Of a stretch of DNA of 64,000 bases, positions 1 to 64,000 are shown piece by piece. This stretch comes from an uncultured delta proteobacterium (GTDB lineage: Bacteria > Desulfobacterota > Desulfobacteria > Desulfobacterales > JAFDCJ01), in assembly GCA_963769935.1 (NCBI GenBank), contig CAVYNY010000014.1, forward strand, positions 84,392 through 148,391. The letters run 5' to 3'. Positions within the stretch are counted from its first letter, which is position 1. Every line of letters begins with the position of its first letter. Made by a program: the position numbers and the translations under genes. Below the pieces are notes generated by a model. That model worked only from the letters and a program-made list of their open reading frames with translations, was not told the DNA's origin and searched no databases.

Positions 1-2
1 GA

Positions 3-185
3 ATCGATCTGCTGCCCCAGAATCTGGGACAGGCCCTCGATGCCCTTCGCAAGGATAATCTCCTGCGCGAGGCAATGGGTGAACAACTTGCAGGTTCCTA
101 CATGGCAGTGCGCCGAAATGAATGGGAAAATCTCAAGGACTTGACATTAGAAGAAGAGGTGGCGCTTCTGGCAGAGCGGTATTAG
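3..185 (+). CDS. Glutamine synthetase family protein, C-terminal end (5'-truncated by window edge)
   Basis: Manual translation of frame 3: IDLLPQNLGQALDALRKDNLLREAMGEQLAGSYMAVRRNEWENLKDLTLEEEVALLAERY*. It resembles the GS C-terminal LP-x2-L-x2-AL...EW pattern. Confidence 0.75.
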   Translation: MDLLPQNLGQALDALRKDNLLREAMGEQLAGSYMAVRRNEWENLKDLTLEEEVALLAERY

Positions 186-269
186 GTGGATATCAGTTGG
201 TTGTTGTCAGTTGTCTGTTGTAGATTGTAAAGGAAAAACGTGCCGGCCAAATTCATACTTTATTATTGT

Positions 270-2654
270 TCATAGATGCGAACTTTTTTCTTTGCCAAGA
301 GCCGGTGCCGACGGAAAATAAAGCGAAAAAGTAGTGGCGGCCGCCTGGTGACAGCCGGCGCCGCGATTGCATCGAGGGCACATGCTGATTCGGCCGGGAC
401 AGACGTCACTGTCCTGCGGCAGAGACGAACAGCGCTTTGATTCCAGTTGGATCTGAAAATTATAGCGCTCCGCGAAGATCTTCATACGCAGCAGATCTGC
501 TCCTTTTCCCCCGGCATTGAAGTCAAACGGCTTTTTGCTGGCATAGTCCATGGTCGCCCGGTTGGTAAAAAAACCCTCAAAAATGCGAATCTGATTCTCC
601 GGTGTAATGCCGACGCCGAAATCACGCACCTGCAGCAGCGTCCCTTCCCCCTTTTCCGTCACATTGATTTCCACCCGGCCTTCATCCGGCGTATTTTCAA
701 CGGCGTTTTTCACCAGCCCGTCGATAATTTTGGCCAGCGCTTCCGGCGGCATCAATATGGGCGGCACCGGGTTTAAGCGGTCGACGAGCTCGACCTCGCG
801 GTGGGCAAAGGCCCGCTTCAGGCATTCCAACCGCCGGCGGACGAACGTATCAAGCCGTATTGATTCAACAGCCGCATCTTTGGCACCATAGGTGTCATCG
901 ATATATTTTCGAATATGCCGCACGATCGAACCTTCCCCGAGCTGCTCGGCCAACAGGGCTTCCAGCTCATCACTGCACAAATCCACCAGATGCGACAGGA
1001 TGGTTCGGGTCTTATAGGTTTTGTGCTGGATGATGTCATAGATCTGATACTGCATTTCCAGCAAACGGTCGAGATTGCGACGGGCTCGATCGATGGTCGG
1101 CTGCCAGCTTTCCTGCGGCAGAAATTGAAGTTTTTTCTCCAGCGTCACCAGAGACGTTCGCAGAACGGCGATCGGCGTTTTTAATTCATGCGACAGATGA
1201 TTGATGACCTTGTCTTTGGCGCGATTCAGGCTGGACACTTCCAGGTAGGCGCTTTTTAGTTCCCCTGAAAACCTCGCATTTTCTATGGAAAGTACCACGG
1301 TTCCTGCCAGCATGCTCAAAAGATCGACATCGGTCTGGTCAAAGCCGCCTTCTTTCTTGTTGACGGCGCATAAGGTGCCGATAATTCGCTCCTGACTTCT
1401 CAGGGGCACCAGCAGCAGATTGCGGGTTTGATAGCCCAGCTTTTTATCGCGTTCGATATGAATTTCGGAGTCACCGGAGATGTCGTTCATGATGATGGGC
1501 TTGCCTGTCTTGATTACCTTGCCCGCCACAAGCTCATCGACTTGAAAACGAGCCTCCTTGGCCCTCTGCTGAGTGGCCGTATCGTCATAGGCGGCCCCGC
1601 GTAAAAAAAGCTCCTGTCGCTGTTCATCCAGCAGGATGACGACCCCGCCCTCGGTTTCCATCAATTCCTTGATCACACTGCTCACATAATCCAGCAGTTC
1701 ATAAAGTTCCGGATATTCAGGCAGGGCCAGGCTGATGCGAAGCATGGCCTCATTGTTTCGAGCCATACGCTTAACACGGGTGATATCTCTGAGAATCACC
1801 AGCACACCGGCCGGCTGCCCCGCTGCATCTGAAATCACCGAAGCTCGCCAGACCACATCCAAACAGCGTCCGTCTTTGGCAAGCCGGCGCGTTTCATAGC
1901 GGCGAATGACTTTTTCCTCGAAAAGCTTGTGAAGATGTTCACGGGTTTCGGCCTCCAGGTCAGGCGGCACATAAGGAACCCGCCGGCCGTGCAATTCTTC
2001 CAGCGTCCAGCCGAAGGTTTCGGTAAAAGCCGGATTCAGATAGGAAACCAGACCATCTACGGTGAACACGAGTATCGAATACGGTGCGAAATCAAGCAAC
2101 GTACGCGAACGCTGCTCGGATTTTAAGCGGGCCGCCTCGGCGCGTCGGCGTCCGGTGGTGTCCTGCAGCGTTTCCAAAGCACCGAGTACCTTTCCTGCCG
2201 AATCCGTTAAGGGGGCCGCTGTAAAAAACAGCCAGCGGCCGCCGTCACCGATATCCGGGAAAAAGTCTTCCGCCTCATAGGCCCCATTCTTGACAGCCGA
2301 TGGGCGGTACTTGCCACGGTAGTACTGCGCAATCTCCTCCTCGGGTGCGCCGTCCACGATCAGATCGGCCATGGTGGGCCTGGCGGCGCCATAAAATGCC
2401 TTCCAGGCGTCCCGGGTGCCGATGATTTCATCACAGGCGATACCGGTCAAATTCTCCAAAGCCGGGTTGTAGTGCGTGACGATATGGTCGTTGTCAAGGA
2501 CGAAAACGGGAATCGGAAAACATGCAATAATTTGACTCAGCCGCTCCTGAAGCCCCCGCAGGGCGTTTTCTCTTTGCCGGTGTCCGCTGATTTGTTTTTG
2601 CAGGGCGTCGATTTTTTTTTGCAGCGCTTCATCATATGATGGCCTTTGAGCCAT
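270..2654 (-). CDS. PAS-PAS-GAF sensor histidine kinase with Cys-rich C-terminal segment
   Basis: Two PAS domains (YNPALENLTG, YLNPAFTETFGW), a GAF domain (LLVPLRSQERIIGTL...NKK), H-box SHELKTP, N-box LVKNAVENT and G1 DFGVGI. Confidence 0.9.
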   Translation of the reverse strand: MAQRPSYDEALQKKIDALQKQISGHRQRENALRGLQERLSQIIACFPIPVFVLDNDHIVTHYNPALENLTGIACDEIIGTRDAWKAFYGAARPTMADLIVDGAPEEEIAQYYRGKYRPSAVKNGAYEAEDFFPDIGDGGRWLFFTAAPLTDSAGKVLGALETLQDTTGRRRAEAARLKSEQRSRTLLDFAPYSILVFTVDGLVSYLNPAFTETFGWTLEELHGRRVPYVPPDLEAETREHLHKLFEEKVIRRYETRRLAKDGRCLDVVWRASVISDAAGQPAGVLVILRDITRVKRMARNNEAMLRISLALPEYPELYELLDYVSSVIKELMETEGGVVILLDEQRQELFLRGAAYDDTATQQRAKEARFQVDELVAGKVIKTGKPIIMNDISGDSEIHIERDKKLGYQTRNLLLVPLRSQERIIGTLCAVNKKEGGFDQTDVDLLSMLAGTVVLSIENARFSGELKSAYLEVSSLNRAKDKVINHLSHELKTPIAVLRTSLVTLEKKLQFLPQESWQPTIDRARRNLDRLLEMQYQIYDIIQHKTYKTRTILSHLVDLCSDELEALLAEQLGEGSIVRHIRKYIDDTYGAKDAAVESIRLDTFVRRRLECLKRAFAHREVELVDRLNPVPPILMPPEALAKIIDGLVKNAVENTPDEGRVEINVTEKGEGTLLQVRDFGVGITPENQIRIFEGFFTNRATMDYASKKPFDFNAGGKGADLLRMKIFAERYNFQIQLESKRCSSLPQDSDVCPGRISMCPRCNRGAGCHQAAATTFSLYFPSAPALGKEKSSHL

Positions 2655-2779
2655 ACCCGAGAACCTCCTGCGGGGTGTTTTGGATTAAATTCACAAGAGC
2701 CGAAGTCGTTTAAACAGTATTCCATTTTTCCGTGGGAAGCTTCGCCTGATCGGAACAGCAAACCGCATAGGCTAAGCAC

Positions 2780-4153
2780 TTATCGACCCAACTCTTCTAA
2801 AATCATACCATAGGCCTTCAGCCCCCGCTTAAAACTGCTGATCCGAAAGAACTCATCCGGCGCGTGCAGATTTTCATCTTCGAGACCAAAGGCAAAATTC
2901 ACCATATAGGCATCCAGGGATTTCAAAAACAAGCCGGACACCGGAATGGTGCCTCCCGTTCGGGCAATATAGGGTTCTTTTCCATACAGCTCTTTTAAGA
3001 CGATCCGGGCCGCCTGGTTGCCGGGGTGATCGAATGCAATCAGGAAGGGATCGGCAGAGCCGGCCAGCTTTTCTACGGCGGCGGTCGTACCGGCCGGCAC
3101 ATGTTTGGCCACATGAGCACGAATTAATTCGAATATTTTACCCGGCTTCTGATCGGGCACGAGGCGGCAGGTAATTTTGGCATGCGCTTTAGCCGGGATA
3201 ACGGTCTTGATGCCTTCGCCCTGAAAGCCGCCCCAAATGCCGTTCACTTCCAGTGTGGGACGCACCCAGGCCCGTTCATAAGTCGAATAACCGGCTTCGC
3301 CAAACAGCTGGGTCACCCCTATCTCCCGCATGTACTGCGCTTCATCATACGGAATAGCGGCGATCTGAGCCCTTTCTGAATCCGTAAGCTCACGCACCGC
3401 ATCATAAAAACCTTCGACTAAAATGTCCCCCTGGGGGCTGCGCATTGAAGCGATGAGACGCGCCAGGGCGTGGATGGGATTTTGAAATGTACCGCCGTAG
3501 GTGCCGGAGTGAACATCCTGCGCGGCGCTTTGCAGATCGATTTGCAGGGCGCACAGTCCTCTGCGTCCGATATTCAAGGCGGGCTGATCTTCCTCCCACT
3601 GCCCGCCGTCGGCGCTGAGCACCATGTCGCAGGCCAGCAGATCCTTATGCGAGGCAATAAAATCGGGCATCTGCGGACTGCCGATCTCCTCCTGGCCTTC
3701 AAAAAAGAATTTGACGTTTACGGGCAGACGGCCGCCGGTCTTCAGCATGGCTTCGGCGGCCAGGATCGGTATGAGCATATTGCCTTTATCATCGGACGCC
3801 CCCCGGGCATAGATGCGATCATCCCTGATCACGGGCGCAAACGGCGGTTGGGTCCACAGTTCCAGCGGGTCCACCGGCTGGGTGTCGAAATGGCCGTAGA
3901 TTAGAACAGTGGGTTTATCAGACGCCTGGAGCCGCTGACCGTAAACGACGGGGTGGCCTTCAGTGGGTAGAATCCGAACCTCTTCCAGGCCGGCTGTCTT
4001 CATGCGCTCGGCTACCCACCCGGCTGCCCGTTTGACGTCGGCGGCATGTTCGGGTAAGCTGGAAATGCTGGGGATACGAAGAAAATCGAAAAGTTCATCC
4101 AAATAGCGGGAAGTGTTGTCTGCCAGATACGCTTGCCAGTCGGTCATGGTCAT
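2780..4153 (-). CDS. M20 family dipeptidase / metallopeptidase
   Basis: Motifs YGHFDTQP, RGASDDKG, FEGQEEIGS, HSG and LHAPDE. Start moved to ATG 4153, which follows a GGAGG RBS. Confidence 0.9.
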   Translation of the reverse strand: MTMTDWQAYLADNTSRYLDELFDFLRIPSISSLPEHAADVKRAAGWVAERMKTAGLEEVRILPTEGHPVVYGQRLQASDKPTVLIYGHFDTQPVDPLELWTQPPFAPVIRDDRIYARGASDDKGNMLIPILAAEAMLKTGGRLPVNVKFFFEGQEEIGSPQMPDFIASHKDLLACDMVLSADGGQWEEDQPALNIGRRGLCALQIDLQSAAQDVHSGTYGGTFQNPIHALARLIASMRSPQGDILVEGFYDAVRELTDSERAQIAAIPYDEAQYMREIGVTQLFGEAGYSTYERAWVRPTLEVNGIWGGFQGEGIKTVIPAKAHAKITCRLVPDQKPGKIFELIRAHVAKHVPAGTTAAVEKLAGSADPFLIAFDHPGNQAARIVLKELYGKEPYIARTGGTIPVSGLFLKSLDAYMVNFAFGLEDENLHAPDEFFRISSFKRGLKAYGMILEELGR

Positions 4154-4241
4154 GTCCTCCTTTAGTTGAAATCCAAATTTACATCGGTGATTCAGGCCCC
4201 GAACTTTTACAATATAATCCCGATTTATAAATAGTAAAACG

Positions 4242-4272
4242 AAAAAAGGCAGCGCCGGATGGCGCTGCCTTT
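4242..4272 (-). terminator. Rho-independent terminator downstream of the FG-GAP/PKD gene
   Basis: Minus strand reads aaaggcagcgcc-atcc-ggcgctgcc-tttttt: a GC stem with 4-nt loop followed by a U6 tract. Confidence 0.8.
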
Positions 4273-4391
4273 CTTCTTTCAAAAAGTGATCGCTGAAAGT
4301 CTACCGTCTTAATCGTGCCGCGGCATTAGCCTGACGGCTCCATGCTGTATTTAATGCCGGTTATCTTCGCTTGGCACGGCATTTGACGTTT

Positions 4392-6299
4392 CTAGAATTT
4401 TCCCTGGTGAAAACTATTCGTTAAAAAGCCCCATCGCCTGAACTTCTCGCAAGCCTTGATTGACCCTGCGCCCGCGAAGTCGGCCAGGCCGCCATTCACA
4501 AAGATCTTGCCCTCCACGGCTAAGACGGCGTTATCATTGGGACCGCCGATGGCTTGGACGACGGCCTGCCGGTTAAATTTTACGGCAGCCACATTCATGC
4601 GGTGCCAAATTTTGCGCCAGAGTTTGGCCAGAAAGGTATGCCGGTATTCCTGCGATGCCTCCTTTATATCAGAAGTGCCGATGCCGAGAGTGATGCTGTC
4701 GCGCGCGATCCGGGCAGCTTCCATGCCGTCCGGCACCTTGATGGTCGCCAGAACCCATTTATCCCTGCTCTTCAGATCCAGCGGATTGGGAGAGAATTTG
4801 ACCGTGACCGGCACCGGCACAACCTTAAACGTGGTCGAAACACTGGTAAAGGCTCCTTTATCATCCGTAACCGTTAAACTCACAGTATAGTCGTTCGCGT
4901 CATAATAAGTGCGGTCAAAACTGCCATCGGAAGAGGTTTGATCGCCGAAGTCCCACAAATAGGTGGCAATCGATGCATCCGCATCGGGATCGCTGGAATC
5001 CGTTCCGACAAATTCAACTTTTTGGCCGGCCATGACTTGCGGAGGGTTGCTGACGACTTCCTGGCCCGCGACCATAATTTTGATCACGGCAACCGGCGGT
5101 TGGTTCGGTTCGTAAGGCGGGGCAGCCACGGCCAAAAGGCTCGACTTGGACTCGCACGGATAAATATCGGCCTGACCGTCCTGATTCAAATCCGCAACGG
5201 TGAATCCCTTTTGGCCGTCCCCCAGGTCGGCACCGCCTAACAACACGGCAACCCCTTTGCCGGACTCTGTCGCGGCTCCGGGTCCGTAACCGGCTACAAC
5301 CAGGTCCTGCCAGCCATCGCCGTTAAAGTCAAAGTTGTCAATAGCCGGCTGGGTGGAAAATTCAAACCCGGCAAATACGGCCGGCTCAGATTCAAAATCT
5401 ACGGGAGGAACTGCTCCCTCGGGAGAGACTGCTCCCTCGGCGGGGGCTTTCCCCTTATAAACATACAGAGAATCTTCGTTGACCGCCGCGAAGTCCACCA
5501 GACCGTCACGGTCAAAATCGGCCGCGGCGACGCCGGACACCGCCTCCCCGTCAGCGGGGTTAAAGGTATAGGTTACGAAATTGCCTGTACCGTCGCCTAA
5601 ATAAAAATAATACTTATCCGGCGAATTGCCGGGGGCGACAATAAAATCGGCGTGCCCGTCGTTGTTGAAATCGGCCGTATCGACACCGAATGAATTCGCA
5701 GGTTTGCCGGAAGTTAGCGTGACACTCGTAAATTCCAGCGGAATGTTGATGGTGTTGGTCGTGGTGTTGCTCAGATACACCATCATCACCGCACTTTTGA
5801 GCGGGGCCATGACAAAATCGGCAATGCCGTCCTCATTGAAATCGGCAGCCGCCATGCCGCCGGCATAGCATTTCTCTCCCTCCAGTCCGGCCCATGTCGC
5901 TACGGATACCGGATCTGCAAACTGATACTTATATTTGACGGAATCGCCTTGGCCCTCATTGACGGCGATTTTGCCCTCATTGAGGGAGATGTAAATGCTC
6001 CCGGTTTTAAAGCCTAATCCCGTAACGTAATCCAGGTCGCCGTCTTTATCGAAATCGCCGAGTGCATTCCCATAGCTGTTTTTATAAGGCAGCGAAATAT
6101 CCGTGTTCCCGGTCAGCTGCAGGACCTGCGGCGAATCGAATTCACCATTGCCCTGGCTGACCAGGTAAAAGGCATCACCCGGATTAGAATTTGAGACGAC
6201 GGCAAACACCCCATCGCCGGCCAAGGCCGAAGCCGCCAGTGACACCGCAAAAACCATACCCACCAGGATACTCAATACACCCCAGGATTTTGGTCTCAT
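4392..6299 (-). CDS. Secreted FG-GAP/VCBS-repeat protein with PKD domain
   Basis: Signal peptide ending ASALA; repeated DFDKDGDLD/DFNEDGIAD/DFNNDGHAD/DFDRDGLVD/DFNGDGWQD motifs; PKD motif YLWDFGD...YTVSLTVTDDKG. Confidence 0.85.
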   Translation of the reverse strand: MRPKSWGVLSILVGMVFAVSLAASALAGDGVFAVVSNSNPGDAFYLVSQGNGEFDSPQVLQLTGNTDISLPYKNSYGNALGDFDKDGDLDYVTGLGFKTGSIYISLNEGKIAVNEGQGDSVKYKYQFADPVSVATWAGLEGEKCYAGGMAAADFNEDGIADFVMAPLKSAVMMVYLSNTTTNTINIPLEFTSVTLTSGKPANSFGVDTADFNNDGHADFIVAPGNSPDKYYFYLGDGTGNFVTYTFNPADGEAVSGVAAADFDRDGLVDFAAVNEDSLYVYKGKAPAEGAVSPEGAVPPVDFESEPAVFAGFEFSTQPAIDNFDFNGDGWQDLVVAGYGPGAATESGKGVAVLLGGADLGDGQKGFTVADLNQDGQADIYPCESKSSLLAVAAPPYEPNQPPVAVIKIMVAGQEVVSNPPQVMAGQKVEFVGTDSSDPDADASIATYLWDFGDQTSSDGSFDRTYYDANDYTVSLTVTDDKGAFTSVSTTFKVVPVPVTVKFSPNPLDLKSRDKWVLATIKVPDGMEAARIARDSITLGIGTSDIKEASQEYRHTFLAKLWRKIWHRMNVAAVKFNRQAVVQAIGGPNDNAVLAVEGKIFVNGGLADFAGAGSIKACEKFRRWGFLTNSFHQGKF

Positions 6300-6808
6300 T
6301 TTTTCCCATCCTTTTTTAATGAGTTAGTGTTAACCTCCATCCCCGGATGCTGCCTACCCCCTTTTAAAATCAGCAGGCATCAACGGAAATCATTCCATCA
6401 CAAATAAATTTGGCACCCCCCCATTTATGGTGTACTGTCCGGCTTTCCCCCTCAAGAATTCCGGACCGGGCTGTTTTTTGATCAGTCTTGTAAAACAACC
6501 CTGCCTGGGCATTTTGCAACATCCATTCCAACTTAAAGATTTAAAATTTTTCGCTGATTTTTGGTAATAATTCAAGCCCCTTGTGTCGGGGTCGCCGCCA
6601 GGATGACGGTCTTACCAAGCCCGGGAGGTGCCAATTATTGTCAGTTCAAGTAACATTTTGCGTTCACAGCGGCCGGCGCACAGCCGCGAGACAAACGTAT
6701 TGTGGTTGACTTCAAAAATGAGGGTGTGTTAAAAAATTGGGCGTTCAAAGGTCCGCTGAAATGCCGATGAAAAAATTGGGAGCCCAGTAAGGAGAAAAAT
6801 ACCACCTC

Positions 6809-7168
6809 ATGACAGCTAACGAAAGAACGCGGTATTCACCATTTGATGAGGCCTGCCGGTATATCTTGTATGAAAATCCCGAGGCCATCGGGGTTGCTTA
6901 TAAAGTATTGAACTGCGGCTGTGCCTTGATTTGCTGCGCGTCGGTCGGAGGCGATCCGATTGGCAGCCTGCAGCATGTTTCCGGTCAATCGGTGAAAAAA
7001 GGCAAAAAATCGCCCATTTGTCTGAAATGCCGCCAGGACAATGGATTCGACCGGGTGGTCTGGGAGGGCATATACTGGCCCGGTTCACAAAGTGAATGGC
7101 CGGATAAAGACTTAAGAATATCAATCGGCCGGAAAGTTTTCGGCCCCGGTTATATGGAGCCTGACTAG
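6809..7168 (+). CDS. Hypothetical Cys-rich protein
   Basis: 119-aa ORF with AGGAG RBS; Cys motifs LNCGCALIC and ICLKC. Confidence 0.65.
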   Translation: MTANERTRYSPFDEACRYILYENPEAIGVAYKVLNCGCALICCASVGGDPIGSLQHVSGQSVKKGKKSPICLKCRQDNGFDRVVWEGIYWPGSQSEWPDKDLRISIGRKVFGPGYMEPD

Positions 7169-7250
7169 AAAAGCAGGCCTGCCGGCACCGGTTGAAACCA
7201 GAGTTTCCGAGTTAAACCCATCTGGTGTAAACAAAGGCCTTATTGTTTTT

Positions 7251-7706
7251 TTACAATCTGGCCCCTGAAAAAATGTGAAATAAAAGATAGTACAATCCAG
7301 CGGAGATCAGCAGAAAACCTGCCGTTAAGCCGACAAACAGGCTGCGATTCACATGCCGCCCTCTTTGCTGCTCTTTTTCTTCAAGATAGTTTAATGCGCT
7401 GTCGACAACAACCCGGCGGTAGGTGTAAAGCGTCGGTTTTCTGCAGTGCGGACACAACTCCAAATACTTGGCCATATTTTTGGTGTCGTAGTGGTACCGG
7501 CTTATATATCTCTCCGGCGTGTCAACGGTTTCATCGATCTTCCTTTTGCGCCGGTCTTCCAAGTAAACCAGGGTATCGTCCTTTTTAACATTTTTATCGT
7601 TTTTATCATTCAGGACTTTGCCGCCGCTCTTAATTTCTTCCACCGGCAGGGCTGCATACTCGACGCCGGCTTTTTTCTCTTCGGTATAAATTAATTTTCC
7701 TTTCAT
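7251..7706 (-). CDS. Hypothetical protein with CxxC motif and C-terminal TM helix
   Basis: AGGAGG RBS before ATG 7706; CPHC motif; hydrophobic C-terminus; preceded by a sigma54 promoter. Confidence 0.7.
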   Translation of the reverse strand: MKGKLIYTEEKKAGVEYAALPVEEIKSGGKVLNDKNDKNVKKDDTLVYLEDRRKRKIDETVDTPERYISRYHYDTKNMAKYLELCPHCRKPTLYTYRRVVVDSALNYLEEKEQQRGRHVNRSLFVGLTAGFLLISAGLYYLLFHIFSGARL

Positions 7707-7789
7707 AGCTCCTCCTTTTGTGACCCCCGTCAAAAATATAGCTGATAGATTATGTTTATGGTTTGAAGAATAAATTTTAACCTGAACGT

Positions 7790-7805
7790 AGCAGCAATCG
7801 TGCCA
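7790..7805 (-). promoter_or_regulatory. Sigma54 (-24/-12) promoter
   Basis: Minus strand TGGCACGATTGCTGCT fits GG-N10-GC; about 85 nt upstream of the 7706 start, with AT-rich DNA upstream. Confidence 0.7.
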
Positions 7806-7938
7806 GGCTGGAGCTATAGATATAATTTGATTTAATTCAAGCAGGTTAAACCTGAAATACGAATTTCAGAATGAGCTTATGGATCGGCGTTTTCAGTAAG
7901 AAATTGGGAAATCGATTTCACATTTGGAAACATTTTAC

Positions 7939-8394
7939 CTAATTGGCAAATTTCTGCAGATGCTTGATATGAAGATATTCTTCATCAATTATTTTTTGTA
8001 ATTGTTGCAGGGCAATGGGGTCCTCGACAAAAGGCTCGAGCACCTTATAAAATATCACGGAATCTTTTTCAAATTCGAGGAACACGGTAATCAGGTCATC
8101 CATATTTTTAATGGAAGAAAAGTCAACCTCTTTGAGCGAGAAATTCTGATTCCCCAGCAGATCATCGAAAAGCTCGCGACTCATCTCTTCCACAAAGGGA
8201 TTCGCCTGCTTTGTTTCTAGGTTAATTTTCAATTCCGAAAAAAATCCGGCATGCTTCACTTCTTCGGCGGCCATCCATTCCAGCAAAGAGACAAGCTCCG
8301 GCTTTTTTACCATGGCGATGGCGCTGCGATAAACCGCTTCACCGTTTTTCTCCAGCTTAATCGCCATATTCAGAAGTTCCTTAGCTGTAAACAA
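7939..8394 (-). CDS. Ferritin-like / rubrerythrin family protein
   Basis: Di-iron motifs AIKLEKNGEAVY...EEVKH and EFEKDSVIFY...EEYLH; TTG start after GGAG. Confidence 0.85.
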   Translation of the reverse strand: MFTAKELLNMAIKLEKNGEAVYRSAIAMVKKPELVSLLEWMAAEEVKHAGFFSELKINLETKQANPFVEEMSRELFDDLLGNQNFSLKEVDFSSIKNMDDLITVFLEFEKDSVIFYKVLEPFVEDPIALQQLQKIIDEEYLHIKHLQKFAN

Positions 8395-8514
8395 AGTACT
8401 TTACTCCTTTTTTGCAGTTTACCGTACCGGGAAAAGTAATCCAAACCATAGGGTAAAGTCAATATCTATCATTTTTATTTGACTGCCCCCAAGCATACTG
8501 CTATTCTACACCAC

Positions 8515-9426
8515 ATGCAAACCGGCAACTCCAATCACTCGAGAATCAGACCGGCGGCCACGGTTATCCTCACTCGCCATCAGGCCGGAAAGCTTCAGGT
8601 GTACCTGCTCAAACGCAGCCCGCAAAGCGGGTTTATGGCCGGATATTTTGTTTTCCCCGGGGGTACCGTAGATAGTCTGGATCGGCACTTTGGCCTTTTC
8701 AGCAACCATTGTGATATGACATCCCGTGAAATTTCCGCACGTTTTGGCTCGGAACTCTCAGAGGAACAAGCCCTGGCTTATTGTGTTGCCGCTATTCGTG
8801 AGACTTTTGAGGAAGCCGGGGTGGGCCTATTCCACCGGAACGATCCGCCGGCCGCCGACCTGGAGCGTATCAACCATTTGCGATTTTCGACCGGACTTGA
8901 AAAAAACTGGCTCCAGAAACTTGTCGCTGAGGGCAGCTGCCGCCTTACATTAACAGCACTTTCACGGTGGGCTCATTGGGTAACCCCCGAATTGATGAAA
9001 CGCCGTTTTGACACCCGATTTTTTCTGGCCGCAATGCCCTCCAGTCAATTTTGCCGGCCGGATGAAAATGAAACTGTCCAGGGGGTGTGGCTGAGCCCCG
9101 GGGAAGCTCTGGCGGATAATATGGCAGGCGCAATTCCTTTGAGTCCACCGACCCTGGTTACATTACATGAACTTTTGAAATATACCAACGTAAATAATCT
9201 GCAAGCCGAAAACCACCGCCGACCCTGGGGTCGGTCGCGCTTACCCCGTCTGGTGCCGCTGCCGCAAGGCGCGGTCATTGTCCAGCCATGGGACCCGATG
9301 TACAATCAAGAAGTAATTATCACTGATCCTGCAAGCCTGCCGGCCGCGGTCCTGCCGGTCGGCAAATCTTTTTCCAGGATCTGGTGTGATAACGGCATCT
9401 GGAAACCGATTGGGCTTAAAAATTAA
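8515..9426 (+). CDS. NUDIX hydrolase (NUDT19-like)
   Basis: PAATVIL, VFPGG, AAIRETFEEAG, HWVTP...RRFDTRFF and LSPPT motifs. Confidence 0.85.
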   Translation: MQTGNSNHSRIRPAATVILTRHQAGKLQVYLLKRSPQSGFMAGYFVFPGGTVDSLDRHFGLFSNHCDMTSREISARFGSELSEEQALAYCVAAIRETFEEAGVGLFHRNDPPAADLERINHLRFSTGLEKNWLQKLVAEGSCRLTLTALSRWAHWVTPELMKRRFDTRFFLAAMPSSQFCRPDENETVQGVWLSPGEALADNMAGAIPLSPPTLVTLHELLKYTNVNNLQAENHRRPWGRSRLPRLVPLPQGAVIVQPWDPMYNQEVIITDPASLPAAVLPVGKSFSRIWCDNGIWKPIGLKN

Positions 9427-9701
9427 GATGATTTTAGTCTGTTAAGATATTAGTTTCCCGAATTGACACGAATAACCACGAATTCTGGTAGTAGGCAAAA
9501 GCGGGGGCATTTATATTGTAAAATAAATTCGTGAATGTTCGTGTTAAGTTGTGGCCTTTTTCAAGCCGGTCAGGAACGATTGTCATCGGATTGACGGAAA
9601 TCACCTCAAATCCGACGGAATTTCTCTCAAATTCGATCGATCAAATGCTGAAATCCGCTTCTATCTGATTAAAATTATAAATAATTTTAAATTCATGGTT
9701 T

Positions 9702-9717
9702 TGGCACTCACTTTGCA
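9702..9717 (+). promoter_or_regulatory. Sigma54 (-24/-12) promoter of the dynamin-like gene cluster
   Basis: TGGCACTCACTTTGCA is a near-consensus GG-N10-GC; an AT-rich tract lies at 9665-9695. Confidence 0.8.
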
Positions 9718-9935
9718 AGCTATTTTCTCACGGCGGAGTCCGACGCCTTAAATATGGCGCAGAATGAAGGATGCCAAGGTGATCAAAATTCAACTTATGT
9801 CTTGAAAACCATTAATATTTTTGTAAAAATGGGTTAATACCTTGAGACTTGCTATTGTTCATTCCGACCCAGCTGCTGTAGGAAAAAGGAGCCATCCGGA
9901 TGGCCGTCGAAATACCTGCGATTGGAGCTTAGGCA

Positions 9936-11492
9936 ATGTTTAAGGAAAGCAAGATCAGCCAGCGTTTGCGAAAACTGGAAAATCATCTGAAACAGGAAAA
10001 TCCGATTCTCTCTGATGTGGTACAGAACTTTCGTGAGCTGGACCGCATCAGCCGTCGACTCGGGTTCTTTAATCGGGAAGAGTCTCATGCAACCCGCACT
10101 CCCTGGTGGCCGCTGATTTCGATACTGGGAATTTATTCAGCGGGAAAATCCAGCTTTATCAACCATTTTCTGCAGTACAATCTGCAGGCGGTCGGCATTC
10201 AGGCGGTCGATGACAAGTTTAGCGTTATTTGTTTTACCAGGGATAAAAAAGAAAGGATCCTGCCGGGTTTGGCGCTGGATGCCGATCCGCGCTTTCCGTT
10301 ATACAAGATCAGCCAGGCAATTGAAGAAGTGGCCAAGGGTAAGGGTGAGCATATTGATGCCTATTTGCAGTTGAAAACCTGTCCCAGTGAAAAGCTGCGC
10401 GGCAAAATCCTCATTGATTCTCCGGGGTTTGATGCCGATGACCAACGAACCTCGACTTTGCGGATCACGGACCATATCATAAATCTGTCGGACCTGGTCC
10501 TGGTTTTTTTCGATGCCCGCCACCCGGAAACCGGATCCATGCGTGATACGCTGGAGCATCTGGTCAAGTCAACGGTAAGCAGACGGGATTCCAACAAATT
10601 TTTATACATTCTCAATCAGATCGATGTGGCCGCCAACGAGGATAATCTGGAAGAAGTCTTTGCCGCCTGGCAGCGGGCTTTGGCCCAGTACGGTTTAACC
10701 GCCGGTTCATCCTACGCCATCTACAATGAAGATGCTGCTGTTTCCTTTGACAACGCCGAGGTTAGGGCCCGCTTCGAAAGTAAACGTGAAGCCGACTACG
10801 GAGCGATCGAGAGCCGCATCGAACAGGTGGGCGTGGAACGCGCCTACCGGATTGTGGGTATGCTGGAACAAACCGGTCGGATGTTGAAACAGGATGTCGT
10901 CGGCCGTCTGCAACGATTTAAGGAAGCATGGCGGCGCAAAGTTCTGTGGCTGGACGGTGCGCTTTTGGCCGGTGTGTTGACAGCCTTTTTCACGCTGACC
11001 ATCTGGGGCGGTTACTGGAAGGGGGCCTCACTGTCGCTGCCTTTCTGGAATCTGGTGACGCTGAACGCCTATACCTCTTATGGTGCGATTGCCATATTTT
11101 TGGCGATCGCCGGTTACGTGCACTTCAGCATACGGGGATGGGCGGCAAATAAGATCAGCGCCAAACTGCTGGCTGAAGTGAATGATTCCGACCTGCATTC
11201 GAATTACCAGAGCGCCTTTCGTAAAAGCGCCAGATGGTGGCGCAGTATATTCTGGCCCAATCCGGCAGGCTGGGGACGACGCACCGCCGCCCGACTGGAA
11301 CAAGTCCTGGACGACAGCAACGCCTACATCGAGAAGCTGAACGACGAGTACACCAATCCTTCGGGAAAAGACAATGTCGCAATGACAAGCGATCGGGCGC
11401 ACCTGGAGGTATCACAAAAATCAGATTTTACCCAGGTGGAATCCGGCATTCCAGCGCAAAATATCACGAAACCGGTCGCCTCGGAGAATTGA
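9936..11492 (+). CDS. Dynamin/EHD-like GTPase with two TM segments
   Basis: G1 GIYSAGKSSFINHFL, G3 LIDSPG, G4-like LNQID; two hydrophobic helices in the C-terminal third. Confidence 0.85.
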   Translation: MFKESKISQRLRKLENHLKQENPILSDVVQNFRELDRISRRLGFFNREESHATRTPWWPLISILGIYSAGKSSFINHFLQYNLQAVGIQAVDDKFSVICFTRDKKERILPGLALDADPRFPLYKISQAIEEVAKGKGEHIDAYLQLKTCPSEKLRGKILIDSPGFDADDQRTSTLRITDHIINLSDLVLVFFDARHPETGSMRDTLEHLVKSTVSRRDSNKFLYILNQIDVAANEDNLEEVFAAWQRALAQYGLTAGSSYAIYNEDAAVSFDNAEVRARFESKREADYGAIESRIEQVGVERAYRIVGMLEQTGRMLKQDVVGRLQRFKEAWRRKVLWLDGALLAGVLTAFFTLTIWGGYWKGASLSLPFWNLVTLNAYTSYGAIAIFLAIAGYVHFSIRGWAANKISAKLLAEVNDSDLHSNYQSAFRKSARWWRSIFWPNPAGWGRRTAARLEQVLDDSNAYIEKLNDEYTNPSGKDNVAMTSDRAHLEVSQKSDFTQVESGIPAQNITKPVASEN

Positions 11493-11996
11493 TTGGCAAA
11501 AAATATCAAAAAGATTGTCATCCCTAAGGCGGAGGCCGTATTCTGGCTCGATAAAAACGGCTGCTGGCACAATGAAAACGGCCGGTTTGAACACAAAAAA
11601 ATCATCCAATACTTCCACTCCTGCATCAAACGGGACCGGCAAGGTTATTACCTATATCAGGCAAATGCGAACTATGCCGAAAAAGTTTATTTCACGTATG
11701 AAGATCAAGCCCTGTTTGTATTCGATGTGATCCGGCAAAGCGACGTGATTTTGGTTTTGAACACCGGCCGTCAAATCAAGCTGAGACCGCAAAAACTTTT
11801 CATAAATAATGATTGCCTATACATGCACCTGGACTGTGAGACAATTAAGTTCGCCGAAGGGGGGCTGTTCAAGATAGCGCAGCTTATGGAAGAAAAAAAC
11901 GACCGGCTTTATATCCGCGTCAAAAATAGACGCTACAAAATCCCCACACAGGATGAATCAGCGGGCAACCGGAATCCTGTTCGTAGGGGCGGATGA
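11493..11996 (+). CDS. Conserved hypothetical protein (DUF1285-like)
   Basis: TTG start directly after the dynamin stop; FWLDKNGCWHNENGRFEHKKI...EKVYFTYED pattern. Confidence 0.65.
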   Translation: MAKNIKKIVIPKAEAVFWLDKNGCWHNENGRFEHKKIIQYFHSCIKRDRQGYYLYQANANYAEKVYFTYEDQALFVFDVIRQSDVILVLNTGRQIKLRPQKLFINNDCLYMHLDCETIKFAEGGLFKIAQLMEEKNDRLYIRVKNRRYKIPTQDESAGNRNPVRRGG

Positions 11997-12301
11997 AGGA
12001 AAAGACCACAATTTTAGGGGTTCGGTTGATGAAGTACTTCGTTTATTTTGATGCTTACGGTCATGCCGCCAAGATCATCAGCGAGCAGGAGCTGGCCGAA
12101 AAATTTGACAATGCGCCCGGTAAATTTTTAGCTGCCATGGGCCGGGGACGATCGGCGGCGTCCGGCGGCCATACAACCGGTCATGTGGGGACCCTCTGCT
12201 TTGATTCACAAAAAGAGTTGCGGGACTACCTGGAGGATCTCGGCGACGAAATAGCCGGATTCTATAGTGGCCGGTCCGAATGCCGGCCGTATAACTTTTG
12301 A
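11993..12301 (+). CDS. Hypothetical protein
   Basis: ATGA overlap with the upstream gene and 3 nt gap to the downstream gene; alternative start at 12029. Confidence 0.65.
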   Translation: MKEKTTILGVRLMKYFVYFDAYGHAAKIISEQELAEKFDNAPGKFLAAMGRGRSAASGGHTTGHVGTLCFDSQKELRDYLEDLGDEIAGFYSGRSECRPYNF

Positions 12302-12304
12302 GCC

Positions 12305-13630
12305 ATGAAAAAACAACAGTTGGAAAAAATGGAATCCCTGTTTCACCTTATCCAGCATAAGTGGCAGGAAATCGACCCGCTCGAACTGATAATATACCAG
12401 CTGGCGCGGGGCAACACCTTTAATATGCGGGTCGCGGGTCTGGAAAACGTCAAGCGCTTAAAAGAAGAAAATCCGGACTGTGCCATAACCTTCAAACCGA
12501 ATCACCTCAGCGAGGCCGATTTTATTTTACTGTCCATATTATTCCGGGAGCATAAAATGCGGGTGCTCGTTGAGGGCGGCGCCAATCTATTTATCGAAGA
12601 TATCGATATTTTTGCCGATGTGCTGCCAAGGTTTGTGAAGAAGGAATTCGAAGACTTCGTGCAAGATAAACGGATGAGCATCGCGCAGTATCTCACCACC
12701 AGAGGGGCGTTTAAGGTGTTCCGCGAACCGTTGAGCATCAAACAGCCCGACGGCAGCGAAATAACGCTCGGCAGAAAAGATATTATTTCCTTAACCCGTG
12801 CCTATCGCTACCATCTGGTCAGGGAAAAGGAGATGTTTGTTACCTTTCCCGGCTACTCCAGTATAAAATTGGGCCTGCTGGACCTGTTGAAAAAAGACGG
12901 CACTAAGACCGGACGCAGCTACACCGGAAAAATCGACGGTTTCCACCATCTTCCGTTTCAAATGGATATCGAGGCTTCCCTGGACACCGGAATCGATGTC
13001 TATGTCATTCCGGTCAACATCGCCTATGAGCGGGTTTTAGAAGATGAGCACTTTGCCAAACTCACTCAGCTTTACGAATCCGGCGCGAACAAAAAAGAGA
13101 TTTATATAAATGACCTGGGCTATATTGTTAAGGAATTTTACGGTGATAAAAACAAGGGCGATCTATCCATAAAATTCGGCGAACCTCGCAAAATAAATAC
13201 GCCGGATTTAAAAGAGGGCTTCGTCGGCCGAAAAATAAAAAGTGCTGCTTATAAGCATGCGGAAGAATCATTCGAGCAGGTGATGGCGATGCAGCCTGTG
13301 TTCCCGGCCAATATATATTTTACTGCTTTCGCCGAGAACTTCAACCGCATGCCGGTGCGGGTTATGAAAAACCGAATCGATGATATCAGAGATTATTTAG
13401 GAACGCTGGTATGGGGGAAGGCCAAACGCCGGGTGGATTTGAATTATGTGCTGGACTACGACCACCACATCATGTCGGCCGATGAGATTATCAACCGCAC
13501 ATTTCAGCTTTTCAGGGGACCGGACAGACATATCACCGACATCGACGGCGGCATGTTCGTTGTCTATAATAAAGAAGTTGCGCAACAATACAAAAATCAC
13601 ACGGCGCATTTCTTTGAGAGCATGCCGTAG
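12305..13630 (+). CDS. Glycerolipid acyltransferase (PlsB/PlsC superfamily)
   Basis: HxxxxD block I (NHLSEAD), GAFKVFR block II, FPGY...TGRS block III-like, IPVNIAYERVLE block IV. Confidence 0.75.
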   Translation: MKKQQLEKMESLFHLIQHKWQEIDPLELIIYQLARGNTFNMRVAGLENVKRLKEENPDCAITFKPNHLSEADFILLSILFREHKMRVLVEGGANLFIEDIDIFADVLPRFVKKEFEDFVQDKRMSIAQYLTTRGAFKVFREPLSIKQPDGSEITLGRKDIISLTRAYRYHLVREKEMFVTFPGYSSIKLGLLDLLKKDGTKTGRSYTGKIDGFHHLPFQMDIEASLDTGIDVYVIPVNIAYERVLEDEHFAKLTQLYESGANKKEIYINDLGYIVKEFYGDKNKGDLSIKFGEPRKINTPDLKEGFVGRKIKSAAYKHAEESFEQVMAMQPVFPANIYFTAFAENFNRMPVRVMKNRIDDIRDYLGTLVWGKAKRRVDLNYVLDYDHHIMSADEIINRTFQLFRGPDRHITDIDGGMFVVYNKEVAQQYKNHTAHFFESMP

Positions 13631-13848
13631 CCATTGTAGTTCACATCCCGCAATCTTGATGGAGTTCGACTTTAGCCTGCTCCAGCTCTTCAATTATTTC
13701 TTTCAGCCGAAATTCCCGGGCCTCGGAACCCTGAACGTTGAACCCGCCAAACTTATTGACTCAAAAAGAAGATTTATGATACTCGAATGACCATGAGACA
13801 TTCCCATTTTTGATACTTTCGCATGAGCCCTGGTGGAGGCGCATCACG

Positions 13849-14775
13849 ATGACCAAACAGTTGGGCCTGTTCCCGGACAGCCCTTTAAATCCAGCGAACA
13901 GCTTGCTGGATGATAAAATTGCCGCCCTTGAGACCGTGCGGAACCCCGTTGATGAAATATTTGCGGCCGGCGCCCGTTTCAGAAACAGTCGAAATTTAAT
14001 TGAACTGCTGGGCTTTATAGCCCGCTTTCCGAATTACTCGCCGTTTAACGGCTTGCTGCTCTATATCCAGAACCCATCTGCCACCTTTGTTGCCACCGCT
14101 CGCCATTGGCTGCATAAATTCAGAAGACAACCCAAATATGATGCCCGCCCCATGCTGATCCTGGCACCTGGGGGCCCCATCCTTTTCGTTTTCGACATCC
14201 AAGACACGGAAGGGGCGCCGGTTCCTGCCACTCTGCTCAAGTCATGGGCGGCCGGCAATCAAATGCCCGCCAAAGTTTATTCGAATACGCAGTATAACTG
14301 CGCATCACATGGGATTGCCGTTTGTGAAACGACTGCCCAAAAGGCGGCGACCGACACGGCCAGCCGAATTACCCCGGCCCTGCGCAAACAATTCAAGAAT
14401 TTGGACCTTCAAAAAGATACCAGCTATTTAATTCTCATTGACCAGTCACAGTCCTTGGAAGATAAGTATGCTTCCCTCGTCCATGAACTGGGACACATCT
14501 TTTGCGGCCATCTTGGAATCGACCGCCATGCCTGGTGGCCGGAACGAGAAAACGCAAATCTCACCGGCGAAGAGATAGAAGCTGACGCAACTGCGTATTT
14601 GGTCTGCAGGCGTTCAGGCTTGGAGGCAAGGTCGGCCAAATACCTTGCGCGCTATATCGAAAAAGATCAGCAGTTGCCCGTATTCAGCCTGAATGCCGTG
14701 TTGCAGGCAGCAGCCCATGCGGCAGAAATGGGCAAATTCCGCTGGAAGGAGCCCCGCAAGCGGCGGCGGCGCTAG
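13849..14775 (+). CDS. ArdC-like N-domain + ImmA/IrrE/SprT-like HExxH metalloprotease
   Basis: YSPFNGLLLYIQNPSATFVAT...W...R and VFDIQDTEG (ArdC-N-like); LVHELGH and EIEADATAYLV; GGAGG RBS before ATG 13849. Confidence 0.8.
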   Translation: MTKQLGLFPDSPLNPANSLLDDKIAALETVRNPVDEIFAAGARFRNSRNLIELLGFIARFPNYSPFNGLLLYIQNPSATFVATARHWLHKFRRQPKYDARPMLILAPGGPILFVFDIQDTEGAPVPATLLKSWAAGNQMPAKVYSNTQYNCASHGIAVCETTAQKAATDTASRITPALRKQFKNLDLQKDTSYLILIDQSQSLEDKYASLVHELGHIFCGHLGIDRHAWWPERENANLTGEEIEADATAYLVCRRSGLEARSAKYLARYIEKDQQLPVFSLNAVLQAAAHAAEMGKFRWKEPRKRRRR

Positions 14776-15018
14776 AACCCAGGCCGGGAGCAACAGATCC
14801 TTTCGGTCGGTACCATCCTATCACCTCATAACCGGGCGCTGCATCCGACCTTCAGCCTGCCGGCTTTACTTTTGCTTGGCGGCCTGTTTTTGTGCTTTCA
14901 GTTTTGTGAAATGTTATTCCCAAAATCTGGGTAATTTTTTTCATAGATAGCTGTTTTAAAGGGGCGGCATAATATTTAACTAACTGATATTACATTATAT
15001 ACATTCCAACCCGAAAGT

Positions 15019-15034
15019 TAGCACGGTTTTTGCT
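15019..15034 (+). promoter_or_regulatory. Possible variant sigma54 promoter
   Basis: TAGCACGGTTTTTGCT has AG instead of GG at -24 and is otherwise consensus; AT-rich upstream. Confidence 0.4.
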
Positions 15035-15113
15035 TCATCGGATTTACGAAGATTAAATATAAGGCATTTTATTTATCGCCTTAAAATATCAGTTTATATC
15101 ACGGGGGTGCAGC

Positions 15114-15329
15114 TTGTCGGATTTTCATGAAATGGCAACCAATTTTGAAATGAAAGAATATCGATCCCTGCCTATGGGAAACCCTGCTTACATCTTTGAC
15201 AATGGCGGACGTCGGTTGGGGATTGAACGGCGGCAGTTCGCCTATTCACACTGTTATCCTGAGAGAAGGGCCGGCCGCGATCGCCGAACCCTCCCGGAAA
15301 GAAGAGTCGAACCCAAGCAAGGCGATTGA
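15114..15329 (+). CDS. Small Arg-rich hypothetical protein with (E/D)RR repeats; start uncertain
   Basis: DNGGRRLGIERRQFAYSHCYPERRAGRDRRTLPERR; lies downstream of a sigma54-like site. Confidence 0.55.
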   Translation: MSDFHEMATNFEMKEYRSLPMGNPAYIFDNGGRRLGIERRQFAYSHCYPERRAGRDRRTLPERRVEPKQGD

Positions 15330-15507
15330 CCGCCGAATTATCCGGTCCCGGCCTGAATGCTTTTATATTTCCTCTCCTTAATTTGATTACCCATTGCCTA
15401 TTGCTTTTAGGATCGTTTCTGCCTTATAATTACCGATCTTCATTGGCGCGTGCAGGCAGCCTTGGCAAGTGGAAGGTGTTTTAAAAGAGGGGAGGTACAT
15501 AGCCCAA

Positions 15508-16710
15508 ATGGATAGATCGGCCAAAATAATCGTTGCCCTGTTGGTGATTGCCGTAGTGGGATTTTTTATTTACAGCAAGTTTGCCGGCTGGCACAAAAAT
15601 GAGATGGAAACTGCAGTCACCCGGGAACAGGAAGCGTGGCAGGAAAAAACGGACCAATTGGAGCAAAAAGTCAACAGCCTTCAAAAAGAGCTGGCAGTAG
15701 TCAAGGGCCAGAAGGTTCCAACGCAAAAATTGGCAGCGGTGTTCGGCGACAACCAAAAATCGCCTGAAACCCAGGATGAAGAAAAAAAGTTGGCCGAAGT
15801 GGAGCAGGAGGTAAAAAAATTAGGCCGGGTTGTCAAAGATGAAAAAGAATTAGCCGCCTTGTTGGGCAACGAAAAAAAACTGGCCGAAGCCCTGGGGGAT
15901 GATAAAAGATTAATCGAGGTAATGCGGGAAGGCGGTACACTAGCCAAGGTATTGCGGGATGAAAAAAATCTGACTGCAATCGTACGGGATGAAAAAAAGC
16001 TGGCCGAAATATTGGCTGAAGAAAATGAGGCGGAAGTCAAAAATGAGGCGATCGTCAGAAAAAAGATATCGGGTGCCGGAGCTCACCCGGACTTGGCTGA
16101 TATTGAACGCCACATCAGGGCGTTTTTCGCCTATCTGGATGAGCAACCCTATGTTCAGGCATACGGCCTGGAAGGGGGAACCTACCTTCAGTATCAAATT
16201 GCGATCAACAAGTTGTCGTCAAATCTGCCGACGGTCGCCGGGGAAATGCAATCGCTGTATACCCTGGTCCGCAACGTGGCCCACCTTTATCGGGTAATAG
16301 GTAAAAAGCCGATTTATCTTACCAGAGAGATTCTGCAAAACGAGTCCGAAGTAATTGAACCGGTCATGCAAACCTTTTACATGTGGTATACCCTGGACGA
16401 AGCCGGCAAGTCCGCTCTGGGAGGACGTCCATCACCGGCAACCATGTATGAATATGCCGGCTTTTTATTAAATACACTTGGCGGCAGGAGTTATCTGTTA
16501 AGAAGGAGTCCCAAGGTCCGAGCATTAACCACCTACTACTGTGTTCTGGCCCTGGACCGCGCCAATGATGAAGAACTCAATTCAAAAGGCATTGATATCC
16601 GACCCTATATAAAATCTTCAATGATGGAAATTAAAAATCAAATCGGCCTTATCTATCAAAAAGAGTATATTACAAAACTCAGTGAATTAAGCCTGAAGTA
16701 CTCCCCATAA
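15508..16710 (+). CDS. Membrane-anchored coiled-coil protein with 10-aa tandem repeats
   Basis: N-terminal TM, coiled coil, eight EKKLAxxLxD-type repeats, then a globular C-terminal domain; GGAGG RBS. Confidence 0.75.
   Translation: MDRSAKIIVALLVIAVVGFFIYSKFAGWHKNEMETAVTREQEAWQEKTDQLEQKVNSLQKELAVVKGQKVPTQKLAAVFGDNQKSPETQDEEKKLAEVEQEVKKLGRVVKDEKELAALLGNEKKLAEALGDDKRLIEVMREGGTLAKVLRDEKNLTAIVRDEKKLAEILAEENEAEVKNEAIVRKKISGAGAHPDLADIERHIRAFFAYLDEQPYVQAYGLEGGTYLQYQIAINKLSSNLPTVAGEMQSLYTLVRNVAHLYRVIGKKPIYLTREILQNESEVIEPVMQTFYMWYTLDEAGKSALGGRPSPATMYEYAGFLLNTLGGRSYLLRRSPKVRALTTYYCVLALDRANDEELNSKGIDIRPYIKSSMMEIKNQIGLIYQKEYITKLSELSLKYSP
15781..16020 (+). repeat. Intragenic degenerate 30-nt tandem repeat (8 units)
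   Basis: Units such as gaaaaaaagttggccgaagtggagcaggag, gaaaaaaaactggccgaagccctgggggat and gaaaaaaagctggccgaaatattggctgaa, with exact 30-nt period. Confidence 0.8.
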
Positions 16711-16962
16711 GGCATTAAAACCTGCTCGCGGCGCCGGCAATGGACGCCCGGAGGCCCTGGCGACGGGGGATTTGACTTCACCCCGGGGGAGCGGCCTTGG
16801 CCGGCAGATAAATCAAGGAATAATGGAATTGTGGCTTCCGGCCCGGAGAGTCTGCGGATCGGAGAGAAAAATGGATTATTGGGAATCAAAACGGCTGGAT
16901 TGTTGATTCCCCTGGGCGTGCTGCCGGCAGCCGATTTGAAAGACGCCTCATAGGAGATTGGA

Positions 16963-17751
16963 ATGTCCCTCAAGGAACATGAGTACGTAAGACAGACACT
17001 TGAAAGGTACACGAACTGCAAACTGGAGGATTTCTGTGACCATGTGCTGATAACCAATTTCAAACAGTATATTAAACGCTTTCACGAAAAAACCAAGGGC
17101 AAGTATTCCGAAGGTAATTTCGGCATCGTAAATGCTCAGCAGGAAAACTGCACCATGATTGACTTCGGCATCGGCTCACCCCAGGCCGCTCTTATTATCA
17201 ACTGTCTGGCTTATCTTGACAATCTCAAATCCGTCATAATGCTCGGAATGTGCGGCGGGATCGACGACATTCTCGAAGTCGGCAATTTTTTAATTCCCTC
17301 AGCCGCCATCCGCGGTGAAGGCACCAGTCGTCATTATCTGCCGCCTGAGTTTCCCGCCATTCCGGCCTCATCGGTTAATCTGTATTGCATCGGCGCGGTT
17401 CGCAAGGTCGTCGGCCTGACGCCCCGCTGCGGCATTGTTTACACCACCGACCGGCGCCTGTGGGAGTACGACGAAACGTTCGTCAATTACTTGAGGAATC
17501 AGCGGATTCTGGCGATCGAGATGGAATTGGCGACCCTGTTTTCCGTGGCTTACCGCTATGAAGTTCCGATCGGATCGATCATGCTGGTCTCCGATATGCC
17601 CCTGCAGAAAAGAGGCATCAAGGACAAGAAGCTGCACAGCAAAATCTTTTCGTCGTTCATGGACACCCATCTTGAAATTGCAATGGATGCGGTTGCCAAA
17701 ATCCAGGCAAACTGGCGCACGGTCGTGAGCAAGCTGACCAGTGAGTGGTAG
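16963..17751 (+). CDS. amn: AMP nucleosidase (PNP/UDP phosphorylase fold)
   Basis: TLERYT, LITNF, FGIGSPQAA, LGMCGG, AAIRGEGTSRHYLP, TTDRRLWE, IEMELATLF and VSDMPL motifs. Confidence 0.85.
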   Translation: MSLKEHEYVRQTLERYTNCKLEDFCDHVLITNFKQYIKRFHEKTKGKYSEGNFGIVNAQQENCTMIDFGIGSPQAALIINCLAYLDNLKSVIMLGMCGGIDDILEVGNFLIPSAAIRGEGTSRHYLPPEFPAIPASSVNLYCIGAVRKVVGLTPRCGIVYTTDRRLWEYDETFVNYLRNQRILAIEMELATLFSVAYRYEVPIGSIMLVSDMPLQKRGIKDKKLHSKIFSSFMDTHLEIAMDAVAKIQANWRTVVSKLTSEW

Positions 17752-17771
17752 AATCGATGTGTTTGCCGATC

Positions 17772-18152
17772 CTACCGAATTTGCAGCCGGGACATAAGAT
17801 TTTCAAATTCAGACGGCGGAATTTGCTGCCACGGATTTTGGGGTGTAAATTGCAGAACGGATTTGATATCCGGTGCAAACACCTTGCCGCCCTGCAGGAT
17901 AGGTTCTTTCAGCCGATATTTGAATTCTTCGCCAAAATCCAGCAGCAGGTCCAAATTATCGCTGTCATCAAGCAGTTCGACCAGCAGGACATTGCGTACG
18001 CGCCCCCGCCCTTTTAAATACCGCTGCCCCCGCCGGTCGGAGTAAACCTCGACGATGACCTCTTCCAGGCGCACCGCTTGGCGGTCGGCCGCCACCAGCA
18101 AGGCCTGATCCACCAGGTATTGCCCTTCAGCAAATGGTATCCAGTTTTCCAT
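17772..18152 (-). CDS. Hypothetical protein
   Basis: 126-aa ORF with AGGGG RBS, convergent with amn. Confidence 0.65.
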   Translation of the reverse strand: MENWIPFAEGQYLVDQALLVAADRQAVRLEEVIVEVYSDRRGQRYLKGRGRVRNVLLVELLDDSDNLDLLLDFGEEFKYRLKEPILQGGKVFAPDIKSVLQFTPQNPWQQIPPSEFENLMSRLQIR

Positions 18153-18322
18153 ATTTGCATCCCTTTGCAGCCTGAAATTGTTAAATCGCAGAAAATATCA
18201 AGCCTAAGGTAACCGCATTAATACAGAAATCCAATTTTTTTTTTGGGGGGGGGTATGGTGCAATTCGGGGCTTGTGTTTTTTGGGTAAACTATTTTAAAA
18301 AATGGCGAGCAAGAATGCAAAA

Positions 18323-19942
18323 TCAGGAAATTCGCCGGATGGCCAGCAGGGTGATATCATCAAACTGGACGGCTTCTCCGATATGGGCTTGCAGATTTTC
18401 GGCGATACGACCAAGCAACTCAGCCGCTGTGGATGACGGCCTATCTAAGAGCAGCGCTAAACGGGCCCTGGTGAAAAATGTCCCGTCCCCGGCCTCGGCT
18501 TCCGTCGCACCATCGGTGTATCCCAGAAGGATGTCTCCCGGCTCCAGATGAATTTGCCGGATCCTGAAATCAATTTTTGGCTGGACGCCCACCGCCGGAC
18601 CGGTGGCAGTGAGCTGCGCTTTTACACCGCCGCCTGGTTTTATAACCAACAGCGGTTCATGCCCCCCGTTTATGTAGCTTAACGAACCTGCAGCCGGGTT
18701 CAGTATCCCGAAAAACAGGGTGGCAAACATGGCAAGCTCGCCGTGGTTCAAGGCGATGTAGTTGTTGGTGAGCTGCACGGCTTTAAGGGCCTTGCGGTGG
18801 GCCGGATCTATGTCTGAATTACCCGAAGGCACTTCAGGCTCATCGGACATATCGTCACTGCAGGTAAGGGGCAATCCATTCAATGAAGTTTGACCCGAAA
18901 ATATGCGGATCAGGCTGCGGAAAAGCGCCATAAAAAGGGCCGCCCCAACCCCCTTGTCACACACATCGGCAACCACCAGTCCGATAGAACCTCCCGGGAG
19001 CTGGAAAACATCATAAAAATCGCCGGCTACCTGGCGGGCGGGCTTGAAGAAAGCCGCGGTTTCCCAGCCCGGCACCTGCAGCAGTTGATTCGGTAAAAAA
19101 TTAATCTGCATCTGGCGGCCTTTTTCCAGTTCATGGTTGAGGACCCGGGAGTAAGCTTCAACCTGCTGAAAGCTTTGCTGCAATTCCTGCTCGGCTTTTT
19201 TTCGCTTGTTAATGGCATCCGATATTTGCCGGTACATCAGGCGAAACGCTCCGATGACCTCCCCCAGCTCGTCATGGCGTTGAACCGTGGCCGAATAAAA
19301 TTCAGGTGTTTGCTGGTCTTTGCTGAGCGCTTCACCGGCTCGAATCAGATCGTTTCTCAAGTTCAGGACGGGATTGACAACGATCCAACGCAGCGGCAGC
19401 CATGTACCTACGGTCACGACCAGGGAGATGATGACCACCAGTCCGGCTATCCGCAAAAAATAGGCCAGCAATTCCTGCTTGATGGAAGATGAATCATGGC
19501 GCAGGATCAAACGATAGTCTCTTTGCAATTCCACCGGAGAACAGGCGATGTCATAGCGGGATCCATCCCGGCTTAAAAGAAAGGTCATACCGGCAGAGTT
19601 GACATCGGTAATCGAAAGCTCGGGCATCTCACCGAAAGCGCCGATTTTCTTGCCGTCGGATGTGTAAAAGGCGCCGCCGACCACAACCTTGCCATCGTAA
19701 AGCTGTTTGATGTGATTAAAGAGCACTTCATTGGACACATCCGGTTCGACAATCTGCATAAGAAATGCAACCCGCGCAGCGGAAAGTTCTTTCATTTGCA
19801 CCAGCAGCTCTTTTTTTCGCTGCTTATAGGAGGGGATGAAAATAAGAGCTTCAATTAAAATAACGCTGATGAAGACCCAGAACACAATGCGTCGTGTCAG
19901 ACGGGATACCTTGAGGTGCGATTTCCGTGTGTGCAGCATCAC
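18323..19942 (-). CDS. Membrane HAMP + PP2C (SpoIIE) phosphatase
   Basis: Two TMs; HAMP (DELGEVIGAF); VAGDFYD, VADVCDKG, NGGHEP, YTDGATEA and DDITLL motifs. Confidence 0.9.
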   Translation of the reverse strand: MMLHTRKSHLKVSRLTRRIVFWVFISVILIEALIFIPSYKQRKKELLVQMKELSAARVAFLMQIVEPDVSNEVLFNHIKQLYDGKVVVGGAFYTSDGKKIGAFGEMPELSITDVNSAGMTFLLSRDGSRYDIACSPVELQRDYRLILRHDSSSIKQELLAYFLRIAGLVVIISLVVTVGTWLPLRWIVVNPVLNLRNDLIRAGEALSKDQQTPEFYSATVQRHDELGEVIGAFRLMYRQISDAINKRKKAEQELQQSFQQVEAYSRVLNHELEKGRQMQINFLPNQLLQVPGWETAAFFKPARQVAGDFYDVFQLPGGSIGLVVADVCDKGVGAALFMALFRSLIRIFSGQTSLNGLPLTCSDDMSDEPEVPSGNSDIDPAHRKALKAVQLTNNYIALNHGELAMFATLFFGILNPAAGSLSYINGGHEPLLVIKPGGGVKAQLTATGPAVGVQPKIDFRIRQIHLEPGDILLGYTDGATEAEAGDGTFFTRARLALLLDRPSSTAAELLGRIAENLQAHIGEAVQFDDITLLAIRRIS

Positions 19943-20239
19943 CCTTTCTCCTGGATCTTTCCGCTGATTTTTTTTTGACTATCGCTGAAAACCCCAGCTG
20001 AATCGGCGCTGATCTATTTGGGTTAAAAGAGTGTAGTAACCATTGATGCCGTTGTCAAATTAGACTAATTAGAGACTGCGCCGGTATTAAGCCTTAAAGG
20101 CGGGAGCGTTGGAATCAATTCGGGCGCAGGGTGCTTTTGCTTTCAAGAAGCATGCGGTGATGAATTGGTATTCATATGTCCCCAAATCAACCCATCAACC
20201 AGTCAAATATTCAACCATGACTCATCAGGAGGCATTGCT

Positions 20240-20539
20240 ATGCTTAAAAAATTGACTGAAAAACTGTTCGGCAAAAATACGGCCGGCTCAGCATCGGATG
20301 GCTTTTTCCTGAATGTGCGCTGCAGCGACTGTGGCGAAGAGTTCAAACTTTTTATAAATAAGTCCTATGAGCTGATGCAGAATTTCGAAGAAAACGGCGG
20401 CGTCACCTATGTCTTGAAAAAAGAGGTCTTCGGGGTGGGCTGTAAAAATCGTATCCAGGTGAACATGAAATTTGACGGCCGTAAAAAATTGGTGTCAAAA
20501 AAAATTGGAAACGGAGAGTTTATCGAAGATGAACAGTAA
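20240..20539 (+). CDS. Small hypothetical protein with CxxC...C motif
   Basis: AGGAGG RBS; VRCSDCGE and GVGCKN. Confidence 0.7.
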   Translation: MLKKLTEKLFGKNTAGSASDGFFLNVRCSDCGEEFKLFINKSYELMQNFEENGGVTYVLKKEVFGVGCKNRIQVNMKFDGRKKLVSKKIGNGEFIEDEQ

Positions 20540-20805
20540 TTTTTTCCTGTATTGATCAATTGACTTCCATTTTAGCCGGCTCGCGGCGGCAAACCTTCCG
20601 AAAACCGGCGGCCGCATTATCAGCCCGGCCACGCCCACCGGTGTCAGGCCCGATAGCTTCCCTGCCGGACGAACGGCTCACAGGCAAGGCCGCATCATGC
20701 CTTAAAATTTCAAAATAAAAAAGCAGGCAACTATTAAAAGAATTGTAAAAAAAATTGCGGCAACCAGGACCCTATCTAACTTAAAGGTATGAATTGGGGG
20801 GGGGA

Positions 20806-21327
20806 CTATAGCTCAAAAATATATGTTACCGGTCCATTGCCGTTGTTAAGCACCTGGTATTTAATTTTGCCGCAATTGGACAGTGCCCCCTCAACATTTG
20901 GGGCCTGATCGGAAGAAACCGTATATCCCCCTTTCACTTTTAATCCCGGCGCTGCAACCGGCAAATCATATGTTATACCAATATTTGAAACATAATCCGG
21001 AATTTGCCCTCTAATGATGATTCCATGCCCGCCGACATCAGGATCAAGCATTCCGGCGCTCTCAAGGTCCAGAATGTCCTGTCGCACCTTGGCGAAGGCA
21101 TCGCTGTCATTGGGCTGTTTTTTCCGCCAGCTGGCTGATGACGGCGGCTCATCGGGGGACTTTATTTCCCCGATTACCACGACATCGTCCTTCACCGCAA
21201 TGTAGTCCGGCTTCCACCTGTGCCGGCTGGTTTTACCTTTAATATCGGCTTCGCCGTCGAAATATTCATAACCGGCGGTGATCAATGATTCTTTAACTTT
21301 TGGATAAAATTCTTTTTTCCCGCTCAT
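20806..21327 (-). CDS. Putative PD-(D/E)XK nuclease-fold protein
   Basis: WKPDYIAVKDDVVVIGEIKSP motif; GAGGAG RBS. Confidence 0.6.
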   Translation of the reverse strand: MSGKKEFYPKVKESLITAGYEYFDGEADIKGKTSRHRWKPDYIAVKDDVVVIGEIKSPDEPPSSASWRKKQPNDSDAFAKVRQDILDLESAGMLDPDVGGHGIIIRGQIPDYVSNIGITYDLPVAAPGLKVKGGYTVSSDQAPNVEGALSNCGKIKYQVLNNGNGPVTYIFEL

Positions 21328-21813
21328 TATTCACTCCTCGATAGATTATTTACCACATCCTAAAATAATGGTCCAGCAACCTGTGAATTTATCCTATTAT
21401 CGGCAGATAATTCAGTGTCCTAAAATGGAATTTTGATAATGACCGGATCGATCAAAAAAAATTGCCGACAAATCATTACAATTGAATATGCCTGACATGG
21501 AATTCCACAGGTTTTATGTTTTCGTATCCAACAACGGGGCTGTAAAACGAGGAAAATAAGATGAAACCGGGCCCAACTAGGGTATGGGACCCGGCATTTA
21601 TCAGCCGGCCTGGCGCCGAAGAAAAGCTTAAATCTCAGGACAAATTAATTCACCGGCGGCGGTTGCGCGCCGTTTGGGGGTGAGCGTTTTGACAATGTTT
21701 TAACAAACGCCGTCGGTGGTTATAAGCGCGGGAGGGCGGGCAGGAGTGGATCGATCCGTCCCCAACCCGTCACAGCGGATGGGACCATTCCAATGGAAAA
21801 TCGAATGATTCCG

Positions 21814-22005
21814 CTAATGCTCAAAACTGATTTTTTTGTTGGGATTCAACAAATTCTGGTAGCAGACATCACATATTATGTGCTGATCACCGCATATCCA
21901 CTCCGCAGCAGATCGCAGCTCACGGTGACACGAACCGCATCTGATCAGCTCGGCGTTGGCAGTTTCAGCCGGCATCCTTTCATCCAGGGCTTTTTCGGTA
22001 TCCAT
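21814..22005 (-). CDS. Small zinc-finger-like protein (CxxC...CxxC)
   Basis: CGSC...ICDVC; GGAGGG RBS; sigma54 promoter upstream. Confidence 0.65.
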   Translation of the reverse strand: MDTEKALDERMPAETANAELIRCGSCHRELRSAAEWICGDQHIICDVCYQNLLNPNKKISFEH

Positions 22006-22055
22006 ATCCCCTCCCCTTTAAGCAATTTTAACCGCAGACCTCCTATTAATATAAA

Positions 22056-22124
22056 TGCAACTATCCTGCCACATGCCGGCGATCCCGCATTAAAATTTAA
22101 ATTTTTTATAATATCAATTAGTTA
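22056..22124 (-). promoter_or_regulatory. Sigma54 promoter (22056-22071) with IHF site (22112-22124)
   Basis: Minus strand TGGCAGGATAGTTGCA fits GG-N10-GC; TATCAATTAGTTA matches the IHF consensus WATCAANNNNTTR. Confidence 0.75.
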
Positions 22125-22349
22125 CAATAAAAAATATTCTGCCGGCCCCTTGGGTTTGCAGCGCTAAATTTTACATATATGTATAATAGACCGGTCAAAT
22201 CAAACAAAATTGTAACTTTGTAGGGACTTCGTACAGTTTTGTTTTGGCTTTTGACAGCCTGCAGAATTTATAATATGGTGCAGTATTGTAAGGGTTCATT
22301 GTTCAAAAGTATTAATTTATGTCATTATTGTCTAAATCGGTAAGTACAC

Positions 22350-22916
22350 ATGCAGGAAATTCGTTTTCACGGTCGCGGCGGACAGGGAACGGTGGTGGCT
22401 TCAATTTTGCTGGCCAAAGCCTTCTTCAGTGCCGGCTATTATGTGCAGACTTTTCCGGTCTTCGGCGTGGAAAGACGGGGAGCGCCGGTAGAAGCCTATT
22501 TGAGGCTGGACCAGGAAAAAATCCTGATCCGTTGCAACGTATACACCCCGGACCATGTGGTGGTGCAGGACGTCAAGCTTTTAGAAAATATAAATGTCAC
22601 CGGCGGACTTAAACCGGGCGGCTGGATTCTGCTGAATGCCCCGCAGCGAAGCGAAAACCTGGCGTCTTTTTCCGGTTTCCGCCTGGCCTGGGTGGATGCC
22701 ACGCGAATAGCCGTCCGAAACCAATTGGGTACCCGCACCCACCCGATTATCAACACGGCCATGGTCGGCGCCTTTGCCCGCATAATGGCGATACCGCCCC
22801 TGGGCATGATTTCCGCAGCCATCAAAGAAGACATTCACATCAGAGCGGAGCAAAATATTCAAGCCTGCCGGGAAGCGTACGAAAACGTGCAGATTTACGG
22901 GCTGGTGAACTCATAG
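22350..22916 (+). CDS. porC: 2-oxoacid:acceptor oxidoreductase gamma subunit
   Basis: EIRFHGRGGQG, FGVERRGAPV and INTAMVGAF motifs. Confidence 0.9.
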   Translation: MQEIRFHGRGGQGTVVASILLAKAFFSAGYYVQTFPVFGVERRGAPVEAYLRLDQEKILIRCNVYTPDHVVVQDVKLLENINVTGGLKPGGWILLNAPQRSENLASFSGFRLAWVDATRIAVRNQLGTRTHPIINTAMVGAFARIMAIPPLGMISAAIKEDIHIRAEQNIQACREAYENVQIYGLVNS

Positions 22917-22932
22917 AGTCGGGAATTAAACC

Positions 22933-24687
22933 ATGCAAGACGCAGCATTTAAACAACTCCCCTTGTTCATTCCGCACTCCAGCACTTCCACCGCGCAGAA
23001 CAAAACCGGGTCCTGGCGCTTTTTCCATCCCAAGTATGATGAAAAAACCGCACCCTGCAGTTCGGCCTGTCCGCTGGGACAGGATATCGCCCGCATCGAG
23101 ATGCTGGCATCAGGGGGATTGTTCCAGGACGCCTGGCATAAAATTATAGAGGAAAATCCTTTTCCGGCAGTCTGCGGGCGGGTGTGTTTTCACCCGTGCG
23201 AAGGGGCCTGCAACCGCAGTACATTGGATGACCCCATCGCCATCCATAATCTTGAACGTTTTCTGGGAGATGCGGCGATCTCACAGGAGCGAACACCGGA
23301 TTTCACCCTGCAGCCGGCGCGGGGCAAAAAGGTGGCCATTGCCGGAGCCGGCCCGGCCGGCTTATCAGCCGCCTATTTTCTGAGGCAGCTGGGATATGCC
23401 TGCGATGTGTTTGAAGCCGCCGCCGAACCCGGCGGTCTGCTGCGGATGGGAATTCCAACCTACCGGTTGCCGCGTGATATTCTCGACCATGAAATCAAAA
23501 GGATTGAGGATCTGGGTGTTAACATTTTCTGCCGGACACCGGTAACGGTGAATAGGCTTGAAAAGATACACCTGGAATATGATGCCCTCTTTATCGGCTG
23601 CGGTTGCGCACGGTCCATTGCGCTTAAAATAGAAGGTGGGCATCTGGCCTGCGACGGACTGGATTTTCTGCGCCGGCTGCAACGGGAAGAAATGGTCTCT
23701 TTCAGCGGCAGAGCCGCCGTTATCGGCGGCGGCAACACCGCTGTCGATGTTGCCCGCGCCCTGGCGCGCCTGGGCGCCTCCCCGTTGATTGTGTATCGCC
23801 GTCGGCTTGACGACATGCCGGCTTTCGACCCGGAGGTTAAGATGGCCCTCGATGAAGGCGTGGAAATAATGGAACTGGCGGCTCCCGTTCGGATCGAGGA
23901 AAATCAAGCCGATTTATCTTCCTCCGGGACCAATTACACCCTCACCCTGCAGCAAATGAAAATCAACTCCGGGAAGATCGGCGGCCGCGCGCAGGCCATA
24001 CCGGATGGCGAAAAAACAAGGGCCATCCAGGTCCAGGGTATCTTTGTTGCCATTGGTGCCGAGGCCGATTCCCGCTGGAATCTTCCGGCAGCGGGTCGAG
24101 AGGGGACCCTTTTCTTAAGCCACTGTCAACTTAGCCGACGGAAAATTCCTTACATATTCGGAGGGGATCTCAGCAGTCCGGTTAAAAGTGTCGCCGATGC
24201 CATTGCATCGGGCAAACAGGCTGCCCTAACCCTGGATACATATTTTGAAAAAGGTTTAAAGGCGGTCGAACCCCGCCTGGCCGCCTGCCGGGTAGGCCCC
24301 GGACCGGCGCTTTGCATGAATGCCTATCTGGGTGGGGAGCGCCGCAGCCGCAATGCGCAAATTGTTTCCAATGACCAAATCGTCATGGATTATTTCCGGA
24401 CTGCCCCACGGGTGACCCCGGCCTCGCTTGATGCCGGCCGGCGCCGCCGGTCTTTTGCGGAAATCGAATCTGCGCTGAGCAGCGATGCGGCCCAAGAAGA
24501 AGCCGCACGCTGTTTTAATTGCGGCACCTGCAACGCCTGTGATTACTGCCGGCTTTACTGTCCCGAAATGGCAGTCAAAGTAGAAAAGGCGCAGCGCTCG
24601 ATCGACATGGACTACTGCAAAGGTTGCGGGGTGTGTGTAACCGAATGTCCGCGCAATGCCATGGCGCTGGAGGAGGAAATCCAATGA
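22933..24687 (+). CDS. GltD-like FAD/NAD(P) oxidoreductase fused to POR delta (2x[4Fe-4S]) subunit
   Basis: NKTGSWR, PCSSACP, CGRVCFHPCEGAC, GAGPAG, GGGNTAVD; C-terminal CNACDYCRLYCP and YCKGCGVCVTECP. Confidence 0.9.
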   Translation: MQDAAFKQLPLFIPHSSTSTAQNKTGSWRFFHPKYDEKTAPCSSACPLGQDIARIEMLASGGLFQDAWHKIIEENPFPAVCGRVCFHPCEGACNRSTLDDPIAIHNLERFLGDAAISQERTPDFTLQPARGKKVAIAGAGPAGLSAAYFLRQLGYACDVFEAAAEPGGLLRMGIPTYRLPRDILDHEIKRIEDLGVNIFCRTPVTVNRLEKIHLEYDALFIGCGCARSIALKIEGGHLACDGLDFLRRLQREEMVSFSGRAAVIGGGNTAVDVARALARLGASPLIVYRRRLDDMPAFDPEVKMALDEGVEIMELAAPVRIEENQADLSSSGTNYTLTLQQMKINSGKIGGRAQAIPDGEKTRAIQVQGIFVAIGAEADSRWNLPAAGREGTLFLSHCQLSRRKIPYIFGGDLSSPVKSVADAIASGKQAALTLDTYFEKGLKAVEPRLAACRVGPGPALCMNAYLGGERRSRNAQIVSNDQIVMDYFRTAPRVTPASLDAGRRRRSFAEIESALSSDAAQEEAARCFNCGTCNACDYCRLYCPEMAVKVEKAQRSIDMDYCKGCGVCVTECPRNAMALEEEIQ

Positions 24688-25862
24688 AAAAAGTCATCGA
24701 GGGCAGCCAGGCGGTATCGGAAGCCGCCCGTCTGGCCAGAGTTCAGGTGATTGCCGCCTACCCCATCACACCCCAGACCCACATCGTGGAAGCCTTGTCC
24801 GAATACTGTTCAAACGGAACGTTAAATGCGCGTTTCATCAACGTGGAAAGCGAACACTCGGCCATGGCGGCCGTCGTCGGTGCTTCCAGCGGCGGCGCCC
24901 GGGTATTTACGGCATCTTCCTCCCATGGTTTGGCCTACATGCACGAAATGCTGCACTGGGCATCGGCGGCCAGGCTGCCCATCGTAATGGCCGAAGTCAA
25001 CCGGGCTCTCGGACCGGGCTGGAACATATGGACCGATCAGACCGACAGTCTTGCCCAACGGGACACCGGCTGGATCCAGCTTTACTGCGAGGACGGCCAG
25101 GAAGCGCTGGACACCACTCTGCTGGCATTTCGATTGGCGGAAACACTGAATTTGCCGGTAATGGTGGTCCTGGACGCATTCTTTCTTTCCCATACGTACG
25201 AACCCATCGATGTTCCGGAGCAGGTGCAGGTGGATCGTTTTCTGCCGCCCCCCGACTTGCGGCTCCGGCTGGATACGGCCAAACCCTGTGCCTTTAATCA
25301 GCTGGTCACGCCTGCCGCCTACATGGAAATGCGTTACAACACCCAGTTGGCCATGGCGGAAGCCGAGCGGCGCCTGGAACAAATTGAAAAAGAATTTGAA
25401 TCCGTCTTTAATAGAAAATACGGCCCGCTGGAAGCAATTCACTGCGAGGATGCCGAGATCATCATCGTTACTACCGGGACGGTCACCGGCACCTGCCGCC
25501 TGGTCCTGGCGCAGCTTCGTGCGCGGGGTGAAAACGTCGGTCTATTGAAAATCAAGATGTTTCGACCATTTCCGGCGGATCTCATTTGCCGGCATCTCGG
25601 ATCCGCCCGGAAAATCGCGGTGGTTGACCGCAATTTCTCATTCGGCGCCGCTGGAATTTTCGCCCAGGAAATTCGCGCGGCCCTGTGCCGCCTTGCTACG
25701 CCCCCGCGGGTTTTCGGCTATGTGGCCGGCCTGGGCGGACGCGATATAACCCCGCAAACGCTGATGGAAATCTTCACGACAACTAAAAACCAATCGGCTC
25801 CCGCGGAGGAAAGCATCTGGATCGGACTTAATCAGGAGATTGTCGAATCATGGCGCAACTGA
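24684..25862 (+). CDS. porA: 2-oxoacid:acceptor oxidoreductase alpha subunit
   Basis: AAYPITPQT, VESEHSA, FRPFP and GLGGRD; ATG overlaps the upstream stop after GGAGG. Confidence 0.9.
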   Translation: MKKVIEGSQAVSEAARLARVQVIAAYPITPQTHIVEALSEYCSNGTLNARFINVESEHSAMAAVVGASSGGARVFTASSSHGLAYMHEMLHWASAARLPIVMAEVNRALGPGWNIWTDQTDSLAQRDTGWIQLYCEDGQEALDTTLLAFRLAETLNLPVMVVLDAFFLSHTYEPIDVPEQVQVDRFLPPPDLRLRLDTAKPCAFNQLVTPAAYMEMRYNTQLAMAEAERRLEQIEKEFESVFNRKYGPLEAIHCEDAEIIIVTTGTVTGTCRLVLAQLRARGENVGLLKIKMFRPFPADLICRHLGSARKIAVVDRNFSFGAAGIFAQEIRAALCRLATPPRVFGYVAGLGGRDITPQTLMEIFTTTKNQSAPAEESIWIGLNQEIVESWRN

Positions 25863-25970
25863 GTCGAACTCAACCGCGCTCGGCCTCGCAATCGAAACGA
25901 TGGAATTAAAGTGAAGAATCCCGGCCCAGAGAACCAGGTTTTCAATGTTGGAATATACAATGAGGCGCCT

Positions 25971-26879
25971 ATGAATTATAGCAATTCACAAACTTCAGGC
26001 CACCATGATCTGATGAACCCCGGACATCTGGGATGCCCCGGCTGCGGTGCGACCATTGCCATGAAGTTTGCGCTGCAGGCGTTGGGCGCCAAGACCATGG
26101 TGGTAATCCCGGCCTGCTGCTGGGGTGTTATCGCCGGCCCTTATCCCCAGAGCGCCTTGAACGTCCCGGTTTTGCAGACGGCATTTGCCACGGCCGGTGC
26201 AGTTGCCAGCGGACTGCGGGCGGCCCTGGACATGCGCGGCGACACAGAGACTACCGTTCTTTCATGGGCCGGCGACGGAGGTACATTTGACATCGGCTTT
26301 CAGTCTTTGAGCGGGGCGGTGGAACGTAACGAAGACTGCATTTTTGTGTGCTATGACAACGAAGCCTACATGAACACCGGCGTACAGCGCTCCTCAGCCA
26401 CCCCCTACGGCACCCGAACAACCACCACCCCGGCCGATAACTGGAAAAAGACCGGCAAAAAGAACATGGTTGAAGCCTTGGCGGCCCACCGTATTCCCTA
26501 TGCCGCCACCGCCAGTATCGGCTATCCGGAAGATATGATCCGCAAGTTTGAAAAAGCCGGACAGCTGAAAGGCGGCTCAAGATTTCTGCATGTGCTTGCC
26601 CCGTGCCCTACGGGCTGGCGCATCGGATCTGAAATGTCGGTAAAAATAGCCCGGCTTGCGGTGCAAACCAATGTATTCCCTTTGTATGAAGTCAGCGGCG
26701 GCCTTAAATACGATCTGAACTTCGAAGGGGATCGCCGGGTCGGAGAGTACCTGACCGCCCAGGGCCGGTTTAAACATCTGACGGATGCGGATAGCGATCG
26801 GATACAGCAGATGGTGGATGCCGAATGGAATTTGCTGTTGCGAAAGGCCGCAGCACCCGAAGCACGCAACCCGCAATAA
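25971..26879 (+). CDS. porB: 2-oxoacid:acceptor oxidoreductase beta (TPP-binding) subunit
   Basis: CPGCG, GDGG...YDNEAYMNTGVQRS and PCPTGW; start at 25971 or 26013. Confidence 0.9.
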   Translation: MNYSNSQTSGHHDLMNPGHLGCPGCGATIAMKFALQALGAKTMVVIPACCWGVIAGPYPQSALNVPVLQTAFATAGAVASGLRAALDMRGDTETTVLSWAGDGGTFDIGFQSLSGAVERNEDCIFVCYDNEAYMNTGVQRSSATPYGTRTTTTPADNWKKTGKKNMVEALAAHRIPYAATASIGYPEDMIRKFEKAGQLKGGSRFLHVLAPCPTGWRIGSEMSVKIARLAVQTNVFPLYEVSGGLKYDLNFEGDRRVGEYLTAQGRFKHLTDADSDRIQQMVDAEWNLLLRKAAAPEARNPQ

Positions 26880-27056
26880 ATTGAAGATTGAAGATTGAAA
26901 ATTTAATTTTCTGTGTTAAAATGAGACGCACACAAGATATGAATTCGATCTGAATTTGGCAACAGCTCGCCCCAGGTGGGCAACCATATTAATTCAAAAG
27001 GAATGGACGCTGTGGAGTCCTTCTCTTATTACTCCAATTTGAAAGGAATAGCATCA

Positions 27057-28046
27057 ATGAAATTTGCGCCAAGCAAGCGACTTTTTCAAATCGCTGCAAT
27101 ATTTGTCGGTATTTTGATTTTTCTGCCAGCCCTGGCTGAAGAAGGCAAGCCTGCCGATACTGCTAAAAAAATTGCCGTCATAAACGGAGTCGTTATTTCC
27201 CAGGGGCAATTCAACAAAGAGTTAACGATTCATCTTGATCGATTCTCCAGGCAGGGCCAGCAGGTGTCCGATACCCAGATGGCGGAGCTTAAAAAGAATG
27301 TATTGGACGGTCTGATCGAGCGCGAGGTGCTCTACCAGCAAAGCGGGAAAGCCGGCATTAAAATTACCGATCAGGCGGTTGACGAACAACTGGCGGCTAT
27401 CAAGAAACGGTTTCCCAGCGAGGAAGAATATAAAAAAGCTTTGAGCGCTATGAATCTGACCGAGGATGAGGTTAAATCACAGATTGCGCGCGGACTGGCC
27501 ATCCGGGAATTGATTAATCAAGAGATCATGAACAAAATTACAATCTCCGATGAGGAAAGCAAAGCTTACTATGATGCCAATCCCCAATTGTTCAAGCAGC
27601 CCGAACAGGTAAAAGCCAGTCACATATTGATCAAGGTTGAACCCGACGCCACGGATGCGCAAAAGGCTGAAGCACGCAAAAAAATCAACGATGTTCAGCA
27701 AAAAATAAAAAACGGCGGTGACTTCGCCGAACTTGCCAAACAGTACTCGGAAGGTCCCAGCAATGTCCGGGGCGGCGACCTGGGTTATTTCAGCCGCGGA
27801 CAAATGGTTAAGCCTTTCGAAGATACGGCCTTTGCCATGCAGCCCAATGAGGTCAGCGATGTGGTCGAGACCCGCTTCGGGTACCATCTCATAAAAGTTT
27901 ATGACAAAAAGCCGGAACAAACGGTGGCTTACGCCGATGCGAAAGAAAAAATCGTCCAGCGCCTGAAACAGGAAAAAGCTGAAAAAGAAGCCGCTCAGTA
28001 TGTCGAACAGCTGAAAAAGGATGCCAAAATAGAAACATTTTTATAA
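27057..28046 (+). CDS. PpiC/parvulin peptidyl-prolyl isomerase (SurA/PrsA-like)
   Basis: Signal peptide; ASHILIK, FAELAKQYSEGPS, GGDLGYF and TRFGYHLI. Confidence 0.9.
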   Translation: MKFAPSKRLFQIAAIFVGILIFLPALAEEGKPADTAKKIAVINGVVISQGQFNKELTIHLDRFSRQGQQVSDTQMAELKKNVLDGLIEREVLYQQSGKAGIKITDQAVDEQLAAIKKRFPSEEEYKKALSAMNLTEDEVKSQIARGLAIRELINQEIMNKITISDEESKAYYDANPQLFKQPEQVKASHILIKVEPDATDAQKAEARKKINDVQQKIKNGGDFAELAKQYSEGPSNVRGGDLGYFSRGQMVKPFEDTAFAMQPNEVSDVVETRFGYHLIKVYDKKPEQTVAYADAKEKIVQRLKQEKAEKEAAQYVEQLKKDAKIETFL

Positions 28047-28685
28047 ATGGGCGTCGCTTCCAATCAGAAACACCCGACTGGTATATCCATTGATGGTATT
28101 GTCATCATATCGATTTATATCGCCGCACAACTGCTGTCCGATATTGCCAGTCTAAAAATCACGTTGATCGCCGGCTTCAGCATGGATGCCGGCACTTTCA
28201 TCTATCCCGTGACGTTCACCATCCGGGATCTGGTTCACAAGCGACTCGGCATAACGGCTGCCCGAACTGTAATTATTCTGGCGGCGGCCATCAATCTTTT
28301 CATGGCCGTATTTTTTCACTTCGTCGCCTGGCTGCCCCAGGATCCCGCCTGGGGTCTGGGGCATGAATTTGCTGCCATCCTGGGGCCGGTATGGCGCATT
28401 GTCATCGCCAGCATTGTGGCCGAGGTCTTTGGCGAACTGATCGACACCGAGGTATACCATCTGTGGGAAAGCCGCATCACAAAAAAATACCAGTGGATGC
28501 GGGTTCTGTCCAGCAACGCCGTCAGCATTCCCGTCGACAGCCTGATTTTCTGCTGGGGCGCCTTCGGCTTTGTACTGCCGCATGCGGTCGTCTGGTCCAT
28601 TTTCTGGGCCAATGTGATTGTAAAAGGCGTGGTGACGCTTTTCAGCCTGCCTTCGATCTATTTAGTTAGGGATAAGCCGGGTTAG
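28047..28685 (+). CDS. yhhQ: Queuosine precursor transporter (VUT/YhhQ family)
   Basis: Six TMs; GTFIYPVTFTIRD, RIVIAS and RVLSSNAVSIPVDSLIF motifs. Confidence 0.8.
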   Translation: MGVASNQKHPTGISIDGIVIISIYIAAQLLSDIASLKITLIAGFSMDAGTFIYPVTFTIRDLVHKRLGITAARTVIILAAAINLFMAVFFHFVAWLPQDPAWGLGHEFAAILGPVWRIVIASIVAEVFGELIDTEVYHLWESRITKKYQWMRVLSSNAVSIPVDSLIFCWGAFGFVLPHAVVWSIFWANVIVKGVVTLFSLPSIYLVRDKPG

Positions 28686-28765
28686 AGGTTCAAAGGTTTG
28701 GGGCTTCGCCCTTCGGGCTGCGGCCCCCACCGGCAGGGTTCAGAGGTTCAGGGTTCAAAGTTTGG
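28684..28765. repeat. Heptamer tandem repeats (gttcaga/gttcagg type) around a GC hairpin
   Basis: agaggttcaaaggttt...gggcttcgcccttcgggctgcggccccc...cagggttcagaggttcagggttcaaagttt. Confidence 0.6.
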
Positions 28766-28798
28766 AGACTGCTCCGAAACCCTCGTGTGAAACTACCT

Positions 28799-28904
28799 CT
28801 CACACAGAGCGCTCCGAGATCACAGAGGTCTGGGTTTACAGGCGCCTGCGGCGAAAGAAAAATGTTCTCTGCGGTCTCTGTGAACTCTAACGAAGTGGGC
28901 GTGA
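28799..28904. repeat. Palindromic REP-like element (cacagag...ctctgtg)
   Basis: cacacagag...cacagag on the left arm; ctctgcggtctctgtg on the right arm. Confidence 0.55.
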
Positions 28905-28934
28905 TATTAAATCCAACTGTGTCCGATTTCCAAA

Positions 28935-29085
28935 AGTTTCTTTTATGATCAGACCGGCCGTTGTTTTGGCCGGCGGCGGCGCTTATATGAAACTACATTA
29001 AGTTTCTTCTACGATCAGACTGGCCGCCGGCGGCCAGGGGCGGTGCTCGTGTGAAATATTAGAGTTTCTTATACGATCAGACTGG
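28935..29085. repeat. Tandem ~62-66 bp REP/MITE-like units bounded by GTTTC...GAAA(C) (2.5 copies)
   Basis: gtttcttNtaYgatcagacYgg starts at 28936, 29002 and 29064; each full unit has an internal ggcc hairpin and ends RtRtgaaa. Confidence 0.75.
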
Positions 29086-29113
29086 AAGTTAAATCGCAAA
29101 AAGGAGGTTTCAA

Positions 29114-29797
29114 ATGCCGGTAAAAGTCACATGGTACAGCCATGCCTGTTTTTTAATTGAAACCGATAAAGCCAGACTGCTGGTGGATCCCTTCATTACC
29201 GACAACCCGCTCTCACCGGTAAAGGCCGACGACATCCAGGTCGACTATATTTTTGTATCCCACGGTCACGGCGATCATGTGGGCGACAGCGTCCCGATAG
29301 CCAAACGGACCGGAGCCATGGTGGTATCGAATTATGAGATTCAAAACTGGATGGTTGCCCAGGGCGTTGAAAACGTTCATCCTCTGCATATCGGCGGCGG
29401 GTTTGACTGGCCCTGGGGGCGGGTCAAATTGACCATGGCCCAGCATGGGTCGATGCTGCCGGACGGATCTTGCGGCGGCAACCCGTGCGGTTTCCTGTTT
29501 TACATCGATGGCAAAAAGATCTATCATGCCTGTGATACGGGTTTGTTTTACGACATGAAACTCATCGGCGAGGAAGGCATCGATTTGGCCATATTGCCGA
29601 TCGGCGATAATTTTACCATGGGGCCCGATGATGCGCTGCGCGCCGTGAAGCTGATAGAACCCAACCAGGTGGTACCCATCCATTACAACACCTTCGATGT
29701 AATTAAACAGGATCCGCAGGCCTGGGCCATCAGAGTACAGCAGGAAACGACTGCCAAAGTGATGGTGATGAACCCGGGGGACACAATTGAGCTTTGA
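29114..29797 (+). CDS. Metal-dependent hydrolase, metallo-beta-lactamase fold (UPF0173-like)
   Basis: SHGHGDH, LPIGDNFTMGP and PIHYNTF; AGGAGG RBS. Confidence 0.9.
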   Translation: MPVKVTWYSHACFLIETDKARLLVDPFITDNPLSPVKADDIQVDYIFVSHGHGDHVGDSVPIAKRTGAMVVSNYEIQNWMVAQGVENVHPLHIGGGFDWPWGRVKLTMAQHGSMLPDGSCGGNPCGFLFYIDGKKIYHACDTGLFYDMKLIGEEGIDLAILPIGDNFTMGPDDALRAVKLIEPNQVVPIHYNTFDVIKQDPQAWAIRVQQETTAKVMVMNPGDTIEL

Positions 29798-29954
29798 CTG
29801 ACAAGAACCGGGGGATAAAAATTGAACATAGACGATCGGATACAACGGGAAATCCGAAAGCGGGCCTTTAGTCGAAGGCATAGCCTCGAACAGCAGACAG
29901 CCAGTGCACAATACCCGCAAAACACCAGCGCTTATCTTTTTAGATTTTAATAAT

Positions 29955-30097
29955 AAAAATGGTTTCTAAGTGCCGGATTTTATTCGATGGCAAGGCGCGA
30001 GGAGGAGAAAAAGCGCAGCGTACTTCAGTACGTGAGCATTTTTCGACGACGATTTACGCCGACATCGGATAAAAGATGGTATTTAGAAACCATTTTT
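29955..30097. mobile_element. ~140-bp palindromic MITE/REPIN-like element
   Basis: Terminal inverted repeat aaaaatggtttctaagtgcc / ggtatttagaaaccattttt with a central cgtac-ttca-gtacg hairpin; lies between convergent genes. Confidence 0.65.
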
Positions 30098-30130
30098 TTC
30101 CTCAACCTGAGGAATAAGAAGCTAGATCCC

Positions 30131-30334
30131 TCAGCCGGAGGGCTTGCAGGAGGGCGCCGCGAACCCGCCCGAACCGCTGACTGCGCCATGCGCCCTGACA
30201 CATCCGGCCGACATCAGCTTTTGGACATCCCCGCAACTGCACGCGGGGCATTTGGGCGGCGGATCATTGGCGGACAAAGTCAGTTCTTCAAAACAATGGC
30301 AGCAGGCTTTGCACTGGTATTCGTAAATCGGCAT
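30131..30334 (-). CDS. FmdB-family zinc-ribbon protein (possible Sec readthrough to 30122)
   Basis: MPIYEYQCKAC...CPAC...KLMS signature; AGGAG RBS. Confidence 0.85.
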   Translation of the reverse strand: MPIYEYQCKACCHCFEELTLSANDPPPKCPACSCGDVQKLMSAGCVRAHGAVSGSGGFAAPSCKPSG

Positions 30335-30558
30335 GATTAAGACTTACTCCTTCATCTAAATTTTCATATATAATAACGTCTGTACCCGGCAAGTCAAGAT
30401 CTGATGCAATGAATCGGGAGGCATTTTAATCAGCCGGAGTAAAAATCCATATTTGCTTGACATCACGACCCCGATTTTAGATATCTGGAATGACTGCCGG
30501 GATTGATTCAGGCGGTGAAATCACCAATAACCGTCAACAGCCACACCGAACAAATACG

Positions 30559-31275
30559 ATGATCATAGTTACCGATGCCCATATCGGCAAAGCCGCTGAA
30601 AGCCACACCGCCTTTTTCCAGATGCTGGAAGCATTTGAAAAAACCGACCACGACCTGATCTTTCTGGGTGATATTTTTGACCTCTGGATTGCCATGCCCC
30701 GCTACGAGGAAGCCATCCATGCCCAATTCAGGGCCTGGTGCCGCAATCAAAAAACAATCCGCGCCATCGGGTTTTTGGAGGGCAACCACGAATTCTATCT
30801 GGCGGACGAAAAGCCTGAAACGTTCACGTGGTGCCCGAAAGAGGCCTGGCTGCGGGATCATACCGGAGTCCTTTTCGTTCACGGCGATCAAATTAATCGC
30901 CAAGATAAAATATATCTGGGCTTCAAGAAGCTGACCAAAAATAAAATTACAAAATTCATCCTGCGCACCCTGCCTGGCGGGCCTTTACTGATTGGTTCCC
31001 TCCAACTGGGATTAAACCGCCAAGATAATAAAAACCGTGGCTATTTACCCGAGGAAGAAATCGAGAAATTTGCGGAGTCCAGATTTGCCGAGGGCGTCAA
31101 TACCATATTCGTGGGACATTTTCACCGTGAATATCGCTACCGCAATCATGAATCAAAAGAATTGTACGTTTTACCGGACTGGCTCAGCACGCAAAAAATT
31201 ACCATCTATCAGGAGTGCCCGAAGCTGATAAAATCGATCCATTGGAAAGATCTGGCTACGGGAAAGCAGATGTGA
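30559..31275 (+). CDS. lpxH: UDP-2,3-diacylglucosamine diphosphatase-like metallophosphoesterase
   Basis: TDAH, LGDIFDLW, GNHE, VHGD, GHFH and DW motifs. Confidence 0.75.
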   Translation: MIIVTDAHIGKAAESHTAFFQMLEAFEKTDHDLIFLGDIFDLWIAMPRYEEAIHAQFRAWCRNQKTIRAIGFLEGNHEFYLADEKPETFTWCPKEAWLRDHTGVLFVHGDQINRQDKIYLGFKKLTKNKITKFILRTLPGGPLLIGSLQLGLNRQDNKNRGYLPEEEIEKFAESRFAEGVNTIFVGHFHREYRYRNHESKELYVLPDWLSTQKITIYQECPKLIKSIHWKDLATGKQM

Positions 31276-31411
31276 TCATTCCAGGCGGGAGCCGTCGTTG
31301 ATGTTAATTTTAAGGTGCCGTAAATACTAGAAAAAGTTCTCATGCAATAACGGCGGCAAAAGCGATGATCACGGCTGAAAAGAGGGAACGGGTGTATATT
31401 TTTGCTCTGGG

Positions 31412-32215
31412 CTAGATGGCAAAATCGCAATAAACAGGGACATCCCCATCGGAAAGACTACCAGTTGGTGTTTGGCTGGTTTCTTCGGGACAAAATAACC
31501 GGCCATAGTCGATCGTACACGGTGCATTCAAAGATGCCAATTGGGCGGCCGCTTTTTGCAAGGCATTGGTATTGAACACTTTCGGCAGGCGCTTTAATTT
31601 TTGACAAAAGCGTTTTGCGCCCTCAACCTTTTTCAGCAGGGTTTGGATAAGATAATCCGCCGAAACAATCGAACTTGTATCGTATACCGATTTCGGCGGT
31701 CTCAGCACATTGGCAGCGGGAGATACAAGGACATAAGGTTTTATGCGGGGTCTGACAGGAATTCCCAAACGTTTGGGCATGATTTTGTTTTCGGCCAGGG
31801 CTTTTCTAAGAGCCTGGATTCGTTTTCGATTCTCTTCTATGGGTGAATCGACGGATTGATATTTGCGACCGTCGAATACAAGAAATTCCCCAGCGGCCGT
31901 TATTTTAAGACTGTAGGTGTAATTTTTGGACTCGACTAGATAAATGTCGAAAAATTGATTGATCAGGATATGGTCAATTTGGGTGGATGAACCGTTGTTT
32001 TCAATTTTCAAGTCGTGGATAATCGCCCAGTTGCGGGAATCGGCACAATAAAAATTGATAAAACGGACGGCATCTCTGCCGCCATCGTCTACGGGGCTGA
32101 TATTTCTTAATTCCCTTTCGATCAAAAATTTTTTTCTGGGACTCAAATTCAAAGCAAGCAGATCCCTCAGCTCTTCAATCGTCCCATTCCGGCCATCTCT
32201 ATCCTTGATCAACAT
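31412..32215 (-). CDS. NERD (nuclease-related) domain protein
   Basis: IIHDL...TQIDHILI...LVESKNY...SPIEENRK motif. Confidence 0.8.
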   Translation of the reverse strand: MLIKDRDGRNGTIEELRDLLALNLSPRKKFLIERELRNISPVDDGGRDAVRFINFYCADSRNWAIIHDLKIENNGSSTQIDHILINQFFDIYLVESKNYTYSLKITAAGEFLVFDGRKYQSVDSPIEENRKRIQALRKALAENKIMPKRLGIPVRPRIKPYVLVSPAANVLRPPKSVYDTSSIVSADYLIQTLLKKVEGAKRFCQKLKRLPKVFNTNALQKAAAQLASLNAPCTIDYGRLFCPEETSQTPTGSLSDGDVPVYCDFAI

Positions 32216-32604
32216 GTTTCACACCTATAAAAAGTAAAGAATCCTGGCGCAGCCGGCAGGCTTTAATTTCACCATAGATGGCTGGTATAGCCGTCAAAGA
32301 ACCAATGCCCCATGGCATTCGATCATGCCCCTCTTGCCCACTGCTACCGGGAATATATCGGCCATAAAAGACCGTGACTTTAGCTCTTTTCCAAACCCCG
32401 GCGATGAATTTGTTCACCACAATCGATGGATATCGATTTCAATGAAACCAACCAAAGTGGTTTTTGAAATCCGGGAGTAAATGTGATATCTTAAATTTTT
32501 TCGCAGAATTAAATCTGATCGAAGAAAGATTTTGCCAAACAAGGAATCCGGGCCCGGAAAAGCAGTCTGCGGTTCCGGCATATCAGGCTGAGGGATCTAT
32601 AAAA

Positions 32605-33321
32605 ATGAACTTTTTCAGTGGGATAAAATACAACCTGCAGGGCCTGGCGATGAGTTTGAAAAATCCAAAACTGCTCCTGCTGGGTCTTGTAAGGTTTGCC
32701 GTGGTGATTATTATCACCATTGCGTCGGCCAGCGTTATACTGGTTTATCACCAAGAGATACTGGATTTCATGTGGTCCAGACCCGAGAGCCGTTGGGTCG
32801 AATGGCTGTGGTATCTCCTATCCTGGCTGCTATCGGCGGTTTTGGTGGGATTGTCGGCGGTATTATCTTACCTGGTGTCACAGATTCTATTCAGCGTCTT
32901 TATCATGGATCTGATGTCCCGCATCACCGAAAAAAAACTGACAGGTACAATCCGGGCATCTCAGGATACAACTTTGGGGCGGCAATTTTTGTTCCTGGTC
33001 AAACAGGAAATCCCCCGCGCGACAATTCCGGTGCTCCTGACCCTGCTTCTGATGGTACTCGGCTGGTTGACACCGCTGGGACCGGTGATCACTGTCTTAT
33101 CATCGGCGGTGGCCGTGATTTTTCTGGCCTGGGACAATACGGATCTGATCCCTGCCAGGAGGCTGGTGCCGTTCGGCGAACGGTTTGGTATATTGAGACG
33201 CAACCTTCTCTTTCATCTGGGCTTCGGCCTTCTTTTTTTGATTCCGTTTCTCAATATTCTCTTTCTCTCGTTTGCCCCCGTGGGAGCAACCCTGTATTAT
33301 ATCGATAAAATCAACGAATAG
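32605..33321 (+). CDS. EI24/CysZ-domain membrane protein
   Basis: Multi-TM; C-terminal LIPFLNILF...APVGAT. Confidence 0.75.
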   Translation: MNFFSGIKYNLQGLAMSLKNPKLLLLGLVRFAVVIIITIASASVILVYHQEILDFMWSRPESRWVEWLWYLLSWLLSAVLVGLSAVLSYLVSQILFSVFIMDLMSRITEKKLTGTIRASQDTTLGRQFLFLVKQEIPRATIPVLLTLLLMVLGWLTPLGPVITVLSSAVAVIFLAWDNTDLIPARRLVPFGERFGILRRNLLFHLGFGLLFLIPFLNILFLSFAPVGATLYYIDKINE

Positions 33322-33346
33322 CCTGTGATATAAAAGGCCTAAAAAG

Positions 33347-33925
33347 ATGGAAATTCGAAGTGCGGCCAAGCTGACGAACTCAAAATGGTTGAACATGTTC
33401 GAGGTCTCATATGTCGATCCGGCCGGCCGCATCCGCGCCTGGCAGACTGTTACCCGCGCTGCAGAGCCCAAATGCATCACCGGGGAATACAATACGCCCG
33501 ATGCCGTCGTGATTGTCCCTTATCACACGGCAGCCGCCAAGCTGGTAATTACCAGAGAATTCAGGGTGCCGTTGGCGGATTATGAATACGGTTTCCCGGC
33601 CGGCCTGGTCGACAAAGGGGAAACCATTGCGCAGGCAGCCCGCCGCGAATTGAGGGAGGAAACCGGACTCAGACTGACTCGTTGTATCAGGATCAGTCCA
33701 CCGCTGTATTCATCAGCCGGCATGACCGATGAATCCGTGTCGATGGTTTATGGCGAGTGCGACGGACAGCCTTCAACAGAAGGCAATACCGGACCGGAAC
33801 TCATCGAGGTACAACTCATCAACCGGTTGCAGGCAGCGCAATTGTGCCGCAACCCGGCCTTGAAGTTCGATGTCAAGGCCTGGCTGGTGATGGCCGAATT
33901 TGCCGTAAAAGGAAACATACAATAA
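33347..33925 (+). CDS. NUDIX hydrolase (ADP-ribose pyrophosphatase-like)
   Basis: Nudix box [33 protein letters not shown]. Confidence 0.9.
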
Positions 33926-34734
33926 TGACGCAAACGGACTACTACCAGGTCCTGCAGGTGGACCAGAACGCCACGGCCGCCCAAATCAAAGAGGCTTTCC
34001 GCCAGCTGGCATTTAAATATCATCCGGACCGCAACGATGGAGATCCGGCGGCATCCGAGAAGATGAAAAGGATCAACGAAGCCTATGCCGTTTTGTCAAA
34101 TCCGGCCAAAAAAAGCGAATATGATAACTTAAGAACCCGGTTTGGCTCTTCGGCGTACACGCATTTTAGGAAAAACTATACTGAACAGGACATCTTCAGC
34201 GGATCGGACATCAACCACATTTTTGAGGAGATGGCCAAAGCCTTCGGATTGAGGGGTTCCGACGAAATTTTTAGAGAATTCTACGGCCGGGGATTCCAGC
34301 AGTTCGAATTCAAAAGACCGGGCGTCCATACCCGGGGATATGTATTTCGCGGGCCTTGGAAAACAGGTCATCAACCGCGGTCACAATTTCCTCTGAGAGG
34401 GAATATGGGGCATATTGTCCGATTTATGCTAAAAAGAATCGGCGGCGTTCAACTGCCGGAAGACGGCGCCGACATCCACGAAAACATCTATTTGGCTGCC
34501 CGGCAGGCGCTGCAGGGCGGACCTTATGCCTATTATCTGCGGCGCCGGTCCAAAAAGCTGGTGGTCAAAATTCCACCCGGCATCCGCGAGGGTCAGCGCA
34601 TTCGGCTCGCGGGGATGGGTGCGACAGGCAAGGACGGCGGCAAACCCGGCGACCTGTTATTAAAAATTCACATCCGCAAACCGCTGCTGGAGGGCATCAA
34701 AGCGTTTTTTGCCAAACGAAAGGCCAATCCATGA
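33925..34734 (+). CDS. DnaJ-class co-chaperone without Zn finger (CbpA-like)
   Basis: J domain DYYQVL...HPD...[10 protein letters not shown]-terminal [19 protein letters not shown]...GDL. Confidence 0.9.
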
Positions 34735-35336
34735 AAACGATTGTCTGTCACGGCGACAGCCTGACCGAAGCATCTGATGTGGATAAAAATTGTACCTGGC
34801 CGGCCCTGGTGGAAAACAGATTGAACGTAAAAATTATTAACAGCGGCATCGGTGGTGATACCAGCGGCGGGCTGCTGAGTCGCTTTTATCACGACGTTGT
34901 GCGGCATGGACCGGATATGGTGATCCTCTTGGGCGGCACCAATGATCTTTGGTGGGATCTCGATATCAATTTGATTCAAGCCAACATATACGCCATGACC
35001 TGCCAGGCCGAGTTTCATAATATTACGCCGATCGTGGGCCTTCCCTTGCCCTTGCTGATGGCAAACATCCAGGGTCGGCAGATGATGGCGCCGATCGCCG
35101 GCTGGCCGAAATGCAGACAAAAATTAGCCGACCTGGTAGCGGCGTTGGCAGCTTCAGCCCGCGCAAGCGACATTGCCTTGCTGGATTTCTATCACTTGTT
35201 TCTGGGCCAAAACGGCGAGCCGCTGGCAGAATATTATCTGGAAGACGGTCTTCATCCCAATGAGCAGGGTCATCTGTGCATGTCTGAAAAAACGGTCGAT
35301 TTATTGTGCAATCAGTTTTATTTTAATTTTAAATGA
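34731..35336 (+). CDS. SGNH/GDSL hydrolase
   Basis: [18 protein letters not shown] and DGLHPN blocks. Confidence 0.9.
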
Positions 35337-35426
35337 ATATATTGGTACCATGAATAGATCATGGGCAATTCGGCCCGCGGTTTTGCAAGCCGCAGACAAA
35401 CTCGGATCATAACACAAGGAGGACCT

Positions 35427-36104
35427 ATGAAATCGATTCCGCAAATTGCCGAAGAACAGATACACCGGTGGCAAGTCCTGCACAAACAAGCAACTGAAGA
35501 GACCAAAAGAATCCCCGTTGTCACCATCTCCCGCGAACCCGGCAGCGGAGGACGCATTGTGGCCCAGAAGCTCGCCGAAAGACTGGGATTTGAAGTGTTT
35601 CACCAGGAAGTCCTGCACGAAATGGCAAAGGAGGCTAAGATCAGCGAACAGATGCTGAATAACCTCGATGAAAGGGGGCTTTCCATTCTGGAAGATTGGA
35701 TTGCATCTCTGGTCAACAGCCAACATTTATGGCCGGACGAATACCTGCATCACCTCTTGCATGTTATCGGTACGATCGGCAAAATCGGCCAGGCGGTGGT
35801 CGTGGGCCGGGGCGCAAATTTCATTCTGCCTCCAGAACGGCGATTTCGTGTTCGAATTGTTGCATCCCGCAAGTTCAGGATACACAATGTAGCCCGGGAA
35901 TTTGGCCTGACGGAAGAGGACGCCGAGCGCCGTGTTATCAAAACAGAATCAAATCGCCGGGCATTCATGCATAAATATTTTAATGCCGATATTGCCGATC
36001 CCCTCAACTACGATATGGTTCTCAACACGGAAACGTTGAATCTCACGCAGGCCGTCGACGTGATCGCCGCAGCAATGGGATGCATAGTGGAGTGTAAGTT
36101 GTAG
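35427..36104 (+). CDS. Cytidylate kinase-like family protein
   Basis: TISREPGSGG, VGRGANFIL and YDMVLNT; AGGAGG RBS. Confidence 0.85.
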   Translation: MKSIPQIAEEQIHRWQVLHKQATEETKRIPVVTISREPGSGGRIVAQKLAERLGFEVFHQEVLHEMAKEAKISEQMLNNLDERGLSILEDWIASLVNSQHLWPDEYLHHLLHVIGTIGKIGQAVVVGRGANFILPPERRFRVRIVASRKFRIHNVAREFGLTEEDAERRVIKTESNRRAFMHKYFNADIADPLNYDMVLNTETLNLTQAVDVIAAAMGCIVECKL

Positions 36105-36122
36105 CATTTTTACGCTCCGGTT

Positions 36123-37523
36123 TCATTGAATCAGCTGATGGAGTTTTTGAACCGGCTCTGCAAACTCTTCGCCGGAAAAACAGTACTGCATGTCCAGAAA
36201 ACGGCGACGAAGCGCACGCACCTCGTCTTTGACGTCTTTTTGCTTGAGAATGACATCGGCCATCAGCTGGGCTAATTCACCAAAATCTTTCTCCGTCATG
36301 CCGAAACGGGTCATTTCCTGTACGCCGGTCCGCAGCGAGCCGGAGGCGGTAAACCCTTCTTCATCCGGAGCGGCCTGATAGTTGAGGATGATATTGTTGT
36401 CTTCCAGGCGCCGGGCAACTTCCGGCCCTTTGGCATAGCCCACATTCACGATGACCTGATGGGTCTCCGTATAGGAAACGGCAGGATCGCCGGCGACGTC
36501 CAACCCGCAATCCTTCAGAGCCGCGGCAAACGCTTTGGCATTGCTGAGCACCGCCTTCTGATAGTCGTCCTTAAAATAATTCATCTCGTAAGCGGCCAGA
36601 AGCAGCCCCAGCAGCGTTCCCAGATGATGATTGCTCAGGCTGCCGGGAAAGGAGCGGCGTTGAACGGCTTCCCAGAAATCATAAAGCGGATCTTCCTGGG
36701 TATAGTTGGCGGCAATAATACCGCGCTGGGTACCGAAAAACGTCTTGTGCGTCGATCCGGTAACAATGTCCGCACCTTCCTTAAAGGGCTGCTGAAAATA
36801 GGGCCCGACCAGGCCCAGCACATGGGCCATGTCGTACATCAGAATGCAGTCCAACTCGAGTTCATCAATAATGTTGCGAATTTCGGCCACCGGTTCACGG
36901 TGAATAATCATGCTCTTGCCCAGAATTATCAACTCGGGGCGATGCCGTTCGATCAACTCGCCGCAGGCGGCGGCATCGATTTTATAGGGATTTTCATCCA
37001 ATACCGGGAAGTTGACCACCGCCGGTTTTTCCCAGACCGGATCGCGCATCACAAAATCCCGCAACGCCCCCATGGGCTGCGCGCTCAGATGGCCGCCTTT
37101 GATGATGTGGTTATTCATAATCTTGCGAATCCGGCGCTGCTCGCTTTTGCGATCGGCCCGGTTTAAATAATCCACCATGGCGCTGAAGACGGTGACATTG
37201 GCCATCTGGCCCGAAATTAGCCGTGTTTCTACTTCCGTGCAGTCCAGATACTTTTTCAGTTCTGCTTGGAGCAGGCATTCGACCTCCGAAATGAAATCTG
37301 TTCCCTGATAGTAAAAGATATCCGCTTCTTTAAACGCCTTGACCGGTTTGTGTTCGGCATATCTTCCCACCGGGTCCATGATGGAAAGCAGGCGGGTCAT
37401 GGCCGAATAGGAGTGCTCGGAGGGAATCAAATTGATACATTCCTTTTGGCGCCAGATCGTATTGGAAGCCGCCTTTTCGATCAGGGTCCGGACCTGTTTG
37501 GCGGCCGGGTCGTCCGCCGACAT
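36123..37523 (-). CDS. glyA: Serine hydroxymethyltransferase domain (C-terminal part of a probable GcvT-GlyA fusion)
   Basis: INLIPSE, SGQMAN, GGHLS, DMAH and PLP-lysine GSTHKTFFG. Confidence 0.9.
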   Translation of the reverse strand: MSADDPAAKQVRTLIEKAASNTIWRQKECINLIPSEHSYSAMTRLLSIMDPVGRYAEHKPVKAFKEADIFYYQGTDFISEVECLLQAELKKYLDCTEVETRLISGQMANVTVFSAMVDYLNRADRKSEQRRIRKIMNNHIIKGGHLSAQPMGALRDFVMRDPVWEKPAVVNFPVLDENPYKIDAAACGELIERHRPELIILGKSMIIHREPVAEIRNIIDELELDCILMYDMAHVLGLVGPYFQQPFKEGADIVTGSTHKTFFGTQRGIIAANYTQEDPLYDFWEAVQRRSFPGSLSNHHLGTLLGLLLAAYEMNYFKDDYQKAVLSNAKAFAAALKDCGLDVAGDPAVSYTETHQVIVNVGYAKGPEVARRLEDNNIILNYQAAPDEEGFTASGSLRTGVQEMTRFGMTEKDFGELAQLMADVILKQKDVKDEVRALRRRFLDMQYCFSGEEFAEPVQKLHQLIQ

Positions 37524-37530
37524 GGTTTTC

Positions 37531-38779
37531 CTATTCTGCGTGCAGTTGTTCGTAGCGAATCGGCCAGCTATAGGGCGGCGCTTCGTTTCTCAGAAGATAG
37601 GGTACAATGACGGCCTTGAGTCTTTTGCCCCTGATCTCGATTTCAATTTCATCGCCTTCCACCAGCCGGCTGTCCACCAGCGCCAACCCAATGGCCCTCA
37701 TTTTCTTATCTTCGCTCTGAACCGTTGCAAGCCCCACCCCTTGGCTCTGCCAGTAGGGAACCATGGTGCCGCTGGTTACATATCCCACCGGCTCGGCGCC
37801 GCGATATACCACGGCTCCGGCCCGGGCAACACCTTTGTCCAGCAGTTCGATGGGCTGAATCAGATGGGGCAGGTTTTCAATCGAAGGAGTAGTCGCGATC
37901 GACAATTTTTTTATAGGCCTCAAATTGTTCGGCTAAAGGCTGCCTGCCGACAAATTCGCCCTTGAGCGGTGAAAGGCTTACGGCAAAACGCGCCAGACTG
38001 CAGGCAAAAATCGGGATGAGACGCCCCGCCGGATCAAGACCCAGTTCGTGGCCGTAGAGCGGCAAGCCGGCCTCCAGCCGCAGGGTATCGCGCGCCCCCA
38101 GACCCACCGGCCCGGCACCTTTTTGTACGAGCAAATCCCAAATCTGCAGCGCATCCCCACGTTCCATGAACAGCTCAAAACAAATCGGTTCACCGGTATA
38201 GCCGGTGCGGGCGACCAGGACCCGGCTGCCGCTTATAGCAACGGTGCTCAGAGCATTTCTGAGCGGTTCCGGCAGCTTGCCGCCGTCAATGATGTCGGCC
38301 AGAATTTCTTTGGCCAGCGGCCCCTGCAGACTCAGCATGGCCATTTCCATGGTGCGGTCGGCTATGTCCACCCGACCGAATTGATCTTTGAAGGCCCGCA
38401 GGTGGTTCCAGTCCTTTTCACGATTGGCGGCGTTGACCACCAACAGGTATTCATCCGCCACAAAGCGGTACAGATAGGCATCATCGACCGCCCCTCCGTT
38501 TTCATCCGGAATCATGGTATACTGGCCTTCTTCGACTTCGATGGCGGCCGCATTGTTGGTCAGCACGTGCTGCAGAAAATCCAGCGCAGCAGGACCGGAG
38601 ACAACAAACCGTCCCATGTGGGATACATCGAATAGACCGGCCTTTTTACGGGTATTGAGGTGTTCCTGGACAATGCCGGTTTCATATTGCACCGGCATAT
38701 CCCAGCCGCCGAATTCCACCATCTGGGCACCCAGGCTGACATGCTTTTCGTAAAATACGGTTTTGAGCAGCTCTTCCAT
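37531..38779 (-). pseudogene. gcvT: Glycine cleavage T aminomethyltransferase with a +1 frameshift near 37883 (pseudogene or sequence error)
   Basis: N-part has FGGWDMPVQY, LFDVSHMG, RTGYTGE and GLGARDTLRLEAG; C-part (GYVTSGT...IGLALV) continues in the next frame after TAC TCC TTC G ATT GAA. Confidence 0.85.
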
Positions 38780-38834
38780 GTTAATCTCCCTTATCGGCTG
38801 AAGTTTTGGAAAGGCAAATAGTTCGAAGAAGGTT

Positions 38835-38863
38835 AGAATAAATAAAAGCGACCGCTGTGTCAA
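38835..38863 (-). promoter_or_regulatory. Sigma70-type promoter of gcvT-glyA
   Basis: Minus strand TTGACA-17 nt-TATTCT about 55 nt upstream of the start. Confidence 0.6.
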
Positions 38864-39132
38864 ATAAATATCCAGCCCCTGTATGCCAAGGCCTCAGATC
38901 GCTTCGACCGCAGAGAAATAAAAAATTTAATTGACACATTAACGGTATAGCTATTAGAATTTATTTAAAAACTAATCATTTTACCCAACGGGGGCGCAAT
39001 ACCGGCCCAAAGCGGATTTTGTGCTGGGCCCATTTTGCTGTTAATTCAGAAATAATACAGGCTCTTAATGCATATCGTATATATAAAAACCCTTCAATAT
39101 TCAAACCGCAATCACAAGATAGGAGCCCGGGT

Positions 39133-39684
39133 ATGATAGCTTCGGACCCGACTCTGGGTAAATTCGGCATCACGGCACGCTTGTTTAACCTGGTAAGCGA
39201 AATGCCCAAAGACCAGCAGTTGATCCTATTAAAACAATTGGTGGGCCATAAGGTCAGCTCTCATTTATATAAATTGATTGTGGATATGACCGAAGAGCAG
39301 CAGATCATCCTTTTGGAGCAAATGGGCCAGTCGCCCCAGGTGGAATTACCCGTTAAAACGGTGAGCATCGAGGAATCCAGTGCCTCGATGCGGGAACATC
39401 CGCGCAAACCATGCCTGATAAATGCCAATTACAGGATTCAAGATCGCACGTATAAGAGCTATATATTGGATATCAGCATCGGGGGCGTCTTCATTGAATC
39501 CAGTGACAAATTTCCCGTCGGCAACGATGTGGTGCTGAAATTCTCTTTGCACAATCAACAACAGCCGCTCACCTTCAGCGGGAAAATTGCCTGGAGCACC
39601 AGCAAAGGTTTTGGTGTCAAGTTTGAAAATATCAGCGTGCAGCAAAGCGATATCTTAAAAACCTTTATCGCCCAAAAAGAGTAA
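39133..39684 (+). CDS. PilZ-domain (c-di-GMP-binding) protein
   Basis: RxxxR (REHPR) and DxSxxG (DISIGG); AGGAG RBS. Confidence 0.85.
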   Translation: MIASDPTLGKFGITARLFNLVSEMPKDQQLILLKQLVGHKVSSHLYKLIVDMTEEQQIILLEQMGQSPQVELPVKTVSIEESSASMREHPRKPCLINANYRIQDRTYKSYILDISIGGVFIESSDKFPVGNDVVLKFSLHNQQQPLTFSGKIAWSTSKGFGVKFENISVQQSDILKTFIAQKE

Positions 39685-39697
39685 GAGCGGAGGGACT

Positions 39698-40258
39698 ATG
39701 AAATCGGGCCGCATTTTGTTGATTCTGGTGCTGATCATCTTTGGGGTTTCAGCCGTGCACGCCGAAGTTTACACCTGGACCGATAAAGATGGGATCAGGC
39801 ATTACGGCGATTCCCCGCCCGAGGATGCGAAAGATGCCAAAGCTATGTTTCCGGAATATAAGTATGATGAATCGGCGGATAAAAAGCGGACGGAACAGGA
39901 GCAGGAACAGCTGAAATCATTGATCGAGGAGACTAAAAAAGAGGATGCCGCGGCTCAGGCCGAAGAAAGAAAGCGAGTTGAAGAAGCTGAAAAGAATCGC
40001 AAACCCACCCGGCAGGAGCTCATTGATGCTGAAAAGGAACGGCTGGAAAAAAGAATTGCGTATCTCGAAGAACAGCCTTTGGAGTTCTTTGGATCCCAAA
40101 AAAATAAAACCGTCCGCATTGGGTATTACCGCTACCGTCTGCAGGCATTGCTGGAGGACCCGGATAAATATTTCAGCCAGCCGGCATCATTTGAAGGCAA
40201 TCGCAAAGATCCAATTGGAAACGCACCGACGGCGGCTTCGGGCGCAGCCGGATACTGA
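39698..40258 (+). CDS. Secreted DUF4124-domain protein
   Basis: Signal peptide followed by AEVYTWTDKDGIRHYGDSPP and a coiled coil. Confidence 0.8.
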   Translation: MKSGRILLILVLIIFGVSAVHAEVYTWTDKDGIRHYGDSPPEDAKDAKAMFPEYKYDESADKKRTEQEQEQLKSLIEETKKEDAAAQAEERKRVEEAEKNRKPTRQELIDAEKERLEKRIAYLEEQPLEFFGSQKNKTVRIGYYRYRLQALLEDPDKYFSQPASFEGNRKDPIGNAPTAASGAAGY

Positions 40259-40423
40259 CGGGGCGGAAAGTTGCAAAATTTGGTCCGGTGCATTTGACAT
40301 CGGTTATTTTCATCATGGCAGGGGAGGCAAATCGATCCTGTTGGAATAAAGGAACAACTGTTGAGTCTCGGTTTGGCAGGGTTAGGTATTTTAAGGGTAT
40401 CTTATCAAACAGGGAGAAATTTT

Positions 40424-40840
40424 ATGAAACGATTTTTAGTATGGTCCGGCGCGTGTTTGGCAATCGTGTGTTTGTGCTTACTGGTACCGCTTTCGATCCA
40501 GGCCCAGCTGGCCGGGGACGTGACCGTCACTACAGCTGTCATCTGCAAAAACGTTGTCGATCGTCAGCCGGTGGAACCGGGCACAAGTTTCCCGGTTTCG
40601 GTCGGCAGGCTCTATTGCTACACAAAAATCGATAATATCAAAAACGCTGAAAACATCGTGCAAGCGTGGTATTACGGAGACACCCAGCGCGCCTTGGTAT
40701 CGCTGAACATCAATCCACCAAGCTGGCGCACCTACAGTTCAAAAATCATTCAGCCCCACGAAATTGGCGCTTGGCGCGTTGAAATCCTCGACACAAGCGG
40801 AAATTTGCTGAAAACCGTTCGGTTTGAAATCACACCCTGA
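40424..40840 (+). CDS. DUF2914-domain secreted protein
   Basis: Signal peptide; LYCYT...W...WRTYSSK...GAWRVEI. Confidence 0.75.
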   Translation: MKRFLVWSGACLAIVCLCLLVPLSIQAQLAGDVTVTTAVICKNVVDRQPVEPGTSFPVSVGRLYCYTKIDNIKNAENIVQAWYYGDTQRALVSLNINPPSWRTYSSKIIQPHEIGAWRVEILDTSGNLLKTVRFEITP

Positions 40841-40874
40841 AAATAGATCCGACGCTTATCGATCGCAGCAAGGG

Positions 40875-40899
40875 CCGCCCCGTGTCTCACACGGGGCGG
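40875..40899. other. Perfect 11-bp GC hairpin downstream of the DUF2914 gene
   Basis: ccgccccgtgt-ctc-acacggggcgg; no U-tract follows. Confidence 0.5.
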
Positions 40900-41131
40900 A
40901 TTGAGCGTGCCTGCCCCCGGCCGGTTATTCTGTCGCCGGGCGGAATGAGGCCGGAGGACGTCCGTATGAAAATTTGGAAACATCGCCTGGATTTACAAAC
41001 TGGAATAACCTCAAGTTTTTCATTCGCCAACCGATATACCGACATACGTTTCAGAATTCACGCATTCGACGACTCCAATCGGGCCATTCTTTTAAATTGG
41101 GGTTATTTCAGGTAGTTGATCGGAGGTTTTT

Positions 41132-42628
41132 ATGCCAATTGCCAACATGCTGAGCATAACGTCAAACCCTTTTCTGTCCATGATGATATGGATCTTTTTG
41201 CTGCTGGCCGCACTCCATTTTGCCCGCAAACCCTTTCATCGGGCGGTGAGCAGTCTCGGAAAAATTATCCATAACGCCATGCGGCTGACGGCGGCCGGTG
41301 TACTTTCAGCTGAAAAAAGCCTGCTTCGGCGCAATCGCGAAGTGCTGCTGGCGGCCGGACTGGAAAAGGCCGAACGTTTAGTCGAAAGGGAATTCGACCG
41401 CATTAATGTAGCCGTGGTCAGGGATCTGGAAGGCTTTCCGAATGTTCAGCGCCAGCTGGTGGAACTGATCACCCGTCTGGATGAGGACTACAGCCGGAGT
41501 GCCGATTTGCCGCCCTCGCTGCCGAACTGGCTGCCGGTCATCGAATCGATCGCAAATATCAAACACAGCGGGGATTCAATGGTCGCCAACATGTTGGGTG
41601 AAATCAATCGATCTCTGTCCGAGCAGCACAAATCCGCCATTGACAACTACCGCAACGCCAACGCCCAACGCCATGCTATTTTGAACAAGCTGCTGCCGGT
41701 ATGGCGCAGGGTACAGAAAATGCTCAGCACCGTCGGCAAATCCGTCGGCAACCTGAACCAGCGGGCCCGAAGTATCGACCGTTATATGGATGAGTATGAG
41801 CAGATCCGTTTGCAGACGGATAAAGCTGCCCGGATGCTCTCATCTTCTTCGCTGGCACAATTTTTTATTGCCGGTGTGTTTCTGATGATCGCCTTTGGCG
41901 GTGCTCTGATCAACTTCAACCTGATTGCGATGCCCATGGCTGCGATGGTCGGCGTTGCCAGCCGCATCGGACCCTACCAGACATCGGATATTGCGGCCCT
42001 GTTTATTATCCTGACCGAATTGACGATGGGGCTCTTTTTGATGGAATCACTGCGAATAACGCGCTTGTTTCCGGTCATCGGCGGCATGGATGATAAAATG
42101 CGCCATCTGATAATGTGGGTAACCTTCGTCCTGTTGGCCGTCCTGGCCGGAGTTGAATCAGCCCTGGCGATTATGAGTGATCAGATTGCACAAAATATGG
42201 CAGCGTTGCGCCAGACCCTGGCGGCCGGACTTGAGCCGGGCCCCATGGTGAACAGCATGATCCCTACCATCGGACAGATGATTATCGGCTTTGTCCTGCC
42301 TTTTGCGCTGGCATTTGTGTCCATCCCGCTGGAATCATTTGTTTCATCTACCCGTATGGTGCTTGGAATCGTTGTCGCCGCCGGCCTGAGATCTATCGCT
42401 TTTTTGCTCCGCTTGATTGGAAACGCCGGATATTACACCGCGCGCTTGGTGGTCAACCTGTATGATTTGCTGATCTTTCCAAGCATATGGCTGGAAGGCG
42501 TGATTGTGGGCTCCAGAACGAAAAGCAAACCTGCTTCCGACAAACAACTTTTTGAAGACAGCGCCGTTGCCGAAAAAACAGTTGACAATTTCAAGGGCGC
42601 CGTTGATTATAAAGAGCATCCGGACTGA
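41132..42628 (+). CDS. Hypothetical membrane protein (N-terminal TM, coiled coil, multi-TM C-terminal half)
   Basis: 498-aa ORF with GGAGG RBS and a clear hydrophobic pattern. Confidence 0.75.
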   Translation: MPIANMLSITSNPFLSMMIWIFLLLAALHFARKPFHRAVSSLGKIIHNAMRLTAAGVLSAEKSLLRRNREVLLAAGLEKAERLVEREFDRINVAVVRDLEGFPNVQRQLVELITRLDEDYSRSADLPPSLPNWLPVIESIANIKHSGDSMVANMLGEINRSLSEQHKSAIDNYRNANAQRHAILNKLLPVWRRVQKMLSTVGKSVGNLNQRARSIDRYMDEYEQIRLQTDKAARMLSSSSLAQFFIAGVFLMIAFGGALINFNLIAMPMAAMVGVASRIGPYQTSDIAALFIILTELTMGLFLMESLRITRLFPVIGGMDDKMRHLIMWVTFVLLAVLAGVESALAIMSDQIAQNMAALRQTLAAGLEPGPMVNSMIPTIGQMIIGFVLPFALAFVSIPLESFVSSTRMVLGIVVAAGLRSIAFLLRLIGNAGYYTARLVVNLYDLLIFPSIWLEGVIVGSRTKSKPASDKQLFEDSAVAEKTVDNFKGAVDYKEHPD

Positions 42629-42802
42629 AGGAAATCACCCAATCGCTCATCTCCGGTTAGGCCATCCATTGACTTGAAAATGATTCTTGGCCAAAGTCCC
42701 AAGGCTGCCTTTAGTCTAAATCCCTAATTCGATTTGTAATCCCGAATTTTTTATAGTAATTGTGGAGCAGCTGTTCTCAAAGGCGGGAGGATATGGATTG
42801 AG

Positions 42803-44195
42803 CATGCAGAAAGCCGGCGATGTCGCGCGTTACAAATCACCGTTTGCCATTCGAAATGTTCGATTGTTTATCGCCTTTCGGCTCTTTTTTAACGCCCGGT
42901 TTTATTATCCGGTCTTCACCATCCTATTTTTGGATTTCGGATTGACCCTCGAGCAGTTTGCGCTGCTGAATGCCGCCTGGGCTGCGGCTATCGTGTTATT
43001 AGAGGTGCCTTCGGGGGCCCTGGCGGACACTTTTGGACGGCGGAACTTATTGGTGGTGACGGGTGTTTTGATGGTGATCGAAATCGCCCTGCTCTGTTTT
43101 GTCCCGTTGGGAAATCCCGGTTTGCTTTTTGCGGTGTTTCTGGCTAATCGGGTTTTAAGCGGGGCGGCCGAGGCGGCCGCAAGCGGAGCGGATGAGGCGA
43201 TTGCCTATGATTCTCTGAAAAAAGAGGGTGATGCGCGCGACTGGCCGCGGGTCCTGGAAAAGCAAATGCGGGTGCAATCCATTGGATCCATTGGGGCCAT
43301 GAGCATCGGCGCAGCCGTTTATGATCCGGCTTTGATGCAGCAGGCGGCGGATACGCTGGGGTTAAGGCTTCATTTGACCCAGGCGATTACCCTGCGCTTT
43401 CCGCTGTATCTCACCCTTATCTTTGCGGTTATTACCCTGCTGACGACTTTGCGCATGCAGGAGCCGTTGCTGCCCGACCCCGCGGGTGGTTCGGCTGTGC
43501 AAGGCAGCCGATCCATTGTTCAGGCCTTTAAATTGACCCTGCAGGCCGGCAGTTGGATTTTGCGGACGCCCTTTGCGCTGGTGATCATCCTCGCCGGTTT
43601 GATTTTTGATAACTGCATTCGCATGGTGATGACTTTATGTAGTCAGTACTACCGGTTAATCAGCCTGCCGGAGGCCTCCTTCGGTTTGATCGGCTCGGGA
43701 TTGGCGATGCTCGGCCTGGTTCTGCCCAAACTGGCTTACAAAATGGTAAGCCGACGCTCGCCGGCTTTTAATTTGGGGAGTATGACCGTGCTCACGTTGT
43801 GCGGCCTGGTCGGCATGACGTTTTTTATCCCCGTTGTCGGCCTGCTGCCGGTGGTGCTGCTTTCCGCCGTGATGTATTTGGGCCGCTTTTTCCTGAGCCA
43901 TTATCTGAACCGCATTACCGCCTCCCACCAGCGGGCCACGGTTTTAAGTTTTAAAGGCTTGTCGTTCAACCTGGCCTATGGTTTGATCGGGATCCTGTAT
44001 TCCATACTGCTGGCTTTTCTGCGGCCGCAGATTGCGGCCTCGGTCCCGGACATAACCCGCATCAATCTTGAAAATGCCGTATTTATTGAATCAATGGGTT
44101 GGTTTCCCTGGTACTTTCTTTTAACCATGATTGTCCTGCTGGCGGTCGCTCGCCGGCAATTGCAGAACACGACGGAATATAAAACTCCGGCCTAG
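42803..44195 (+). CDS. MFS transporter (start uncertain: 42762 or nearby ATG)
   Basis: LEVPSGALADTFGRR motif A, SGADEA, RATVLS; about 12 TMs. Confidence 0.85.
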
Positions 44196-44308
44196 GCGAT
44201 AGACGGATTTTTCCTATTGCCTTTATTGCAAAAGGGGACTATCAAAACTCTTGCCACCTGATGGTTCCAGCAAGCCCTATTTAAATTGAGGAGGCTGCTG
44301 TGAGATAT

Positions 44309-44535
44309 AAAAAATTCCAAGCTCCAAAAAAACAAATAACAAACAATATACAAATTCAAAGCACCAATGACCCAAACGAATGGCTTACCATAAGGAGTGT
44401 CCTTTGGTCTCAACTCAGACTGAATGTTGCAAGTCAGAGCCATCCGAGCAGGTTTAACACATGATATTCAGAACATTGTTTCGGATTTGGGGTTTGGAAT
44501 TTGGGATTTATTTGGAATTTGAGATTTGGGATTTA
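44309..44535. repeat. Inverted pair of degenerate heptamer-repeat arms (ccaaat / atttgg)
   Basis: Left arm aaaattccaagctccaaa...cccaaac; right arm gtttcggatttggggtttggaatttgggattt. Confidence 0.7.
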
Positions 44536-44626
44536 TACGACTTGATTCCGACGAGCAGCGTATACTTAAATCTAACCGAGTTTTGTAAATTACATCTGTG
44601 ACATAACAATAGGAAGGCTGAACGCC

Positions 44627-45298
44627 ATGGTCGACTCAGGCAATGACAACCGCGAAGATTTCATCATTAATAAAGACGATGCTGAAGAAGAAGCAGAAGA
44701 TTTCCACCGCGAAGGATATTACGGCACCTCCACGGATATTTTCCGCAAAAAATCCGCCCTGCCGTTTATCATCGGCGGCGTCGGCCTGATTGTGCTCGTC
44801 TTGATCTTCGGCATAATTCTATCCGGTCGTAATGAGGGCGCTGACCGGCAGTCACTGCAGTTGCTTGAAACAAGAATTGAACAACTCGAGAAAAAGCTGG
44901 CAGCCATCGGTGCAATGGATCAAACCCTTGAGCAGCTCGAAAAGCAAGAGCAGGGACTCAACGCGATGGGTGAACGGTTCAAAGTTTTCGAATCGACCGT
45001 TAACACTCAAATCGACCAGATCATTAAAGAACTTGGCACCTTGCACCAGAAATTAGACCGGACCCCGGTCGCCAAAACGCAAGCGTTGCCGCCGGCTGAA
45101 AAAAAAGCGCCGGCCGCAGCGCAGAAAAAGGCGGCGGCCCCTGAAATTTATCAGGTTCAAACCGGCGACACCCTCTTCAGAATCAGCCGGCGTTTTGGTC
45201 TAACGGTGGATCAGTTGCGAAGCTATAACAACCTTGCCCAGGATGCTGCAATTCATCCCGGCCAAAAACTCAACTTAAGACCGAATGGAAAGCAGTAG
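44627..45298 (+). CDS. Membrane-anchored coiled-coil LysM protein
   Basis: One TM, a coiled coil and C-terminal YQVQTGDTLFRISRRFGLTVDQLRSYNNL...IHPGQKL. Confidence 0.85.
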   Translation: MVDSGNDNREDFIINKDDAEEEAEDFHREGYYGTSTDIFRKKSALPFIIGGVGLIVLVLIFGIILSGRNEGADRQSLQLLETRIEQLEKKLAAIGAMDQTLEQLEKQEQGLNAMGERFKVFESTVNTQIDQIIKELGTLHQKLDRTPVAKTQALPPAEKKAPAAAQKKAAAPEIYQVQTGDTLFRISRRFGLTVDQLRSYNNLAQDAAIHPGQKLNLRPNGKQ

Positions 45299-45428
45299 CA
45301 GCGGGCACTGGGGCGCTAATTTCTGATCCGGCACAGATTCGGAGCAGCCCCGTGGTGATCCGTAGCAGCCCGTAATATAATGCCATGACAAATTCTACAA
45401 TAGACAGCTCAAAAGGTCTTGGAAGACA

Positions 45429-45603
45429 CTAAAATTCCAAATCCCAAGCACCAAATCCCAAAAAATATCCAAATTAGAATTTCCAATAACCGAAACATGT
45501 TGGTCACTTAATTGATTCTCCGCAATCATTGCGCCTGTTTTGAATTTTGGATTTCGGTCATTGGCATTTGTTTGAAATTTGGATTTTGGTGCTTGGAAAT
45601 TAG
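45429..45603. repeat. Inverted pair of degenerate heptamer-repeat arms (second copy of the family)
   Basis: ctaaaattccaaatcccaagcaccaaatccc ... tggattttggtgcttggaaattag. Confidence 0.75.
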
Positions 45604-45670
45604 ATAACTTTGAGTAACCAAGCAACTTTTGGTTCACTTGACTACTTGTTTAATTTTGGCAGCCCGCAGT

Positions 45671-48600
45671 ATGGCCCCCAATGTTCTCAACAGCGTCGGC
45701 TTTCACCCGCTAATAAAAAGCTGGTTCAGGGATCGATTTACATCTGCCAGCCCACCCCAGCAAGCCGGCTGGCCGTCTATCGCCGCCGGCAATCACACGC
45801 TCATCCTGGCACCGACCGGTTCAGGCAAGACCCTGGCCGCGTTTTTGTGGTGTATCGACGAGTTATTGCGCCAATCTTTGAAAGCCGGGTCCCCGCAATT
45901 TGAGACAGGCTTGGGATGTATCCACACCCTGTACATTTCACCGCTGAAGGCCCTCAACAACGACATTTATCATAACCTGAAAGCACCTCTTAAGGAAATT
46001 CACCGGCTGGCCGCGGACGGCAACCTTGAACTGCCTCAAATCCGCGCCGCCGTGCGCACCGGTGATACACCTTCCCATGTGCGCCGGGCCATGCTGCGGC
46101 TGCCTCCGCACATCTTAATTACAACTCCGGAATCGCTCTACCTGCTGCTCGGCACTGAGCGCGGTCGGGAGCTGTTCCATGATTTAAAATATGTTATTGT
46201 CGATGAAATTCACGCCCTCAGCGGCAACAAACGCGGCGTCCATTTGAGTCTCTCACTGGAGCGTCTGATGACATTGTGCCGGACGGAACCGGTCCGCATC
46301 GGCCTTTCGGCCACCCAGAAACCGCTGGACCGAATTGCCGCCTTTCTCGGCGGGCAGCGCTTCAACGGTTCAAAAACCAAAGCCGTGCCGCGGCCGGTCC
46401 GCATAATTGATTGCGGGCAGCGCCAAGACATCGATCTCAAAGTGCTCACACCGGTTAAAACTTTCCGCGAACTGCCTGAATCCAGTATCTGGCAGCCGGT
46501 TTACCGGACTCTTTACGAGTTGATTCGGGCGCATAAAACCACCCTGGTCTTTGTCGGAATGCGGTCCCAAACCGAAAAAATTGCGCGGGCGTTGAATCAA
46601 TTACACCACCGGATCACGGGTGATTCGCAAACTGAACTTGCCCTGGCGCACCACGGCAGCATTTCGCGCGAAGCCCGCTATGACATTGAAGCCCGCCTGA
46701 AAGCGGGAAAAATTCCGGCAGTCATCGCAACCGCCTCCCTGGAGCTTGGCATCGATATCGGCAGCATCGATCTGGTCGTGCAGCTGGAGGCGCCGCGCAG
46801 TGTTTCCGGCGCGTTGCAGCGGGTCGGCCGCAGCGGGCATTTACTTTCAGCCACCCGCAAAGGCCGGATCATCGTGCTGTATCCGGCCGACCTGGATGAT
46901 GCGGTTGCCATTGTACGCTGTATGATTGCGGCCGATATCGAAGAAACCGGAATTCCGGAAAATGCCCTGGATGTCCTGGCCCAGCAAATCGTAGCGGAAG
47001 TGGCGGTTAAATCGTGGCATTATGAAGATTTATTGCAGTTGATCCGCCAAAGTTATTGCTACCGGGATTTACCCCGCTCGGCATTTAAATCTGTCGTGGA
47101 AATGCTGAGCGGCAAGTTCGCCGCTGTACCCTTGCAGGCCCTGAGTGCACGCTTGAACTGGGACCGGGTCAACAACCAATTGATCGCCCGGCGCGGCAGC
47201 CGACTGGCCGCCGTGCTGAACGGGGGCACCATTCCGGACCGCGGGTATTACGGGGTTTATCTGGAAAACGCCAATGTAAAACTGGGAGAAGTCGAGGAGG
47301 AATTTGCATTTGAATCCCGGGTGGGCGAAGTGTTTTTTCTCGGCAACAGCGAGTGGCTGATCAAACAGATCCAACAGGATCGCATCATCGTCAGCCCCAT
47401 GGCGGCCATCAATCCCCGGGCGCCTTTCTGGAAAGGCGGTGTCCTGCACCGCGGCTATTCAACCAGCCTTAAAATCGGGCAATTTCGACGGCAGCTGCTG
47501 CAGAAAATGGACCGTAACCAGGCCGAAACCTGGCTGTTACAGGAATGCGCAGCGGATGCGTACACCGCCTCCAATCTGGTCGATTACTTTGGACGCCAGC
47601 GCGCTAAAGGCCGGTTGATTGCAACGGACAAACAGGTGGTAGCCGAAGTCAGCGTCGACGCGGGCGGCCAACCCCTGCTCATCATCCATGCACCATTCGG
47701 CGCCCGGGTAAACGGTGCCTGGGCCATCGCCTTATCGACGGCCCTCGAATCCCATTATCACACCCAGTTTCAGTATTCTTTTGATGACGACGGCATCTTG
47801 ATTCGGCTGCCGGACACGACCGAACCGCCGCCCCTGGACCGGCTTTTTAAAATATCTGGGCCCGAGATTGAAGCGCATCTCATGGAGGCCTTGCCCCGCT
47901 CTCCTGTTTTTCAGGTCCATTTTCGCTACAATGCCGCGCGCGCTCTGATGTTGCCGCGCTCACACCCCGGCCGGCGGGTCCCGCTGTGGCTGCAGCGGCT
48001 GCGGGCTTCCGATCTGCTGCAAGCCGTCAGCAGCTATCGGGAATTTCCGGTTGTTGTCGAAACCTACCGCGAATGTCTGCAGGATGTGTTTGACCTGGCC
48101 GCTTTGAAAATAATTGTCGGCCGCATAATCCGGGGACAAATCCGCGTTGATGTGGTCAATACTCCGGCTCCCTCGCCCATGGCCGCCGGCATTTTATTTA
48201 AATTTGTCTCCGTCTACCTCTACGAAGCGGATCAAAGCCGCCGCCCGCAGGCAGGCTTGAGCGTCAGCAGCGAAATATTGGAGCCGCTGCTGGACAGCAG
48301 CCGCCTGCCGGCCATTCTTACGCCCGAACTCGTCCTGCAGGCCGAAAGGCGCTGGCAGCACCTGGATCCCTATTTCCAGGCCGAAACCGCCGAAGATTTA
48401 TTCGGCATTATCGAAAAGCTGGGACCGATGGATGAAGAAAATCTGGCCCGCCGCTGCAAAGTTGATCCGGGGCCGCTGCTGCATGAATTAAAAAAGGCCG
48501 ATCGGATAGTCTCCGTCGACCGGCTGCCGCCCACCTCCCCCGGCCGCATTTGGCAGCTGAAAGAAATAGAAACGAAAAGCATCGGCGAGGACGACCGCAC

Positions 48601-50221
48601 CGGCAACCTGCAGGCAGTTCAGCGCTACCTGCAATCCCGCGGTCCGGTTGACAGCGATATGATTCAAGCCGATCTGGGACTGCCGCATGATTTAATAGCG
48701 GCGGTCCTGAACCGATTGCTGGCCGAAAAACAGGTAATTCGCGGCCGGCTGATTGAGGGCCTGGCTGAGACGCAATGGTGTGACCGGCATAATTTTGCCC
48801 GGCTGTACCGCATGGCGGTCGGCCGGCGCCGGATGGTTCAAAACCCGGCCGATCGCACTGTTTTTATGAGATTTTTACTGCAATGGCATCGCATTGCCGG
48901 ACCGGCGCCACCCCTGTTGGAAGTTATCGGACGGTATCGCGGCTATCGATTCCCATTTCATTTTTTTGAGCGTGAAGTTTTGCGCTCGCGCTATCGTGAG
49001 ACGCCAGCGGCGACCTATAAAGATCGCCTGGCCGAGTTGGAAGCCCGGATAGCAAACGGAGAGGTCATCGCCTGCGCGGGCCGCAGCGGGGATACGGGCC
49101 GTAGATATGTGGAGTTTCGCATGCGGGGCGAAGGCCGCATGTTTACTGCACCGGAAGCGCTTGGGGGACGTGCAGAAAATTTGGGCCCGCTCGGCAGAAC
49201 CGCCTTTGAATTCCTGCGGGAGAATGGAGCCAGTTACGGCATGGATCTGGAATCGGGCACCGGCCTGACTTATCCGCGGCTGCGGCACGCACTCCAGGAA
49301 CTGGTCGCAAATGGGCTGGCAAGTTGTGAAAACTATCCCTGTTTTTTGTCCATTTTTCAAGCGGCATTGAAACCGGAAAAAACCCATACCGATGGCCTCC
49401 AGCTTGCCGGCAGGGCACCGCATGGGTTCGCGAAAAGACGTTTCACCGGACCTTTAAAATCAGAAATCCGAAATAGGCTTCGGCAAAAAAATCAGTTTGA
49501 GGATGGCCGCTGGTTTTTGACAACTTCATTCGGGGCTCTGGGAAGGCCGGCCGATGCAAATCAACGGGTAGAATGGCAGGCCCGTTTGCTGCTCGAGCGC
49601 TATGGGATTCTCGTCAAAGAATGGTACCGCCGGGAACAGGGGCTGCTTCCCTGGTATCCGATCTTTCAAGTGCTGAAACGCCTGGAGTGGCAGGGAGAAA
49701 TCCGCCGGGGCTATTTTGTTGCCGGGCTCTCCGGGGTGCAATTTGCGCTGCCGGCCGCCGTCGAATTGCTGGCCGAGATAAACAGTGATCCCTCGGCCGG
49801 CGACGAAAGACCGGTCCTGCTCAGCAGCCTGGATCCGGCGCTGCCTTTCGGCGCAGGTATTGATTGGAATCGCGGCGATCGGCCGGGCAAGCCCTTGAAA
49901 ATAGTTCGGTCGGCCGCCAATCATTTGGTCCTGGGAAACGGTCGGATCGTCATGGTTTGCGAAAACTTTTTCCAACGCCTTACGGTTTTTAGCGAACTGT
50001 CATCCCAAAATTGGCAATTGGTGGCAGCCATGTTCTCGGAATACTTGAAAATGCCGCCCCCCGTCAAACCTGTCAACCGGATTGAAATTCATGAAATCAA
50101 CAGCCTTCCCGCGGCCGCAAGCCCGCTCTCGGAACAGTTGCTGGAATTCGGTTTTGAAAAAGACGGCAATACTCTGATATTGTGGCCGTCTGCGGCGGAA
50201 AGCATAGCGCATAGCGCATAG
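45671..50221 (+). CDS. lhr: Lhr-family SF2 helicase, long form
   Basis: APTGSGKT, YISPLKAL, DEIH, SAT, HHGS, ATASLELGID, QRVGRSGH, GGTIPDRG; C-terminal EIRRGYFVAGLSGVQFA. Confidence 0.92.
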   Translation: MAPNVLNSVGFHPLIKSWFRDRFTSASPPQQAGWPSIAAGNHTLILAPTGSGKTLAAFLWCIDELLRQSLKAGSPQFETGLGCIHTLYISPLKALNNDIYHNLKAPLKEIHRLAADGNLELPQIRAAVRTGDTPSHVRRAMLRLPPHILITTPESLYLLLGTERGRELFHDLKYVIVDEIHALSGNKRGVHLSLSLERLMTLCRTEPVRIGLSATQKPLDRIAAFLGGQRFNGSKTKAVPRPVRIIDCGQRQDIDLKVLTPVKTFRELPESSIWQPVYRTLYELIRAHKTTLVFVGMRSQTEKIARALNQLHHRITGDSQTELALAHHGSISREARYDIEARLKAGKIPAVIATASLELGIDIGSIDLVVQLEAPRSVSGALQRVGRSGHLLSATRKGRIIVLYPADLDDAVAIVRCMIAADIEETGIPENALDVLAQQIVAEVAVKSWHYEDLLQLIRQSYCYRDLPRSAFKSVVEMLSGKFAAVPLQALSARLNWDRVNNQLIARRGSRLAAVLNGGTIPDRGYYGVYLENANVKLGEVEEEFAFESRVGEVFFLGNSEWLIKQIQQDRIIVSPMAAINPRAPFWKGGVLHRGYSTSLKIGQFRRQLLQKMDRNQAETWLLQECAADAYTASNLVDYFGRQRAKGRLIATDKQVVAEVSVDAGGQPLLIIHAPFGARVNGAWAIALSTALESHYHTQFQYSFDDDGILIRLPDTTEPPPLDRLFKISGPEIEAHLMEALPRSPVFQVHFRYNAARALMLPRSHPGRRVPLWLQRLRASDLLQAVSSYREFPVVVETYRECLQDVFDLAALKIIVGRIIRGQIRVDVVNTPAPSPMAAGILFKFVSVYLYEADQSRRPQAGLSVSSEILEPLLDSSRLPAILTPELVLQAERRWQHLDPYFQAETAEDLFGIIEKLGPMDEENLARRCKVDPGPLLHELKKADRIVSVDRLPPTSPGRIWQLKEIETKSIGEDDRTGNLQAVQRYLQSRGPVDSDMIQADLGLPHDLIAAVLNRLLAEKQVIRGRLIEGLAETQWCDRHNFARLYRMAVGRRRMVQNPADRTVFMRFLLQWHRIAGPAPPLLEVIGRYRGYRFPFHFFEREVLRSRYRETPAATYKDRLAELEARIANGEVIACAGRSGDTGRRYVEFRMRGEGRMFTAPEALGGRAENLGPLGRTAFEFLRENGASYGMDLESGTGLTYPRLRHALQELVANGLASCENYPCFLSIFQAALKPEKTHTDGLQLAGRAPHGFAKRRFTGPLKSEIRNRLRQKNQFEDGRWFLTTSFGALGRPADANQRVEWQARLLLERYGILVKEWYRREQGLLPWYPIFQVLKRLEWQGEIRRGYFVAGLSGVQFALPAAVELLAEINSDPSAGDERPVLLSSLDPALPFGAGIDWNRGDRPGKPLKIVRSAANHLVLGNGRIVMVCENFFQRLTVFSELSSQNWQLVAAMFSEYLKMPPPVKPVNRIEIHEINSLPAAASPLSEQLLEFGFEKDGNTLILWPSAAESIAHSA

Positions 50222-50410
50222 CGCAAAAAAGCGAACGCCGGCACCGCCGCATTCCAACCTCAAAAAACTGCCCGTATCGAAACGTTATTATGACAAACGC
50301 TCTAATTGCCCGTCACCCATCATCACCCTATGCCCTAGGTCCCATGCCCTTTGCTCTATGCGCCAGACCCTATGCCCTAAACTTCAGTGATCCCGCAACT
50401 CGCAACCCAC
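50200..50410. repeat. Heptamer repeats gcatagc / ctatgc (inverted arms) plus cgcaacc units
   Basis: agcatagcgcatagcgcatagcgc at 50201-50224; ccctatgccctaggtcccatgccctttgctctatgcgc from about 50327. Confidence 0.7.
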
Positions 50411-50698
50411 ACAGGTTTCACTCAAATCCAGGCGGCTCAATTATTTCCAATAAAACAATAAAGCTTTTTTTATAAATGCCGATATCTTGAATCAGAATCA
50501 GGCCGACCGGAGCATAAAATTGCAGGTGCTTATCACCAAAAGAGCCGACGCGTATAACCCTGCGCGCTTACGGACACCAACAAAAAACGGCCGCATCCGG
50601 CAAATCAACCAGGATTTGAGCATATGAAATAAAAATGTCCCATGGATTCAAAGCGAGTCCATTGACCGGCTAAAAAAAATCAAGCAAGGGGAAAACTT

Positions 50699-51595
50699 AT
50701 GATGATTGCACTGAATTTAATAGGACCGATTATGGGACTTGTGAGCTTTGTGCTCTTCATAATCGTTCTGGTCAACTCATTTAAATATGGTGGCGTACTG
50801 AAAGGTATCCTGGGAATCATTACTTTCGGCCTTTTCACGTTTATCTGGGGTTGGATGGAGCACAAACATCTGAAACTGACCAAAATAATGGCTACCTGGA
50901 GTATCCTGACGGTAGCGGGAATGGCGGTAACGGGCACGGTTCTGGCTATGGGAATCAGCAGTGCCTTGATGCTGCCGCAATACCTGCAACAAATGACCGG
51001 CAATGCCAGTGTGAAATTAACAAATTTAAAATCATGGAACAAAACATCCAAAACTGATTTGGCCGGCGAACATAAAAAGACGGTGCCGACACTCGCGGTC
51101 GCCGCTGAAAAAAAAATGGTCGCCCGGCGGGATGAGGCCGATGTTGACTGGAGCCGGAAAGCCATGGCGCTGTGGGCGGGCAATAAATATAAGGACGCAC
51201 GAGCGGCCATCAATTATTGGGGCCGCGCCATCAGCAGCCGGCAAAATACCGTCAGCGCCTACAACAACCGCGGCTTGGCTTACCATGAACTGAAGCAGTA
51301 CCAGGAGGCGATCAGCGATTATAATCAGGCCATCAAGCTGGATCGGGAATATGCGGCAGCCTATAACAATCGGGGGAATTCCTACTATGAGCTGAGCGAA
51401 TATCAGCTGGCATTGCGTGATTTCAACCAGAGTCTGAAGCTGAAACCCGACTACGCGAATGCATATTTAAATCGCGGATTGGTATTCTATCAAATAGATA
51501 AAAACAGCGAGGCCTGCAGCGATTTTCAGAAATCCTGCAATCAGGGGGATTGCGACGGCATGAAGTGGGCCGTGAAAAACGGCATCTGCAAATAG
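50699..51595 (+). CDS. Membrane protein with C-terminal TPR repeats
   Basis: Three N-terminal TMs; TPR units AYNNRG, AYNNRG and AYLNRG. Confidence 0.85.
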   Translation: MMIALNLIGPIMGLVSFVLFIIVLVNSFKYGGVLKGILGIITFGLFTFIWGWMEHKHLKLTKIMATWSILTVAGMAVTGTVLAMGISSALMLPQYLQQMTGNASVKLTNLKSWNKTSKTDLAGEHKKTVPTLAVAAEKKMVARRDEADVDWSRKAMALWAGNKYKDARAAINYWGRAISSRQNTVSAYNNRGLAYHELKQYQEAISDYNQAIKLDREYAAAYNNRGNSYYELSEYQLALRDFNQSLKLKPDYANAYLNRGLVFYQIDKNSEACSDFQKSCNQGDCDGMKWAVKNGICK

Positions 51596-51717
51596 GAAAG
51601 GGCAGGGTGGGAATTTCCCCGGCCGCGGCTCGCCGATCTTTACCGGATAAGAATTGAAGTCCCTGTTAACAGCGGGAACGAATTAAGGCCTGCCGGTATC
51701 AATCTGCCGTTTCCCGG

Positions 51718-52971
51718 TCATTGTACCAGAGCGTCTGCAACCATGGAACTCAGGAATTTAACCTCAACACCCATTTTGTAATGATCATTTAAATTGCTGA
51801 GTTGGGTGTGACAGTTTTCGCAGGCGGTTGCCAGGGTCGCGGCGCCGGAGGCCTTGACCTGGTCCACCTTGACCCGGGACGACTTCATCCGAAAATCCAA
51901 GGTTTCATCACCCAGGGCCACCAGGCCGCCGCCGCCGCCGCAACACCAGTTGTATTTGGGATCCGGCGTCATTTCCCGGAATTCGTCCGTCAGGTGCTGC
52001 AGAATATAGCGCGGTTCGTCAATTACGCCGCCGTTTCTGGCAATCTGGCAGGGATCGTGGTAGGTGATCGGCCCGTGCAGTTTCGTCTTGTCCAGCTTGA
52101 TGCGGCCTTCGCGCAGGTAGCGGGCGTGCACCTCGGTAATGGAAACCACGTTGAAAGGCTGTTTGCCGGAAAGCTGCTTCATCACCCGGTACGCCGTGCC
52201 GCACTCACAAATGCAGACTTCTTTAACCTTCAACCGAATGGCCTCATTGACAATGCGATTTAAAATCAGCTTGGTTTTGGTAGGATCGCCGACGAAGGCC
52301 CCAAAATTGACGGCCTCAAAAAAGCTCAATGTCCAGTTTTCTCCGGCGGCATTGAAAATGGCGGCTGCCGGGATAATGGAATGGGCGCCGGCCAGGGCCA
52401 CATAAAGCAGATCGGCGCCTTCCACATCCACCGGTATGGCACTCTTGCCGGCCTCCAGCTGCCACTTTTCAACCACTTCTTTTTCAAGCCGTTTGACACC
52501 GTCCAGGAAGCCTTCCTTGAAAAGGTCCAGCGATTTACCTTTTTCAACGGAAGTGTCCGCCAGCATGGTCAGGATTTCCGGTTCGGCATGGGCGCCGATG
52601 AGCAGCAACTTGGCGATCGACATAATCATCTGGGTGTCGATACCGAACGGGCAATAAACCATGCAGCGCCGGCATCCGGTGCACGAATAGGCCGCCTCGA
52701 ACAGCTCTTCGACGGCCATCTCGGTCAATTCTTTGGCTTCGCCCAGCGAGGGCCAGAATTTTCCGCGGGCCTTGAAATATTTCTTGTAAAGCCGGCGAAC
52801 GATCTCAGCCCGATAGGCAGCGATGTATTTCACCTGCCCCATGGAGGCATACACATGGCAGGCCTCGATACATACGCCACAGCGTGTGCAGGTTTCCAGG
52901 TAAAGCCGCATCGCTTCATTAAGCTTGCTCTGAAAAAGTTTGAGCAAATCATCTCTTGTTTTCTGATCCAT
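51718..52971 (-). CDS. CCG-domain Fe-S oxidoreductase (DsrK/TmcB/HmcF/HdrD-like)
   Basis: CTRCGVCIEAC, CTGCRRCMVYCPFGID, ECG, YHDPC, CCGGGGG and ACENC. Confidence 0.9.
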   Translation of the reverse strand: MDQKTRDDLLKLFQSKLNEAMRLYLETCTRCGVCIEACHVYASMGQVKYIAAYRAEIVRRLYKKYFKARGKFWPSLGEAKELTEMAVEELFEAAYSCTGCRRCMVYCPFGIDTQMIMSIAKLLLIGAHAEPEILTMLADTSVEKGKSLDLFKEGFLDGVKRLEKEVVEKWQLEAGKSAIPVDVEGADLLYVALAGAHSIIPAAAIFNAAGENWTLSFFEAVNFGAFVGDPTKTKLILNRIVNEAIRLKVKEVCICECGTAYRVMKQLSGKQPFNVVSITEVHARYLREGRIKLDKTKLHGPITYHDPCQIARNGGVIDEPRYILQHLTDEFREMTPDPKYNWCCGGGGGLVALGDETLDFRMKSSRVKVDQVKASGAATLATACENCHTQLSNLNDHYKMGVEVKFLSSMVADALVQ

Positions 52972-52984
52972 AACTTTGTCCTTA

Positions 52985-53695
52985 TTACCCCCTTCGCAGC
53001 TTATTCATCGGCAGTGAAAGAAAAGAGTGCATGCTCTGGCTGAAAGGAAAAAATATTAAGAACAGGTTGGCAAAAAATATGTGCAGCACCAGCATGAAGG
53101 AATGCCCGGCGTCTGTTACCGCATCCGGCAGATAGGGCTGCAGGACCAGCAGGCTCATAAGGTAGTCCCGATAATCTTCCACCGTTATACCCTCGTAACC
53201 GTACCATCTTCTGGCCCAATCCATCTCACTGCCGAAGATGACGATCAGAAATAATAAAACCAGCAGATAATAGTCTTCCGGTACCGACAGTTCTCTGACC
53301 GGAGATAGAAACCGTCGAAACAGAAAATAAAGCAACGCAACGGCGCCGAAAAGTCCGACGAACCCTTGCCCCAGAAAGACTTCATGGGGAATAATTTGAA
53401 AAATCGCAAACTGATCGAACAACTCCAGATGCCCGATTATCAAAAGCAAGAGACAGATGTGAAAAAGCATCAGGAAAACCCAAAGTACGGGTTTGTGCCG
53501 TCTCACGCTCGGAAACAAAAAGGTGTCGTGAAGGGCCCACAGCCAGCGGGGGTTTTTCTCAGGATAAATTTGTAAGGTGGTGGGATGTTCAGGTGTCCGG
53601 AATATCTTGATCAACCTTATGGTGGTGCCGATGAAAAAAGTCGCCAACGCCATATAGACCATCGGCACCAGAATGAAATAAACCAGTGTTGGCAC
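52985..53695 (-). CDS. NarI-family membrane cytochrome b (DsrM/TmcC/HmcE-like)
   Basis: GTG start after GGAGG; heme-type His residues in LFH...IGH and VLH...FPFSQSMH; FRR...SVPEDY. Confidence 0.85.
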   Translation of the reverse strand: MPTLVYFILVPMVYMALATFFIGTTIRLIKIFRTPEHPTTLQIYPEKNPRWLWALHDTFLFPSVRRHKPVLWVFLMLFHICLLLLIIGHLELFDQFAIFQIIPHEVFLGQGFVGLFGAVALLYFLFRRFLSPVRELSVPEDYYLLVLLFLIVIFGSEMDWARRWYGYEGITVEDYRDYLMSLLVLQPYLPDAVTDAGHSFMLVLHIFFANLFLIFFPFSQSMHSFLSLPMNKLRRG

Positions 53696-53713
53696 AGTCG
53701 CCTCCCGAAATTT

Positions 53714-53850
53714 GCGCGCAGAGAGCACGGAGCAGAGAGCATAGAGCAAAGGGCATAGCGTCGAACAAAAAGCTATTCAACCAGGTGTTAAAATCACAAG
53801 ACGTTCAATTCATGCGCTAGGCTCTATGCGCCCTGCCCCAGGCCCCATGC
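53714..53850. repeat. Inverted heptamer-repeat element inside the sulfur operon
   Basis: gcagagagcacggagcagagagcatagagcaaagggcatagcg ... catgcgctaggctctatgcgccctgc. Confidence 0.65.
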
Positions 53851-53858
53851 TTTTTGCT

Positions 53859-54101
53859 TTATACCAATCGTTTAATATAAAATCTGATCAGCTTGTCCTC
53901 CTGGTCGGTTTTCACGATTTCGTTGCCGCTGGTTTTGGCCCAGGCAGGAAAATCGGTTAAGGCACCGGGGTCGGTTGTCTGCGCTTCTATGACCTGGCCG
54001 ACTTGAACTTCTTTGATTCCTTTGCTGACTTTGACAATCGGCATGGGACATGCCAGGCCCTTTAAGTCAAATACTTTTGCTACTTGGATTTCGTCACTCA
54101 T
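53859..54101 (-). CDS. tusA: Sulfur carrier TusA
   Basis: DLKGLACPMP and TDPG...DFPAWA...GN. Confidence 0.9.
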   Translation of the reverse strand: MSDEIQVAKVFDLKGLACPMPIVKVSKGIKEVQVGQVIEAQTTDPGALTDFPAWAKTSGNEIVKTDQEDKLIRFYIKRLV

Positions 54102-54129
54102 TTGATTTCTCCTGAAATTAACGTTTACA

Positions 54130-54682
54130 TTAAATAAAAAGCTGAACTTTGGCGTTTTGGGCTTCGGCCAGAAAGGTTGCTACACCGCCGAAACCCAGGT
54201 CTTTATAGTCAATAAATTCCTCGCGGCTGAAGCCCATCAGGTCCATGGACATCTCACACACGTAAATCCTGACGCCCAACTCTTCGGCCAGGGACACCAT
54301 CTCTTCCAGGGAGGCCACATTTTTCTTCTTCATCAGGGATTTCATCATGGCCGTTCCCATTCCGCCCATATTCATATTGGAAAGTTTCACATCACCGGTG
54401 CCCTTCGGCAGCATGGCACCGAACATCTTGCCCATCATGTCTTTGCCGCCAACCTTTTTTTTCTTGTCTCTGAGGACCGAGGTACCCCAGAATGTAAAAA
54501 ACATTACGACTTCCATTCCCATTGCGACAGCTCCGGTAGCGATAACGAAGGCGGCCAAGCACCTTGTCCAGATCACCACTGAAGACCACCATTGCCAATT
54601 TGTTTTCCGCAGTTTTTTTGCTGACGGCCTCAACTTGAGCTTTGAGTTCCTCAAGCTGGGTTTCAATATTTTGCATATCCAT
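54130..54682 (-). pseudogene. DsrE2/DrsE-family sulfurtransferase with a +1 frameshift near 54557 (pseudogene or sequence error)
   Basis: VVFSGDLDKVL in one frame continues as AAFVIATGAVAMG...FFTFWG...YVCEMSMDLMG in the next; junction GTG CTT G GCC GCC. Confidence 0.85.
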
Positions 54683-54861
54683 GCCGTGCCTCCCTTGACT
54701 ATATTGTTAACATTATTTATTTCATGATTAAGGTAACTTGCAAAAAATATCCCGATAATTAGTCCTCGCCATGAACCTTTATTGCAAAAAATTTTATTTT
54801 TTCGCCCCGCCTGGTGTTGAGCCGGCCAAAAATTAAAACAGTCAGGTATCCTGGCTGTGAT

Positions 54862-55341
54862 TCACACCATCAATTCCTTGACAGCCTCCATGGACGCTTT
54901 GAGAATATCCAGATTTGTCAGTACCGATTGACGCTGATCCGGCGCCATCTGAGATAGTACCCGGCCATGGATATCATTTAAAAACTGATTGATTTCATTT
55001 AATTTTATTTGTCCGTCCGGGGTAAGGCTGAGCAAACTGATGCGTGAATCTTCGGGATCCTTGATTCTTTGGATCAACTTCTTGCTGATTAATCCCTCGA
55101 TAATTTTGGATACCCGACTTTTGACCACATTCATCTTGTGGGCAATGCTTTTGGCCGTCAGATAGCGCTCTTCACCGAACAATGTCAGACAGCGCAGCTC
55201 CGCGTCCGGCAGATTGAATCGTTCGCATTGGTACTGCATGCGCTCCTGGCAGCATTGAAACAGTTTCGCAATAGTTTCCTGAAATTTTTCCACTTGATAT
55301 TGCGAAATATCGGGGCCGCTGTTTTCCCTAAATTCGTTCAT
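54862..55341 (-). CDS. MarR-family transcriptional regulator
   Basis: wHTH SIAHKMNVVKSRVSKIIEGLISKKLIQR...DPEDSR...LTPDG. Confidence 0.9.
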   Translation of the reverse strand: MNEFRENSGPDISQYQVEKFQETIAKLFQCCQERMQYQCERFNLPDAELRCLTLFGEERYLTAKSIAHKMNVVKSRVSKIIEGLISKKLIQRIKDPEDSRISLLSLTPDGQIKLNEINQFLNDIHGRVLSQMAPDQRQSVLTNLDILKASMEAVKELMV

Positions 55342-55376
55342 ACCGTGAACTATAACACGGGTAGTCTATTTGTCAA
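55342..55376 (-). promoter_or_regulatory. Sigma70 promoter of marR with overlapping palindrome (probably leaderless)
   Basis: Minus strand TTGACA-16 nt-TATAGT-7 nt-ATG; inverted repeat CCGTG(55343)...CACGG(55360) spans the -10. Confidence 0.65.
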
Positions 55377-55500
55377 GTGCTTTTTCTGCTTTTTATCCAC
55401 CAAGAAGTCAATTTACTTTGCCGAAATATTATATTATAATTAAATCTCAATAATTCAAATGGCTTTGACGGACTTAGATGCTTTCTTGAAGGAGGAAAAC

Positions 55501-56049
55501 ATGCATAAAAAGCTGCACCTCGCTGTCATTCTTTGCGCGATTTTTTTAGTGTTAATTTTCTTGCCGGCCTGTTCAAAAAATACGACCGCCATGGGGAAAT
55601 CCGATACCACGGTGCAGGAGCAGGAATTGGAAGCGCAAAAAGTCAGAGAGCAACTTGAACAAGAACAGCAGGCACGTGAGGATAAAAAACGTGAGCTTAG
55701 AGCAGAAAAGATCAAATTCACGTATGAAGACATCTATTTTGAAAAAGGCAGTTATCGGCTGGCGCCGGACACCCGGGAATTGTTGCAGCGCAAGGCTCAG
55801 TGGCTGGAGAAACATCCGGATGTCAAAGTGATCATCGAAGGCCATACCGACGAGGCTGGATCAAAAGAGTACAATTTTGCTCTGGGAGATCGGCGCGCGG
55901 GTGCCGTAAAATCATTTTTAATCGGCGAGGGAATCGCACCGGCACGCTTGATTGCCGTCAGTTATGGCAACGAGCGGCCCATTGACGCCGGCAACACGGA
56001 AAAAGCACGGTCTAAAAACAGGCGGGTAAATTTTGTAGTAGAGGAATAG
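55501..56049 (+). CDS. pal: Peptidoglycan-associated lipoprotein (OmpA family)
   Basis: Lipobox LPAC; IEGHTDEAGSKEYNFALGDRRA, SYGNERP and KNRRV. Confidence 0.85.
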   Translation: MHKKLHLAVILCAIFLVLIFLPACSKNTTAMGKSDTTVQEQELEAQKVREQLEQEQQAREDKKRELRAEKIKFTYEDIYFEKGSYRLAPDTRELLQRKAQWLEKHPDVKVIIEGHTDEAGSKEYNFALGDRRAGAVKSFLIGEGIAPARLIAVSYGNERPIDAGNTEKARSKNRRVNFVVEE

Positions 56050-56050
56050 C

Positions 56051-57214
56051 CTAGCTATACTTGGAAATCTCCCCGAACGTTTTAATTTCGGAGGGCAAAT
56101 CATCCACTTCGATTGTCAGAGCCACCCGAAGTGCAAAAGCCCTTTCGATCACGTTCTCCAGTTGGATCACATTGCCCGGCCAATTATAGCGCAGCAAAAC
56201 ATCCAGCGCATCCGGCGATATATTCAAGACCTTGTTTTCACTTTTTAAGTTGAATTTATGCAGGTAATCGTTTATTAGCAGACAAATATCCTCTTTGCGG
56301 TCTCTGAGCGGGGGCACGCGGATCGTAACATCGCTGATACAGTTGTAAAACTCCTGGTCAAAAATTTCCTTTTGGACGGCCTCTCTCAGGTCCCGGTTGG
56401 TAGCGGCCAACAACCGGATGCCGTTCCCCGCATTGCCGTTTGCGGCTGCCTGATTTCGACTGTACGCTTTAAATGCCCGGCTGATAATGGCCTGTATATC
56501 CGCGGAAATTTCGGCAATTTCGTCAAAAAAGACCGCACCCCCGGCGGCGGATTTAAACAGATCAACCGTGTGTTCATGCAGTCGGTCCCGGGCAATGCCC
56601 TTAAAGCTTTTACAATTTACAGGCATAAACTGTTTATTGCTCCGATCACTGTTTCTATGAATCACATGCGCGATCAGTTCCTTGCCGGTTCCACTCTCCC
56701 CCTGTATCAAAACGTTGGGGCTGCTGTTGCTCATGCGATCGATCTGTTCGTAGATTTCCCTCATGCTGAGACTGATCCCGACCAACTGATCGAATTTATG
56801 CCTTTCCTTAAGGCGGGATTTCAAAACAACATTTTCCTGCTTGAGCTTTTTGGCTTCTGATATTTTATCGATCAGGATTCTGAGAATATCCAATTTGAAC
56901 GGCTTCTGGATGTAGTCATAGCTGCCGAATTTCATGGCCTGGATGGCCGATTCCATGGTGCCGTGCCCGGTGACCATGATAACCTCGGTCGCCGGTCGGT
57001 ATTCTTTGATCACAGCCAGCAGTTCCAAACCGTCTATGTCGGGCATTTTAAAGTCGGTAAAGACAATATCAAAATCTTTTTCCTTTATGAGGTCAAGGGC
57101 ATGGAGGCCGCTGTCCACCGCCGTAATCTTGTAGTCAAAGGCGGTCAGATACTCTTCTACCAGCGACAGGATCGTCCTGTCGTCATCCACAAATAAAATT
57201 TCAAAATCCTTCAT
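56051..57214 (-). CDS. REC + degenerate sigma54 AAA+ protein (no GAFTGA, no HTH)
   Basis: REC (VDDD...TDFKMP...KPF), Walker A GESGTGKE and Walker B FFDE; GAFTGA loop absent; ends right after the AAA+ domain. Confidence 0.85.
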   Translation of the reverse strand: MKDFEILFVDDDRTILSLVEEYLTAFDYKITAVDSGLHALDLIKEKDFDIVFTDFKMPDIDGLELLAVIKEYRPATEVIMVTGHGTMESAIQAMKFGSYDYIQKPFKLDILRILIDKISEAKKLKQENVVLKSRLKERHKFDQLVGISLSMREIYEQIDRMSNSSPNVLIQGESGTGKELIAHVIHRNSDRSNKQFMPVNCKSFKGIARDRLHEHTVDLFKSAAGGAVFFDEIAEISADIQAIISRAFKAYSRNQAAANGNAGNGIRLLAATNRDLREAVQKEIFDQEFYNCISDVTIRVPPLRDRKEDICLLINDYLHKFNLKSENKVLNISPDALDVLLRYNWPGNVIQLENVIERAFALRVALTIEVDDLPSEIKTFGEISKYS

Positions 57215-57276
57215 GGTTTCCTCCACCGACCCTCACCGGCGCAACGGATTGCCATCTCAGCTTCTACTCGGATGAT

Positions 57277-58317
57277 TCAGTTTTCCGAATCAGAATCTCT
57301 TCCCAAATTATACCGCTTAATTTTTTCAACCAGGGTCGTTCTTTTTATCCTGAGAAGCTCGGCGGCTTTGTTTTTTACCCAGTTTGTTTTTTCCAGGGCA
57401 CTCACTATCAGCGCCTTTTCAAACTCACTAACGGCGGTGTTAAACGATATTCCCCCGCCTTCCGCTTCCAATTTGCGCTTCGGCTGCCGGCTGCCTTCAG
57501 TTCGGATTTTTTCGGGCAGGTCTGCGGGAACTATTTGTTCCCCATCGTGCAGCACAACGAGTCTTTCAATCAAATTTCTGAGTTCGCGCACATTGCCCGG
57601 CCAGGAATAATTCACCAGAACCTTCATGGCTTCATCGGATATCTTAGCCGGTTCGGCGGAATTTTTTTTACTGAATTCCCCTAGAAAGTAGGAAACGAGA
57701 TAGGGAATATCAGCCTTGCGTTCCTTCAGGGTCGGCAGCATGATCGGTATCACATAGAGACGGTAGAAAAGATCTTCGCGGAAATTCCCCTTTTGAACTT
57801 CTTCTTCCAAATCTCTGTGAGTTGCGGCAATAATCCTGGCATCGGTCTTGATGGTCTCGTTGCCTCCGACGCGTTCAAATTCGCCTTCTTCGAGCACCCT
57901 TAATACTTTCACCTGAAGATCGGCACTCATATCACCAATTTCGTCTAGAAAGATGGTGCCGCCTTTGGCCATTTCGAACTTGCCCGGTTTATCTGATGTC
58001 GCGCCGGTAAAGGCTCCCCGCCGGTACCCGAAAAACTCGCTCTCCAGCAGCCCTTCAGGGGTTGCGCCGCAGTTGATCTGGACAAAAGGTCTGTCATTGC
58101 GGCCCGAAGCCTGGTGAATGGCGCGGGCGATGAGCCCTTTTCCCGTTCCCGTCTCTCCGTTTAGCATGATGGTGGTGTCGCTGCCGGCCACTTTTTCGAC
58201 GATTCTGAAGATTCTTTGCATGGCGGGACCGCGACCGATGATATCTTTGAATATAACCTGGGACTGTATTTTAATCGGGATAACTTTGTTTCTCAGCTGA
58301 AGATTTGAATCAGTCAT
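57277..58317 (-). CDS. Sigma54 enhancer-binding protein without a regulatory domain (AAA+ and Fis HTH)
   Basis: GETGTGK, ESEFFG, GAFTGA, FLDEIGD, REDLFYRL, WPGNVREL; HTH KAAELLRIKRTTLVEK. Confidence 0.92.
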   Translation of the reverse strand: MTDSNLQLRNKVIPIKIQSQVIFKDIIGRGPAMQRIFRIVEKVAGSDTTIMLNGETGTGKGLIARAIHQASGRNDRPFVQINCGATPEGLLESEFFGYRRGAFTGATSDKPGKFEMAKGGTIFLDEIGDMSADLQVKVLRVLEEGEFERVGGNETIKTDARIIAATHRDLEEEVQKGNFREDLFYRLYVIPIMLPTLKERKADIPYLVSYFLGEFSKKNSAEPAKISDEAMKVLVNYSWPGNVRELRNLIERLVVLHDGEQIVPADLPEKIRTEGSRQPKRKLEAEGGGISFNTAVSEFEKALIVSALEKTNWVKNKAAELLRIKRTTLVEKIKRYNLGRDSDSEN

Positions 58318-58716
58318 GACTTGTTTCCCCGTATAGTTGAAAACACGCTTGATTTGCGGCTGTCGGAACCATGAGGCACCGCAATTGTCTTACTAATGTA
58401 ACTGAATTTGGCTAAAGTCAAGACAAGAATACACCTAATTCACTATTTTTCAATATCTTAATGCCAATTGCGCGAACCAGTCTAATTTTGAGTGAACCCT
58501 CAGGTTTCAGCGGCCCACCATAATTTCTGCCCTTGAACGATTCGGCTTGAGACTATTTGCGACCGAACCTTTACCATCGCATTTTTTTCTGTTATTTTTT
58601 TGATGCGTTACCGTCTATGGGCCTTCTGATTTAGAATTCACCTGGTACGGAAGTCGCCCGTTCCAGGGGCTCTGGACTATTTTTCAGTCGGATTGCAAAA
58701 ATGGAATAATTGAATT

Positions 58717-61053
58717 TTGAAAAAAGTACTGAAAATAGCCGTCCGCGATCTGGTTGCATATGTCCTGCGCTCTGGTGATTTAGCATTTGAATTTTTATCC
58801 TCAACCCGGCCCATTGAAGGCATTCGAATCCATCAGAAAATTCAGCAGTCCCGCCCGGAGGGTTATCAATCGGAGGTGGCAGTCTCTCACAACGTTGAAA
58901 CCGAACTTTTCACTCTGGTCATCGGGGGCCGAATCGACGGGATTCAGGTAACCCCCAATCGAATAGTAATCGAAGAAATTAAGACGACCGCCCGCAGCCT
59001 GGATCATTTTGAACATCACGAGGACGCCGCCCACTGGGGGCAACTCAAAAGCTACGCTTACATCTATGCCAAGAATCAAAACCTCCCCGAGTTGGATGCC
59101 CGGTTGACGTACTATCAGGTGGATACCGGTCAAATTATCAATTTTCAAAAACACTTCACCCTGGCTGAATTGGAATCATTTTTCCAGGATCTGGTGGCCA
59201 GGTATCTTCAATGGGCGCAAACCATCGTGCGCTGGCAACGATTGCGCGATACATCCATTGGCCGGCTTGAATTTCCATTTCCAGATTACCGCCCGGGGCA
59301 GCGCGAGATGGCGGTCGGTGTCTATCGGACTATTAAAAATAGGAGCCAGCTCCTGGTGCAGGCCGCCACCGGCATCGGCAAAACCATGGCGGCCGTTTTT
59401 TCGACCGTAAAAGCCCTCGGTGAAGACCTCAGCACCAAAATTTTTTATCTGACGGCCCGCACCACCGGACGTATCGCTGCGGAAAAAGCCCTGGACGAAT
59501 TACGCAAAAAAGATCTCAGACTCAAATCTCTGACCATCACCGCCAAAGAAAAAATCTGCTTCAATCCCGATGCTAGCTGCAATCCGGATGAATGTGAATT
59601 TGCCCGGGGTCACTTTGACCGCCTCAATGGCGCGCTTGCGGATATATTTCTGCAGGATGCCTTTACGCGCGAGGCGGTGGAGCAGGCCGCGCGATCCCAC
59701 CGGATCTGTCCGTTTGAATTTTCCCTCGAGTTGTCGCTCTGGGCGGAATGCATCATCTGCGATTATAACTACGCCTTTGACCCGCGCGTTTATTTGCGCC
59801 GCTTTTTCCTGGAAGAAACCGGTGATTTCACGTTCTTGATCGATGAAGCGCATAATCTGGTGGATCGCTCGCGGGAGATGTTCTCAGCCGAATTATTCAA
59901 ACAGCCCCTGCTGGATGTCCGTCGCGCAGTCCGGGGTGAGCTTTCCGGGGTGTACAAGAGCCTTGGAAAGATTAATGCCTGGATGATCAAGGCCGGGAAA
60001 AAATCTGACGCAGCCGCGCCGGTGTGGCACGAAAAAGAGCCGCCCGAGACGTTGCTGCCGCTGTTGCGCCGATTTCTCAGAATCACGGAACACTGGCTTT
60101 CCCGCAACCTTAAGCCGAGTTTTCGCGAAGATCTGCTCAACCTGTATTTTAAAATCTCCGGCTTTATGCGGGTGGCGGAACAATACGATGACAGTTACGC
60201 GACCTGCTATGAAAAAATCAAAAAGGATCTCAAGCTCAAGCTGTTTTGTATCGATCCGTCAATCGGGTTAAAAAATGCGCTGAACCGATGTATGGCAGCG
60301 ATTTTTTTTTCGGCCACCATGACGCCCATGGCATATTTTCAGAAGATCCTGGGCTGCAATGCCAGCGCCGCTCAGTTGATACTGACCTCCCCATTTCCTG
60401 CTGAAAATCTTGGGCTTTTTATCAGCAACCGGCTTTCCACCCTTTATCGGCAAAGACAGAGCACCAAGCAGCACATATCCCGGGCTATCTGCACCTTTGT
60501 TAATCAGAAAAAAGGCAATTATTTGATCTTCTTTCCGTCATATGAATATATGCGACTGATATTAGATACGTTTAATTCCGATTGCCCTGACCGCGAAACC
60601 ATTGTTCAAACCCCGGCCATGAGCGAACGCGAAAGAGACGAGTTTCTAAAGCGCTTCAGCCGGGATAATCCCGTATCTCTGCTGGGATTTGCCGTAATGG
60701 GAGGAATTTTCGGCGAAGGCATCGATCTGGTCGGCGAACGGCTATCGGGAGCAGTGGTGGTGGGAGTCGGTCTGCCCGGTATCTCCCTTGAAAGGGAATT
60801 GGTCCGTGAATATTTTGCCGCTACGTTGAATGCGGGCTTCGAGTTTGCCTACCAGTATCCGGGGATCAACCGGGTGCTTCAGGCCGCCGGTCGAGTGATT
60901 CGCAGCGAAACCGACCGGGGAGCCGTTCTGCTTATCGACCAGCGCTATGCGACCTATCGCTACCGATCACTTCTGCTCCCGGAGTGGACTCCTATCCAGG
61001 TAAAGAACCAGGAGCAGTTTGCCGGGGAGTTGCAGAAGTTCTGGCAAGGATAA
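58717..61053 (+). CDS. DinG/XPD-family Fe-S helicase with N-terminal PD-(D/E)XK nuclease domain
   Basis: H...GRIDG...IEEIKT...QLKSY nuclease motif; ATGIGKT, Cys cluster, DEAH, SAT, FFPSY, EGID and QAAGRVIR. Confidence 0.9.
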   Translation: MKKVLKIAVRDLVAYVLRSGDLAFEFLSSTRPIEGIRIHQKIQQSRPEGYQSEVAVSHNVETELFTLVIGGRIDGIQVTPNRIVIEEIKTTARSLDHFEHHEDAAHWGQLKSYAYIYAKNQNLPELDARLTYYQVDTGQIINFQKHFTLAELESFFQDLVARYLQWAQTIVRWQRLRDTSIGRLEFPFPDYRPGQREMAVGVYRTIKNRSQLLVQAATGIGKTMAAVFSTVKALGEDLSTKIFYLTARTTGRIAAEKALDELRKKDLRLKSLTITAKEKICFNPDASCNPDECEFARGHFDRLNGALADIFLQDAFTREAVEQAARSHRICPFEFSLELSLWAECIICDYNYAFDPRVYLRRFFLEETGDFTFLIDEAHNLVDRSREMFSAELFKQPLLDVRRAVRGELSGVYKSLGKINAWMIKAGKKSDAAAPVWHEKEPPETLLPLLRRFLRITEHWLSRNLKPSFREDLLNLYFKISGFMRVAEQYDDSYATCYEKIKKDLKLKLFCIDPSIGLKNALNRCMAAIFFSATMTPMAYFQKILGCNASAAQLILTSPFPAENLGLFISNRLSTLYRQRQSTKQHISRAICTFVNQKKGNYLIFFPSYEYMRLILDTFNSDCPDRETIVQTPAMSERERDEFLKRFSRDNPVSLLGFAVMGGIFGEGIDLVGERLSGAVVVGVGLPGISLERELVREYFAATLNAGFEFAYQYPGINRVLQAAGRVIRSETDRGAVLLIDQRYATYRYRSLLLPEWTPIQVKNQEQFAGELQKFWQG

Positions 61054-61056
61054 ATT

Positions 61057-61236
61057 CTATCTTTTATATTTTCCCATCAACTGAGCCTGAGCCAGAATGT
61101 GGCCCGCCATGGCGGCCTCAACCTGAGCCTTCGTAGCACCGGCATCCAAGGGCAGCATGGTATCGAGGGCGTAGAGCTTGAAATAATACCGGTGGGTTGC
61201 GCTCGGAGGGCAGGGACCGCCATAACCCAATCGGCG
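61057..61236 (-). pseudogene. 5'-truncated YbhB/YbcL (PEBP/Raf-kinase-inhibitor-like) remnant
   Basis: Manual translation RRLGYGGPCPPSATHRYYFKLYALDTMLPLDAGATKAQVEAAMAGHILAQAQLMGKYKR*; no in-frame start and no N-terminal DPDAP/HW region upstream. Confidence 0.85.
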
Positions 61237-61332
61237 CGTTGGATCAGAGGTCCGAGGGATTAATTGACAGCATAAAATAATAACAATATAATCAATTTAG
61301 AGTTTGTTCCCTAAAAAAACCGGGAGGTATCG

Positions 61333-61854
61333 GTGAAAACAATTATACCGGCGGTCGTATTTCTCATTGCCATGGCGGGTGCTTCTGATCTTAGTGCCCA
61401 AAAGCTGTATACCTGGACCGACGCCCAGGGAGTTGTCCACATAACCGATGGTCCGCCGCCCCAAAATGCCAAAGTGGAGAATATTACTAACTATCCCGCA
61501 AGAAGCCAGCAGGAAATGGATGCAGTTGAGCTTCAAAAACAGCAGCTGCGCGATAATTATAAACAATTTGAGGAACGTGAGGCTGCCCGGCGGGCAGCCA
61601 TAGAATCCCAAAAGGCCCAGCAACGGGCTCGGGAAGCGATGCTAAAGGTGCAGGAGCAAACCGAGTACAACCAGGAATACATCCGCCGGCTCAGCTCCAC
61701 CAAAGATAAAAGGAAGCAGTTTAGAAAAAAAATTGAACGGATAAAGAATGAAACCGCAGCCGCTCAGGCCGAAGCCAAGGCGGCCGAGCAGGAGGCTGAG
61801 GCAGCTGCCCAAAAAGCCCAGCAAGCGGCTGGCGAAGCAGGCGAAACGCAGTAA
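61333..61854 (+). CDS. Secreted DUF4124-domain protein
   Basis: GTG start after GGAGG; signal peptide followed by LYTWTDAQGVVHITDGPP and a coiled coil. Confidence 0.8.
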   Translation: MKTIIPAVVFLIAMAGASDLSAQKLYTWTDAQGVVHITDGPPPQNAKVENITNYPARSQQEMDAVELQKQQLRDNYKQFEEREAARRAAIESQKAQQRAREAMLKVQEQTEYNQEYIRRLSSTKDKRKQFRKKIERIKNETAAAQAEAKAAEQEAEAAAQKAQQAAGEAGETQ

Positions 61855-61856
61855 TC

Positions 61857-61930
61857 AGGAATGCAGAGACCAGAAGCCAGTGGACAGAGAACAGAGGATG
61901 GATGACGGAGGACGGATGACGGATGACAGA
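61857..61930. repeat. Heptamer tandem repeat arm (cagaRRc / gacggat type)
   Basis: cagagac cagaagc cagtgga cagagaa cagagga tggatga cggagga cggatga cggatga caga. Confidence 0.7.
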
Positions 61931-61978
61931 TTTGATTGAAGACGGCTTCCAGATGCCGGCAGCACGCAACCAGCTTTT

Positions 61979-64000
61979 TCCGGGTAGAGACAGAAGGTTG
62001 CCCTTCTGTCCCCCCCACAGACCCGTACGAGCGCGATTAACGCATACGGTTCCTCGAAGCATGGTTTCGCTACGCGTATCGGTGTACAATCCTTGGTTCC
62101 GGCAACGGGTAACGCTCCAGCAGACGGTTGAAGCGATCCCACGGCATGTGTTTTCCCCGTGATCTCCGGTTCAGCCACTTCCGCCACGACCGCTTGACCT
62201 GCAGGCAATAGCCTCTCAGGCTGCGGATGTTGCCTGTGATTCCGTAGTACCCGTAATGCCCGCGAAGCTTCAGACACAGCATCACCCACTGCTCCGCAAC
62301 CGGCATGTGACGGTTGACCTTGCACCACAGATACATCCGCTTTACTGCCTTCCTCAGCTTCTTGCCCGACGTCTTGCGCTTCACCACCCGATTGCCCTTC
62401 CGCGACTTGCCCCAGTAGTGGGTAAAGCCCAGAAAGTCAAAAACCTGCGGCTTTTGTCCCTTGCCTCCAGCTCGGCTGAAGTCCAGCAGCCGACTTTTGG
62501 CCTCCTGGATCGCAAGCCCATAACGCCCAAATCGCCCGGGAAGCTTCCCCCAGACTCTTTGGGCATCGCTGCGCTGCTCGAACACGATGACAAAGTCGTC
62601 GGCAAATCGGATCAACTCCGCCCTGCCGCCAAGTCGGGGCTGCACTTCATGCTCAAACCAGCTGTCCAGCACTTCGTGCAGATAGATGTTGGCCAGCAGC
62701 GGCGAAATCACTCCCCCTTGGGGCGTTCCCCGCCGCGGATAGTGCATCTGACCATCTTCCATTACCCCGGCTTTAAGCCACTTGCCCACCATCCGATTGA
62801 TCACACCGTCCCGCACCCGCTTGCTTACAAATCCCCGCACGTGCTCATGGCTCACCGTGTCGAAGTAGCTCTTGATGTCTACTTCCAACACCCAACACTG
62901 TGTCCCCATGCGCATGACCGCTCGCCAAAGCCTATCCAAGGCCTGGTGACCGCTGCGACCCGCCCGAAAGCCATACGAACAATCTAAAAAGTCCTGCTCG
63001 TATATCGGCGTCAACAGCATCACCACCGCTCGCTGAAGCACTTTGTCTTCCAACGTCGGTATGCCTATCGGTCGCTCGGCTTTACCCTCGGCTTCCTTTG
63101 GTATATATACCCGACGCACTGCCGGCGCACGGTAATTGCCCGACTTGAACCGCTCCAACAATGATGCCAGATTGGTCTCCAAATCCTGCTCATACTCGGC
63201 GGCCGTTACTTCATCCACGCCCGCCGCTCCATCCTTCCGCGTGCGCCGGTATGCCTCCCGAAGCCAGTCCATGTCCACATGGTACGACAGCGTTGTGAGC
63301 ACCGCCTGCGGCATCTGCTCCGCAAGTTGCGCTATCCGTTGCTGTTTCGTGTACACACTCACAGATCCCAACGTATCCTCCGTGTTGCCCACCAACGGCT
63401 CCATGCCCCGGCACGGCCCTTTCCTCGGCCGGCTCTCCCCGGGTCGGATTCACCGGCTTCCTCGGTACTATGACCGTGCTAAGACTCCCTGCCGTCATCC
63501 CCATGGGCTTCGTCGCCTCCGCCCACCGGTACCATTGCCCCTGCTCTTTTGCCTTCGTTTCTCCCGACAAGCCCTTGCAGGTTCGGTTCTTGCCGGACCC
63601 GGTGTTCTCGGCCTTTCCCCCGACGGCTCACCTTACCGGAATTCCTTGGCAATGGAACGGCGAGGGCCTCCCAGGTTCCTGGGGAGTCCTCTCGTGCCTT
63701 TGCCCCGCTCAAAAGACCCCGGCCGCGCCTCCCCGTCTCGCCACTAACGACAGTCAGGTGTTGCCCCCGCCAGGAAAACCACGAAGGCCGCAGCTACTTT
63801 GGTTATTTCGAGGCTGTTTCACGCGGCTTCAGCACTCGCTGTCTACGCTTCCAGATTCGGCTTTCCCTACACTGGCAAGACTCGCTCCCGGTGGGTGGCT
63901 AACCCTTGCCGGACGGGATTCGAACCCGCTGGACTCCTACGGCGTATTTCAAGAAGACCTACCGCCCCCTATCCCAACGCCCCAGGCTTAGCCTGGCGCG
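61979..64000 (-). mobile_element. Group II intron (probably bacterial class E type); 5' end at or just beyond the window edge
   Basis: After the RT ORF: DV gaaccgtatgcgttaatcgcgctcgtacgggtc, then DVI gacagaagg-gcaa-ccttctgtc and end ctacccgga. The minus strand begins cgcgccagg at 64000, resembling a GYGCG 5' end missing its first base. Confidence 0.9.
62070..63404 (-). CDS. ltrA: Group II intron reverse transcriptase/maturase without En domain
   Basis: GAAGVD, RPIGIPTLEDKVLQ, SYGFR, GTPQGGVISPLLANIYLH, RFADD, FDFLGF and X-domain LRGHYGYY; no HNH. Confidence 0.95.
   Translation of the reverse strand: MEPLVGNTEDTLGSVSVYTKQQRIAQLAEQMPQAVLTTLSYHVDMDWLREAYRRTRKDGAAGVDEVTAAEYEQDLETNLASLLERFKSGNYRAPAVRRVYIPKEAEGKAERPIGIPTLEDKVLQRAVVMLLTPIYEQDFLDCSYGFRAGRSGHQALDRLWRAVMRMGTQCWVLEVDIKSYFDTVSHEHVRGFVSKRVRDGVINRMVGKWLKAGVMEDGQMHYPRRGTPQGGVISPLLANIYLHEVLDSWFEHEVQPRLGGRAELIRFADDFVIVFEQRSDAQRVWGKLPGRFGRYGLAIQEAKSRLLDFSRAGGKGQKPQVFDFLGFTHYWGKSRKGNRVVKRKTSGKKLRKAVKRMYLWCKVNRHMPVAEQWVMLCLKLRGHYGYYGITGNIRSLRGYCLQVKRSWRKWLNRRSRGKHMPWDRFNRLLERYPLPEPRIVHRYA

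Follow-up and report, generated by a model that had tools for sequence, protein, structure and literature searches.

How electrons pass between the membrane and elemental sulfur or polysulfide in anaerobes is an open question in the field, and recent comparative work reports no clear marker for sulfur disproportionation (PMC12998232). The locus described here raises that question in compact form: what would a DsrMK-like membrane pair act on when it is encoded beside the sulfur carriers DsrE2 and TusA and a MarR-family regulator?

Gene organization and regulatory sequences

In the window, that is, the whole 64,000-nucleotide stretch of DNA analysed, the minus strand carries five genes at positions 51718-55376, and open reading frames together with family models bear out the co-oriented order given by an earlier, sequence-only reading. 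The leading gene, marR (54862..55341; 159 aa, PF01047), encodes a MarR-family regulator with the Cys motif quoted in that reading and with an invariant Cys30–Cys31 pair (26 of 26 rows, at identities as low as 44%) that is a candidate sensor; a fold search returned generic MarR proteins only. There follow dsrE2 (54130..54682; PF13686, one conserved Cys), tusA (53859..54101; 80 aa, PF01206, with the expected CPMP motif at Cys18), the gene of a NarI-like/DsrM-like membrane cytochrome b, here M (52985..53695; PF02665, GTG start), and that of a 417-aa DsrK/TmcB/HmcF-like Fe–S protein of the CCG family, here K (51718..52971; PF02754), with two CxxCxxCxxxC motifs. The intergenic gaps are 179 (marR–dsrE2), 28 (dsrE2–tusA), 163 (tusA–M) and 13 bp (M–K), and no terminator-like site was found downstream of K. 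Among window ORFs of at least 100 aa we found no multihaem c cytochrome, the sole CxxCH lying within K itself; the claim that no dsrJOP, tmc or hmc multihaem partner is nearby therefore holds for the window, but the genome carries dsrMKJOP and tmc elsewhere.

A single extra base at 54559-54560, overlooked earlier, interrupts the reading frame of dsrE2. Because contigs from all four DNA runs (two studies) and all four RNA runs (one study, more diverged relatives) lack one base at this site, the frameshift is probably an assembly error, and a true pseudogene is judged unlikely.

A candidate sigma-70-type promoter of marR (55349..55376, minus strand; TTGACA, 16 nt, TATAGT; 11 of 12 consensus matches, with TG) ends 8 nt ahead of the start codon, which predicts a transcript with little or no leader; 64 of 67 loci have a TTGAC 34-39 nt upstream of this codon. 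The palindrome GTTCA-N5-TGAAC (55336..55350, minus strand), a candidate MarR operator, spans the edge of the -10 box and the marR start codon, its right arm doubling as the first two codons, and is exact in 28 of 64 loci and of the form GTTNA-N5-TGAAY in 47 of 64. A degenerate copy (54762..54776, minus strand), with two mismatches in this genome, lies about 94 nt upstream of dsrE2; copies with at most one mismatch occur in 28 of 67 marR–dsrE2 intergenic regions, against 0.28 in shuffles. The genome holds five exact palindromes, of which only the marR copy adjoins a TTGAC, and since this number is no higher than for other spacers (8, 8, 19, 8), no wider MarR regulon is evident. Together, the invariant Cys pair and the palindrome mark MarR as a candidate sulfane-sulfur-sensing repressor.

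Family placement of the membrane pair and of DsrE2

K carries two [4Fe–4S] motifs, one complete CCG motif (C308, C343, C344, C384, C387) and an extra Cys257 in a CECGT motif, a residue tied to S–S chemistry (PMC10861901). C257 and the five CCG cysteines are kept in 56 of 56 K rows, the extra-Cys motif reading CECGT in 49 and T/SECGH in 7. This is the pattern of DsrK, TmcB and HmcF (two [4Fe–4S], one CCG, a T/GECGH Cys). HdrD/HdrB have two complete CCG motifs; K has a single CCG stretch (residues 302-391). DsrK is the best-scoring family model for K (NF045796), at 277.1 bits under a cut-off of 400, compared with 732 bits for the canonical DsrK of the same genome; K is likewise under the cut-offs for TmcB (232.8 of 735) and HmcF (215.8 of 750).

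A phylogeny against these families, which the sequence-only reading had proposed, gives K a branch of its own (IQ-TREE support 100/99), outside both the DsrK and the Tmc/Hmc group. Trees were built with FastTree on 117 rows and with IQ-TREE (LG+G4) on 48 chosen rows, with TfrB-like proteins as the outgroup and methanogen HdrD absent. In AU tests under LG+G4, with groups set after viewing a first tree, joining K with nine over-cut-off DsrK rows is rejected (p-AU 0.038), and joining it with TmcB/HmcF, from which it stands apart in the best tree, is not (p-AU 0.058). As to the basal stand-alone DsrMK clade of Neukirchen et al. 2023, the K orthologue of Desulfacinum infernum (WP_073040186.1) has no match in their table, readable to 400 characters per cell. 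By sequence, the only solved relative of K is EtfD of Mycobacterium smegmatis (9ojn), and by fold EtfD (9ojn best), LutAB and HdrB.

M has five hydrophobic segments and four invariant His, as in DsrM/NarI-type proteins (21 of 21 rows, TmcC included), which agrees with its earlier designation as a b-type cytochrome and predicts a dihaem one. It scores 42 bits on the DsrM model (cut-off 300) and best on TmcC (50.7 bits). The name DsrE2 is used here for a PF13686 member: an intact relative reaches 86.5 bits on the model of DsrE2 in the Allochromatium vinosum sense (NF047629; cut-off 210), and the protein has one hydrophobic peak only, compared with the two transmembrane helices reported for that type (PMC12998232). 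It is closer to 3pnx and to reductase-fusion domains than to the NF047629 type. Among the matches listed, 119 of 120 longer relatives contain a TusA domain, and most are fusions with a CoA-disulfide-reductase-like flavoprotein and a rhodanese, to whose PF13686 domains DsrE2 is about 56% identical.

Conservation and genome context

Among 80 close loci (at least 80% identity), which are kin and so not independent, the narI-like gene is present in 74 of 74 with enough upstream DNA, tusA in 69 of 71, dsrE2 in 65 of 65 and marR in 57 of 58. A sister clade at 46-50% identity keeps the gene order with ArsR in place of MarR (26 metagenome loci: M 18/18, tusA 15/15, dsrE2 10/10, arsR 9/9). By these counts the five-gene grouping is far beyond chance; the synteny survey suggested at the outset thus returns a conserved cluster, and one whose K does not fall with canonical DsrK and, in the best tree, stands apart from TmcB, a grouping that the AU test does not reject. 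Where the four ORFs are all complete, TusA retains PF01206 and CPxP (76 of 76 loci), and it keeps its Cys18 in 56 of 56 rows; tusA is absent from two of 71 operons (L048, L054), and no close tusA was found elsewhere in the genome G002 (85% complete). Sediment RNA contigs (four runs, one study) cover all five genes as well as flanking ones, and one contig of 2,095 bases from a relative spans K to dsrE2; as such contigs show neither strand, level nor single transcript, they are not counted as co-transcription.

The source genome (G000) carries canonical dsrMKJOP, tmc, dsrA, dsrC and aprA outside the window, and the unit is therefore an extra system of a sulfate reducer. Elsewhere this company is variable: dsrA was found in 47 of 62 carriers tested and not found in 15 (48 of the 62 being without a completeness estimate), and dsrC was not found in three of five carriers tested. 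All five genes are intact in G300 (L072; recorded as a single chromosome of 3,184,596 bases) and G327 (L106), in which no dsrA, dsrC, over-cut-off dsrK or aprA was found with models that match in G000; the DsrK search scored six candidates per genome and is not used for absence counts. The unit thus also occurs where dsrA or dsrC, whose company characterizes DsrMK, was not found. In G135 and G278, near-complete genomes without dsrA, the K gene is disrupted, which could reflect decay following the loss of Dsr. As to the quinone, G000 encodes MenA; neither menD nor mqnC turned up in G000, G300, G327, G035 or G322, and the prenyltransferase matches of G300, G327 and G035 lie below the MenA cut-offs, so that menaquinone is only putative in the Dsr-free carriers.

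Predicted TusA–K complex

In the complex model TusA sits against K, with Cys18 among the contacting residues, at a score of 0.75 against 0.01 for the best control; the controls leave out DsrC and DsrE2, and both alignments draw on one set of loci in identical order. At least 94% of the contacts recur between runs, and the partner pLDDT is 86. The score mark is reached by 116 of 157 solved pairs and by 2 of 215 mismatched pairs, a comparison that is only rough because custom alignments were used. Neither the sequence nor the fold search turned up a solved DsrK, TmcB or HmcF, and recall of a similar complex by the model is therefore unlikely. In the tusA-less paralogues L188 and L189, the 32 interface positions are more changed than the protein overall (0.39 and 0.26 vs 0.56 and 0.54), and in two tusA-linked paralogues of similar distance they are not (0.55 and 0.65 vs 0.61 and 0.60). 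Counting against the pairing, the interface in the sister clade is no better conserved than the rest (0.35-0.48 vs 0.46-0.50). We take TusA to be the predicted partner of K. The earlier suggestion that TusA serves in place of DsrC accordingly gains from this model and from the units that are intact where no dsrC was found (G300, G327); its chemistry is a prediction only.

Discussion

We propose, with about an even chance of being right, that the unit is a self-repressed, DsrMK-like MK enzyme in which menaquinol electrons would reduce TusA-borne sulfane sulfur to sulfide. As read from the genes, it combines single-Cys carriers, four haem-ligand His, two ferredoxin motifs, one CCG motif and an extra Cys. 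By analogy with the biochemistry of these families, DsrE2 would collect sulfane sulfur (polysulfide, persulfides, perhaps thiosulfonate) and pass it to TusA, which is predicted to dock on K, its Cys18 lying at the contact surface; electrons would run from quinol through the haems b and the two [4Fe–4S] clusters to the non-cubane cluster, and the TusA persulfide would be cleaved to free TusA and sulfide. MarR would repress its own promoter and the second site before dsrE2 through GTTCA-N5-TGAAC and would leave the DNA upon modification of its Cys–Cys pair. The unit would serve to dispose of reactive zero-valent sulfur, and perhaps to respire it, with no need of DsrC. We favour reduction because the longer DsrE2 relatives are flavoprotein reductase fusions and a full CoADR-rhodanese gene lies 3' of K in 6 of 26 sister loci. 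We also count in favour of reduction that DsrMKJOP reduces DsrC trisulfide with menadiol (PMC10861901) and that the MarR protein BmoR represses a CoADR-rhodanese-TusA-DsrE fusion in Bacteroides fragilis (PMC6158253).

The same enzyme may run in the opposite direction, oxidizing sulfide or carrier-bound sulfur with menaquinone and loading TusA and DsrE2 with sulfane sulfur to be oxidized further or disproportionated, much as a sulfide:quinone oxidoreductase facing the cytoplasm would; we consider this reading unlikely. The potential of sulfane sulfur, as polysulfide, is about -260 mV. That of menaquinol is about -70 mV (PMC10861901). Menaquinol is thus a weak donor for sulfane sulfur, and the potentials count against reduction and for oxidation. 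All the evidence for TusA–K pairing fits oxidation equally, and TusA and DsrE proteins are reported to feed oxidizing systems (PMC11094781, PMC13293266). Genes 3' of the operon for a rhodanese/metallo-beta-lactamase and for sat (8 of 80 loci each) would fit oxidation, as may the FadL-like outer-membrane genes that adjoin the operon in 27 of 80. These neighbours have to be set against the reductase fusions nearest to DsrE2 and against aprA, which was not found in the six dsrA-less carriers tested (G000 being the positive control in a partial repeat search) and which leaves no known sink there for oxidized sulfur; a thiol-pair repressor would, moreover, better suit persulfide removal than persulfide making.

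An improbable third reading is that the unit deals with thiol/disulfide balance or oxidant stress, as the membrane-bound equivalent of the BmoR-controlled reductase; the substrates of MK would then be oxidized carrier cysteines (mixed disulfides, S-thiosulfonates or S-sulfonates) and not sulfane sulfur. Two points speak against it: carriers with a single Cys are suited to passing on persulfide, and the recurrent neighbours of the operon are sulfane-sulfur genes (rhodaneses, further DsrE proteins). In its favour, the CoADR-rhodanese-TusA-DsrE gene of B. fragilis is reported to protect against diamide (PMC6158253), TusA and DsrE3A to carry thiosulfonate (PMC4175335), and MarR cysteines to respond to oxidants as well as to sulfane sulfur (PMC9918477).

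It is quite improbable, too, that MK is an extra DsrMK copy acting on DsrC, to which TusA and DsrE2 merely deliver sulfur, as in the rDsr relay. Such copies without JOP are known (PMC10504309, PMC10861901), TusA and DsrC exchange sulfur in vitro (PMC13293266), and the best model score of K is that of DsrK; dsrA accompanies the unit in most carriers tested, K is broken in two genomes that lack it, and in G035 a dsrC-like gene lies about 1.3 kb downstream of the tusA–M–K unit. Against this stand the sub-cut-off score of K, its position in the tree away from canonical DsrK as well as from L191 and L192, MK pairs linked to dsrC that fall inside the DsrK group, the intact operons of G300 and G327, in which no dsrC was found, the location of the three dsrC-like genes of G000 on other contigs, and an interface segment in K that differs sharply from DsrK. 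That TusA and DsrE2 are sulfur donors for the K clusters or for a sulfur-containing cofactor, MK being an EtfD-like electron-transfer module with another partner, is very improbable: TusA is a general biosynthetic sulfur carrier and EtfD (9ojn) is the best solved relative of K by sequence and fold, but the DsrK, TmcB and HmcF operons of the same genome have no tusA or dsrE beside them, and K retains the extra Cys.

A broader and more tentative possibility is that K marks a third branch beside DsrK and TmcB/HmcF with DsrC swapped for TusA: a Dsr-independent quinol:protein-persulfide oxidoreductase in sediment anaerobes of several phyla, which would couple zero-valent sulfur to the respiratory chain, might be a missing sulfur/polysulfide reductase or the entry to sulfur disproportionation, and is a candidate for a pre-DsrC role of DsrMK-like pairs. 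A DsrK-like enzyme acting on a single-cysteine carrier would add a third type of substrate to the two known for the non-cubane cluster family, CoM-S-S-CoB and DsrC trisulfide. Some records name K genes DsrK, and surveys of sulfate reduction in metagenomes can be misled by this. Direct testing is feasible, as there are carriers that by record name are cultured (Desulfacinum infernum DSM 9756, Desulfoferula mesophila), the menadiol assay has been published, and exact mutants follow from the predicted interface and operator. We found no description of the five-gene unit in the literature searched, and it is apparently an undescribed way to handle reactive zero-valent sulfur; Pereira et al. 2011, reportedly a survey of DsrMK-like pairs, may mention it.

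The closest known systems are DsrMK of DsrMKJOP, a menadiol:DsrC-trisulfide oxidoreductase (PMC10861901), and stand-alone DsrMK (PMC10504309), which likewise pair a dihaem-type cytochrome b with an Fe–S protein, DsrK, like K, having a pair of ferredoxin motifs, one CCG motif and the additional conserved Cys. In contrast, the unit has about 27-31% identity to them, is under both NCBIfam cut-offs and forms its own branch; K has 417 aa rather than about 540 and CECGT rather than GECGH, and the unit is linked to dsrE2–tusA and a repressor rather than to dsrC, dsrAB or dsrJOP and occurs in genomes that yielded no dsrC. TmcBC and HmcEF are the same two-subunit module at similar lengths, M scoring best on TmcC, but the unit is without a cytochrome c partner and far below the cut-offs (735, 750, 240). 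The bmoR operon of B. fragilis (MarR and the fusion BF638R_0572; PMC6158253) has a self-repressing MarR with an inverted-repeat operator, whose counterparts here are a predicted repressor and a palindrome, and it couples TusA and PF13686 DsrE modules to a reductase; in the unit, however, the carriers are separate genes, the electron source would be membrane quinol via haem and Fe–S rather than NAD(P)H via flavin, and the DsrE2 identity of about 56% is to similar fusions, not to BF638R_0572 itself. A sulfane-sulfur-sensing repressor with DsrE/TusA carriers is also found in yrkD-J of Bacillus licheniformis and the cst operon of Staphylococcus aureus (PMC9918477), with a CstR-type sensor and oxygen-dependent PDO/SQR there, and here MarR or ArsR, putative in its sensing, with an Fe–S membrane enzyme. 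Finally, sHdr with TusA/DsrE (PMC11094781) and the YTD cluster or type II DsrEFH (PMC13293266, PMC12998232) likewise set carriers beside a sulfur redox system, and in Aquifex TusA contacts a CCG-family complex; the unit, unlike these, has a single membrane MK pair instead of HdrA/B/C, LbpA, YeeE or DsrF/H.

Results

Re-reading of the sequence bore out the five genes that the sequence-only reading had placed at 51718..55376 of the window, all on the minus strand in the order marR, dsrE2, tusA, M (a NarI/DsrM-like cytochrome b) and K (a CCG protein of 417 aa), with successive gaps of 179, 28, 163 and 13 bases and Pfam matches to MarR, DrsE_2, TusA, Nitrate_red_gam and Fer4 plus CCG. That reading overlooked that, in the assembly, dsrE2 is shifted out of frame by one base at 54559-54560. 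Because the base is missing in near-identical contigs from 4/4 DNA runs (two studies; the best-matching DNA run may itself be the source sample) and in contigs from 4/4 RNA runs (one study), the frameshift is probably an assembly error. Elsewhere in the window lie a group II intron reverse transcriptase/maturase over cut-off, at 62070-63404 (-) in G+C-rich sequence at the end of the contig, and a 1530-aa Lhr-type helicase, below family cut-offs, at 45629-50221 (+).

The source genome (G000; 7.99 Mb, 41 contigs) carries dsrA, three dsrC-like genes and aprA, and encodes MenA. The earlier claim that no dsrJOP or tmc genes are near holds for the window but not for the genome, in which other contigs carry canonical dsrMKJOP and tmcABCD operons. 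Closest operon orthologues in named records are mostly from Desulfobacterales (88-91%), which therefore points to a Desulfobacterales host, and the operon is most likely an additional system within a sulfate reducer of that order. A haem o synthase gene over cut-off (G000:C35:59180-59929) hints that this organism copes with oxygen. On contig C16 of the same genome (L024:7149-14129), another TusA-like gene, this one with two domains, lies with a small gene of DsrE-like appearance, which has no family match, in what looks by eye like an hdr/mvhD-like cluster.

A near-consensus promoter ends 8 bases upstream of the marR start, with TTGAC at matching distance in 64/67 loci. The palindrome GTTCA-N5-TGAAC spans the -10 edge and the marR start codon, being exact in 28/64 and relaxed in 47/64 loci; taken alone, this first copy is under other constraints, because its right arm encodes Met-Asn and the left one touches the -10 box. 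No such constraints bear on the second copy, which lies between marR and dsrE2 and occurs with at most one mismatch in 28/67 loci versus 0.28 in shuffles. The regulator does bear cysteines, as had been claimed, and Cys30-Cys31 is invariant in 26/26 rows, down to 44% identity. From these sequences we soundly infer that marR would repress itself.

Within the genus, 16 of 22 other genomes have an orthologue of K (at least 72% identity), as do 3 of 18 from other families of the order; matches at 54% or more occur in 11 of 250 genomes drawn from across the phylum. Scanning one genome for each species confirmed 445 stretches that belong to the wider family. Among the best 80 of these, which are kin, and counting only loci with sufficient upstream DNA, M is present in 74/74, tusA in 69/71, dsrE2 in 65/65 and marR in 57/58. 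A sister clade at 46-50% identity, with Ca. Humimicrobiaceae, Chloroflexota, Dehalococcoidaceae and Elusimicrobia among its named members, carries more weight: its 26 metagenome loci keep the gene order arsR-dsrE2-tusA-M-K wherever the DNA extends (arsR 9/9, dsrE2 10/10, tusA 15/15, M 18/18). ArsR likewise replaces MarR in the Desulfarculaceae locus L186. The synteny survey proposed in the sequence-only reading thus found gene order conserved in nearly all of the 80 close loci and in the 26 sister-clade loci as far as their DNA reaches. Exceptions are L048 and L054 (no tusA), L034 (only tusA-M-K) and the M-K paralogues L188 and L189, which adjoin neither carrier gene.

A gene family that is FadL-like by Pfam adjoins the operon in 27 of those best 80 loci (single-linkage count) and has no match in G000. 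Seven loci (L080, L082, L083, L091, L095, L104, L105) run from the operon into a rhodanese/metallo-beta-lactamase (MBL) gene followed by sat, and in those viewed qmo-like genes converge on them from the opposite side; L105 appears to hold the operon twice in tandem (duplication or assembly artefact). One protein, P0391, is a single MarR-DsrE2 fusion. Downstream of K, the loci L045, L048, L055, L058 and L070 share a pair of short conserved ORFs (95 and 101 aa) that look DsrE/F-like by eye and might belong to type II DsrEFH; the L048 pair has no Pfam match.

K scores 277 bits against DsrK (cut-off 400), 233 against TmcB (735) and 216 against HmcF (750). Maximum-likelihood analysis of 48 rows, selected out of 117, places operon proteins of both clades on one branch (95/84), joined with 100/99 support by P0125, a basal M-K fusion of 661 aa; a FastTree of all 117 rows agrees. 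This branch stands alongside one group holding DsrK (100/99) and another that is Tmc/Hmc-like (94/92), and the tree does not fix how the three branch relative to one another. Separation from the known families, one of the points on which the earlier proposal turned, stood in part: K has its own branch and joining it to canonical DsrK was rejected (p=0.038), whereas joining it to TmcB/HmcF was not (p=0.058). For DsrK, TmcB and HmcF, Barbosa et al. (PMC10861901) describe a single CCG motif together with a T/GECGH motif whose cysteine is conserved. All five CCG cysteines and C257 of K are invariant in 56/56 rows, the motif at C257 being CECGT in 49/49 Desulfobacterota members and T/SECGH in the sister clade; M has four invariant histidines. 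The confident structure model of K (pLDDT 86.9) matches EtfD and HdrB, and no DsrK-type protein was found among solved structures by its sequence or fold.

Several genes of this kind bear in-frame TGA codons. A CCG paralogue beside two HdrA/QmoAB-type genes (L022:8943-10172; G000:C32:81951-83093) has TGA exactly at the catalytic ECGH cysteine, similar paralogues in many relatives likewise have one TGA, and it is likely a selenocysteine form of the family. DsrK-like proteins over cut-off (524-541 bits) with 1-2 such codons, in G139:C53, G258:C112, G170:C24, G108:C12, G073:C73 and G200:C170, are possible selenocysteine-containing DsrK variants. Other paralogues (L196, L197, L198, P0141, P0131) reach 550-600 aa through a C-terminal extension, which in P0131 looks by eye like a fused DsrC-like domain.

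The K-TusA complex model scored 0.75 (runs 0.77, 0.72, 0.75) against 0.01 for the best control, the controls excluding DsrC and DsrE2, with contact agreement of at least 94% and partner pLDDT of 86; 116/157 solved and 2/215 mismatched pairs reach this mark, a calibration only approximate for self-made alignments. The predicted interface comprises TusA residues 17-20, Cys18 among them, and K residues 133-162, 193-199, 217-223, 352 and 354, the last two directly after the CCG motif. The model supports, as a prediction, binding of TusA by K. Two carrier-less paralogues, only two and related, are altered more at interface positions than elsewhere; the sister clade showed no excess conservation at those of K.

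Discussion

The operon is real, conserved and apparently unstudied. Our full-text search found no paper describing it, although a mention may exist in supplements, in Pereira et al. 2011 or in journals behind a subscription. A dsrE-tusA pair linked to a separate DsrMK-like module was not found in the portions available of PMC10504309, PMC10861901, PMC8528874, PMC13490349, PMC13047784, PMC11094781, PMC13293266, PMC12998232, PMC9918477, PMC6158253, PMC8477390, PMC6129605 and PMC6378623; in Desulfurella, dsrE genes lie within a dsrABCMK operon rather than beside such a module.

We favour, at roughly even odds, an enzyme working in the reducing direction, because most of the 120 best longer DsrE2 relatives are flavoprotein reductase-rhodanese-TusA-DsrE fusions (119 contain a TusA domain), because the MarR protein BmoR of Bacteroides fragilis directly represses such a fusion (PMC6158253), which protects against diamide, and because a CoADR-rhodanese gene follows K in 6/26 sister loci, all close kin. 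Oxidation we consider unlikely. In its favour are the rhodanese/MBL and sat genes downstream of the operon (each in 8/80 loci among the best 80 of 445), and redox potentials also point that way. A role in disulfide stress appears less probable again.

That the operon is instead a copy acting on DsrC, the substrate protein of canonical DsrMK, is about as improbable as the disulfide-stress role. Of 62 genomes with K, 47 have dsrA (completeness is unstated for 48 of the 62). Among five dsrA-less carriers searched further, canonical DsrK was found in none and dsrC was not found in three; G300 (3,184,596 bases, titled a chromosome in its record) and G327 hold all five operon genes intact, and searches there for dsrA, dsrC, dsrK and aprA found none. 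Against independence from DsrC counts the stop or frameshift in K of G135 and G278, two dsrA-less genomes rated 100% complete.

Compared with known systems, in the membership tests that could be run K fell outside TmcB and HmcF on score, less decisively so in the tree, and outside HdrD by its single CCG motif; it fell outside DsrK as well, yet the M-K pair is predicted to work as DsrMK does.
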